DNA from: Eledone cirrhosa
Lineage: Eukaryota
Assembly (NCBI GenBank): GCA_964016885.1
Contig: OZ024743.1
Location: 115,320,001-115,384,000 of the forward strand
DNA: 64,000 bases
Direction of reading: 5' to 3'
Below the pieces are notes generated by a model. That model saw only the letters and a program-made list of their open reading frames with translations, ran no database searches and was not told the DNA's origin. The translations under genes were made by a program, and so were the position numbers. Shown here in pieces: positions 1-64,000 of this stretch (within the stretch, counting starts at the first letter, position 1; every line of letters begins with the position of its first letter).

Positions 1-1282
1 TGCTGTGGTCAGTTGGTGCTGAGACAGTGGTCGGAAGGGCATAGCAGCAGTCGGCGGAATGGTAGGGAGGCGAGGATGGGTAGGTGTGAGAGTTGGAGTG
101 AGGAGGGTGTGTGTGTGTGTGTGTATTAGTAGGGGTGTTAGTGGGATGAGTGAGTGTGGAGCGGGGAGAGAAGGGTGTGTGTGGTTCTATGGAGGGAGTG
201 TGGTGTACTGGTGTGTGTGTAGTTTGGTGAAGAGGTGTTAGTGGGTGTTAGTATACGGGAGGTGGGGAGGGGTGGAATGCAGGTGTGAGTGGGGGTTAGT
301 GGGGGTAGGGTGTGTAGAGTTGGTGGTGTACGAGGGTGTGTGGGTACGTGTGCGTGGGGTTGGAGGGTGTTAGTGATGTTAGTTGCGTGTGGGGGGGGCG
401 GTGAAAAGGAGGGGTGTGTTAGTGGTGTTAGTGGGGGATAAGTGTGGGGGGAGGGGGCGGTCGAACGCTAAAGGAATAAGGGTGGGGAGTTCAGGCCGGG
501 GGGAGTGTGGGTCTGTAAGATGAAGATAGTGCGTTGTTCGACCGTAAGGCGATGGGCGGGTGTTCCGTGGCACTGGAGTAGGCCACAGACTGTGAGATGG
601 CGTGCGGAGTGTCCAGGGCCACCAAAGTGGCGGGCGATGGGGGAACTTCCCCCGAGACGAATATCCCGGAGGTGCTCCGTGACTCGGTCCGCCAGGCGAC
701 GTCCCGTCTGTCCGATATAAGTCGCGCTGCACTCCGTGCAACGAAGTCCGTAGACTAGGTTGGAGGAGGTGCAGCGGAAGGCATGCCGGACCGAGAGAGG
801 GTGGCCGTTGGGACCCTGGAAGGTGGTGGTGTTGGTGATGTGGGGACAGGTGTTGCAGCGGGGCCTAGAATAGGGGAAGGAACCGGGGGGGGGGGGGTTG
901 GGGGGTAGGGAGCTGTGGACGAGGAGGGTGCGGAGATTGCGTGCGCGTTCGAAGGAGGGGAGTGGTGGGGTTGGGAAGATGTGGGAGGTGGAGGGGTCGG
1001 ACTGGAGGCGTCGGAAGAGGTGGCGGATGGTGCGGTGGAGGGGTAAGGTGGAGGGGTGGTAGGTGATGGGGAAGGGGAGACGGAGGGTGGGTGTGCGGTG
1101 GCGTGGGGTGAGGGTGGTGGAGCGGGGGATAGCACGGGCGTGGGTGAGAGCGGTGTGGACGAGAGAGGGGGGGTAACCTCTGCGGATGAAATGGCTGACT
1201 AGGGAAAGGGCCTGGGGCTCGAAGTCAGCATCTCGGCTGCAGAGGCGGCGGATCCTGAGAAGTTGGGAGTAGGGAATGGAGA
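1..1282 (-). mobile_element. 5'-truncated Neptune-type Penelope-like element (RT thumb, Cys linker, GIY-YIG endonuclease, C-rich 3' region running off the window start)
   Basis: ORF 468-1343(-) has SIPYSQLLRIRRLCS, RPRCNTC, LVYGLRCTECSATYIGQTGRRLADRVTEH and PPGLN; similar to the copy at 12.6-16.8 kb; the 5' end abuts (TA)n at 1283. Confidence 0.92.
468..1282 (-). pseudogene. PLE ORF C-terminal remnant (GIY-YIG domain)
   Basis: Open frame with VY...YIG motifs; the first ~20 aa of the listed ORF are microsatellite-derived. Confidence 0.88.
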
Positions 1283-1319
<37 letters not shown>

Positions 1320-2730
1320 TTGGTAGAGGAGATTTAGTGACAAAGTTAGGTTAATTCGGAACTAGATTGATCCATATATAACTTTATCATGAATAAAGAA
1401 CGAATATCTATTCATACTTCTAGATGTGAGTGAGATAGTATATAAAATGCTATTGCAAAGCTGTTAGTCAGAAATTTGTACTAGAGATTATGGCTGTTTC
1501 CTCCTTCTCTAAGGACATTATCTTAAAGAGTATGCGAGATGATACATAAAATTCAATATTTTCAACTACATTATCATTTCAGAAATACAATTTCATTGAA
1601 GACGAATCACATCGTACTGAATTTTATTCTTTTCGCCTTTTAACCTTGTAAGATTTGAAGGTGTTTATCCAACTTGTACGTATTTGAAAGTGTTTATCCA
1701 ACTTCAGTAGATGCTTATTTACAATGTAATATATGTATGGGTCTGTAAATACTGATTGAGTAGTGGGGGCCGCCGTAGTTATATGTGGCGTGTTGTCGAT
1801 ATTTTAGACCTGGTGAATACCTCCCTCCCAACGTATACACATCGCCAATATTTCCAGAGAAAATGATCTAGCAAAAGAATCATACTCAGTACTGGAGTGG
1901 TAATTATTTACCGAACTCGAATGGATGAAAGGCAAGGTTATGGTGAAATATATGTGTATGTAACATACATTATGGAATAATTGTATTACTGATGATATCT
2001 TTCTTTCTTTATTATGCAATACTAAAGTGTGCTGGATAGGCAGAATTGTTAGATAGTCGGACGAATGCTCTGTCGTATTTCTTACGGTAATTGGTTCAAA
2101 TACTGTCAAGGTAAAATTCGTTTTTGATCATTTTATGGTTTGAAAGGAAGTGGATTCACAATATCAATAAAGAGCCGGACAACGTGCTTTGGGGAGTACC
2201 ATGACAAAAAGTGCCCCAAAACGTGGAGAAATGAAGTAACATGGGAAGAATTTACATAATGAAAGCTATACCCATTTTCACAAGAGAAGACATCTCTCAG
2301 CCACCCAAAGTAGGTGGAATCCCTCCCTCTCGGACGGGGAAATGTGACAGGTTTGCATATAGTTACATCCTTTTGCGTTATGTGTTCAAATCACACGGTG
2401 TTTAGCTTTGCCTCTATTAAAAAACATTCCCCACCCCGACATTGTTGGTTTTGTTTCTAAATCAGAATCCATTATTTTATGGTTTAATAAAATAAAGTAA
2501 CAGTCGATTGCTCGATCGATTTAATCAACCATCCTTTTTCCTAAATTGTTGGACTTATATATATTAGAAACCATACTGCATTACTAAGACTTCAGACACT
2601 TTACACTAAATCCAGACGCACTAATATCTGTAAAAACAAACGCGCCGACAGGTAATTCTATATATAAGGGTAATGTTTCCTCCTAGCTGTAAACGAGAAC
2701 TTTAAGGTTGAATATTTCTTGTATTTCTAA

Positions 2731-3226
2731 CATTCGTCATATTCATTAAGACAGTGATTTTCCGTGTCAATATATATATATTACCACAACTTACAAGAAA
2801 ACCATTTATGTTCCAGCCTTTTTCTTTCCGATCCTCCTTTACAACAAACTACTTTTTGATCTCCTAATTCAATCAGGTTTATATTTCAGACGTTCAGATA
2901 TTTCAGACAGTCATATGATACATTAATTTAAGCATATAATATTTTCATTTAGAAATTATACTCTTATTTTCTACAAAACGATTACGTCTAGCACAGAGAT
3001 ATTATGATTCTTACTTCTTTACACTTTGAAATATATATCGTCGTTGTGACACAACCTTGTCTGCCTACCCCAACACTTACCCCTCTCCACACCCTACTCA
3101 TTAAGTTGGTCCGTTTTATTATTTATCATATCTAATATTCTCGTATATATCTTTTCAGGAAAAGAAGCACGTTTAACCATATCCAGTTATATTCAATGTT
3201 ATTGCCCCCCACCCACTCTCTGCCAC

Positions 3227-3230
<4 letters not shown>
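2731..3230 (+). repeat. ~500 bp dispersed repeat, copy 1 (copy 2 at 11668-12181), probably a decayed retroelement 3' part
   Basis: Near-identical text from cattcgtcatattcattaagacagtg to cccactctctgccactctg in both places; each is followed by (TA)n. Confidence 0.85.
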
Positions 3231-3292
<62 letters not shown>

Positions 3293-3339
3293 CATATATA
3301 TATACATATATATATACATATATTTATATACATATATAT

Positions 3340-3395
<56 letters not shown>

Positions 3396-3402
3396 TTTGT
3401 TA

Positions 3403-3451
3403 GTTCCAGAAGATCCTGTTAAGGGTGAAAGCAGCGATTCTTTGCTTAAAC
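3403..3451 (+). ncRNA. Degenerate hammerhead motif in an ~80 bp island between (TA)n tracts (solo PLE terminus)
   Basis: gttc-CAGAAGA-tcct/aggg-t-GAAA-gca...tgc-TT-aaac; U4 position mutated. Confidence 0.5.
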
Positions 3452-3472
3452 TTTAATCTATTATTTTAATAA

Positions 3473-3509
<37 letters not shown>

Positions 3510-3515
3510 ATATAT

Positions 3516-3667
<152 letters not shown>

Positions 3668-3701
3668 CATGCATACGTGTATATATATACATATACATAA
3701 A

Positions 3702-3737
<36 letters not shown>

Positions 3738-3777
3738 CAATAATTCAGCTTGATGATATATAGGTGACTATATATAA

Positions 3778-3869
<92 letters not shown>

Positions 3870-3937
3870 ATGTATATGTATATATATATTCTAATTAAAT
3901 AAATATATATATATATATGGATATATATATACATATG

Positions 3938-4104
<167 letters not shown>

Positions 4105-4300
4105 ATATACAATATGCTGAAAAGGTAACACTAGAGAGAGATACAGTGCCTCTCTCTGGTGTGTTACCTTTTCAACATATTGTATTTTAAAGAGCTCAGG
4201 ATTTCCTCTCCTTTGAGCACATTATCTACAGGCAATGACGAGTGTCTATCGTGATATATATATATATATATATATACACATAGAAATGTGTACGAACACT

Positions 4301-4488
<188 letters not shown>

Positions 4489-4490
4489 TT

Positions 4491-5086
4491 ATGTCAGGTC
4501 ACCAGTTGGTGCTACTGGTTATATGTATCCCAATGCAACATGTCTCATGGTCGGGTCGTTGGCGACTAAACTGGCAACCCCAGCAAGGTTTCTGACTTTG
4601 GACATCCTGCAGGACTAAAAACAAAACCTTTCAAAGGGCAAAGGAGCTCTTAAGAGTCAATGGCCATCCAAAATCACCGGGAGAGATGACCCTTAGCCTT
4701 TGTCAAGGCAGAATTCTAGGAGAAGGAAAACTCTGATATAACGCCTGCAACCCTGATGGTATCCAATGATGTTGACTTGTTCTTCTTTTTGGTAAATATC
4801 ATCTTGGTTAAGAGAGTGGGACTGGCTTTGTGTAGTGCCTTTGCTCACTATAAAAGCTTCAGGTCACAGGCATTGCTTTATATCTGAAGATCTCTCTGCA
4901 CTTGTCATCACATGGTACCATGGGCCCAGCACTATGTGTCAATAATTGTCAAAAGTGTAGTGTTTGTACCAGAGTTTTCAAGTCGCTCGCTGGACTAAAA
5001 AGTCACACTCGTTCAGCGCATCCGTAGGGGTTCTCCTACATGGATATAAAGTAGTGGCCGTACTCGAAAACGAGTTGGCAGCCACC
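4491..5086 (+). mobile_element. Internally deleted RTE-type non-autonomous element (5'UTR-like part plus ORF C-terminal C2H2 finger and 3' end)
   Basis: tctaggagaaggaaaactctga near 4716-4737 resembles RTE 5'UTRs; 4953-5027 reads [24 protein letters not shown], like the RTE terminal Zn finger; flanked by (TA)n. Confidence 0.65.
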
Positions 5087-5173
<87 letters not shown>

Positions 5174-5174
5174 C

Positions 5175-5213
<39 letters not shown>

Positions 5214-5247
5214 AGTATTGGTTACCTCCGATTCAACCCGGAATAAC

Positions 5248-5307
<60 letters not shown>

Positions 5308-5507
5308 GTGTATATATGTGTATGTATGTGTATATGTATATATATGTATGTATATATATATATATGTATATATATGTATATATATATATATATACATATA
5401 TATTTATATATATATATAGATGTATATATATATACATACATATGTGTATATATATATACATATATGTATAAATATCTATGTATATATATATATATACACA
5501 TATATAT

Positions 5508-5594
<87 letters not shown>

Positions 5595-5603
5595 CATACA
5601 TAT

Positions 5604-5706
<103 letters not shown>

Positions 5707-5833
5707 AAATTCAGCTTGATGATATATAGGGGGCTATATATGAATAAATATATAATATATAATATATCTAAATAAATATATATATATATATTAATTCCGT
5801 CAATATTACACAAATATGACCCTCCCCAAGTAT

Positions 5834-5872
<39 letters not shown>

Positions 5873-6021
5873 TATGTATATATATACATATATATATATA
5901 TACACATATAAATGTGTACACACACTCATTTTTATGTATATATATACATATATATGTATATAGATATATAGATATATATCTATATACATGTATGTATGTA
6001 TATGTGTATATATATTCTAAT

Positions 6022-6149
<128 letters not shown>

Positions 6150-6892
6150 TACATACATATATATATATAGAAATGACCCAGCAGATAGGCAAATCAGAGA
6201 GGCCAGTGAAATAGAAATTAGAAGACCAAGGCTAAACAGAAATAATGAATGGAATAACAACAACACCCAAACAAACAACACTGACCTAAGAGACGAATAA
6301 ATAAGTAAATAAAATAAAATAAATAAATAAATAAATACATACACAAGCAGAATAACAACAAGCACATAAACACACACTAGTCACCCATCACACAGCAAAC
6401 AAAACACTATACACACACACACACGCATGCGCAAAGGAGACAAAATAAAATAAACCAACAAGCAAATAAATAAATAAATATATAGACAGACTGAATAAAA
6501 ATGGCGTAGACATACAATACAACAGGAGGGGTATATAACACCACTGACGATGTTGCAGATGTGCAACGAAAGATTTAATATAAACTATATATATGTGTTT
6601 GCGTCTATATAGCATCTGTATTATTTTTGACCGACGGTCAGTCAATGGCAACATTGACGACCGAGTAATTTAGATTACCGATATAAAAGACACAGAAGCG
6701 AGAAGCGAAAACCAACCAAACAGTGAGTGTGTTCTGTTATTAATTCTGGCAATATTACACAAATATGACCCTCCCCAAGTATAACAATATATATATATAT
6801 ATATATACACATATGCATATATATATATACATATATATATATATACACACATATAAATGCGTACACTCACTCATATTTATGTATATGTATAC

Positions 6893-6941
<49 letters not shown>

Positions 6942-7084
6942 TATATATATATATACATATATAAAAAAAATACACATATAAATGTGTACACACACTCATA
7001 TTTATGTATATATATACATATATATGCATAATAAAATAAAGTTAAATAAAAAGTCAAATGATTAAAATTTAGCTTCGTTTATTA

Positions 7085-7136
7085 CTGGTATATATATTTC
7101 AGTGACAGCCATCTTTGGCTGTGACCTCTTCAGGCT
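7085..7136 (-). ncRNA. Minimal hammerhead motif in a solo PLE terminal fragment (~7030-7255)
   Basis: Minus strand CTGAAGA-g-gtcacagcca/tggctgtcac-t-GAAA-tatata-TA; stem I not convincingly paired. Confidence 0.55.
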
Positions 7137-7250
7137 GTTTGAATTAGTATGGTATAGACAAGTACATATATGTTGTTGAGGTGTATAATATTTTCAATAC
7201 TCTGATATGCCCAGTTCCTGGTTGGGTTGTTATTTCACTGAGGAACTGGA

Positions 7251-7285
<35 letters not shown>

Positions 7286-7308
7286 TTATGTAAATATATA
7301 TATATACA

Positions 7309-7470
<162 letters not shown>

Positions 7471-7917
7471 CATATACATACATATATATGTACATACATA
7501 TGATATATAGAGTCACCTATATATCATTAAGCTGAATTTCTTGCAAAATTTACCAATTCATATTCATTGAACTTTGCAACTTCAGATTTCTTATGGTAAC
7601 TTTCTTCATAAAAATTCTCAAATCAGATAAATCTTTTTCATTCTTTGATAATTAATAAAAACCGGTAAATTTAAAGATGAATCTCACAAATTTTCTTTGC
7701 ATTCGGCTTATATTCATAAATTCAACAATAATTATTGATATTTTCATATGTTCGCCATTATCTAGAATACTATTAATTTTATTACTAATTTTATTACTTT
7801 CCGACAGATCTTTAGAGGTAAACTATCCCTGATTTGATAATTCCAGCAGTTTTATGTACAAATAAAGACAGATGCACACACTCGTACACATATAAACAAA
7901 CATACATAGCCCCAACA

Positions 7918-7993
<76 letters not shown>

Positions 7994-8067
7994 GTATATA
8001 TATAAATATATATGTATATATATATATATGAAATATAAGAATCAAAGAACTGTTCAAAACATTATTG

Positions 8068-8114
8068 TGCTTACAGCTGTTTCCTCCAAACCGAGGTTTG
8101 GATTCTTCGGAGCA
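8068..8114 (-). ncRNA. Minimal type I hammerhead (U4C variant) at the Naiad 3' end
   Basis: TGCT-CCGAAGA-aTCCAAAC ctcg GTTTGGAg-GAAA-cagctg-TA-AGCA; stem I TGCT/AGCA; palindromic stem III. Confidence 0.8.
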
Positions 8115-9557
8115 ATTTATTAATGCATGGACAGTTATATGACCTCCTTTTCAGCCGAGAGACATACCAATACATATTCAAACATTGATACATATTCAAA
8201 CATTGTGGGTCAACATTCATTACAGAATTTAGAGTGGCAGTACACACTTCGAGATTACATTTATATTAATAGGTACAATCAAAAATCAAAGATATAGGTT
8301 AAAGTACAACATGAAGATAAGTGGTTATATAGTGCAAATGTTATATGTATGGTACGCATGTGCGTCTTGTTTATATAGTGTGGCAGAGAGATATGTGTGG
8401 TAGAGGCACTTAGGTAGGTAAATAAGAGTGTTAGGTTGGTAGATCTGGTGGCAAAGTCTTTATATGATTGATATAGTCTGTGTGTGGAGAAATATTATAA
8501 GCATTAAAGATAGTGCAAGCATTAAAAGTGTTATAAGTATTGGAGATGCACAGGGCAGGGATGTCAAGAAATTCGTGTACTTCGGCATTTTCATGGTCAA
8601 GGGAGTGTATATTTCGATTATATGCCTTTCACATAATCCACGACAATCCAGTTAGGGATCGTAGTCTGGTGTTCTTTAGTTCGATACAGGTGGTTGTTAC
8701 GTTTCGAGAAACGCCATTGAATACCGGAAGTGTGTGTGTGGCTAAGGGGAGTTAATGCATGCGGGGAGGTAACTCTGGGGTTTCTATATCTAGCCATTAA
8801 AATGTGTCCCAATATAGACCCTAAATTCTATGGTGAGGTGCACCTTCCAAGAGAGACTTTTAAAGCATAAAGTGTACTAACTATAGAGTAGTTTAACTAA
8901 ATTATGCTGAAGGTGATCATATTATTATTAAGGTGGATTAACCCATCTTAAGGTGCTACAAATGGAAATTATAGATGATGAGCGAGTATTCTAAATTAAT
9001 GATCTCTGTGGTTGTAGTCTGCTCATATGACCAGGCGCGGTGATTGCAGGATTGCTTCAGGACCCAATGATCTCTGGTAAGATCTGGGTCATCGCTTGCT
9101 ACATTGGATGTCGAAAGATAATCGTCCCCAGGCATGCCAAAGGTCAATCCGCAGTCCTCGCGACCCCTCTCTGACCGTCAGAACATCCATATACGTACAA
9201 CCCGCACGGCAGTTGCATTGCATTCACTCACTGCGCTCAGCAGCCCGGTCCTACTGGTCAACAGCGCTACTCGATTAAATCATTTTACATCTGTCTAAGG
9301 AAGGCGTTTCCTCTGCCCAACACCATCCAACCGATCAATTCATGCTCAAATTACCCTTAGAGCGGTGTAGTGCCGTCCAAGTGGGTGGATGTTGTCTCAC
9401 CTGCCGTAGAGGTATAAATGGGTATTTTCCCTGCGAAGGGTTCCAGAGGGATGTCGTTGTTTGTGTTATAATGGATCAGCTAGTGTTGGGTATGTAGTAT
9501 AGGGTGTGTCTCTGGTGTTTGATGCTAGATGTGGTGTTAGGTTCCAGTCCGACATTG

Positions 9558-11146
9558 CTATATATAGGGCTTAAAGTTTTGGAAGGAATGTCTGAGGCGG
9601 TGCTGGCAAGTTGCAAACACCTCAGATTTTTTGTTAAGTAGGTTACGGTTGGAGAAGATAATATTGTGTGTCTCTAGTATACAGAGGTTACAGAATTTAT
9701 TAGGTGGTTTGTACGAGGTCGCGCTGCCTATCACTTCCCATTTGAGTGTGTATGGTTTATTTTTAGATTTTAGATAGTGTATGTAGCTAGAAAGTGAGGT
9801 GGAGTTGGCTAGGCTGTGCTTTTTGAACGAGTGGATGTGCGAGTTATATCTGATTTTGAAGCAGTTAGAAGTGGAGCCTACATAGGTTTCTGAAGAGTTA
9901 TTAGTCGTGACTGTGCATGAGTATATGACATCCTTGGTTAGGCATTTTTTATCTAAAGGGCAGGTTCTATTAGCTCTACAGTTACAATTATTCTGTGCGT
10001 TAGTCCGCTGGTTATAATGCAATGCGGAAGTCTGTGTGGTGGATATAGGATTTGGGGTGTTCGGGTTGGCAACCCTGGTGTTATTACTTATACTAGTGTT
10101 ATTTCTATTGTTACTGCCGTTGCTATTATTGCTTGCTACAGTGGTATTTAGAGGGTTTGCATCCCGTTGTGATTTTGTTTGTTGGAAGTAAGAACTAATT
10201 TTACTATTATTGCTGCTAGCTATGTGGTATGCTAAGTTAGGCGTCGTAGAGTATGAGATTTTAATGGTGTTTTTGTTTAAGAGGTTGTGGTACTTGTGTC
10301 CTAGAGGGAAGTTTTTATCTAGTAGTGAGAAGAAAGCCCTAGGTATGTTGGTGGAGACATTTAGGTTGAAGGGAGGGTTGAAAAATGTATTATTTCTTCT
10401 TCTATTTTTGCTTTTAGTGTTTGGTGTGTTGCTTCCTCCTAAGGCCTCACAGTAGTTTCCATGGTAATGGTTACTTCCTGTGGCACCCTCCGCTTTGGTG
10501 TACTTGTGGTTGCTATTCCTATTATTAGATTTCCTCATGGACATGTTGTGCGAGATTATGTTGTAGCTATGTGTTTTCTTAGGTAGGAACTCAATTTCTA
10601 TATTATGGCCCGAGCTAGCTAATGCTTGATTGTAATATTGTGAGTTTTTGCTAAATATGTTTGCGTCATAGGACAGACTAGAGATTCTATTGGACACCCC
10701 CTTAGAGATAGAGTTTAATATTGATCTAGGGTGATTCGACTTGGTATCTACGTAAATAAGTTTCTCATTAGGCTTATGGAAAGGTGTATATATTTTTGAG
10801 TCTAGGTATAGTGTGGCGTCTAGGAAGTTAACATTTTTAGTGTTTTTGTCCATGGTGATACTAAGGTTAAAGTTTTTGAATGTCTTATGCAGTTGTTTTC
10901 TAGTTCTTTCTATATTAAATTTTTTATATTCTATGAGTAGAAGTGCATCATCGCGGTACAAACCACCGTTGAGGTAAGGGAGGTCTTTATGGATTTCATT
11001 GAGGAGGTATAGGCCGACCAAATCAGTGACCTGCGCCGAGTCGCTAGATCCCATGGTTATGTCGAAGTTGTTGTGCGTATCCTTGCGTGTCCATAGTTGG
11101 TCCTCGAAGGTGATTATGGTTTTACGGGCCGCAAGGATGACATCAA
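9558..11146 (-). CDS. Uninterrupted C-terminal ~530 codons of a PLE RT/GIY-YIG ORF (N-terminus lost by truncation)
   Basis: ORF track 9558-11054; frame continues upstream as VDVILAARKTIITFEDQLWTRKDTHNNFDIT. Confidence 0.88.
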
Positions 11147-11459
11147 CCTATATTTCATATAACTGCTCTGTAAATCATCTGATGTTTTTACATTGAGCTA
11201 CTTAACTTACTGGTAATAAGGTAGTAATACATTACTGCCTACCACTATTTAGGGTGTGTGTAAAATACTTACAACTGCTTAAGGTTTTGTGTTTACATAA
11301 CCATAAATAGTATAACTAATACTATATATATATATAAATATATAAATATATATATGTATATATACAAATATATATATATATATATAAATATATATATGTA
11401 TGTATATATACAAATATATATGTATATATATATATATATAAATATATATATGTATATAT

Positions 11460-11509
<50 letters not shown>

Positions 11510-11667
11510 GAATGGCAGAGTGAGAAATAGAGAGGAGGGAAGATAGATAGATTGAGAGGGTGAGTGATAGATAAATGTTTCAAATGAAATAAATAGTTCA
11601 TCAATGGTGTCTGACATACTGAGATACTTCAGGCTATCTCTTCCGCCAGTCTTCTCTCTCATTTTAG

Positions 11668-12177
11668 CATTCGTCATATTCATTAAGACAGTGATTTTTC
11701 GTGTCAATATATATATATTACCAAAACTTACAAGAAAACCATTTCATGTTCCAGCCTTCTGCTTTCCGATACTCCTTTACAACAAACTACTTTTTGATCT
11801 CCTAATTCAATCAGGTTTATATTTCAGACGTTCAGATATTTCAGACAGTCATATGATACATTAATTTAAGCATATAATATTTTCATTTAGAAATTATACT
11901 CTTATTTTCTACAAAACGATTACGTCTAGCACAGAGATATTATGATTCTTACTTCTTTACACTTTGAAATATATATCGTCGTTGTGACACAACCTTGTCT
12001 GCCTACCCCAACACTTACACCTCTCCACACCCTACTCATTAAGTTGGTCCGTTTTATTATTTATCATATCTAATATTCTCGTATATATCTTTTCAGGAAA
12101 AGAAGCACGTTTGACCATATCCAGTTATATTCAATGTTATTTCGCCCCCACCCCCACCCCACCCCACTCTCTGCCAC

Positions 12178-12181
<4 letters not shown>
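11668..12181 (+). repeat. ~500 bp dispersed repeat, copy 2
   Basis: Matches 2731-3230; its upstream 11624-11661 also matches 22367-22410. Confidence 0.85.
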
Positions 12182-12241
<60 letters not shown>

Positions 12242-12279
12242 TATATACATAAATATATATATACATAAATATATATACA

Positions 12280-12314
<35 letters not shown>

Positions 12315-12413
12315 GTATATATATATACGTATATATGTATATACATATATATATGTATATATATATATATACATACATGTGTATATATATATACATATAT
12401 ATAAATATGTATG

Positions 12414-12464
<51 letters not shown>

Positions 12465-12549
12465 GTATATATGTATATACATATATATATATGTATATAT
12501 ATATATACATACATGTGTATATATATATACATATATATATATATGTATG

Positions 12550-12580
<31 letters not shown>

Positions 12581-12719
12581 CTGTTTGATTTTCTTCCCCC
12601 TCTCTGCCCTTCATTTGCACTCACCTCTTCGTTGCACCCAACCCCATTCCCGCTACACACCTTCCTTCTCATTCCTCCCCCTGCTTTCACTCCACCCCAC
12701 CTTGCCCAGCCTGAGATCC

Positions 12720-15368
12720 TTTCTCCACCAACTCCACACCAGCGTCGAACTTCTCCCCTTCCACCCTGCTATCTCCCCTCGGCCCTTCTACTCTCCTACC
12801 TTCTCTATTCGCCAAAACCCGGCACTCCAGACACATCCATTTCCTCATCCACTGCCTCCACCTCCACCTTATATCCCTCGGCCTCCGTCTACACTTCCAC
12901 ACCCACCCGACGCTTCCCGATCCTCGCGCCTCCTAATGCGCAACTCCCTCCGCGCCTCCCGCTCCACCATCCGCAAACTTGACGACCAACTGACCCCCAC
13001 CCTCCTCCGCCTTAACTCCGCCTGCGACCCCCTCCTAGCCCACGCCATCCTCCTTTTCATCCAAAACCTCAACCACCACCTCTTCTCCTTCCTCACCTCC
13101 ACCAAAACCCGTAAGCTACACTCACTCCCCCCGACCACCACCATCCACCACCACCCGCCCATCCCTACTACCCCCCTCACCAACATCCCCCCTCACCAAC
13201 ATCCCCCTCCCTCACACCCAAACCCCACCATTTGTTGTCACCTTACCCCCTTTACCACCCCCTCGCCGTACCTGAGCGCTCACTCCTCAGTAGAGGCCCT
13301 CGCTTCATAAGCCACACTCCGCACAGCGATGAGTTCCGCACCCGAACGGGAGTCGAGCGATTCGTGTGACGCACGATGCTACAGGCACATTTCGCTCAAA
13401 CGCCACCGGTTCCGCACGCCCCAGACCCGTTTCTCGCTCAGGGCCAACGACCATCGTCTTGGACGCCGGCCCCAGGGCAAATTAGCACCCTGGACGCGTT
13501 CGTCGATGCCAGCCGTAGCGCCGTAAATCACTTCGACTTCCGCCACCGGTCCCAACGGAATAACATCTCACGGGGCGAACTCCTCGCTCTCCGCTCCCTC
13601 CGTAGCCGAGATTACATCGTCATCAAACCTGCGGACAAGGGAGGCGCCGTGGTGGTGTGGTGCGCTGACCTCTACACGGCTGAAGCTTTCAGATAGCTCC
13701 GTAACCCCCTCTTCTACCGCCCTCTACCCTCCGATCCCACACCCCTCTACCAACAACAACTTTCCTCCACCATCCAACACCTTGTCCCCCCCCCCCCCCA
13801 CTGCTTCCCACCTCATCGTCCGCACCCCCCGCACCCCCACTATCTACTTCCTCCCGAAACTCCACAATCCCGACAACACCAGCCGCCCCATCGTCTCCGC
13901 TTGCAACTGCCCCACCGAACTCATCTCCGCCTTTCTTGACCCCATCCATGTCCCCCTCGTCACCACCCACCCTTCCCACATCTCCGACACCAACCACGCC
14001 CTTCGCCTATTTGTCTCCTTCACCTTCCCACCCGGCCCTCTTCACCCTAGATATCAAGTCGCTCTATACAGTCATCCCCCATGCCGACGGCCTACCTGCC
14101 CTCAAGCACTACCTCAATCTTCGCCCCTCCCTCATCCCCTCCACCCACCCTCCTTCGCCTCGCCGAGCTGGTCCTCATTCTCAACTGTCTCTCCTTCTCG
14201 GGTGAGTTTTACCAACAGGTCACGAGTGTAGCCATTTGGCACAAGAATGGGCCCAAACTATGCCAATCTTTTAGTTGGCCATGTTGAGGCCCAAATCTTT
14301 GCCCAGTACAGCGGCCCCATGCCTGAACTGTACGGTCGTTACATCGACGACTGTATCGGAGCCACGACCCTCACCCGAGAACAGCTCGATTCCTTTCTCT
14401 CCTTCTTCTGCTCCTTCCAAACCTCCCTCCACTTCACCACCTCTATCTCCCCCACCCACGTCCACTTCTTAGACATCTCCGTCGTCTTAGACCCCTCCCA
14501 CCACTCCCTCGTCACCTCCGCCTTCTTCAAACCCACCGACTCCCACTCCTACCTCGACTTCACATCTTCCCACCCTAAACACACTAAACACTCTATTCTC
14601 TACTCCCAAATCCTCATGATCTGCCGCCTCTGTAGCCGAGATGCTGACTTTGAGTCCCAGCCACTTTCCCTAGTAGGCCATTTTCCGCAGAGGTTACTCC
14701 CCTCTCTCGTCCACACCGCCCTCATCCGCGCCCGTGATGCCCCCCACACACCGTGACCCCTACCCCATCACCTACCCCCACCCCAACCCTACCCGTCCAC
14801 CGCACCATCCTCCGCCTCTTCCGACGCATCCAGTCCGACCCCTCCACCTCCCACATCTTGCCAGCCCCAACACTCCCCTCCTTCAAACGCGCACGCAATC
14901 TCCGCCCACTCCTCATCCGCAGCTCCCTACCCACCGACCCACGCTCTCCCCCCGGTTCCCTTCCCTGTTCCAGGCCTCATTGCAACACCTGTCCCCACAT
15001 CACCAACACCACCACCTTCCAGGGTCCCAAAGGCCACTCTCTATCTGTCCGGCATGCCTTCCGCTGCACCACCTCCAACCTAGTCTATGGACTTTACTGC
15101 ACGGAGTGCAGCGCAACCTACGTCGGACAGACTGGATGTCGCCTGGCAGACCGGTTTACCGAACACCTCCGAGATATTCTTCTCGGCGGTAGTACCCCCA
15201 TCGCCCGCCAATTTGGCGGCCCTGGACATTCCGCGCACCACCTCACAGTCTGTGGCCTACTCCAATACCACGGAACACCGCCACCCTCCTCAGAGTCGAA
15301 CAACGCACCATCTTCACCCTACAAACCCACACTCCCCCCGGCCTGTACTCCTCACCCCTATTCCTTAA
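12720..15368 (+). pseudogene. Disrupted PLE RT-GIY-YIG ORF
   Basis: Motifs are spread over ORFs 13376, 13782, 13936, 14081, 14247, 14753 and 15087 in different frames. Confidence 0.9.
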
Positions 15369-16686
15369 GCCTTCGACCGCCATGCCCCCCCCCACTAACA
15401 CCACTGACACACCCCTCCTTTTCACCGCCCAACCCACAACTAACAATACTAACACCCCACATCATTCCCGAGCACCCTTCCCCAACTAACAATACTAACA
15501 TCCCTCCTTTCTTCACCCCCTCCCCTTATCACGCATACGCCCACCGGTACATATACACGCACTCACACTAACAACACACCCTACTACCACCACTAACCCT
15601 CACAGCTACACATCCACTCCCACCACCCCACAATTAATACCACTAACACCCCCTGACCCAACGCACACGAGCACACACACCCACTTACACCACCCACTCT
15701 ACACACCCTACCACCACTAACCCCCACTAACACCCGCATTCACCATACACACACTCACACAAACACGCACACACACACACCAGTACACTACCCCCCCCCA
15801 TGCGCCTCCCCGCTCCGCCCACACCCCCTCTCACACACACACATCCCACTAACACCTCTACTAATACTCCCCCCTCTTCACTCCACCTTTCACACCAACC
15901 CATCTTCTCCCCTGTCCACCGCACCTCCGCACACATTCTGCCATTCTCCCCCACTGCTGCTATGCCCTGTCTCGCTGACCACACCTCCGCACACACAGAC
16001 ACTCAACCCTCCTCCTGCCTTGACCCTCTGACCACTTCCCGTTGCGCACGCACCCCACATCTCCCCTCTTCCAACCAACCCAACCACGTATTGCACACAT
16101 TGGACCTCGCTCCCACGAATCAACTCCATCACAAGAAAATTACCCGGCATCCCACCACATCCGCTACGGAATTACCTTAGGAACTCACCCACGGACATAC
16201 ACTAAAAAAAATGTTTTCCAACACGCCACCTACATCCACAATACGTATAAACACTACACACACGTGCGTGCCACCACATATTTACACACTCAGCCTCCAG
16301 AATCCTCTCATCCCCTCCCCCACCCTCTGACCCCTTCCCATCCACACACGCACACAAACACCGATCTACACCCCATCGCACACACCTTTTCCTGAACATG
16401 CAACCCCGTCCTTCCCCCAACTCGCACATTCATATACACACACACACACAAGTACACCTACACACACACACCACCTTCAGCACTCCCCACTCGGACACCC
16501 CGCCTCCCTCTCCCCACTCAAACCCGCCGCCGCCACTACAGGCCCCACACCCTTCCACCACTTGTTTTATTTTTATTATGCTTTTATATTTATTTTCATT
16601 TGTACCGTTTCCTCTCACCCTCTTTCTTCTAAATGTCTCTCCCCACTCCCCAACACACCCTTGGAACTCTCTTCCCAGACACTTTT

Positions 16687-16720
16687 CGCCTGAAGAAGGG
16701 CTTATGCCCGAAACGTCATC
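16687..16720 (+). ncRNA. Minimal hammerhead of the Neptune-type terminus
   Basis: CTGAAGA-a-GGGC ttat GCCC-GAAA-cg-TC; stem I decayed. Confidence 0.8.
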
Positions 16721-16826
16721 CCCCACCACCACCCCACTCTCAAGAGCGAGAAACTAATAAATATTTGTTCGTACTGCCTCTCTGTTTTGTTCCCGTCCAA
16801 TTTTTCACTATATATATATATATATG

Positions 16827-16878
<52 letters not shown>

Positions 16879-16901
16879 CATATATATATATATATATATA
16901 T

Positions 16902-18414
<1,513 letters not shown>

Positions 18415-18510
18415 ATATATATATACATATATATGTATGTATATATACATATATATATGTATATATATACATATATATGTATGTATATATATATATATAT
18501 GTGTATATAT

Positions 18511-18578
<68 letters not shown>

Positions 18579-18579
18579 T

Positions 18580-20725
18580 TTTGTCTCTTTAGGTTTGTTG
18601 GTTCACTACTGGATAGGACTGGTCATTCCGTATGGTCAATCCATATCACCGGATTCATATGGAACTGGAAACCGGTCATTGAAATAATCATAGTATAATA
18701 AACCTTTCAAGGATTTACACCAATCCAGCCTCCTGTTATTTTATTTTATTCATAATTAACTCCGTATTCGCTCCGCCAATTACACAAACGAAGATGGGTG
18801 AACTGCAATGCGTTGAGTACTCTTCACAATATTACACCAGGATTGACCATACGGAATGACCAGTTCTATCCATTGGTGAACCAACAAACCTAAAGAAATA
18901 ATGCTCCAATAATGTTGAGCACTTCAAAATGTAATATTTAATAGCTGCACTGACTTCAGTGTACAGCTATTGCCAACATGGGATTAACTGATCTACTTAC
19001 CATTCGGATTTTGGCTGCTCTGTGCTTTATCTACCGCCACCAGATACTACTTCCTTGTCGGGATGATTCCGATTCCGACAAATCTCTACGTATTATAGTA
19101 AAACATGTATTGTATTGACTGAATTCTCTACTCTATATCTCAGGACTTTTTGTGACTCACACTGAATTCGGAGACCCGAACTTTTCACTAGGTACAACCT
19201 GTTACCATTCCATATCCTCCATCCTCTATATCTATATGTACAACCTGTATTATCTTACTACAATTTGATCTATATTGTATTTCCCCTACACTGTGATCCC
19301 TCCGATACGTTCTTATATACTTTCGTCTTTCTACATCCCTAGTTATTTACCTTTATTAATTTTTTTATTATTTCATTAATGTATTTTTTTTATTTTTTTA
19401 TTTTTTTATTATTTTATTAATGTATTTTTATCAATGTATTCTATCTTTATATTTGTATTTTACCTTTGTATCCTGCTTTTATTATTTTTTTGTAACTTTC
19501 CTTACTCAGGTCATTATGCACCTTCATAGCTCCCTACCCACCTAAGAACCACACTACTTATAACTCGGACTAACTGGGACTTTAAAATAATTTTGGTCTA
19601 TTTGCACTTTTCATTGGGTTGTTACCTTCGACTTGTCTGGTGGCTTTTTCCGGCTGCGCGCTGGGCACTCGGAAAGTTTAGCCTTCCTCGAGTGCTCGGA
19701 AAAATAAATTTCTCCTCTTTCGGTAAACGAAATTACTCGGAGCGATTGGCTTTGCCCCGGTCCCACCGCCCCGCTTGTTTTGGCCGCCATATTATACTTA
19801 TACCTATAAACTCCAGGTTTAAGCATAACTATTAGCTGTATCATGCCACTACTGGCACGTAAATAAACCCCTCATGTGTGATTTAATAATAATCGTTTGG
19901 TATAGACGATGGCCTGTCGAAATTGTGGAGTTCCCGCTAGCGCTCCCGGGGCCTAAGGTAGCCACGTTCCTAGAGTACTCGGAAAAATGAATTTCCATTT
20001 CTTTCGCTGGACGATACCACTTGAGACTGGCTGACTCATGGGATGCGGGCTGGGACTCGCAATCGAAATCTTTACTCTATATCCCATCCTAATATCCTAT
20101 CTAGATAAATTTTTTCATATAAGACTCTCTCCGTAAGTTCATTAAATAAATCTCGCTACCTTAACCTTTAATTTTCTAATAACTTATTTTTCAATTTATC
20201 ATTTTGCAATTTAATATTCTTAATTCAATTTAATTTCATCCTATAACTCGCAACATAAGTTTAACGTTCCAATCTTCGGTTCACACATTAGACCATACAG
20301 TCACCCATTATAGATTCTTTGGAGTAGCATTTTTTCGCGGCATTTTCTAGCATGACTGTAGTGTCACCCTTACGCTGCCTTCTTTCCCCCTTTCTTTCTT
20401 TCTTCCCCTTTTTCGTTGACGGAGAGGTGGTAGTGCATTATAAGTCCCCCCCCCCCTCACCAGATGTTCATTAGTAGATTCATTTGCCACCACTTTGAGG
20501 GCGACTGGCCGAGATAAAGGCATCTAGTTGGTCAGTCGTCCTCTTTGTCTCTGTCTCTGATTTTTCGGACCCATGGTTTTTACATATTCCTTTGTTATAT
20601 TCCAATACCTGATTATATCACCGGATTCATATGGAACGCGGTCATTGAAATGATCATAGTATAATAAACCTTTCAAGGATTTACACCAGTCCATCCTCCT
20701 GCTATTTTATTTTATTTATTTTATT
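18580..20725 (+). mobile_element. ~2.1 kb non-coding PLE-like element with ~105 bp terminal direct repeats and an inverted 5' piece
   Basis: 18643-18750 is repeated at 20615-20720; 18586-18642 is the reverse complement of 18840-18897; no long ORF; (TA)n flanks. Confidence 0.7.
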
Positions 20726-20795
20726 TATATACATATATATATATAAATATATATATATATGTTTATATATATATATATGTATATATATATGTATA

Positions 20796-21418
20796 TAAAT
20801 GGAATAGAATGAAACGAAATTTCATTTCTCAATCTTAGGACGGCACTTACTTAAATGTAAGTATGTATGTATGTATACGTACATACATATATGTATACAG
20901 ACGTATACATATGTATATATATACATACATGCATACATATACATATATATATATATATATATGCACGTATCGGTTTACCGAATACTTACTATAATGCTCG
21001 GTTTGTTTGTTTGTAAACAAACAAACAGCTCGAATTACGCCGTATAGTGTTTAGGGAACCACGTCACCTTTTTGTTCAACACTGACACAGGAACGATGTA
21101 TTAGTTTCAAGCTTATTAGCTATCGTCAGCATCGTATACCTTCCCGCCAGATGGTTGAACGTCTGAAAGTATATACTTTTGAAAGTATATACTTTCAAAA
21201 GTATATACTTCTGAAAGTATATACTTTTCTTATGCATATTAACGGGTGAGCAGCCTAATTTGCATATCGAGTGAGTTCAGGCGGCCGGGCACACCGAACA
21301 CGATAAATGGAATAGAATGAAACGAAATTTCATTTCTGACTCTTAATACGGCACTTACTTAAATGCAAGTATTTTCTATGTATGTATACGTACATACATA
21401 TATGTATACAGACGTACA
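20796..21418 (-). mobile_element. Retrozyme-like ~508 bp unit present as ~1.2 tandem copies
   Basis: taaatggaatagaatgaaacgaaat...cagacgta occurs at 20796 and 21304; one internal HHR. Confidence 0.65.
21093..21135 (-). ncRNA. Minimal type I hammerhead, canonical core
   Basis: ACGATG-CTGACGA-t-agct aata agct-t-GAAA-ctaa-TA-CATCGT; 6 bp perfect stem I. Confidence 0.8.
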
Positions 21419-21422
21419 GTAG

Positions 21423-21751
<329 letters not shown>

Positions 21752-21769
21752 GTATATATATATATACAC

Positions 21770-21846
<77 letters not shown>

Positions 21847-21951
21847 TATATATATATATGTATATATATATATACATACATATGTGTATATATATATATA
21901 TACGTATATATATAAATGTGTATGTATATATATATATACGTATATATACAT

Positions 21952-22262
21952 AAGGATTAAAATATTGGAGCGTGTTGGAGTTAAACACCCTCTTCGTATT
22001 ATAGAAATGACAGTAAAAGGTATAGCTCAATGTAATTAAACAGAGCCGAAGAATTATGAAAATAAAACAAAGAAGCCTTCAATACATCAAAAGTCTTTAT
22101 TAGCCAACAATGTTTCGTCCTATTAAGGACTCATCAGGGCAATTAAAACAACACTACTTCTTGTTGTTTTAATTGCCCCGATGAGTCCTTAATAGGACGA
22201 AACATTGTTGGCTAATAAAGACTTTTGATGTATTGAATGCTTCTTTGTTTTACTTTCATAAT
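21952..22262. mobile_element. Fold-back pair of PLE termini (~100 bp arms, 22054-22153 / 22162-22262)
   Basis: Arms are reverse complements; each contains the HHR. Confidence 0.85.
22103..22140 (-). ncRNA. Minimal hammerhead, canonical core (mirror copy 22175-22212 + has U4C)
   Basis: GCC-CTGATGA-GTCC ttaata GGAC-GAAA-cattg-TT-GGC. Confidence 0.88.
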
Positions 22263-22366
22263 ATATACATACATATGTATGTATGTATATATATATATAT
22301 ATTTATATATATAGATATATATACATACATATGTATATATACATACAAACATATATATATATATAC

Positions 22367-22620
22367 ATACTTCTCGCCATGTCTTCCGCCAGTCTTCTCT
22401 CTCATTTTTCGTGACTCTTTGATCAGAAGCTTCTTGTCAGACTTCGACATTGTAGTCTGTACCCGAAGTGAATTCTCAAGACAACACTCACCCAACAATA
22501 AATACCTTGTTATATATTTTGATTCAGTTTATTATCGTCTTGCCACATCTACTAACGCACTCTTATAGTTAGATCATTCCACCCATCTCCATATGCATAT
22601 TCTTAAGAATATCCCTTCTT
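22367..22620 (+). mobile_element. Heavily decayed fragment, possibly Neptune-type PLE linker region
   Basis: PPVFSLIFRDSLIRS...CTRS resembles the Neptune linker (NLRPLLIRS...CSRP). Confidence 0.35.
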
Positions 22621-23373
22621 CTGTAATATTTTAAGGGTTTTGTTTGTTCCTTTACTGCAGTGAGGCTTCACGTAATCTGCAATTTCATGATCCTACTTCC
22701 ATTGATAATTAATTACCAGGAAACCATTACCTATGCAAAGTTATGCATCTACCATTCGATTAAATAGTCATTGTAGGGCCACAAACTACAAAACCGATTC
22801 GCACTTACCTTGTGTATGAGTTTCGCATCTAACTCGAGGTATTCAGCGTCAATGAGATCATAAAAGTCCAACCGTTTGTCTGTCCATTCTTGAGTGATTA
22901 AGACATTCAGGGAATAGTCCTGTATAGAAAGAAAAATGAATCAGTACTCGACAGCTAATTGCTTTAATGACTTCCACACAGAATACAAAAGACTAACATT
23001 GGATCTGGCACTTTCTTTTATTCAGTACCCTAGAGATTATGGTGCCGCCATAGGTATAAGGCGAAATATATTGTGGAAGGTTATGAAGTGTGAAATTGGC
23101 TGAGTAATTAAAACGTCGGATAGAATGGAGGTTAACTTTGCATTCATTCTTGTGTGGTCGATAAATAAACTCCAGTCCAGCACTGGGGTCGATTGTGCCG
23201 CAAGGCATTCTAATCTACGTTCTGCTAACCTTGCCAATTCGCCACCTGCAGTTGATTAATTCACCCTATAATATTACTGCTTCTAAAGAAGGAGGGATGA
23301 AAGGCAACATGTGTCTTTGTTGAAATTTGAAATATGTATGGTATATTATCTTTATAGTTCATTATCTATATAT

Positions 23374-23560
23374 GCGGTGAATTGGCAGTGTCGGTAGAGG
23401 ATTGGACGCCATGCTTTCTAGCATAGCTACGTCCCTTTACAGTCTGAGTTCAAATCCCACCGAGGTTAACTTTGCCTTTTATCCTTACGGGGTCGATAAA
23501 ATAAAGTACCAGTAATGTACTGGGTAATTGCTGGCCTTGTGCCAAAAGTAGAAACAATTA
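23374..23560 (+). mobile_element. tRNA-derived SINE, near full length
   Basis: Box A-like tggcagtgtcggtag, box B gagttcaaatcc, core aactttgccttttatccttacggggtcgataaaataaagtaccag; related copies near 1885-1940(-), 23100-23245, 23660-23760, 36030-36160, 45104, 46923 and 51581. Confidence 0.85.
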
Positions 23561-24883
23561 TCTATATATGCTATTACCTATACTGTATGTTATCTATATA
23601 TTTGAAATATTGATGATATATTATATAACCCTATACAGAAAGGGATAAAAAATGCCATTGCGTTTGTCCCTGCGTTCTTCCCTCTCTGATCAAATTCTAC
23701 CGAGGTCAACTTTACCATTCAGCTTTTTTGAGGTTCTTAATAAACGCATCAGTCCAATACAGATTTTGATTCTCTTTTTGTGGGAGAAATTGGCTCTGTT
23801 ATGACATGGGTAGGGTCGCAAAGACACGCCTTGTGTCAGGACAGTGCTGCTACGAATCCATCAGGAGGTATGGGCTCTTTATCCTCTCTACTGTATAGAT
23901 ATGCATTCCAGGCCTAAGAGATTAAGCGATATGAAGAACTTCAGTTCATGAAGGGTATATCCAATATGGTAATGTCTAGGATATCGACCTTTATAGGATG
24001 TCAAGTCAACATTAAGAGAAATATTATAATACTGCAAGGGATGTCGTGCAGCGTTGTGCTGTTTCAAACATTGACGACATGAATAATTTGAATGAAAATT
24101 AATAGGAAATTGGAGGGTGAAAGACTACTAAGAGCTGTAGTGAATGACGATAAAAAGAAACGTTATCTAAGAAGGAAACACAAATAAACATTTAATCACG
24201 AACATTTATCAATTTATATATTCACCGAAAATATCTAATTAAATTATTAGAGACATGATATTGACAGGAAAACACAAAAGAAAGGAACAGAAATAATAGC
24301 TCCAAACCCAAATATACAAGTGTTCAAGATAAAAGCGAAATAAAATAAATATTGAATAAATGAATAGACAAATGTATACATATGCAATATATACGTTTGC
24401 AAATATATCATGATATACAAGGAAATAAGGTAAAGTCAAAAAGGTTACATTGATAAGTTACAGTCTTTGTGATGACAAAACACGGAAGTTCGAATATCAG
24501 TGGTTACACAGGCATTACAGCAGTATCCATTTTGCGATGATATTAAAGCGCGAATGACCTCCACTTTGAACAAGCAACAAATACAATTAACATGAAAGAT
24601 AGACATATACCTATCTGTTTCAAACTATTGACTTATATTATGTATTCTCTTATTGAAATTTAGCATGCAAATTATTTGAATATCCATCCAACAAAGACAA
24701 GGAACTTTACCGTAACTCTAAAGAAGGTTTATGAGAGTGTGACGTGTTTGAGTCTTAGAATTACTGATAGATTGCAGGGGCATCCCATAAATATCTGTAG
24801 AACAAGTAGGACAATACACGGGATCACATGTTCGCGAAGCGAACTGCTTTAAAACACATACATTTACATACACACAGACACAG

Positions 24884-24973
<90 letters not shown>

Positions 24974-24979
24974 ATATAA

Positions 24980-25110
24980 TAGGAAAATGTTTAATCCCGA
25001 CGGCAGAGCTCAAGCCGTTTCGACGGCTATTTCTGGACTAGCAATAGCGTAAGTATTGAGTACTCTGGTTCGTTGTGTTCTATTTGGTTCCTTACCACAC
25101 TTCCTTCGTT
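24980..25110. mobile_element. Fragment of the 18.2/63.3 kb HHR family: inverted HHR 3' half joined to the downstream tail
   Basis: 24980-25040 is the reverse complement of gtccagaaatagccgtcgaaacggcttgagctctgccgtcggg; 25050-25110 matches 63414-63474. Confidence 0.8.
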
Positions 25111-25214
25111 ATATATATATATATATATATATATTTCAAAAGTAGAGTCGAGATGGAGGGTCTGTGGTTTTTCTCAGATGTGAGAAAAACCACAGACCCT
25201 CCATCTCGACTCTA

Positions 25215-25250
25215 CTTTTGAAAAGCAGAAGAACTGCGAAACCGGTAAAG
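25215..25250 (+). ncRNA. Minimal hammerhead with U3:A8 core, preceded by a perfect ~43 bp fold-back (25134-25223)
   Basis: CTT-TTGAAAA-GCAG aagaa CTGC-GAAA-ccgg-TA-AAG. Confidence 0.8.
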
Positions 25251-25380
25251 GAACCAAATAAATATGTATATCTTTCTAAAAATAAGACTCCAGTTGCATT
25301 TTAGATTTCATCTTTTCTACTTTATACTTTCACTCGTGTAGGACACCTCGGTTATTTTTCATTTTGTAAAAAAACCTCAC

Positions 25381-26306
<926 letters not shown>

Positions 26307-26307
26307 G

Positions 26308-26610
26308 GAAAGTTATATTTAAATTGTTGGGTTACAACTAGTAAATATTTATAACTGATATAAAAGCACTCGACAAATATTTGGAGTATATTTACAATAT
26401 TAAATAAATGGAAACTATATTTATAAAACCATATTTATTTCATTATATATATTTCAGGGATATCATATTAACAATATGCTATGCCTTCCTCAGACAAAAT
26501 ACAATATAAACAGTTTTATAGATAAATAGATTCGACATACCGTAACAACATCTACTTGCATTTGAGAAGGTTGATTTGGTAGTGACAAAATTGTACACAG
26601 AGAGAAAGAA

Positions 26611-26641
<31 letters not shown>

Positions 26642-27197
26642 AAAAAGGAAAGAAAGACAGAAAACGAAGAAAAAGAAAAAGAAGAAATGCAAGGAACATT
26701 TTTTTAAAAAACTAAACATAAGATCATTAATTTTCACACATTGTGGATACATATCTCATTCAGGAATACTGATATTTACAATGTAGAGGCTGGTTTTGTA
26801 AATACTAATACCTCTACATTAAAACAGAGGTTTTTACGCCTCGCCTGTGTCTGGATATTTTTGAATTTTTTCTCTCTCTTTTTTTCTCTCTATATTTTTT
26901 CTCTCCCTATATAACAGCTGGTTTTCCCTCCATATATCTCCCTTACATTAATACTAGAGCTAAATAAATAAATAAATAAATAAATGTATCATTGATACGT
27001 TATTCAACAGACGTCCCACTACCTAGCTTTCTATATATATATGTATCTATCTCTATTTCCTCTCTCTCTATATATATATATCTCTTTCTGTTTCTTTACA
27101 TGAAGTTCTTCTCTTTATCTATCTTTCCATCTCTCTATTTTGTTCCTTGCATTTCTTCTTTTTCTTTTTCTTCGTTTTCTGTCTTTCTTTCCTTTTT

Positions 27198-27228
<31 letters not shown>

Positions 27229-27445
27229 TTCTTTCTCTCTGTGTACAATTTTGTCACTACCAAATCAACCTTCTCAAATGCAAGTAGATGCTGTTACGGT
27301 ATGTCGAATCTATTTATCTATAAAACTGTTTATATTGTATTTTGTCTGAGGAAGGCATAGTATATTGTTAATATGATATCCCTGAAATATATATAATGAA
27401 ATAGATATGGTTTTATAAATATAGTTTCCATTTATTTAATATTGT
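26308..27445. mobile_element. PLE terminal fragment with ~300 bp inverted arms (26395-26698 / 27141-27445)
   Basis: ORFs 26490(-) and 27140(+) are near-identical, confirming the inversion; HHR in each arm. Confidence 0.85.
27338..27403 (+). ncRNA. Type I hammerhead, canonical core (mirror copy ~26437-26502 -)
   Basis: TATTTTGT-CTGAGGA-agg..tatatt gtt aatatg..cct-GAAA-tatata-TA-ATGAAATA. Confidence 0.8.
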
Positions 27446-27507
27446 ATATATATATATATATATATGCATATATATATACATATATATATGTATATATATA
27501 TATATGC

Positions 27508-27556
<49 letters not shown>

Positions 27557-27663
27557 TATATATATACATATATATATATATGTATATATATATATGTGTG
27601 TATATATATATATATGCATATATATATATATGCATATATATATATATGCATATATATATATAC

Positions 27664-27729
<66 letters not shown>

Positions 27730-27732
<3 letters not shown>

Positions 27733-28487
27733 CGTTTTTTTTTGGCTATGCGGATGATTAGTTTAACCACGATCTCAGTGTGTTTGGCCTTTAACGTAAG
27801 TTGTAGTTCTAATTCATATGAATTATCGAGCGCTTGCCACACAACTCCGAAGTGTTTTTCGTTTAATTCCTGAGCTGAAATTCGATTCTTTGCCAATTTA
27901 TATTTGTATTAATCTCCAGAGTCTAGCTATTGGCCAGTTAATTTTATCGATTTTGTTTGGTTGATTCTATTTACTGATCAATCGCTTTGTTATATTTAAC
28001 CATTCTGTCGAGAGCTTTATTCGATTTGTGATATTTTGCATTCTCGCAATATTATACACAACTGAATTCATTCGCCTAATATAAGTGTTGCCTCCCTTGC
28101 TGAACTCCACGTGGGGTCAGTAATAGTCACACTTATGTATAGCATTTGAGCAGAATCCCGTTGAAAAAGTGGCTTCCTTGTTCAGTCATCTTACCAGAAG
28201 CCTAACATTATTTATGTAAGCGGAAAGTAATTGATTTATGGAGCCGCAGAAACCCAAATACTGGATTTTACCTTCTCCAGGTGTCGGGGTAAATTTTCAA
28301 TCACATATATTTTTATTTGTTTGACCCGAATTGCTTGATCGTTTTTTTTTGGCTGTGCGGATGATTAGTTTAACCACCATCTCAGTGTGTTTGGCCTTTA
28401 ACGTATGTTGTAGCTCTAGTTCATATGAATTATCGAGCGCTTGCCACACAACTCGGAAGAGTTTTTCGTTAATTCCTGAGCTGAAAC
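27730..28487 (+). mobile_element. Retrozyme-like ~607 bp unit present as ~1.25 tandem copies
   Basis: 27730-27880 is repeated at 28337-28487; one internal HHR; microsatellite flanks. Confidence 0.65.
28155..28290 (+). ncRNA. Type I hammerhead with U3:A8 core, extended stems II and III
   Basis: atcccg-TTGAAAA-a-GTGGCTTC...GGAGCCGC-a-GAAA-c..ctgga/tccag..g-TC-ggggt. Confidence 0.65.
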
Positions 28488-28488
28488 T

Positions 28489-28559
<71 letters not shown>

Positions 28560-28838
28560 GTCTGTGTGTGCGTACGTGTGTGTTTGTTGTGTGTATCCAT
28601 ACGTATGTTTGTGAAAATTTACATTCGTGTATATATGCATGGACGTAATAAAACGATGTTATTCTTCTAATGTTCGTATTTTTCAATGTTAAACTCTCTA
28701 TATAAACCCGTAGTGTAAGCATTTAATATTACCAGAGATTAAATGATTTAGCAAAAATTTCTGTTTGTACACATGCATGCACACATACGTACACACACAC
28801 ATACAGGCATGCATACATAGATACACACACATAAATAC

Positions 28839-28892
<54 letters not shown>

Positions 28893-29071
28893 GTATCCAC
28901 AGTAAGTTGTGGGTTCTATTCTGCATGAAGAACTCGATGTAATCCATATGTTGAAAATGTTGTAGGTTAAGATAAATCTCGGAAAACAATAAAACATTAA
29001 AAGGAAAACAGAGTCATGATAAAAGTTAAAACAATGAAATAAAAAATCAAGTCATTAGAGATATACTTCAC

Positions 29072-29207
29072 TGCTTTACGATCGTTTCTAAATGATGATA
29101 ATACATTGAAGCTATACTCAGTAATTGATCTATGTAAGGTTAGTTACAAACTATCAGATAAAGAGAATATTAACTTACATGCATATCACCAGCTGTTTTC
29201 AAAAGCA
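29072..29207 (-). ncRNA. Hammerhead with U3:A8 core and ~107 nt stem II domain (mirror copy 35316-35453 +)
   Basis: TGCTT-TTGAAAA-cagctggtgata...tatcatcattta-GAAA-cgatcg-TA-AAGCA. Confidence 0.72.
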
Positions 29208-29488
29208 ATAATAATTTTATTCAATAATGATTTTATTCAGAATTAGTAGCACGTTAGTATCATGTCCTTATTTGGAGGTAGTTGAAGAACTAACGAATCA
29301 AATTGTTTTTTTCATATGGTGTTAAGATGAAAAGTAATATATGTGTGTATGTGTATGTATGTATATATATATGTTTGTGTGCGTGTATATGTGAGTATAG
29401 GTGTATGAGTGTTTATATATGAGTATGTGCACATGTATGAGGAATGTACATATACTCACACATGTATATATGTATGTGTATGTGTGTG

Positions 29489-29550
<62 letters not shown>

Positions 29551-30105
29551 TAAAAAAATAATGAATAAAACAATGAAACAGTTCCTTATATTAAACAAAA
29601 AAGTTCATTATTTAACGATCGTTTCTAGGACATATATGTGTTAGAATTGGCATGCATATTCAACAGATCTATGTACAAAATTATACAAAATTATACAAAC
29701 TATCAAATATAATATACATACCAACACATACATATGCCGTCTTCAGAAATAATGAAATATATTTATTGATAATAACAACAATTCAAAATTACAGGTCTGT
29801 TTGGGAACAGAGTTCAAATTGACCAATGAAATACACAAAAATATATCAAGTAAATACAGTTAGGTGTGTGTATAAATGTAAGTAACTTCGTTCACAGATA
29901 TGCATAAAAATATATGTTCACATGCATACGCATGTCGAAAAAATGTATGTAAATACAAAAATTCAGGGCTAATGTCTCTGTATGTTTATAATCTACAGAT
30001 AAAATACACATACGTATATAAACATATATACATTCATATATACACACATATACATACATTCATACACACACGCGCATATACACATAAACATACACATACC
30101 CACGA

Positions 30106-30143
<38 letters not shown>

Positions 30144-30307
30144 GTATATATTATTATTATAACTATATGGATATTAAGGCGCACACATAAACACTGCCAC
30201 ATATATTTACATCTAGATGCAGAAGTAGGTAAAGGGGGTCAGTAATTACTAAGGGTGTCAGACAACTGCCTATTTATAAAATGTATCTATAAATTTAGAA
30301 ATAAAAA

Positions 30308-31693
30308 GGTGGTTTATATCGTGATGACTGTCTTCTTCTTTCCAACAACCTTAGCCTCTCAGAAATAGAAAAAAACAAACAGCTTATTAGAACTTTCCTT
30401 AAAGACTATTATAGTCTTCATATTACTTTTGAAAACACAAGTAAAGTAGTTAATTTCCTAGATATAACTTTAGACTAAGCTACGGGTATCTACCAACCTT
30501 ACCATAAACCCAACCAAAATTACACTACATACACTCACAATCTAATCACCCTAAATCTATCCTTAAAAACCTTGCATATAATATATCACTTAGAATTTTT
30601 AACCTTTCGTCTAACCAAGATGTATTTGATAAAAATGCGACCTTCTATAACGAAGCTCTAGATAGAAGTGGCCACAAAAATAGATTAGAATATATACCTT
30701 CTACTAAAAATACTATAAACATACAACCTAATATTACCAACAAACACCAAATGAAAAGTACACACCTAAATGCCACCCACACTATACCCCAAAATACCAA
30801 CAACTCCTCTAATATAAAGTATAGTAACTCTCAAAAAACTACTCATCATACAACTCTAATAAATGTTAATAATAAAACTCCTTATAAACAAGATAAAACA
30901 CCTAAATCAATAAATCTAACTAAAAATGTGCGTGGTGAGGTCATTAACATTAATCCTCCTAGTAAACATCACGATACAACCTATAAAAATAATAAACAAC
31001 ATAGAAACCGTAATAGACGAATTACTTGGTATAATGCTCCATTTAATTTACAAATTAAGGATAATATTGCTAAAAAATTGTTTTATATCCTAGAGAAAAA
31101 CTTCCCGCCAAACCACAAATACCATCAAATCTTAAATAGGTCAACAGTTAAATTCTCATACTCAACAACCAAAAACATAGAACAAAATATAAGTGCCTAT
31201 AATGCATATAAATGTAAAAATACCATAAGTATACCACCAATACATCAAACTAACCATAATATCTCCTCAAATACAGAATTAACGAAAGGTTGTAACTGTA
31301 GAAACAAAGCAAACTGCCCATTAAAAGGAAATTGTCTTGTTAACAACATAGTTTATAAATGTAAAGTTAAAACTAAAGATTCTATTTGCTCATATATAGG
31401 AGCTACTTCTAACAATATTAAGGTAAGGTTTAATACCCACAAACATAGTTTTAAAAATGCCGCACTGGCTAATACAACATCTCTAGCAGAAAAAATTAAT
31501 AGTTATAGAAATAAGAATATAGAATATGATATGACCTGGAGTGTGCTCAATATAATAGAAATGAATGTAGATTATGTTCCCAAGAACTATTTGAAATAAT
31601 GAAATCTAAGGATATCCTATTAAATAAGCTACATGAATTAATTATATCGTGTAATCATAAACTGAGAAAAACATTTAAATATTATAAACCTAA
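30308..31693 (+). pseudogene. Naiad-type RT C-half plus GIY-YIG, disrupted
   Basis: GGLYRDD at 30308, VNFLD, SNHP, RITWYNAPF, CNCR..CPL..CL, IVY..YIG, CRLC, LLNK..CNH. Confidence 0.9.
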
Positions 31694-32540
31694 TTAATAA
31701 TATATATTTTAGAAATTAATATATAATTTAATTTAAATGTAGTTAACCTATAACTTTAATTTAATTACAATTCTACTACAGATGAGATTAAAAAATATTG
31801 TGTAATCATAAATTGAGAAAAACTTTAAAATATTATTAACATAATTAATATATACTTTGTAAATTAATTTATAGATTAATTTTAGTTTATTTAACCTTTT
31901 ATTAAAATTCCTTTACAGATGAAATATAACAAAATATCGTGTAATCAATAACAGAGAAATATTTTTTAATATTATAAACCTAATTAATGTACAATTTAGA
32001 AATTTATTTATAAATTAATTTTAATTTAGTTAACCTATAATTTAAATTTAATTAGCTTAAAATTAAAATTCTAATACAGATGGATTGCAGAATATCATGT
32101 AATCGTAAACTGAGATAAACTTTTAAATATATACCTAATTAATATATTCTTTACAATTAAATATATATATATATATTAATTTTAATTTTTGTTAACCTAT
32201 AATTATATTCTACTATAGATAAAATACAAAATCTGCTTTAATTATTATAAACCTAATTAACATATACTATAGAAATTAATATATAATTTTTAATTTAGTT
32301 AACCTATAATTTATATTCTACTACCGATGAAATACTTGATTTGGTTTTCCCTATTACTAAATTCATTTCCTAATATTGATACCATAATGTTAATATTTTT
32401 AATTTAGTTATGCTATAATTAATACTCTACTACTGTTTAACTTCAAAATTCCGCTTCAAATATTATAAACCTAAGTAGTATACAACTTAGAAATCAATAT
32501 ATTAACTATTTTCAATTTAGTTAATCTATAATTAATAGTC
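31644..32540 (+). repeat. Degenerate ~140-160 bp tandem repeat built from the ORF end plus 3' flank
   Basis: atatcgtgtaatc-like starts at 31644, 31795, 31934 and 32092; partial units near 32240 and 32460. Confidence 0.8.
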
Positions 32541-32822
32541 TACTTATATTAAAATGCATAATTTTGCCTTCTTTCTTACATTTCCTAATACTGAAACTAC
32601 TATGTAAACACATATTATGATCTAAATGCAGATTAATATTCTATGTTCCTTGAAGCCTATATTTACTATTTCCCACTAATAATTTTAATCCCCCCCCCTA
32701 TAATTATTTGTATTTGTAAGCGTGGATGTATGTATGTGTATGTAAGTATGTATGTATGTTTGGGTGTTTGTATGTGAGTATAAAAATACATATGTGCGCA
32801 TGTAAATAAGTGTGTATGATTG

Positions 32823-32855
<33 letters not shown>

Positions 32856-33008
32856 GTATATATATGTGTATATATATGTCTATATATATATGTGTGTATG
32901 TATATATGTATGTGTGCGTGTGTATGTGTATATATATTTGTAGAGTTGTGTGTATGTATATATATATATATATGTGTGCATAATTGTCTGACTGTATGTA
33001 TTTATTTA

Positions 33009-33085
<77 letters not shown>

Positions 33086-33507
33086 ATGTATATGTGTGTG
33101 TGTGTATATATATTTATGTGTATGTATATATCTATATATATATATATATATATGTGTGTATGTATATCTCTTTATTTATGTATGTCTGAGTTGTGTGTGA
33201 GCGTGTAGTTGTATGTGTATATACATACATGGATATGTGTATGTGTGTGTATATATACGTATATGTATGTGTGTGTGTGTGTATATATATGTGCGTGTAT
33301 GTATATATATATATATGTGTGTATATATGTGTGTATATATATGTGTGTATATGTATATATGTATATGTATATATGTGTGTATGTGTATGTACATATATGT
33401 GTATATATATATATGTGTGTTGTGAATATATGTATATATATATGTGTGTATGTATATGTGTCTATGTATTTATATATGTATATGTATGTGTCTCTATATA
33501 TATATGT

Positions 33508-33576
<69 letters not shown>

Positions 33577-34189
33577 TATGTATATCGGTGTGTATTTTAT
33601 GTATGAGTATATATTTTACTTGTTTATTTCTTTTTAATATATTTCTTTTTATTTCTAAATTTATAGATACATTTTATAAATAGGCAGTTGTCTGACACCC
33701 TTAGTAATTACTGACCCCCTTTACCTACTTCTGCATCTAGATGTAAATATATGTGGCAGTGTTTATGTGTGCGCCTTAATATCCATATAGTTATAATAAT
33801 AATATATACATATGTATGTGTGTGTGTGTGTGTGTGTATGTTCGTGGGTATGTGTACGTTTATGTGTATATGCGCGTGTGTGTATGAATGTATGTATATG
33901 TGTGTATATATGAATGTATATATGTTTATATACGTATGTGTATTTTATCTGTAGATTATAAACATACAGAGACATTAGCCCTGAATTTTTGTATTTACAT
34001 ACATTTTTTCGACATGCGTATGCATGTGAACATATATTTTATGCATATCTGTGAACGAAGTTACTTACATATATACACACACCTAACTGTATTTACTTGA
34101 TATATTTTTGTGTATTTCATTGGTCAATTTGAACTCTGTTCCCAAACAGACCTGTAATTTTGAATTGTTGTTATTATCAATAAATATAT

Positions 34190-34342
34190 TTCATTATTTC
34201 TGAAGACGGCATATGTATGTGTTGGTATGTATATTATATTTGATAGTTTGTATAATTTTGTATAATTTTGTACATAGATCTGTTGAATATGCATGCCAAT
34301 TCTAACACATATATGTCCTAGAAACGATCGTTAAATAATGAA
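34190..34342 (+). ncRNA. Hammerhead with canonical core and ~114 nt stem II domain (mirror copy 29604-29756 -)
   Basis: TTCATTATTT-CTGAAGA-cggcatatgtatgtgttgg...ctaacacatatatgtccta-GAAA-cgatcg-TT-AAATAATGAA; perfect 10 bp stem I. Confidence 0.82.
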
Positions 34343-34539
34343 CTTTTTTTGTTTAATATAAGGAACTGTTTCATTGTTTTATTCATTATTTTTTTAATAT
34401 TTTATCTTGACTCTGTATTCCGTTTATCTTTCACCGAAAGTGATTTTTGAATGCATCTCTTCTTTCCATGATATCCGGATTACATTGAGTTCTTCATACG
34501 GATTGGACACTACCGTAAACTCTTGGTAGATTTATCTAC

Positions 34540-34572
<33 letters not shown>

Positions 34573-35499
34573 AGTGTGTGTGTATATATATATGTATATA
34601 TGTGGATATAGATATGTATGGATGTGTATGTATATGATTATATGCATATGTGTAAATGTGTATTTAGATTTGCATCTATTTGTGCGTATGTATATTTTTG
34701 GTTGGATATCAATTTAACTGTACCTCTCTCTATATATAGTGTGGGTATATGCACTTTATAATCTATGAAATGTATGTGTTTTAACTATGCCAACATGTAT
34801 TTATCTGAGTTTAATTATGCATAAACATACTTGATAGTATTTAAGAGCGTATCATATGCTATATTATACTAAATGCAATTTACCACACAGTGTTGGTTAA
34901 GTTGTATATTATCGCATTACTGTATTTCATTATCTCATTATAATTTTCATCTTTTAATATACTATCTTTCCTAGCCATAACCTTAATTTATATTCACCTT
35001 AAAACTCAATACAACACTAATCACCATTTATTTTGACATTTCTTTTAAATTAACTATACCAGATACATTCAACTATCAGTTTGACAATCACTTTCCTCCT
35101 AATATCTTTTATGCCAAATCTACTATTAACACCCTTCAACCATTCCTTTCAAAGAGTCATGACCTCAACTAAAGTATATTACTTTTCATCTTAACACCAT
35201 ATAAAAAAAAACAAAAACAATTTGATTCGTTAGTTCTTCAACGTCCTCCAAATAAGGACATGATACTAACATACTAGTAATTCTGAATAAAATCATTATT
35301 GAATAAAATTATTATTGCTATTGAAAACAGCTGGTGTTATATGCATGTAAGTAAATATTATCTTTATCTGATAGTTTGTAACTAACCTTACATAGATCAA
35401 TTACTGAGTATAGCTACAATGTATTATCATAATCTAGAAACGATCGTAATGCAGTGAAGTATATCTCTAATGACTTGATTTTTTATTTCATTCTTGTAA

Positions 35500-35542
<43 letters not shown>

Positions 35543-36325
35543 GTATGTATATGTATATATGTATATGTATATATGTATATGTATGTATATGTATATATAC
35601 ACACACATAAATATATATGTGCGTGTATGTGTGTGTGTATATATATATAATATGTATTAGAAGTTTCTGTGTTTTTCTTTCATTTTCAATGGAATAGTAA
35701 TACACACACCAACATTGAAAGAAAGCCTGTTCTACAGACAGGAACAAGAAACAAATATTTAACGACGATAAGAGCGAGAGAAATATAAAAATCTTATTTC
35801 ATTTTATTTAATTATATTTTATTTCATTATATTAAAAAATAATTGTAAAATGTTTTAAAATGGAACTTTGAAACCTTTTAAAACAAATTGTTTCTAAGTC
35901 ATTGAGAATTAAGTATGGAGAAATTTTACCCCAAGTTGAGTAGTTTTGACGCTAATATGTCTCACAGGAAACCACTTCAAAACCATTGAGGGTTATTTAC
36001 AGAAAACCTTAGCCCCGTGTACGTATACAGTTAGAGCGTTGGGTAGAATACGGCTCTTTCCAGTGTCTGAGTTCAAATCCCCGTCGAAATCAAATTTTAT
36101 TCTTTTCATCGTTTTGAGATCGATAAAAAAGTTTCATAACAATAGTGGGATCAATTCTTTTTCTATAACTATTTCATACTTCCTCTGCCGTTTTCTCATT
36201 TGATAAGAGAAATATGTGTTCAGATCAGGACATTCGAGGGAGTCTCTCTAGTGTAATGTGTAGTAAATAATTCTGAAAAATCTGTACTACAGTATATCAT
36301 GTATACTTATGAATATGATTGACAA

Positions 36326-36370
<45 letters not shown>

Positions 36371-36459
36371 AGTGTGTGTGTTTGAGTTTATATATATATT
36401 TTTTTTTCCAATTCCAACCCACCCGTCCCCTCAATCTATCTTATTTCTCATTCTTTCTT

Positions 36460-36487
36460 CTGTTGAAGGACTAGCGTCCGAAACATC
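36460..36487 (+). ncRNA. Degenerate Neptune-style minimal hammerhead in a solo terminus (~36405-36575)
   Basis: CTGTTGA-a-GGAC tagc GTCC-GAAA-ca-TC; a related more decayed copy lies near 47658-47730. Confidence 0.55.
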
Positions 36488-36605
36488 AATACCCTCTTCC
36501 TGCTATTTCAAGCGTTAACCTGATATATTCTTTCCATATACTGTACCGATTGTGTTGTTATTTATGCTTACCTTTTACACACACACACGCACACACACAC
36601 ACACA

Positions 36606-36675
<70 letters not shown>

Positions 36676-36676
<1 letters not shown>

Positions 36677-37332
36677 TAGATAAGGTACCCCGCTTCGACT
36701 GGTAGAACAGTCAAGAGAAGAAGGATAAAGGAGAAAACGACTGTATTGGATGTGTTGTCTGGTATGAAATGAGGCCATTATGTGTGTGAGAGCATGTGTG
36801 AGAGAGACATAAAAAAACAATCATAAAACTTCCTTATTAGGCTGGAGGAGTAGACTGCCGATTAAATGGTAGCATTGGCCTTGGATTTTAAACGTTGTGA
36901 AATAACCATATTCAGTATAATATTTTTCAGCTCCAAAGGACGTCATCTGAAACGCAGCAATATACCGCATAACATTGCTTCTGAAGGGTTGCTTCGTTAG
37001 TACGGACTTAAGAAGTATATGGATAAAAGCTGGAGGGTAGATTAATTTCAAATAGTATCAATTTTGTTTTGCTTCTATGAAATCAAAGACTGTAAAACGT
37101 CCTTATAAACCTTTCTATCGATCAAAGGATCCATAGTTTAAGCCGTTTCTAGACTTTAATTGTATTTAACACTTTAATTGTATCTCCATCAGTATAACGG
37201 CCTATCCCTCTCTTTCTGTAGCTCTCCCTGCGCATATCTCTCTTTAGATGCGTTTGTATATATATATGTGTGTGTAGTTTTCGTGTGATTCAATCGACCA
37301 ACCAACCAACCACTAAACATCTTCTTTTATAT

Positions 37333-37340
<8 letters not shown>
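36676..37340 (-). mobile_element. Internally deleted Helitron with a RepHel fragment
   Basis: ORF 36821-37051(-) has AAFQMTSFGA...TFKIQGQCYHLIGSLL (Helitron RepHel N-region); the minus strand ends hairpin...CTAG|T. Confidence 0.8.
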
Positions 37341-37382
<42 letters not shown>

Positions 37383-37428
37383 CGAGAGAGAGAGCGAGAG
37401 AGAGAGAGGGGGAGAGAGAGAGAGAGGG

Positions 37429-37466
<38 letters not shown>

Positions 37467-37533
37467 AAGGAGAGAGACGAGGTAGATAGATAGATTGATA
37501 TAACATGAAGCTATATGCATATGTATATATTAA

Positions 37534-38407
37534 CTAGCAGTGGTCCCCGGCGTTGCAGGGGATAAGGTATTTTGGAACGCGGGCCTCCAACAGACCTAAT
37601 CGTGGAAAAAACTCCATGCCTGGATAATATGTAAAGAAAATAAACCGAATACTCTGATGGCTGGACAATCTTTAAGATTTTCGTCGATGAAGCAGGAAAA
37701 ATGCAGGTTATCACCTAATGTGGACTCTAGGGGATCAAGAAAATAATTTTTTTTTATATGCATAATATATGCCTTGAAATTTCGGGAAAATCGGCTAGAC
37801 GTAACGCCTCCAAAAAGCCCTAAAAAGCTGAAAAGATGAAGTTTTACACCTAATGTGGGCCCTAGGCCATAAAAATAGATAGTTACAATTTCAAGGAAAT
37901 CGGTCTGACGTAACGCCTCAAAAAAACCCTAAAGAGCTAAAAGAAACGCAGTTTTTCACCTAATGGGGGCCCTAGGAGATCAAAAATTGAAACATATGTA
38001 ATACACATGTAAAGTTTGAAAAAAATCGGTTAGGTACTTCTCGAGTTTTAGGGGTTCAAACTGACAGAGACACACACACACACACATACAGACAGACAGA
38101 CATCCTCAGGAAAGTGACGTAATGCAGACAGCCAGACATACAGACAGATATTAAAAGGGCGCGACGTTATATGTATGTATCTATCTAAAAAGAGAAAGGC
38201 TAAGAATTATAGAGAGAGATCGCTAAATCACCAAATGCGGTCCCTAGGGCATTGAAAATGTAAAATCCTTTTTGCTCAGAACACTCCCTGAAACATAAGT
38301 ATTACATGTGTAAAGGTTGAAAACAGTCGGTTGGGTGCTTCTCGAGTTTTATGGATTCAAACTCACACACACACAGACAGACATCCTCAGTTTTATATAT
38401 ATAGAGA
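37534..38407 (-). mobile_element. Non-autonomous Helitron
   Basis: Minus strand begins A|TC-tctatatatataaaa and ends cccctgcaacgccgggg-accactg-CTAG|T; internal duplicated segments. Confidence 0.8.
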
Positions 38408-38859
38408 TAAGTAAAATTGTCACTGAACTCATGGCCAGATTATTATACAGCTTATATTTTCCCAGAGGACATACATTTCCTTGTGAAAATAATTAAAACT
38501 TGTTAAAATTTGAGCAAATAATAATTTGCCTATCTCTGCATGATTATACAATATACATATTGTAAGAAAAATTGATAATAAATATTTAAAGGAACAGAAC
38601 ACTCAGATTGTAGAACGAATTGCGATATGCAATTGGATTAAATTGCTATAGCAATTGCATAACGCAAATGCTAGTGTTTCACTAGCCTATTATATAATGA
38701 TAATCTTTCAATCCGTCTTGCTATGATGGATTTATATCTGGAGCATCTTCATTCGTATATGGTAAGGGGAGTTAAGTGACAAGTCTAAAATTTAGATATG
38801 AGAGGATTACAAAAGAAGCTGTGTAATGTAAGGGAGATAAATCTAGTATAATTTAATAC

Positions 38860-39365
38860 AGGAGGTTAACTTATGCTCATTAAATATACCATGAAACAAC
38901 ACCAGAGACCTTGAAGTAATTGTTGAAAACAACAGTTGCCTTGCTCCTCAGGATGGGTTCCTAGATTCTCAGAACGTTCCGACCCAGAGTCATTCACACC
39001 ATCATCCTACTCTATTTTGCCCGGCCCTACCTTGAATACTGTTGTCCACGGTGGTCTCTTCACACAAAACAAAGAACTGTGAAAATTGAAGCTCCCCACG
39101 TATTTAGCGAATATTATATTTGCAAGAAATTTAGCAAATAAAATATGGCAACTCAGACAAGAACATACACGTCTCCATCAAATGAAAGATACTAGAAACA
39201 TCACGACCATATATAAATGAGCTCAAGGCCTGCAAATTAAGTAATGACGAGAAATGTTGGATATTGAATAATCTCAACTACAACAAACCACTTAACACTC
39301 GTAGTTAATTATTCTCGCGAGGTGCTCACGTTTTTAAGTGTCTTTTAAAGTACTGGCCTCCTTAA
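38860..39365 (+). pseudogene. Old, decayed Naiad-type endonuclease fragment
   Basis: Hand translation: LANKIWQLR...IK*KILETSRPYINELKACKL..EK..I...LNTRS*LFS..H..K.LL. Confidence 0.65.
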
Positions 39366-39716
39366 TATTGATTAACATCCTTTTTAATCTATGGAGATTC
39401 TTCTATGAGGTAATTTTGCGTGTACTCGCGTATTTTCGTTCAAATTGTCTCCGTTAAATCACCCAGATTATCTGACCCTGATTTCGGCTCTTCTCTCTTT
39501 GTTTTGTATTTACCTTTTAGAGTAAACAATTTCCGGTTGATTTTCATCTGCACAGGTTGAACAACTTGACCCTGAAGGCTAAATAAACGTATGCATCTTG
39601 CCTGGCGGCGTTGTAGCAACTGGCCTTAATAATTATTTTCAAACTCACCCCATAAGATTGATGTACTCTACTCTATAACTTGCATATTTTTACCTACCTA
39701 ATCCTATGTATACATG

Positions 39717-39780
<64 letters not shown>

Positions 39781-39818
39781 CTATATATATGTATATGTGT
39801 ATGTATATACATATATGT

Positions 39819-39965
<147 letters not shown>

Positions 39966-40544
39966 GTAATAATAATAAATTTGAAGACTAAAATCTGTTA
40001 TTTCAATTAATATATATATATATATATATGAATACTATTTATTAACAAATTTAAACCAAATTTTAATATGTAATCACCCCCATTAGATTCTCTCTCTCCC
40101 ATACACGCTCACACAAGCACACACTACATCCCCACCCTACCCCCCACACACATGTGTGTATTTTTTATATATATACACTCTCACACGTACACACACTCTC
40201 TAAAACCATATTCCAAAAATGGAATTTCTCTTGCCAATCCCATAGAATTTGTCTGTAGCTTAACATTTCCCCCTTCGCCACTCTGAACTCTTGACCAGTC
40301 CATTAACACAATTGAGATACACACAGATATTTACAGAATATTTCCTTTGTCCCTAAAAACAATGTGAAGAAACCCACCTACCAACACTGCTGCTGCTACT
40401 ATCATGACTACACACCTCTCTCTACAAGTGTTCATTTTCCAGTCTCCTTCGCAACAAGGAAGATTAAAAAAACTTACCTCTTAATCTTAAATCTTTAATT
40501 TTTAGTTTTAAATCCTTATTAATTTTTTTTTCTTGTAATACTCA

Positions 40545-40590
40545 ACATTTGATAAGATGAATTTTACTTATGCATCGAAACCGGTAATAC
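40545..40590 (+). ncRNA. Minimal hammerhead with U3:A8 core, weak stem I
   Basis: at-TTGATAA-GATG...CATC-GAAA-ccgg-TA-at. Confidence 0.62.
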
Positions 40591-40726
40591 TTTATATACT
40601 TTATGTACATTATAAAACTCTTTTTTTAAAGAATTGTCCCCATTATCTTTTCAATACTGACAATTTGGCGAATCAAAGAAAGGAATATAAAGAAAAACAG
40701 ACCCTAAAATATATTTTCCGTACGTT

Positions 40727-40808
<82 letters not shown>

Positions 40809-41350
40809 ATATATATATATAATATACACATATATATGCACTCATATATACATATCTATATATATACATACATACATACATACATACACAAACATACACA
40901 CACACATACAAACACACACACATATATATATATATTTTAAATAGTTAAACAAGATTCAATGAGTATGTCAAAGAAAGAGTTTTACTTTAGATTATTTTAT
41001 TATTTTACTAACTTTGATCAATACCATTATTTCTTTATTTCTTTATTTCTTTATTTCTTTGTTTCTTTATCTCTCTATCTATCTTCCTTTCTAAGTTTTA
41101 AATTTTAGTTTAATATCCAACCCATACATTTTTACGGATCTTATTTACAACTGTGAATTTTTTAATGCGTTTGTTGATCTCCTACTTATAATATATTATA
41201 ATATGTATGTAATTATATTTTCTATATTTTTTAAATATACCTACTGTATTTATATATCCATGATTCACATATAGAGCAAATATCCAAACTATAAGTTATT
41301 ATAGACATTATTTTGAACTCTGAATTATCCATGCATTTATTATTGTTTCT

Positions 41351-41419
<69 letters not shown>

Positions 41420-42262
41420 TTAACTGTAACACGTAGAACTTTATTATATAAAATTGTAACTGTTATCATTTACCTAAAGTATACTGTACCACTAATACCT
41501 AATATATATCTCTATATATACCTCCCTATATCTTCCTATACATAATTTTTAGTTAACTTCTAAATTTTTAGTTAAATTTCTTGATTATGTTTACTCTGAA
41601 CTATGAATAATTAATGCATTTATACCCAGTTATATATAGGTGTATATTTAACCTTAACATGCATCAATCTATTATTTTGTTATCATCTCCTAAAATATAC
41701 TGGCTAATTAATATATATATATATATATAATCGTTATTTAAATATTTCTAACAATAAGTAATTCACAAGCTTTACATACCTAATACGCTCAGTATCTCGG
41801 TTAAAGATTACATTTAGGAAAATAATCAACAGTATAAACTCTCACTCCTGTTGGCCAGCTAAATCCTATAAATGTTACCCTCATGAAATTCAGAAGCTTT
41901 GAAATTTTAACACACTTATAGAATTTATTAAACTAATATATAAATAACCAGCAATTTAAAAAAAAAAAAAAAAAATCTTGAATCTTCACCCTATAATACC
42001 ATAAATTAAATATTTTCAAAATCAACCGTTTAACTTTCGGCAAAAATAAATCTGCTTCAGCATATTACCCCTCTTTATTCATAAAATGTAGTATCATACA
42101 TCTTAATATCTATATAACTGTTACATTAAGCAACGTTTTTCTTACTCGCACTTTCTCTATTGAATTTATTACCTTTTCGCATTTTCTCATTATTAGAGTA
42201 TAAATGTTAAATTTTTCTTGGGTTAACCATTTAACATCTTAGGGTATGTCATGTATAATTAT

Positions 42263-42315
42263 ATTTTGTCTGATGAGAACGTACTGTTGTACATCCGAAA
42301 TATGTATAATAAAAT
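42263..42315 (+). ncRNA. Minimal hammerhead in the 5' pseudo-LTR
   Basis: ATTTTGT-CTGATGA-gaacgtac/gtacatcc-GAAA-tatgta-TA-ATAAAAT. Confidence 0.8.
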
Positions 42316-42519
42316 GTAATTGATCAAAAGAACATCTATTTTATTAATATTTGTATTTTAATATTAATAACTCTGGAAAATTATTTTGCTGTAGAGTACT
42401 TCCAATCTACTGTAAAACTCATTCTTTGACATACTCATTGAATCTTGTTTAACTATTTAAAATAATGCTCCCAATTGGTTGAGCGCTTTTCTATACAATA
42501 GATTGCATATTCAATAAAT

Positions 42520-44750
42520 ATGGATTTCTTAAACTTCCCGACTTCCCTCAAAGATATACCCATACCTTCAAATGAAGAATACATGAGGAAAACTATAGAA
42601 CAGACAAACTCTTTTATTGGAAGATTGAGATGGAGAGATTTTCATTTCGAAAATAAAGATGCTGAAAGAAAAACTAACAACAATCATTTCGAATCTTTAT
42701 TTAAATCAAGAAAGAATCCCCCCTCTTCTGGAGATTTTTGAAACAGAAATTCTCGGTATAATAAAAAAAAAATTAAATTTAGGAAAAACCCATATATAGG
42801 TCACCAATACCTCAGAACTCTAAAAGATAAAATCAATGAAATTAAAAAGGTTAACAAAGTATTGGTTAAATCGGACAAAACTAATAATTTATATGGGATA
42901 AGCAAAGATGAATATAACAACTTGATTTTTAAAGAACTTAGGAAAAATTACAAAAAAGCCCCGGCTGAGGATCTTACTGAAGAAGCCTACAAATTAATTA
43001 CCAATTTAAGAATAGAAGGAAGAACTGAGCCATTCTTACCTAGACAGCCGAGGATTAACCTGAAGGATCATAAAAGAAACTTTAAGGAAGAGATGCCAGT
43101 TAGACTGATTGCTCCATCGAAATCGGATATAGGAGTAATCAGTAAAAACATCATAGATAGAATATTACCCACTCTTAAATTGAAATCTAACTTGAGCTTA
43201 TGGAAAGATACAAACGCAGTCATAGAATGGTACACGAATATAGAAGATAAAAAAAAACATAAATTCATCCAGATGGACATTAGTAGCTACTATTCTTCCA
43301 TAACACCTACCCTTCTAAATAAGGCCCTTTCATATGCTTATAAGCATACTTATATAAGCACGGATGAAATCAATATAATATTAACAGCCAGAAGAACTCT
43401 TATTAACTTCAACAACGAATACTGGACACGATCAGATAGAGATAGAAACTTTGATATCACTATGGGTGCATCCAATTCCGCGCAAATCACAGATCTTCTG
43501 GGAATTTTCATATTAAACATGACAAAGAGAAAACTGCCGGAGATTACCGGTGGTTTATATAGGGACGACATTTTATTTACGGTGGTCAAACACAATATAG
43601 AACTAAATAGAGTAAAGAAAAGTATATTAGAATTCTTTAAAATGTACGACCTTAAATTAGAAGTTGAAAATGTTACTAAAATTGTTAATTTCCTAGACGT
43701 TACCTTTAACTTAAACACTGGCTTCTATTACCCTTTTCATGAGCCCAATGAAAACTTAAACTATGTTAGTAACCATTCAAATCACTTTAAATCTGTAAAA
43801 AAAAGTTATAGTAAATAGTGTGCAAAAACGAATTAATAAAATATCAGCCAATAAGGATATATTCGATGAAAATGCTGAATACTACAACAATGCGTTAAAA
43901 AGAGCAGGATATACGAATCATAAAGAATATGTAGATAATAATAATCCAAGTATTATACTTAATAGAAATAATAACATATATAAGTTAAACTCTAATAATT
44001 ATAATTCAAACACCCATATGCCAAATAAATCGAGGATACGAACTAGAACTAAATCAGTCATATGGTTTGCCCCCCCCCCCCCACCTGCTTCTGTCGAGGT
44101 TAAAACACCAATTGCAAAATTATTCTTTAACGCTCTTGACACCTCTTTCCCTACTCAACATAAATACCATTACATTTTTAACAGACATACCGTTAAATTC
44201 TCCTATTCTACAACTATGAACATGGCCCAAAACATTGCCAAATTAAACAATAAAATCCTAAAACAAAACCAAGATATTGATCTTAATAATAGAGTTAACA
44301 TAAATGATACTAAACCAAAATGTAATTGTAGAAATAAAACTGAATGCCCTTTGCAAAATAATTGTCAAGATAGTAATTTGGTTTATAAATGCACCGTAAA
44401 AACTGATCACAACACATACAACTACACAGGATCAACTTCTTCCACATTTAAAGCCCGATTTGCGAAACAAAAATGCTCATTCTCGAACTCACAGCTCATA
44501 TGGTCATTAAAAGAGAAAAATTTAAAATACTCCATTCTTTGTACAAAACTTCGTAACTGGAATTTACCGTAACTCTAGGATATCAATTAACTGCACGCTC
44601 TGTAAAATGAAGACCCTGTTGATTATTAACTATGAGACCCTAATTAACAAAACAAGTGAATTATTATCTAGTTGCCTCCATAAAGCTACATCCACATTCT
44701 TAGCCTCCCACAAAACGAGAAAAACAGAGAGTCTAGCATTAAACAATTAA
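42520..44750 (+). pseudogene. Naiad-type RT-GIY-YIG ORF, complete but frameshifted
   Basis: SLKDIPIPS..RLRWR, KSDKTNNLY, LKDHK, DISSYYSSI, FDITMG, GGLYRDD, WFAPP, CNCR..CPL, CTLC, LINKTSE..CLH. Confidence 0.92.
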
Positions 44751-45103
44751 AAACTTGGTTGTCAGACACATATAATCAACAGGGAAAAACATTAATGGCC
44801 TTTAATATTGCATTATCTTATAACTATCTATTGAAGAAATAACGCTCGAATGAAAGACACTTTTTCAATAACATCCCGGAACATTGACACACATAACATT
44901 ATTTTACTAACTTTGATCAATACCATTATTCCTTTATTTCTTTATTTCTTTATTTTATTATCTCTCTATCTACCTTCCATTCTAAGTTTTAAATTTTAGT
45001 TTAATATCCAACCCATACATTTTTACGGATCTTATTTATATATGTGAATTTTTTAATGCGTTTTTTGATCTCCTATTTATAATATATTATAATATGTATA
45101 ATA

Positions 45104-45204
45104 GCCGAGGTTGATTATGCCTTTCATCCTTACGGGGTCGATAAAATAAAGTACCAGTAATGCACTGGTGATTGCTGGCCTTGTGTCTAAAGTAGAACCA
45201 ATTA
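45104..45204 (+). mobile_element. 5'-truncated SINE inserted in the 3' pseudo-LTR only
   Basis: SINE core/tail present here and absent at the equivalent site (~41205) of the 5' pseudo-LTR. Confidence 0.88.
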
Positions 45205-46239
45205 TGTATGTAATGTAATTATATATTCTATATTTTTTAAATATACCTACTGTATTTATATATCCATGATTCAAATATAGAGCAAATATCCAAACTATAA
45301 ATTATTATAGACATTATTTTGAACTCTGAATTATCCATGCATTTATTATTGTTTCTCTTATATATATATATATATGTATTTAACTGTAACACGTAGAACT
45401 TTATTATATAATATTGTAACTGTTATCATTTACCTAAAGTATACTGTACCACTAATACCTAATATATATCTCTACATATACCTCCCTATATCTTCCTATA
45501 TATAATTTTTAGTTAACTTCTAAATGTTTAGTTAAATTTCTTGATTATGTTTACTCTGAACTAAGAATAATTAATGCATTTACACCCTGTTATATATAGG
45601 TGTATATTTAACCTTAACATGCATCAATCTATTATTTTGTTATCATTTACCTAAAATATACTGGCTCATTAATATATATACATAATCGTTATTTAAATAT
45701 TTCTAACAATAAGTACTTCACAAGCTTTACATACCTAATACGCTCAGTAACTCCGTTAAAGCTTACATTTAGGAAAATAATCAACAGTATAAACTCTCAG
45801 TCCTGTTGGCCATCTAAATCCTATAAATGTTACCCTCATGAAATTCAAAAGCTTTGAAATGTTAACACACTTATAGAATTTATTAAACTAATATATAAAT
45901 AACCAGCAATTTAAAAAAAAAAAAAAAAATCTTGAATCTTCACCCTATAATACCATAAATTAAATATTTTCAAAATTAACCGTTTAACTTTCGGCAAATA
46001 TAAATCTGCTTCAGCATATTACCCCTCTTTATCCATAAATTGTAGTTTCATGCATCTTAATATCTATATAACTGTTACATTAAGCAACGTTTTTCTTACT
46101 CGCCCTTTCTCTATTGAATTTATTACGTTTTCGCATTTTCTCATTATTAGGGTATAAATGTTAAATTTTTCTTGTGTTAATCACTACCTTGATTAAATCT
46201 TAACCATTTAACATCTCAGGGTATGTCATGTATCATTAT

Positions 46240-46292
46240 ATTTTGTCTGAAGAGGACGTACAGTTGTACATCCGAAATATGTATAATAAAAT
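46240..46292 (+). ncRNA. Minimal hammerhead in the 3' pseudo-LTR
   Basis: ATTTTGT-CTGAAGA-ggacgtac/gtacatcc-GAAA-tatgta-TA-ATAAAAT. Confidence 0.82.
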
Positions 46293-46332
46293 GTATTTGA
46301 TCAAAAAAACATCTATTTTATTAATATTTGTA

Positions 46333-46414
<82 letters not shown>

Positions 46415-46922
46415 ACAGAGATATTAGGAAGGGATTTAATATATTTTTATTAACATTATGCGAGTTTCAGCAAAGTATATATAATTATAAAAAATCCTCT
46501 AAGCGGCATTTTATTATATATTGATGGCTACATCAGGGTTGGCATTGTCTTCATCGATTCTGAAAGGATGAAAAGCAAAGTATACCTCGAGGGTATTTAA
46601 ATCAGAAAGGAGAGACACATATGATGAACGGAAAGATTCGATATGTAAAAAATATGTATATCTAGAAATAAAATAGCCGACAGTCTTCGCATGCAAAATC
46701 CTCAACATATTAACACTATGGAAATAACTGACATCTCCGTAACCCAAATATATTAAACCGAGGAAAGACAATGACCAGCTTTTATTCATGTCTAAAATCA
46801 TAATACAGAAGGATTGACCTAACAGGAAGAAAATAAATGAAGAATAGTGGGAGGATCAATATAGGGGTGGAAGAGCGGGACAGGGAGGGAATAAGAATGA
46901 GAGAGTGGGGAGCAACTGACAA

Positions 46923-47309
46923 ATAATTGTTTCTACTTTTGGCACAAGGTCAGCAATTATCTCAGTGCATTACTGGCACTTTATTTTATAGACCCCGGAA
47001 GGATGAAAGGCAAAGTTAATCTCTGGTGGGATTTGAACTCAGACAATAAATGACCGTAACTCTTTGTTGCAAAGCATGGCGTCCGACCCTCTACCGATAC
47101 TGCGAATTAATGATAGAGAAGGGGTAATCGTGATACGATCAAATTGGTGGTTATATATATATATATACACAAATAAATATAGATTGAGAGGGACAAAGCT
47201 GCGTGGGAAAGTTAATCTCTGGTGGGATTTGACCTCAGACCATAAATGACTGTAACTCTATTCTTCAAAGCATGGCCTCCGACCCTCTACCGATACTGCC
47301 AACCACCGC
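46923..47309 (-). mobile_element. tRNA-derived SINE (46923-47104) plus a duplicated head (47205-47309)
   Basis: Reverse complement of the 23374 family. Confidence 0.8.
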
Positions 47310-47791
47310 AACTGACAAATAATGGAGGAGTAATGGTGGAAGAAAGGGTCAGCAGTTTATAAAACTAGGTAAGAGTTTGGGTGGGTATACATATATATGG
47401 TATCAAGAGAAAATGGACACAGTTCCATAAGACGAACGGATAGGTGAGGCATTACTTCGTCCGCCACCACTACATACATATATATATGTGTGTGAACATA
47501 CATATAAAATATATATATACGTATATGTATATATGTGTTCATATGCACATACACATCTTTCTTTCACCAAACACATTTCTTTTTCATTATTTAATTCCGT
47601 TCCTTTCTCATCTGACTCTCAATATTTTTATTTAATCTTTTATTTCTCGTTCTATTTTCTGATAAACGACTTGTGTCCGCAACATTAAACACATATACTA
47701 ATATATCAAGCGTTAAACTAATATATTTTCCCATTGGACTTTGTCGTTCACTTTATTATTTCCGTTTACTTTTCACTTATATGCATGTATG

Positions 47792-47836
<45 letters not shown>

Positions 47837-47852
47837 ACACACACACACACAA

Positions 47853-47924
<72 letters not shown>

Positions 47925-47994
47925 TGTGTAGATAGTACGGTGAAATACAGGTGCTGGCACCAAATCAACCACACTGTGCACAGGCAGAGTGTAT

Positions 47995-48290
47995 ATAATA
48001 GAAAAAATGAGGAAGTAAGTTCGTTTACATATGGAAAATATTTATTGCGTATCGACCTGTTAGGCGCGTTTTGCAGAGGATTGGCTCATAGGAGTTATGG
48101 ATCCAAATCCAGTATCGTACTGCTCCTCAGACTGGTGATGTGACAAATGATACATTTTTGTCAGATATATACTGGAGTCGGGTCCGTAATTCCTATTGGT
48201 CACCTTGAACCAATCTTCTGCGAAACGCGCGTAGCAGGTCGATACGCAATAAATATGTTTCATCTGTAAACGAAACTTCCGCGATTTTTC

Positions 48291-48295
<5 letters not shown>
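47995..48295. mobile_element. Fold-back pair of PLE termini with an HHR (48056-48135 -) having a ~55 nt stem II
   Basis: 47995-48085 is roughly the reverse complement of 48210-48295; ccagt-CTGAGGA-GCAG...CTGC-(G/A)AAA-cgcgcg-TA-(a/g)cagg reconstructed from both arms. Confidence 0.7.
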
Positions 48296-48382
<87 letters not shown>

Positions 48383-48944
48383 GTACATTTTCTTTGTTAA
48401 TATCTAGTTTCATACAGATGTTTACTGGTGTATATAAATAATGAGTAGGTATGTATCAGCGTGGATTCCTATAAGAAAGGTTATAATTATTTACCCGAAG
48501 AAAAATAAACATTTCCGAAGTTTATACTCCTATATAATTTCTATCCATTATCGATAGTGATTGATACGTTCTACCTGTGGTTTAAATTGCACAAGTATTC
48601 TCAACATTCTAAAATATATTTTAAACATCTGATGTAACTTTCCCTTGATATATTGTAATTATTTTGACAACTATATGATGATTGTTTACTGAAAAAAAAC
48701 CCTAACATATTACATCGTTCCTTCTTAACAAATAGCTGCCAAAAGAAAATACTTATGTATACATTCTTTTAATACGGATAAAATAAAACTTACCGAAATG
48801 GCCTGGAAAAGATTGATGCCTAGCATTGATAGTAATCTGGTAAAAACGATACCAAATGATTTACACCAATGACAAAATAATATGTTTGCGGAATATAGAC
48901 ACTGAGGATAGGAACTAGGAAGCCAAACCATATAATTATTCGAT

Positions 48945-49014
<70 letters not shown>

Positions 49015-49076
49015 GTGTGTGTATAGGTATATTTGTATATATGTATAATATATACAAATATATCTATACACACACA

Positions 49077-49749
49077 GCTCTACATGATGGAGCCGACAAA
49101 TATATAGTGAGTTAGAAACTCAGAGTAGTCTTTTACAATTAAATAGCTCTAAGAAAATGAAAAACCTTTTCCGAGCCGTACAATATAATTGAATAAACAA
49201 GAGAGATGAACACTAATATAAACATACATGTGTTCGAATCGTAAGGAGCAAGTTTGCTAGGATGAAAAAATACTAACTACTGCAATATGCTTTGTCAGAC
49301 TTAATTTTACATATTAAATTAAGAAAAATAACAGACCTATATTGGGCAATCGTCTGGTAACAACTAGACTGTTTTGGAGACTGCTTCGCAAAATCTTATT
49401 AAGTGAAGTCCACTCTTTTCTCTGCTCCTCAGTAGTTGTTGAGAAATTAGTGATCCTTCCACTTCTAGAAATATTATAGACTGAATTGCGTGCGATAAAA
49501 ATCATCGCACGTGTCTTCGGAGTCCACCTTGTCTCGAAATTCCATGCCGCTAAAAATAGCAGCCTGGGTAACAGGGCATTAAAATTCGCTCTACATGATG
49601 GAGCCGACAAATATATAGTGAGTTAGAAACTCAGAGTAGTCTCTTACAATTAAATAGCTATAGTTAGTATTTTTTCACCCTAGCAAACTTGCTCCTTACG
49701 ATTCGAACAAATGTATGTTTATATTAGTGTTCATCGCTCTTGTTTATTC

Positions 49750-49757
<8 letters not shown>
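49077..49757 (-). mobile_element. ~511 bp non-coding unit with a 72 bp terminal redundancy and an inverted end piece
   Basis: 49077-49149 is repeated at 49588-49659; 49662-49757 is the reverse complement of 49183-49279. Confidence 0.65.
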
Positions 49758-49791
<34 letters not shown>

Positions 49792-50083
49792 GTCGAAATG
49801 TAATCTTGGTATGTGTATATGCATTTTTTCTTATAACTTTTATACCTAATTGTGTATGGTTGACGGTATATTTAATCGATTTCCACGTGCTATTGAAATG
49901 TTGGGTAAAAATTCTATAGCGGTTGATCGCGAATAAATTGATGTCGTTTATTTATCTACTATTTCTTCATAGGTGCCCTTTCATCTTAAAGCCTGGTTTA
50001 ATTGATTTTTTGTGTGGTTGATTATGCTAATTGGGAGAGGAAATGGTGTATATATATTATCAAATGATTCTATATACTTTATA

Positions 50084-50164
<81 letters not shown>

Positions 50165-50172
<8 letters not shown>

Positions 50173-50704
50173 TGTATATATATGAATGTATATATAGTGT
50201 ATTTTGCAATACACTGTATGCTTAATTAAAAGCTTGCTGAAAATTAAAGTAAGTGTGTGTGTCACTACTCTAAAACAATAGCATAAGGTCTTCGAAATGC
50301 TTTTAATTAAGCATACAGTGTATTGCAAAATACACTATATATACATTTATATATATATAGCTATTTCAGAGCATCAATTCTAATTTTCAATTTCTGCTTG
50401 AACGGTAACCGCTCTGTATAATCAGTTCCTGATTATTTACTAGAATTCTATAAGAACATAACATCCATGATTTCAGCAAACAGGAGGAGTAGTTGGTTTT
50501 GATAAGCATCAATAAATGCGAAACAGTGCCCTGTCAGCTTTATCTCCCCTGTTTGTTGAAAATTAAAGTAAGTGAGTCTGTCACTACTCTAAAACAATAG
50601 CATAAGGTCTTCGAAATGCTTTTAATTAAGCATACAGTGTATTGCAAAATACACTATATATACATTCATATATATATATAGCTATTTCAGAGCACCAATT
50701 CTAA
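50165..50704 (+). mobile_element. Retrozyme-like ~320 bp unit, ~1.45 tandem copies with an inverted 5' piece
   Basis: 50235-50383 is repeated at 50554-50704; 50165-50233 is the reverse complement of ~50299-50360; one internal HHR. Confidence 0.75.
50471..50561 (+). ncRNA. Type I hammerhead with U3:A8 core and long extended stem I
   Basis: tttcagcaaacagg..ggag..GGTT-TTGATAA-GCAT caataa ATGC-GAAA-cag tgcc ctg-TC-AGCT..ctcc-cctgtttgttgaaa. Confidence 0.82.
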
Positions 50705-50725
50705 TATATATTTATAATATAGAAA

Positions 50726-50776
50726 AGCTTCTACAAGACTAAAACTGTTTCATTCGTAAGAAATCATCAGGAAGCT
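50726..50776 (-). ncRNA. Type I hammerhead, canonical core, in a solo terminus (~50720-51030)
   Basis: AGCTTC-CTGATGA-t-ttc ttac gaa-t-GAAA-cag..ttg-TA-GAAGCT. Confidence 0.78.
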
Positions 50777-51462
50777 GACTGTCCAAGTAAATATGGTGGT
50801 ATTTATATCTTTTCTGGTGGTAGGAGAGAGTGGGGATTGGGATGGGTAGAGGTCATTGGTTGATGGGTTTAAAGAAAAGGGAATCCTTTAAAAGCTAATT
50901 CTTTAAAAAGCTATATTTAGAGGAACAAAGGCAGAAAGAATTCTATAAACAAGTTCAAATTGGGGTGACACTCCTTATTTTTAAGGTTATCTTAAGCTAA
51001 CAATGCCTAGATTCCAGGTGTCTACAAGCACATTCACACACACACACACATATATATAAATAAAAAAAATATATATATATGTATATACCTGTATGTATGA
51101 TTGGCGGTAGCACCAACACACCGCTTAGGCTTAATAGTGGCGTGGTGTATACAAAACAATTATAACTATATACTATAAACTAATCGGTAGGTTGAATGCT
51201 GAAGAAAGGTATTTTTTTCATTAGAAAAATATTTGAAAGGAGAAGAAACCATTTTAATTTTCTTTGTATTCCTCTGAATATATCAAAGAGGTTAGATAGC
51301 ATTGTTTCAAGATTTGTTAATGTTCCCTCAGTGACACTAACTCAAGATTCTGGTTATAGACTATGGACAATATAGTATATTGCTTGATGACACTTGCGCG
51401 AGATGATCATGTGTATTTGCATATAGTACGAGCTTAGCTAGCTATATCTATTTTCATAGACA

Positions 51463-51557
<95 letters not shown>

Positions 51558-51580
51558 ATCGTGATCTCTCTCTATATATA

Positions 51581-51693
51581 ATTCAAATCCCGCCGAAGTT
51601 AACATCCTTACGGGGTCGATAAAATAAAGTACCATTATTGCACTGGGTAATTGCTGGCCTTGTGCCAAAAGTAGAAACAATTATTATTATTAT
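51581..51693 (+). mobile_element. 5'-truncated SINE with a (TTA)n tail
   Basis: ttcaaatcccgccgaag...cggggtcgataaaataaagtacc...gtagaaacaattattatt. Confidence 0.8.
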
Positions 51694-51877
51694 TCTTTGA
51701 GTCTCAGTCATTGATGTTATTCAACTGGAAAGTTTGATGAAATGAATATCAAGCCACTACCTGCAGCCTCATATATTCAGGACGTATCGGAGGGTTCTTG
51801 CTGTTCCCAGCAAGCATGCCTTTTGAAGTGTTCCAAAAAGCGGGGCGGGACCAATTTTCTTTAACCATCTTTGGAAA
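51694..51877 (-). mobile_element. R4/Dong-type LINE 3' end fragment
   Basis: Matches 58778-58960. Confidence 0.8.
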
Positions 51878-52881
51878 TGTCTCCAGGCGCTCACTGCCCT
51901 CTGCCAGCTGGGCACCAGTATCGGTGGAACATCCACATCGGCGTTCTATAGAGGACTAGTGGAGGGGAAGAGCGACGACATTCTCGGAGAGATCCTGGGC
52001 GTCGAAGAAGATCAGCTGTTTGCTCTCTTCCGGAGAACTTTCAGCCCGGGGCCTATGGATAACTTCCAAAAATCCCTGGCCTGGCAGTGCTACTGGGGAG
52101 CGTTGCCGGTTCGAGATAATCTCTACAGGCACGGAAGTGCTGTCAGCCGAGCCTGTCCGAGATTCGCGAAGAGCGACGAAACCGTCGTGCACGCACTCGT
52201 TCAATGTCTGAGCATTGCTGACTTGTGGAGCTAAGTCGAACAGTTGCTGTCGCGTGTAGGACTGATCCGATTGTCGACTGACTCCATTGTGCAGAGGGTC
52301 TCACCGTCTTCCTTCAAGCAGGACGGGCAGGCGGTTTTCATCTGCCTGGTGGCCATGGCGAAAGAGATTGTGTGGTGGACAAGGTTAAAAGGGTTAAATA
52401 CAGACACTTACCTCTTCGGCGAATCCCTAATTAACTTTTTCAAGTTTCACTTGAAGAGGAAAATTAGGGTGGAGAGGCAAGTGCTGCTTTGTAGCAAGTT
52501 TGTTGAAAGGTGGGTGAATGTAGCGAGAATGGTCCGAGTGAACGGAATATACGTCTGTAGTTTGAGAGATGGAACACTTGAGAGAGGGCGCTTGCCCTGG
52601 TGGTCAGATTGGCCGTGGTCTTTTGTGTGGTTTTCGCCACGGGTAACCCACGGAGGTTACCCCCTTATTGGGGAATTTTTTATTGTTTCAATTTTCATGT
52701 TTATTGTTTATATATATATGTTTCTATGTCCTTTTTTTTCTTTTCTTATATAAATAATAAAAAATATTTACACGCACAAAACCCACATCCTACCGTCCTG
52801 TACCGTCCTCTGCCGTCTGTAATGTTTTTCTTTATGTCAGCCCTTGTGGCCAATAAAGAAATCGTTATTATTATTATTATT
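51878..52881 (+). mobile_element. 5'-truncated Tx1/L1-type LINE with a (TTA)n tail
   Basis: ORFs 51959 and 52244 parallel the C-terminus of ORF 57324 (MDNFQKSLAWQCY, ETVVHALVQC). Confidence 0.9.
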
Positions 52882-53097
52882 GGCGACCTACGTAGCAAAT
52901 CATATCATCGTGAGCTCCGCAATGGTTTGTTATTTTCAGTTATTTACTATTGCCATTTATGGAAAAATGTTATTGTTAACTGTATATAAGTGCACATACA
53001 TTGATTTCTGAAAAAGACACTAAAAAATATTGGGGCCTTGAGCCCCAAATTTAAACTTTTTATAATTATCAAACAAAAAATATTTCTTTGAAAAATA

Positions 53098-54475
53098 ATG
53101 GATGACTCAGTGTCACTCCTTCCTCACAATCCAACACCTCACACCGACACCACCATTGTAAATATTGCTACGTTTGCCAACACTGGAGTTGTAAGTAGTA
53201 GCAATATTTTAAATATGTCTCAGGCAGACGTTCATTTCCCGCCATTACCAATGACTGCAGGTGTTAAAGCCTCCACCACCACCACGACAAAAACCACCAC
53301 AGCGACAACAGAAACAAAAGAAAAAATAATTTAACCCGTGATATCGAAATGAATTCAACCAAAATGAACTTTTCCACACCGAACACCACTGACGGCAAAC
53401 ACCACCAGAACTGAAACTAAAATTAACAATAGCAAAAATAACGATAACAACAACAGCAACAATGAAATTGAGAAAACTACCCTGAGTTTTGCCAGAGTAG
53501 CAAAAACGTGCCAAGCGATCCATGTAACTCAGGAGGAATTAGAAGAAGCTAAAGGAATGGTAAAGAAAGATGGGTACAGGGTCACCCCCCCCCCCCACAC
53601 ACACCTAATAAAATGGAGCAACGTCGCCTATGCACCGTGTCTTATCGGACAATAAACATAAAATCGCGCCGAGTGGAACGGGCATCCGAGTCCCGAATCC
53701 AAAACTTTGGGATATGTGTGGGCAAAAAAACCCCACATCAGACGTGGGCAGAAGTATGGAAACATGGACGTGTTCTTTGAAACACCACAGGAGGCCAGAG
53801 AACACTCCATGGCCCCATTAAGAAGTGAGTGACGACCTCATACTCATCCCAAGCTATTGTGGCCAGAGACTTGTGAAGATCAGGGTGACCCACGTTCCAC
53901 CGGCCATCGAAATTCCCTGGCTAATGGCTGCCGTCCTCGCCGGCATCGAGGCCAACACCAAAATAATAGCAATAGCAAAAGAAAAGCAGGAGAACTGGTC
54001 CGGATCTGGGATGGAGCTCCTGATCCAAGCGGACCATAAAAGCATTGAGGAGATCCCAGAGGTAATAGACCTCACTGACGGCAGCCACCTCACCGTAATC
54101 GTCGAGGGCAGAAGACCTAGGTGTGTCGTTTATGGTGAAGGAACCCACCTAAGGGCTTTCTGCCCTCATGCTAAAAGGTTGAGGCTACCTGTCTTACCCA
54201 CCCCAGTGACTCAACCAACAACACCAGCTGCAGCAGAAATGGCAGCAACAACTGTAGCAGCAACAACAGAATCAACTGTAACAGCAACAATCCCAGCAAC
54301 AGTAGCAAAACCAACACCACCACCACTCAACGCCCCAGAACTAGCACCAGCGCCTACATCATCCACCACGCCACAACCAAAACTAACGCCTGTGGAGGAT
54401 TTTCCACTCCCCGGCCTATCACATCTGGAGACAGATTGTGACGACGAGGAGTTGGAAATGGTATCAGGAAAATAG
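53098..54475 (+). pseudogene. LINE ORF1 remnant
   Basis: ORF 53825-54475 plus upstream broken frames. Confidence 0.6.
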
Positions 54476-55075
54476 AAAAAAATAAGAAACCAAAAAAGAA
54501 AAAAATTCTCTTCCCTCCCCCTCCAAAAACAAAATACAGAGGGAAACAAATAAATTATCAAACAAGTAAGTTAAGTCAGATATGCCACCATCCACACCAG
54601 CACAACCAACCCCATCACCACAAACACCAACATCATCAGCATCATTAACCCCAATACCACCATCACCAACACCACAAAAGTCACCAAACCGCGTAACAGA
54701 AACAAACCCACATCAAACGCCAGCAAAACAAAACAACCAATACGATACACACTACACAGCATTACATTTGAACAACAACTAATTATTACACTACATGCAA
54801 CACAACACCAGCATCAGAGAAAAAGACTACACAACAACCCAAAAGTTTACACCACCTCCACACATACAAATCACTCGCATCACACAGAAAACGTACACGA
54901 CACTAAAACAAAAAATCCCCAAATACATCGGAGACTACAGACAGACACACTCCAGGAGGATGTATAAGAACATCCTTCCGGAGGAGGCCACAAGCAGTGG
55001 AAAGGATGGACAAACCATCCTTCCTCTACGAGAAGTAAGGTAAGTGGTCTTACCCATCTTTTCCACTCCATTTCA

Positions 55076-58000
55076 ACATGACCTCACTCAGAATAGGCAG
55101 AAGAAATGCGTGTGGCTTGGGGACGTCATGGAATCAGGGCTACCTGCTCAACGACCTCAGGTCACTAAACATAGATGTAGTGGCCACCAGCGAGACCAGA
55201 ATCTCCGAAGCACGGGCCTTCGCACCGATCTTCGGCGGCTATGATGTGTACACATCTCCCAGCCGTCCGGGATCGGGGGGAGGAGTTGCAGTGCTTTTTC
55301 GGAGAGGTTTGGATCTCGGCATACGGGCCATCTCCTGGACCCAGAGGGTAAGTTGGTGGTGCTACACGTGACCAGCGGAGACGGGCAAGCTTTCAGGCTA
55401 GTGGCCGTCTATGCCCCGGCAGGAGCAGGGCGGCCTGATTTCTTCCGGCGTCTGGAGACCTTTCTTGGAACGTCCCGCTTTTTAGGGAAGTGGGCGACTG
55501 GAACGGGATCTTAGATGCACGCTGGGACTGTGTGGAATTAGCGGATAGGGGAGGAAGGTGCGAGTGCCTCACCAACCTACTCAGGCGTTTTGAACTGTCT
55601 GACAAGTACCAATTGGATTTCCCGAATGTGCCAATGCGGAATTGGACAAATCGCATAGGGTCATCCAGATCATATCTTGATAGAGTATTTTGTAGGGAAA
55701 TAGATAGGTCTAGCATAGGCTGTCCACAATTCAAGATAGTCAGCTACACGGACCACAAATTCGTGATCTGTGTGCTTGATTTAGATAGGCTTCATAGACG
55801 AGGACCCGGCTACTGGAAGCTAAACGCGTCCTTAACAGCGCGCAAGGCCTACAGAGACCGGATTAGCGAACTAGTTAAGCGGGCGTTGACGGGGGCCATC
55901 GTCAACAACAAGTGGTGGTTTGCTCTGAAAAGAGAAATTAGAATAGACTCCATTAGGTTTAGTAAGGCTTTAGCAATAGAGAAAAATAGAGCAGAGGGAG
56001 AATTAGTTAGAAAATTAGACGAGGCGCTTAGCAAAGGCATCGCGACCGACGTACTTGCGGCGAAATTGGCCCTTGACCAATTCTTCAATGCAAAGCACGA
56101 AGGCTGCGTTGTCAGAGCTAGGGTGCGTGCTCTCAGACACGAGCGAACGAAAGCCGTACAATGGGCCCGAGTGGCGGAGTGCGTCGTGGCAACAAAGCCA
56201 CGATCCGGTCTTTGGTGGACCACGATGGGCGCATGCTACTCGATCCCGGGCAAATGTGTGAAGCTTTTCAGCAACACTTCAATCAGTTGTTCGGGGGCAG
56301 CGGCGCTCCGGATCGAACGATGGACTTTAGTGTCTACCTCGACGGACTGCCGCGGCTCTCGGCCAATGAGGCGCAGTGTTGCGAAAAGCCGATAACAGCC
56401 GCTGAAGTACGGGAGGCAATGACTAGCTGCACAAGGGGTATATCGCCTGGTTTGGATGGTCTGCCCTATGAACTTTACGTACAGATGCAAGACTTGTTCG
56501 GAAGCCTCTTGGCGGACGTCTACTGCAACTGGCAACAGAACGGGAGAATTCCCAGCTCTGTGAGCCGAGGAGATGTGGCGCTGCTGAGAAAGGATCCGAA
56601 CAAGGGGGATAACATAGATAATTTTAGGCCCATAACTCTACTAAACACAGAGTTCAAGATTTGGGCCAAGGTGCTAGCAAAGAGGTTGGCGCTTGTCGTT
56701 GGTGGTCGGGAGGGAGAGGCGCAGACATGCGCCATTCCCGACAGATCGATCCACGACAACCTCCACCACATGCGATACATCGTAGAGAGGGTAGCCAGGG
56801 AACCTGGCACGGGTTGGTCCTTGATCAATTTAGATCAGTCGAAAGCTTTCGATAGGGTCGACCATCGTTACCTAGCGGCAGCCTGAGGGCGGCTGGTTTT
56901 GGGCCCGTCTTCAGAGGCTGGATCGCTGCCATGCACAGCGACATCTGCTCTGTGGTGAGAGTGAATGGTCACCTTTCGGAACCGTTCAACATCATGCGCT
57001 CGGTCCGCCAAGGATGTCCACTCTCGTCCCTCTTGTACGTATTGACTCTCGAGCCATTACTGCACAAGCTGGAGACGTTGAGGGGGGGTCCCGCGCGAAC
57101 TAGGATGCGGAAGATCCGTGTCAGCATATGCGGACGATGTCACCGTAGTGGTGTCGAACGCCAAACACATCGAGGCGATCGGCACTACACTAAAAGAATA
57201 CGAAGCGGTGACAGGAAATGATCAACGAGGAAAAGATCAGTGGGCCTGCAGCTCGGCAACTGGAGAGGCCGGTCCATGCCGTCCAAGAGCGTCGTCGGGC
57301 GCTAGACGGACGGACCAGTTAAATTGCTCGGGGTCTGGTTCGGTCCGGATCTCCAGACGGACAAAAACTGGGACGAGGTGACGAGCAGAGTGGCTTCTCT
57401 CACCCAGAAATGGGCCGAGAGGAAGCTATCCCTGAAAGGTCGAGCGGAGGTGGCTAACGCGTATATCGCGTCCGTCATCTACTACCACCTGACCGTCGTA
57501 CCTTGTCCTAAGCTCCGCCTGACTGCGCTGGAGCGTTTGCTCTTTCGCTTTTTGTGGAAGGGACGCGCTCCGATGGTCCGGCGGTCCATCTGCTGTCAAC
57601 ACCCGTTACGTGGAGGGCTGGGAATGCCGTGGCTGATGATGCGCAGACACGCTCTCAAGCTACGACATCTCCACCTCTTCCTTGACGGTGATCTGGTGTG
57701 GTCTCCGTTTGCTAGACGCGTCTTTCCCCAGCTCGTCTCCTTGACGGAGCTGCAGTCCTGGGTCAAGCGAGGACCGAGAGTGTGCGCTTGGAGACTGGAA
57801 TGTCTTCAGGGGCTCACAGCACTCGACATATCGGGCAATGTGATCGGTGGAAACTCCACCTTGGCGTTCTATAGAGGATTAGTGGAGGGGAAGAGCGACG
57901 ACGTACTTGGAGAAACTCTAGGCGTCGACGAAAATCAACTAGCCAATCTCTTCGGAAGAACTTTCGGGCCGGGGCCTATGGACAACTTCCAGAAATCCCT

Positions 58001-58493
58001 GGCCTGGCAGTGCTACCGAGGAGCTTTGCCAGTTCGGGATAAACTCTACAGGCATGGAGGTGCCATCACCCGGGCATGTCCGAGATGCACGCAGGGCGAC
58101 GAAACCGTCCTGCACGCACTCATCCAGTGTCCGAGCATTGCTGACTTGCGGGTTTATGTCGAAAACCTGCTGTCGCGTGTGGGACGGATCCAGCTATCAG
58201 CTGAGTCCATCGTGAGGATTGCCCCGCCATCTTCCTTTAGCCGGGAAGGGCAGGCAGTTTTTATCTGTCTGGTGGCAATGGCGAAAGAGATAGTATGGTG
58301 GACACGTTTGAAAGGGCTGAAGACGAGCACTTACCTCTTCGGTGATGCCCTGATTAACTTTTTCAAATTTCATTTGAAAAGGAAAATCAGGGTAGAAAGG
58401 GAAGTGCTCTCTTCCCAGCATTTTGTTGAAAGATGGGTGAGAGAGGCAAGAATGGCCCGAGTGAATGGGCCTACTCTGAGTATGTGTCTGTAA
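55076..58493 (+). pseudogene. LINE ORF2 (APE endonuclease plus RT), multiple frameshifts
   Basis: ORFs 55078, 55490, 56161, 56931, 57118 and 57324. Confidence 0.93.
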
Positions 58494-58777
58494 ATTAAAG
58501 GTGGGAAACTGGGAGAAGGCACTTGCCCTGGTGGTCAGGGTCACTGTAGCTTTTTAATGGGCTTTCTCCACGAATGTCACTCGGAAGTCTCCCCCCTATT
58601 GGGGAATTTTTTCATTGTTCTATTATTACATCCTCTCTTTCTTGTTTTTTTTACACGCAGAAATGCCCATTTGTACCGCCCTGTATTGTTATGTACTGTC
58701 CTTAATGTCTACTTTATGTAAACCCTTGTGGTTTATAAAGAAAACATTATTATTATTATTATTATTATTGTTGTTAT

Positions 58778-59590
58778 TCCTTGAATCTCAGTCATTGATG
58801 TTGGTTAACTGGAAAGTCCGTTGGAATGAATATCAAGCCACTACCTGCAGCCTCAGATATTCAGGACGTATCGGAGGGTTCTTGCTGTTCCAAGCAAGCA
58901 TGCCTTTTGAAGCGTTCCAAAAAGCGTGAAGGGGCCGATTTTCTTTAACCATCCCTGGAAACTTTTGGAGATAGTCCCCAGTGCGCCTATGACAATCGGG
59001 ATCACTTTGACTTCATGGCAGTTCCAAATCCTTTTCACCTCCCACTTTAGGTCCTGGTATCGGTTAATTTTCTCCCTCTCCTTCTCTTGCTTGCACTCTC
59101 GTGTCGAAAGGGCAGGCCACATCCACAATAAGACACGATCTTTTTTCTTTGTCCACAACCACCAGGTCAGGTCTATTGTGTTCCAGTTTTTTGTCCGTCT
59201 GTATCCTAAAATCCCACAGCACCTTCACCTGATTGTTCTCCATCACCGCCTCTGGCCTATGCTCATACCATTTCTCAGAATGTGGTAAATTGTTTACTTT
59301 GCACAGGTGCCAGGGGATCACCCTGCCCATCACATCGTGTCTCCAGCCCTTATAGTGGGTCTGGGCTAGGTGTTTACACTCGGACACAATGTGAGCCACA
59401 GTCTCCTCTCTCTCTCCACAGATCCTCCTCCTTGTAAATATGGTGCTTCAACCACTTCGTTTTGAGGGCTTGCTCCTGCGCAGCCATTAGCATTCCTTCT
59501 GTAGCCTTTTTGAGGTCTCCTCTTCTCAACCAGTTCCATGTCTGTGGATCTCTAAATTCAGTTTTCTCAAAGAAGGTACTATGAAGGGAT
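58778..59590 (-). mobile_element. 5'-truncated R4/Dong-type LINE (CCHC plus restriction-like endonuclease) inside (TTA)n
   Basis: AAQEQAL, HIVSEC, RHD, LWDFRIQTD...NRPDLVVVDK...DVACP, IVIGALG, LQKACLLGT; (TTA)n on both sides. Confidence 0.92.
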
Positions 59591-59591
59591 T

Positions 59592-59623
<32 letters not shown>

Positions 59624-60304
59624 ATTAATTTTATTATTATTACACCTATAGTATTGCTGCGAATGCATTGGCTTGCCTAAAAATGTTTTAGACGGAAGCT
59701 CCAGCGCCCCTTCTCCTGTATGATTGAGCCTGCAGGTCTTTCTCCACCACATTTTTCCCTTTTTAGTACTGTATTTACAGAGTCTTATACATCATATAAA
59801 GTGTATTAACAATGTGATATTAATAAACTTTACTGAATGACTATATATTTAGAAAAACTTTGAAAGATATTTAACTATTGAAAAGGATGACTCAAAAAAG
59901 TTTAATACAGAAATAAAATGGAATGAAAGAGAATTTGAAATATTAGGTTATTCTTGAATTTCCAGTGAATCATTGCTGTACCTTCAATTATCAATACCTT
60001 AAAATATCCTTACACATCAACAAAAGGAATATTAAAGGCTAAAGTAAAAGTCTGCTCGAAGTAGCTTTTTCTACATATTATAACTTTATTATTTAACAGT
60101 TAAAATTATTTTCAAGACCATAACAGATTCAATTTTAGTTACATTATAGTGTGGAAAATAACATTATTTGATTCTAGTCAAGATTGAAGCATAATGCGCC
60201 ATTCCCAAGAGATCCATCCACGACAACCTCCACCTCATGGGATATTTCTTGGAGCGCAGATGTCGAAATACAAACCTGTTTTTGAATAAGACGAAACATT
60301 TCGG

Positions 60305-60440
60305 ATACATACCTACATGCATACATAGATGCATACATACATACATACATACATACATACATACGTACATACATACATACATACATACATACATACATAC
60401 ATACATACATACATACATACATACATACATACATACATAG
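60305..60440. repeat. (TACA)n microsatellite
   Basis: Directly visible. Confidence 0.97.
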
Positions 60441-60734
60441 ATGTGCGTGTGTGTATTTATAAATAATTATGGAGATAATTTCTTCATATTTAGAAGAGTG
60501 AGACTATAACTTGTCTTCAGGCAAAATGCAATCTATACAAAAACTCGCAGTGTCATGAAAGGCTTTTAACATTATATAAACAAATAATAGAGCAGTATCA
60601 AATAAAAGCAAAACAAAGTACCAAAGAGGAAAGGAAAGGAAGAAGAAACAAAACGAAAAATGAAAAATAAGTAAGGAATAAGCGGCGAAGGGAGAAGGGA
60701 AGAGAAAGTCACTACATCTCAGTCTGCGTGGTGC

Positions 60735-61290
60735 CTAAACTGTACTCCGTGGACAAATCAGTACAAGCGTTACCGCGGAGATTGGCCAGAGACGATCACT
60801 GCAACAGCAACCCCACATAACCGGCCTCTCTTCTGTCGCTGGCCGCCGTTTTTCCGACTTCATTGAGTAAATCTGCGATGCAGGGACTAAGGACGCCAGA
60901 AGTATCGACGGCGACAGGTGTAAAGGGAATCGGTCGGTGAGGTCCCGGGATTTGAATATCTTCCTCACATCTACATTGCGGAGCCCGGGTTTATTGTCGA
61001 AGCGACAAGATTGGAGGCTGAGAATGAGTCGCTGCACGTCGAGTAAAACATTAGGGATTTGCTGCCTTTGAAAGGGATGAGGGTTAATCCGTCGAAGCAA
61101 TTGCCATCGCCGTGGTCGATGTTATTCAGAACAACGTGACGGGGAGCCAGCCTACAATGAGGTGGAAAGGCACCTAAAACGTCAATCACTATTCCACAAC
61201 GGCATCTGTATGGTTCGCATACGCAGAGGCAGAAGCGTTGTGCCACTCCAATTTGGGTGGACTCCACATCAAGAAAGGTACCGGTTGTTG
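60735..61290 (-). mobile_element. Decayed CRE-type non-LTR retrotransposon C-terminus (restriction-like endonuclease)
   Basis: CEPYRCRCG...RHVVLN...DGLTLIPF..GKSL...TCSDS; then FTPVAVDTSG and LRGNA in shifted frames. Confidence 0.7.
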
Positions 61291-61600
61291 AGGAAGGGAC
61301 CGAATGGAGCTAAGCGACACTCTTTGGTTCTGAGAGAGAGCGTAGGCAGACAAGACGGTATTGGCGGACTTGCAGTTGACGTTGTCTTAGTTGAGTTGAA
61401 CATAGCTTCACGCAAATATTGTTGACGCAAATATTGTTGACGCAAATATTGCCAGAAATAAATCGTACTTACAAACACAAATATATGGGAGGCGAAAGAG
61501 TTAGGGATTCTGATGAGTGTATAAATGGTGATATATTGATTACAACAAGCTATAAATTATACTAATATTCAAAGCTGTTTGTTTTCTTTAGCTAACTAGG

Positions 61601-61686
<86 letters not shown>

Positions 61687-61738
61687 GAGAGAGGAGAGGA
61701 GAGAGAGAGAGATAGAGAGAGGGAGAGAGAGAGAAAGG

Positions 61739-61782
<44 letters not shown>

Positions 61783-61882
61783 GAGAGGGGAGAGAGGAGA
61801 GAGGGATAAGGAATAAGTTATAATGTAGAGTGAATGAGAAATGCATCTACACACACACAGACGCGCGCACACACTCCCACAG

Positions 61883-61937
<55 letters not shown>

Positions 61938-62171
61938 CTAGGTATACTGAATAACTTAAACAACAAACTATTAATTATTAATATATTACTATATAGCTCA
62001 AGATTGAAACGAAGAGCAACATATTGTCAGATATATTTATATATATATATATATATATATAACGAAGGAAATGTGGTAAGGAACCAGGTGGACTATAACG
62101 CACCAAAGTACTCAATACTTAGGGTAGTAGTGGGTAATAGGAAATTATTCCTATATATATATGTATATAGT

Positions 62172-62430
62172 CTAGCAGATTAGCCTGTCGTTTTCGGGCA
62201 ATTTCCACCATAGAATGCCTTTCTTCTAATTTTGTTTTATCTCATGTCTGAGCATGTCTCCACCTACACCTCATCTCCCGTTCCTTATTGGAACGCAGAT
62301 TTCACCAAAACCGACTTTATTTCGTTTATCTCATGGCTTGTGTAAGACGTTCATGGTAAAATATAGCTAGTTAAAATATGCAACAACTGTAAAACGGATT
62401 TATTAGGAGTGCAGTTATCTAGATTAATTC
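62172..62430 (-). mobile_element. Possible Helitron 3' end remnant
   Basis: Minus strand gcccgaaaacgacaggc-taatctg-CTAG (hairpin plus CTAG); extent uncertain. Confidence 0.4.
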
Positions 62431-63000
62431 ATGAAATGAATTCTTTTCATTCTTCTATAAAGTGTTCTTCTATGGATATGGCACTTGGCCAGAACAGATT
62501 TTTGCATTATTTTCTGCAATATATCAATTCTAACGATGTTTTGTTTATTTTTCCATATGGTGCATAAATGTTAACATTTTTCTTGAATATAGGAACTCAG
62601 GGGAACAGCAAGTCCTGCATCGGCCCAATCAGCCAGGACTAACTTCATATCCTGGGTCCCGCCATGTTCTATCCCCTTGTGAAGGATGTCGATGGTGAGG
62701 CTGTGGGTAAAGAACATTGAGGATAGATAGGCGGGCAGTGCGAACTAAAGAATGAATCGGAGGTCGGGGCCGGTGGATTTTCCTTTTAGTTTTGCCAGTT
62801 GTCAGCTGCCGTTCTTGAAGCAAATATTGCCAGAAATAATTCGTACTCACAAACACAAATACATCGGAGGTGAAAGAGTTAGGAATTTCGATGAGTGTAA
62901 AAATGGTGATAAATTGAACATATCAAGCAATAAATCCTACCACTATTCAAAGCTGTTTGTTTTCTTTTGCTAACTAGGAGGGCATTTTAAATAAATATAA

Positions 63001-63068
<68 letters not shown>

Positions 63069-63071
<3 letters not shown>

Positions 63072-63473
63072 AAAAAGTATCACCCCGACGGCAGAGCTCA
63101 AGCCGTTTCGACGGCTATTTCTGGACTAAATTAGAATTTTTAGCCTGGTAAATATATAGCCGAACTTCCTTATATGGGAAGATTGTAGTTGTTAAGAGGA
63201 TTGGTCAAAATTTGAGACTTATTTGTGTTTACAACAAATTTTGACCAATCCTCTTGACAACTACAATCTTCCCATATAAGGAAGTACCCCTTGACAAGTT
63301 CGACTATTTATTTACCAGATTAAAAATTCTAATTTAGTCCAGAAATAGCCATCGAAACGGCTTGAGCTCTGCCGTCGGAGCCATACTTTTTCCTATTACC
63401 CACTCTACTACCCTAAGTATTGACTACTCTGGTACGTCATGGTCCATCTGGTTCCTTACCACATTTCCTTCGT

Positions 63474-63474
<1 letters not shown>
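63069..63474. mobile_element. Fold-back pair of termini of the 18.2 kb HHR family (arms 63069-63215 / 63235-63394) plus tail
   Basis: Arms are reverse complements; the tail recurs at 25050-25110 and inverted at 62061-62145. Confidence 0.85.
63286..63381 (+). ncRNA. U3:A8 hammerhead, same family as 18156-18249, partly decayed
   Basis: ACCCC-TTGACAA-gttcgactat...atagccatc-GAAA-cggc..gccg-TC-ggagc. Confidence 0.72.
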
Positions 63475-63507
<33 letters not shown>

Positions 63508-63508
63508 A

Positions 63509-63570
<62 letters not shown>

Positions 63571-63935
63571 TACGGAGGGAGAGAGACACTGACTACAATG
63601 TAAGAGAGAGAAGTGAATAAAGACCATGATGAATAAGATATAATGTAAAGTGAATGAGAAGTGCATCTACAAACACACAGACGAACACACACACACACTC
63701 ATAATATGTATATGTGTCTCTGTGTGTGTTTGTGTGTGTTTGTGTGTGTATGTGTGTGTGTATGTGTGCGTGTGCGTATGTGTGTGTGTATGCGTGTTAT
63801 TATATTGTAAATATAGATCAACATATACATACGAGGTATACTGAATACCTTCAACAACATACTATTAATATATTAAAACTTACCACAAGTTTGAAAAGAA
63901 GAGCAAAATAACGTGAGGCATACTTTTGTAATAAT

Positions 63936-63970
<35 letters not shown>

Positions 63971-64000
63971 ATATCCAAATACAGGGGCGGGGGAATTGAG

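Follow-up and report, generated by a model that had tools for sequence, protein, structure and literature searches.

To judge from their sequence, the hammerhead motifs HHR-A and HHR-B, found in the 64-kb window (the whole stretch of DNA analyzed), are hammerheads of the terminal repeats (pLTRs) of two sister families of Penelope-like retrotransposons (PLEs) whose motifs are those of the Hydra clade. What appears new in them, against the literature searched, is a long stem II with a conserved predicted loop, the swap to U3:A8 having been published previously.

Hammerhead motifs in the window

The four motifs (Table 1), their cores CUGAAGA and UUGAAAA and their stem II domains of 114 and 107 nt were recovered as the first-pass annotation had described them. 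Both A and B have the N3-U-G-A-N-N8-A core with a Watson-Crick 3:8 pair, G12-A13-A14 and A15.1-U16.1 (as GAAA), three helices around the core, and cleavage triplets of the NUH type, specifically GUU in subfamilies A1 and A3, GUA in A2 and B, and now and then GUC. From sequence and fold, both are predicted to self-cleave 3' of H17. The constrained hammerhead folds lie above the minimum energy by 1.2 (A) and 3.0 (B) kcal/mol, and the minimum-energy fold of B, 3 kcal/mol below its hammerhead fold, ties up part of the core. Helix III is an 8-nt palindrome that does not fold alone and pairs with a second copy.

Table 1. Predicted hammerhead parts and retrotransposon segments, in window positions.
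Feature	Position	Strand	Remarks
HHR-A, type I minimal hammerhead motif	34190..34342	+	core CUGAAGA 34200-34206, C3:G8
HHR-A stem I	34190-34199 paired with 34333-34342	+	10 bp
HHR-A stem II	34207-34320	+	114 nt
HHR-A distal stem II module	34242..34280	+	3-bp helix, predicted AGUU/UAG internal loop, capping hairpin
HHR-A GAAA-CGAUCG-U	34321-34331	+	
HHR-A predicted cut	3' of U34332	+	triplet GUU
Mirror HHR-A	29604..29756	-	in inverted pLTR
HHR-B	29068..29211	-	core UUGAAAA 29196-29202, U3:A8; 9-bp stem I
HHR-B stem II	29089-29195	-	107 nt
HHR-B distal stem II module	29127..29155	-	
HHR-B predicted cut	3' of A29077	-	triplet GUA
Mirror HHR-B, decayed	35313..35457	+	mismatch at stem I pairs 1-2
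PLE family A ORF, 5'-truncated, broken	30305..31694	+	RT end, linker, CxCX5C, C-terminal endonuclease
Family A 3' untranslated region and pLTR	31695..34542	+	139-nt tandem repeat, microsatellite, HHR-A; long end 210 nt past cut site
Inverted pLTR, family A	29542..30308	-	short end 73 nt past cut site
Family B remnant (older), 3' part and pLTR	34586..35506	+	short end 58 nt past cut site
Inverted pLTR, family B	28886..29341	-	long end 191 nt past cut site; shared tail motif 28925-28945

The mirror copy of HHR-A lies within a 768-nt inverted repeat (98.6% identity) and that of HHR-B within one of 332 nt (92.5%). The latter copy (35316) has A.A and U.U at stem I positions 1 and 2, does not form the three helices and is not an intact hammerhead. 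The proposed homology of A and B holds by sequence alignment, in which they score 123 against a maximum of 88 in 300 shuffles (65 ± 8.5); their downstream tails, also proposed to be related, reach 69% in alignment.

Searches of Rfam gave no match at gathering score anywhere in the window, and the 81 matches with E up to 5 in 28800-35600 included no hammerhead family, as is expected with such a long stem II. The matches by E-value were of microRNA type only and driven by the microsatellite.

Two sister Penelope-like families

The A copy is nested within a B remnant, and the mirror copies are the usual inverted pLTRs; the first-pass annotation had overlooked both the pLTR identity of the motifs, in two Penelope-like families, and that of their mirrors. 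The single RT-endonuclease ORF carries the DKT, CxCX5C, CxxC and CxH motifs and the C-terminal endonuclease of the Hydra clade, with RWR where the clade definition has RWK; Pfam gave no significant match to the ORF fragment in the window. Insertion is into (TA)n, as in the Hydra clade, and most ends among the matches listed run into a microsatellite. The family D unit measures 2,986 nt and that of family A ~5.4 kb, owing to its long 3' UTR, where Hydra-clade units are generally under 3 kb. As in PLE minimal hammerheads, the motif sits in sense orientation within the pLTR and has a short palindromic helix III; the short-looped helix II of 6-8 bp known from these is not found. In tandem copies, the cut site lies 268-360 nt upstream of the ORF start. 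A non-LTR retrozyme (short non-coding tandem units) was rejected as an identity, the motifs being attached to RT-endonuclease ORFs.

In trees restricted to the families of this genome, A and B grouped together (UFBoot 100 and 95; protein identity 54-61%), and a single clade of long-stem families was weakly supported (56 in one tree, 34-59 in another). Such elements often show template switches and inverted repeats rich in AT.

Covariation in the core and stem I

The 3:8 pair is fixed by family. Among the matches listed, C3:G8 was present in 96 of 100 family A copies (5,601 matches to A), while family B (905 matches) had U3 in 100 of 100, A8 in 98 of 100 and the U3:A8 pair in 98 of 100, with a variable N7 (A 59, C 38, U 3 among the 100 listed). 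The compensatory 3:8 change that had been claimed is thereby confirmed, and the B consensus, whose 3 and 8 bases had been singled out for checking, is paired as U3:A8. By our tree test, this swap had two or more origins among the families of this genome. As part of the explanation favored below, U3:A8 would be a tolerated substitute for C3:G8 with at least two origins. Covariation at 3:8 by itself is known already: replacement of C3-G8 by U3-A8 has been published for PLE minimal hammerheads, with ~1,300 hits in Schistosoma (PMC4209133).

Stem I also covaries. The A and B versions, described earlier as different and self-consistent, do differ and covary; they are not unrelated, being two compensatory pairs apart (GC in place of AU in 12 of 28 rows and CG in place of UA in 11 of 28), and stem I of the 35316 copy is broken. 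Stem II starts in families A, B, C and D with a C.A mismatch at 10.1:11.1 in place of the usual G10.1-C11.1; E has A.A there, and J and K have U.U. The G10.1-C11.1 closing pair is highly conserved in hammerheads, without being universal. Tolerance of U.U at this position is reported (PMC3088659), and no report of C.A was found in the literature searched.

A recurrent predicted internal loop in stem II

Across families, stem II is a predicted rod of 72-116 nt, measuring 107-116 nt in the subfamilies of the window and their nearest relatives and ~100 nt in A2. Genome-wide, the pattern gave 12,637 matches, against 3 for the reversed control; another pattern, which scored below its control (32 against 81), was used solely to sample families. 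We found no description of such a long stem II in the literature searched; further variants may be given in Lunse et al. 2017.

Folding z-scores ranged from -2.2 to -8.4 in 12 of 15 subfamily consensuses. Near the distal end, a predicted internal loop with the consensus 5'-RNU(N)/UAG-3' is shared by eight lineages, between some of which protein identity is just 32-45%. By a rule formulated after A, B and F had been inspected, the loop was present in 10 of 15 subfamily consensuses, against 0.3-3.9% of their shuffles. Two further families were reached by an independent route: N had the loop in both of two copies under the strict rule, and P in five of six with the rule relaxed by one wobble pair. 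The five A and B subfamily consensuses all retain it as the apical loop gains or loses bases, and the capping hairpin of the HHR-A module has a 10-nt duplication inside its loop. The distance from core to loop is 28-43 nt among families.

In a plain MAFFT alignment of 15 E, F and J sequences, 7 of 11 module pairs differ on both sides, and the covariation score of 0.466 (0.237 shuffled) was equaled by none of 500 shuffles in a pair-shuffle control that takes no account of relatedness. Moreover, the module is 93% paired in these sequences, against 30-44% in slid controls. Within A and B alone, the closing pairs are near-invariant and do not covary. Across families, the closing helices come in three Watson-Crick sets (gat/atc, tcg/cga and ttg/caa), with UAG fixed throughout; these cross-clade pairs were read from anchored motifs because the MAFFT alignment of the isolated module is offset by one column between A/B and the rest.

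The structural conservation of the insert, a second point marked for checking, is thus upheld at the level of predicted structure by the folding z-scores, the recurring loop and the covariation. The suggestion that the insert is a separate functional module is borne out only in part as regards its separateness: every instance found lies inside a hammerhead stem II, where the search was confined. The loop was absent from C (0 of 17 copies), K, I1 and I2 (0 of 2 each) and the single copies of F3 and M. It is therefore not needed by every Hydra-type element, some long-stem families being without it; short-stem families have been amplified too. SECIS and K-turn were discarded as identities of the module, since those motifs call for another G.A order and helix length; in addition, the open frame of family A encodes its conserved cysteines by Cys codons rather than UGA.

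Possible role of the stem II module

Copies end near +73 and +210 (A) and +58 and +190 (B) relative to the cut site, and 12 of 14 inverted pairs combine one short end with one long end. We suggest that stem II carries a selected RNA module, to which the protein of the element probably binds, on a ribozyme that depends on a dimer or on protein for cleavage; this reading could equally prove right or wrong. The long stem would fold as a rod with a conserved distal internal loop, and the RT-endonuclease of the element, a partner guessed by analogy, may bind the loop and help to time self-cleavage. The least certain step is the identity of the binder, which might instead be a host factor or another RNA segment. 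Helix III is probably too weak in the monomer, so that cleavage would need help from a dimer or a protein, as in other PLEs, and since copies extend beyond the cut site, uncut RNA would be the main template of reverse transcription. In the Anolis PLE, cleavage by the hammerhead requires the protein of the element, and reverse transcription begins on uncut RNA, downstream of the hammerhead (PMC11167929).

The loop might instead be a tertiary docking site onto stem I or a dimer partner, replacing the loop I-loop II contact and boosting protein-free cleavage. The usual short loop II is indeed missing, and in our own mapping the non-canonical loops, in which the second base varies while a U and an A are fixed, show a partial likeness to sarcin-ricin-type motifs (PMC8450098). 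Docking is nevertheless unlikely: stem I differs among families with no evident conserved receptor, and the spread in core-to-loop distance fits a portable binding site better than a fixed docking geometry. Another possibility involves host factors, for translation or export, which the module would recruit to allow translation of the ORF in spite of AUGs upstream of it or of an RNA end lacking a cap. Cap-independent translation is promoted by type I hammerheads in the 5' UTRs of viruses (PMC13725137), and the motif lies in a 5' UTR with 5-7 upstream ATGs in A and B. We consider recruitment improbable, given that upstream ATGs number just 1-3 in D, E, F, J and N and that the module, being 5' of the cut site, would be lost along with the upstream fragment if stem I did not keep the two joined. 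Passive inheritance of a functionless fold-back, produced by errors of reverse transcription, would agree with the inverted repeats and template switches noted above and with the families lacking the loop. It is largely contradicted, and most improbable, as an asymmetric loop with fixed UAG persists while its closing helices are rewritten and proteins diverge to 32-45% identity, and as all five A and B consensuses keep it through changes in the apical loop.

A spliceosomal intron would account for the insert either as a 42-54-nt GT...YAG segment inside stem II or, in a second form that would remove the cut site and upstream AUGs, by joining a stem II donor to an acceptor immediately upstream of the ORF. 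PLEs are described as keeping 5' UTR introns next to the hammerhead (PMC4209133; PMC2377424; PMC8557442). Here, donors are strong in A (G|GUAUGU) and B (U|GUAAGU), most copies of A, B, C, D, E and F have GUA 17-21 nt past the core, AG immediately precedes the conserved ATG-proximal motif in A, B, D and P, and there are 7 (A) and 5 (B) upstream ATGs. Against this, GT...YAG of 40-56 nt also occurs in 15-52% of shuffles, and donor and acceptor are not present in all module-bearing families: J, N and P retain the loop without GUA at 17-21, and AG is missing ahead of the ORF-proximal motif in J and N. In family J, the GU...AC helix has become AC...GU, such that the pairing is kept and the donor lost. 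Precise GT-AG excision was seen in 0 of 17 short-stem copies (3 B, 14 A), with the limit that PLEs are known to keep genomic introns. The case for an intron is weak and we judge it quite unlikely. An ORF-proximal splice acceptor was rejected, as pairing is possible between the conserved motif there and a GCUC upstream of it, and as J and N lack the AG. Contigs of four of six runs (of unrecorded kind) showed no GT-AG joint in family A, and those of one such run none at the pLTR-ORF junction, comparisons without bearing on expression or splicing; a contig with a loose end exactly at the A donor (34224) was dropped as a lead when its continuation was not found in the genome.

Returning to a protein-bound module, a bolder form, which we hold only tentatively, is that the hammerhead of one PLE lineage acquired a conserved, hitherto uncatalogued RNA recognition module in its stem II and became a naturally occurring protein-gated ribozyme, in which binding of the RNU/UAG loop by the RT would decide between cutting and copying, and of which >12,000 sequences in this one genome would escape standard hammerhead models. 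Nearly all PLEs keep a hammerhead, and in the sole element reconstituted in vitro cleavage takes place only in the presence of its protein. A loop conserved on so long a stem II offers a specific, mutable handle on the hammerhead-protein link, and the families form a natural panel that differs in stem II (long or short), in the presence or absence of the loop and in the 3:8 pair (C3:G8 or U3:A8, the latter of two independent origins). The results also suggest that thousands of hammerheads in such genomes are missed by Rfam models and by searches that allow only a short stem II.

Relation to known systems

The closest known motifs are the PLE minimal hammerheads (Cervera and de la Pena 2014, PMC4209133), which share the pLTR location, the palindromic minimal helix III, the extra base after A9, the predicted dimer dependence and the U3-A8 core covariation. 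Their helix II has 6-8 bp, whereas the present one is a 72-116-nt rod with a conserved loop, and A and B have a 9-10-bp stem I and C.A at 10.1:11.1. Hydra-clade hammerheads (Craig et al. 2021, PMC8557442) are alike in protein motifs, (TA)n targets, location near the 3' end and frequent mismatch at the base of stem II, there often U.U. In contrast, stem II there (supplementary files S1 and S2) is at most ~24 nt in all 26 Hydra-clade rows examined, one octopus family included, and the longest in the table is ~53 nt, from a spike-moss PLE-X; the elements are generally under 3 kb, unlike family A.

The Anolis Poseidon element PAc (Frangieh et al. 2024, PMC11167929) likewise has C3-G8 and two fixed ends downstream of the cut (the 'tail'), but its ORF starts inside stem II rather than well past the cut, and the Penelope tail is given as 30-40 bp, whereas the two ends here are ~135 nt apart. 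In the case of the sarcin-ricin/loop E motif (PMC8450098), our own mapping, which is not a structure, finds in common an asymmetric loop, a variable second base (G, A or U), a fixed U opposite A and a purine-purine end pair; U.U or G.U here replaces the stabilizing sheared A-G pair, and the motif is not matched. Finally, non-LTR retrozymes (PMC7229834; bioRxiv 10.64898/2026.07.22.740005) also place type I hammerheads in animal repeats and are related to PLE pLTRs, but theirs are short non-coding tandem repeats, whereas those described here belong to the pLTRs of protein-coding elements.

Hammerhead motifs with a long, structured stem II

The finding proper is that hammerheads of Penelope-like retrotransposons (PLEs) carry a stem II that is both long and structured and holds an internal loop common to several families; the feature is real. 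All four hammerhead motifs that the first-pass annotation had placed in the window were found as described on sequence inspection, but stem I of the decayed B copy at 35316 was not intact, having two mismatches at its base. The motifs lie in the terminal repeats (pLTRs) of the sister PLE families A and B. Homology between HHR-A and HHR-B, also claimed there, was borne out (alignment score 123 vs 65 ± 8.5 for 300 shuffles). An Rfam search of the window matched none of the four. Both families had a C.A mismatch at 10.1:11.1 (the base of stem II) and HHR-B had a predicted alternative fold, each bearing on predicted cleavage activity.

Hammerhead motifs and neighboring features in the window
Feature	Position (strand)	Core	Stem II	Stem I	Remarks
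HHR-A	34190-34342 (+); core at 34200	CUGAAGA	114 nt	10 bp	mirror copy at 29604
HHR-B	29068-29211 (-); core 29196-29202	UUGAAAA	107 nt	9 bp	mirror copy at 35316
RT-endonuclease ORF	30305-31694				broken, 5'-truncated; between the two A hammerhead copies
Family A ends	34405 / 34542				paired element ends ~135 nt apart
Family B ends	35506 / 28886				paired element ends ~135 nt apart
Tandem repeat	31644-32544				degenerate, 139/109 nt; family A 3' UTR
C-for-U4 hammerhead	8110 (-)	CCGAAGA or CCGAUGA	short		C replaces U4; ORF 9567-11033
Hammerheads of a decayed Penelope-like element	42270, 46247 (+)		20 nt		near full-length, direct pLTRs; canonical G-C closure; ORF 42472-44699
Inverted hammerhead pair	26493 (-) / 27346 (+)		31 nt		further family
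GC-rich stretch	1-2000				strand skew strong (+0.51); probably other repeats
GC-rich stretch	12001-18000				strand skew strong (-0.43 to -0.59); probably other repeats

Short-stem families with C for U4 also occurred at genome loci L054, L058, L091, L099, L128, and L242, and in at least two cases such hammerheads were joined to another Penelope-like ORF.

Genome-wide, a loose pattern (core plus 85-115-nt spacer) gave 12,637 matches vs 3 in the control, and stem II reached at least 55 nt in 153 of 172 distinct motifs from the fetched loci. Fifteen subfamily consensuses were built from 141 copies, leaving out 12 deletion variants or unassigned singletons; stem II folded with z = -2.2 to -8.4 in 12 of them and weakly in F3 (+0.1), I1 (-1.9), and I2 (-0.8). 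The A and B stem II was predicted to be a rod, within-family changes mostly preserving pairing via wobbles. Families C (L118-L147) and K (L012, L116, L277) had another long design, in which two hairpins sit on a multi-way junction and the UAG loop is missing.

A conserved internal loop

The inner motifs highlighted by the first-pass annotation correspond, in predicted structures, to an asymmetric internal loop, 5'-RNU(N)/(N)UAG-3', set between a 3-4-bp helix and a capping hairpin. A fixed rule located this loop in 10 of the 15 consensuses (A1, A2, A3, B1, B2, D, E, F, F2, and J; 0.3-3.9% of their shuffles matched) and found none in those of C, K, I1, I2, and F3. Its closing helix was rewritten three ways (gat/atc, tcg/cga, and ttg/caa). 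Because the rule was written after A, B, and F had been inspected, the later families N and P matter: the loop was present in both N copies (null ~1%) and, with one wobble allowed, in five of six P copies (null 4-7%), and absent from the single M copy. When 15 sequences of families E, F, and J were aligned without constraints, the same module helices were predicted, with 7 of 11 module pairs changing on both sides, a covariation score of 0.466 vs 0.237 for a shuffle control that ignores relatedness, and only 30-44% pairing in slid controls. The insert is thus structurally conserved, as had been proposed. Proteins of A/B and D/E/F were 32-45% identical, and trees of these families gave no clear support for or against a single long-stem clade. 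The literature searched (most subscription papers lay outside it, and figure supplements could hold examples) contained no previous description of PLE hammerheads with a long stem II, nor of the RNU/UAG loop; all 26 Hydra rows of one published hammerhead table have a short stem II (PMC8557442).

The short GT...AG within the A and B stem II reads like a spliceosomal intron, and introns are present in the 5' UTR of PLEs, close to the hammerhead (PMC4209133, PMC2377424, PMC8557442). However, this pattern arose in 15-52% of shuffles, in J, N, and P the loop was present but no donor stood at the corresponding position, J swapped the donor helix yet kept the pairing, and clean excision was seen in 0 of 17 short-stem genomic copies. 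A long intron running from a stem II donor to an acceptor near the ATG would be compatible with A, B, and D; an AG near the ATG also exists in P, but J and N do not fit. Competing readings also include the loop as an RNA docking site, a role of the module in translation (PMC13725137), and passive accretion of the long stem II. The loop-to-core distance varied by family (28-43 nt), which suits a portable binding site, and we therefore favor, by analogy with the protein-dependent Anolis element (PMC11167929), the loop as a putative site for the element's own protein; protein bound there would couple cleavage to RNP assembly.

The 3:8 core pair

Genome patterns that left positions 3, 7, and 8 free had 5,601 matches for family A and 905 for family B. 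Among the matches listed, A had C3:G8 in 96 of 100, the other four being singletons, and B had U3 in 100 of 100 and A8 in 98 of 100, such that positions 3 and 8 are paired in B, as the annotation required; N7 in B was variable (A 59, C 38, U 3; hand count of 100 among the matches listed). Stem I covaried between A and B as well, and together with the fixed 3:8 pair this is, at the sequence level, what selection on a hammerhead core in the master elements would produce. The 3:8 covariation is already known rather than new, U3-A8 having been reported in Schistosoma PLE hammerheads (PMC4209133). Two further long-stem families, J and N, had U3:A8, and a tree constrained to join them with B was rejected (delta lnL 70, AU p ~1e-55; alignment anchored on A, B row from a decayed copy, each pLTR assumed to share the history of its adjacent ORF), which gives the swap a minimum of two origins. 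At L092, a hammerhead outside the trees with a short stem II (13 nt) also had a U3:A8 core and is possibly a third origin.

Parent elements and copy ends

Translated ORFs of longer family A copies carried DKT, CxCX5C, CxxC, and CxH motifs, and these motifs, together with (TA)n targets, agree with the definition of the PLE Hydra clade in PMC8557442. Family B had its own ORF (54-61% protein identity to A), and the two grouped together (UFBoot 100 in one tree, 95 in another). Family A is present in the window as an insertion nested in a remnant of family B, and the inverted pLTRs were 98.6% identical in A and 92.5% identical in B. The host animal, presumably an octopus, has a 3.0-Gb genome rich in microsatellites. 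An open frame of 1,219 codons at L066:3693-7349, with RT-like and endonuclease-like motifs by eye, is probably a further Penelope-like element that interrupts a B copy.

Copies of A ended near +73 (24 of 46) or +210 (19 of 46) relative to the predicted cut, and those of B near +58 (16 of 43) or +190 (24 of 43), some copies being counted twice; 12 of 14 inverted pLTR pairs had one short-type and one long-type end. Two fixed ends past the predicted cut are the PLE 'tail' signature. In tandem copies, the ORF start lay downstream of the predicted cut by 360 nt in A and by 268 nt in B. A TYGAGC motif lying ~25-50 nt before the ORF (L007, L068, L266, L286-L315) was conserved in long- and short-stem families, in most of which an upstream GCUC can pair with it; one version of the pattern gave 427 matches vs 17 in the control.

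Comparison with known elements

The palindromic helix III was predicted to pair with a second copy and not to fold alone, so self-cleavage would probably depend on dimerization or on a helper. The same applies to other PLE hammerheads, whose cleavage in vitro is poor (PMC4209133). The ~135 nt between ends here is much longer than the 30-40 bp quoted for the Penelope tail (PMC11167929). An Anolis element is cleaved only with its own protein, and its uncut RNA is reverse-transcribed from a start downstream of the ribozyme (PMC11167929); A and B copies, similarly, run past the predicted cut.
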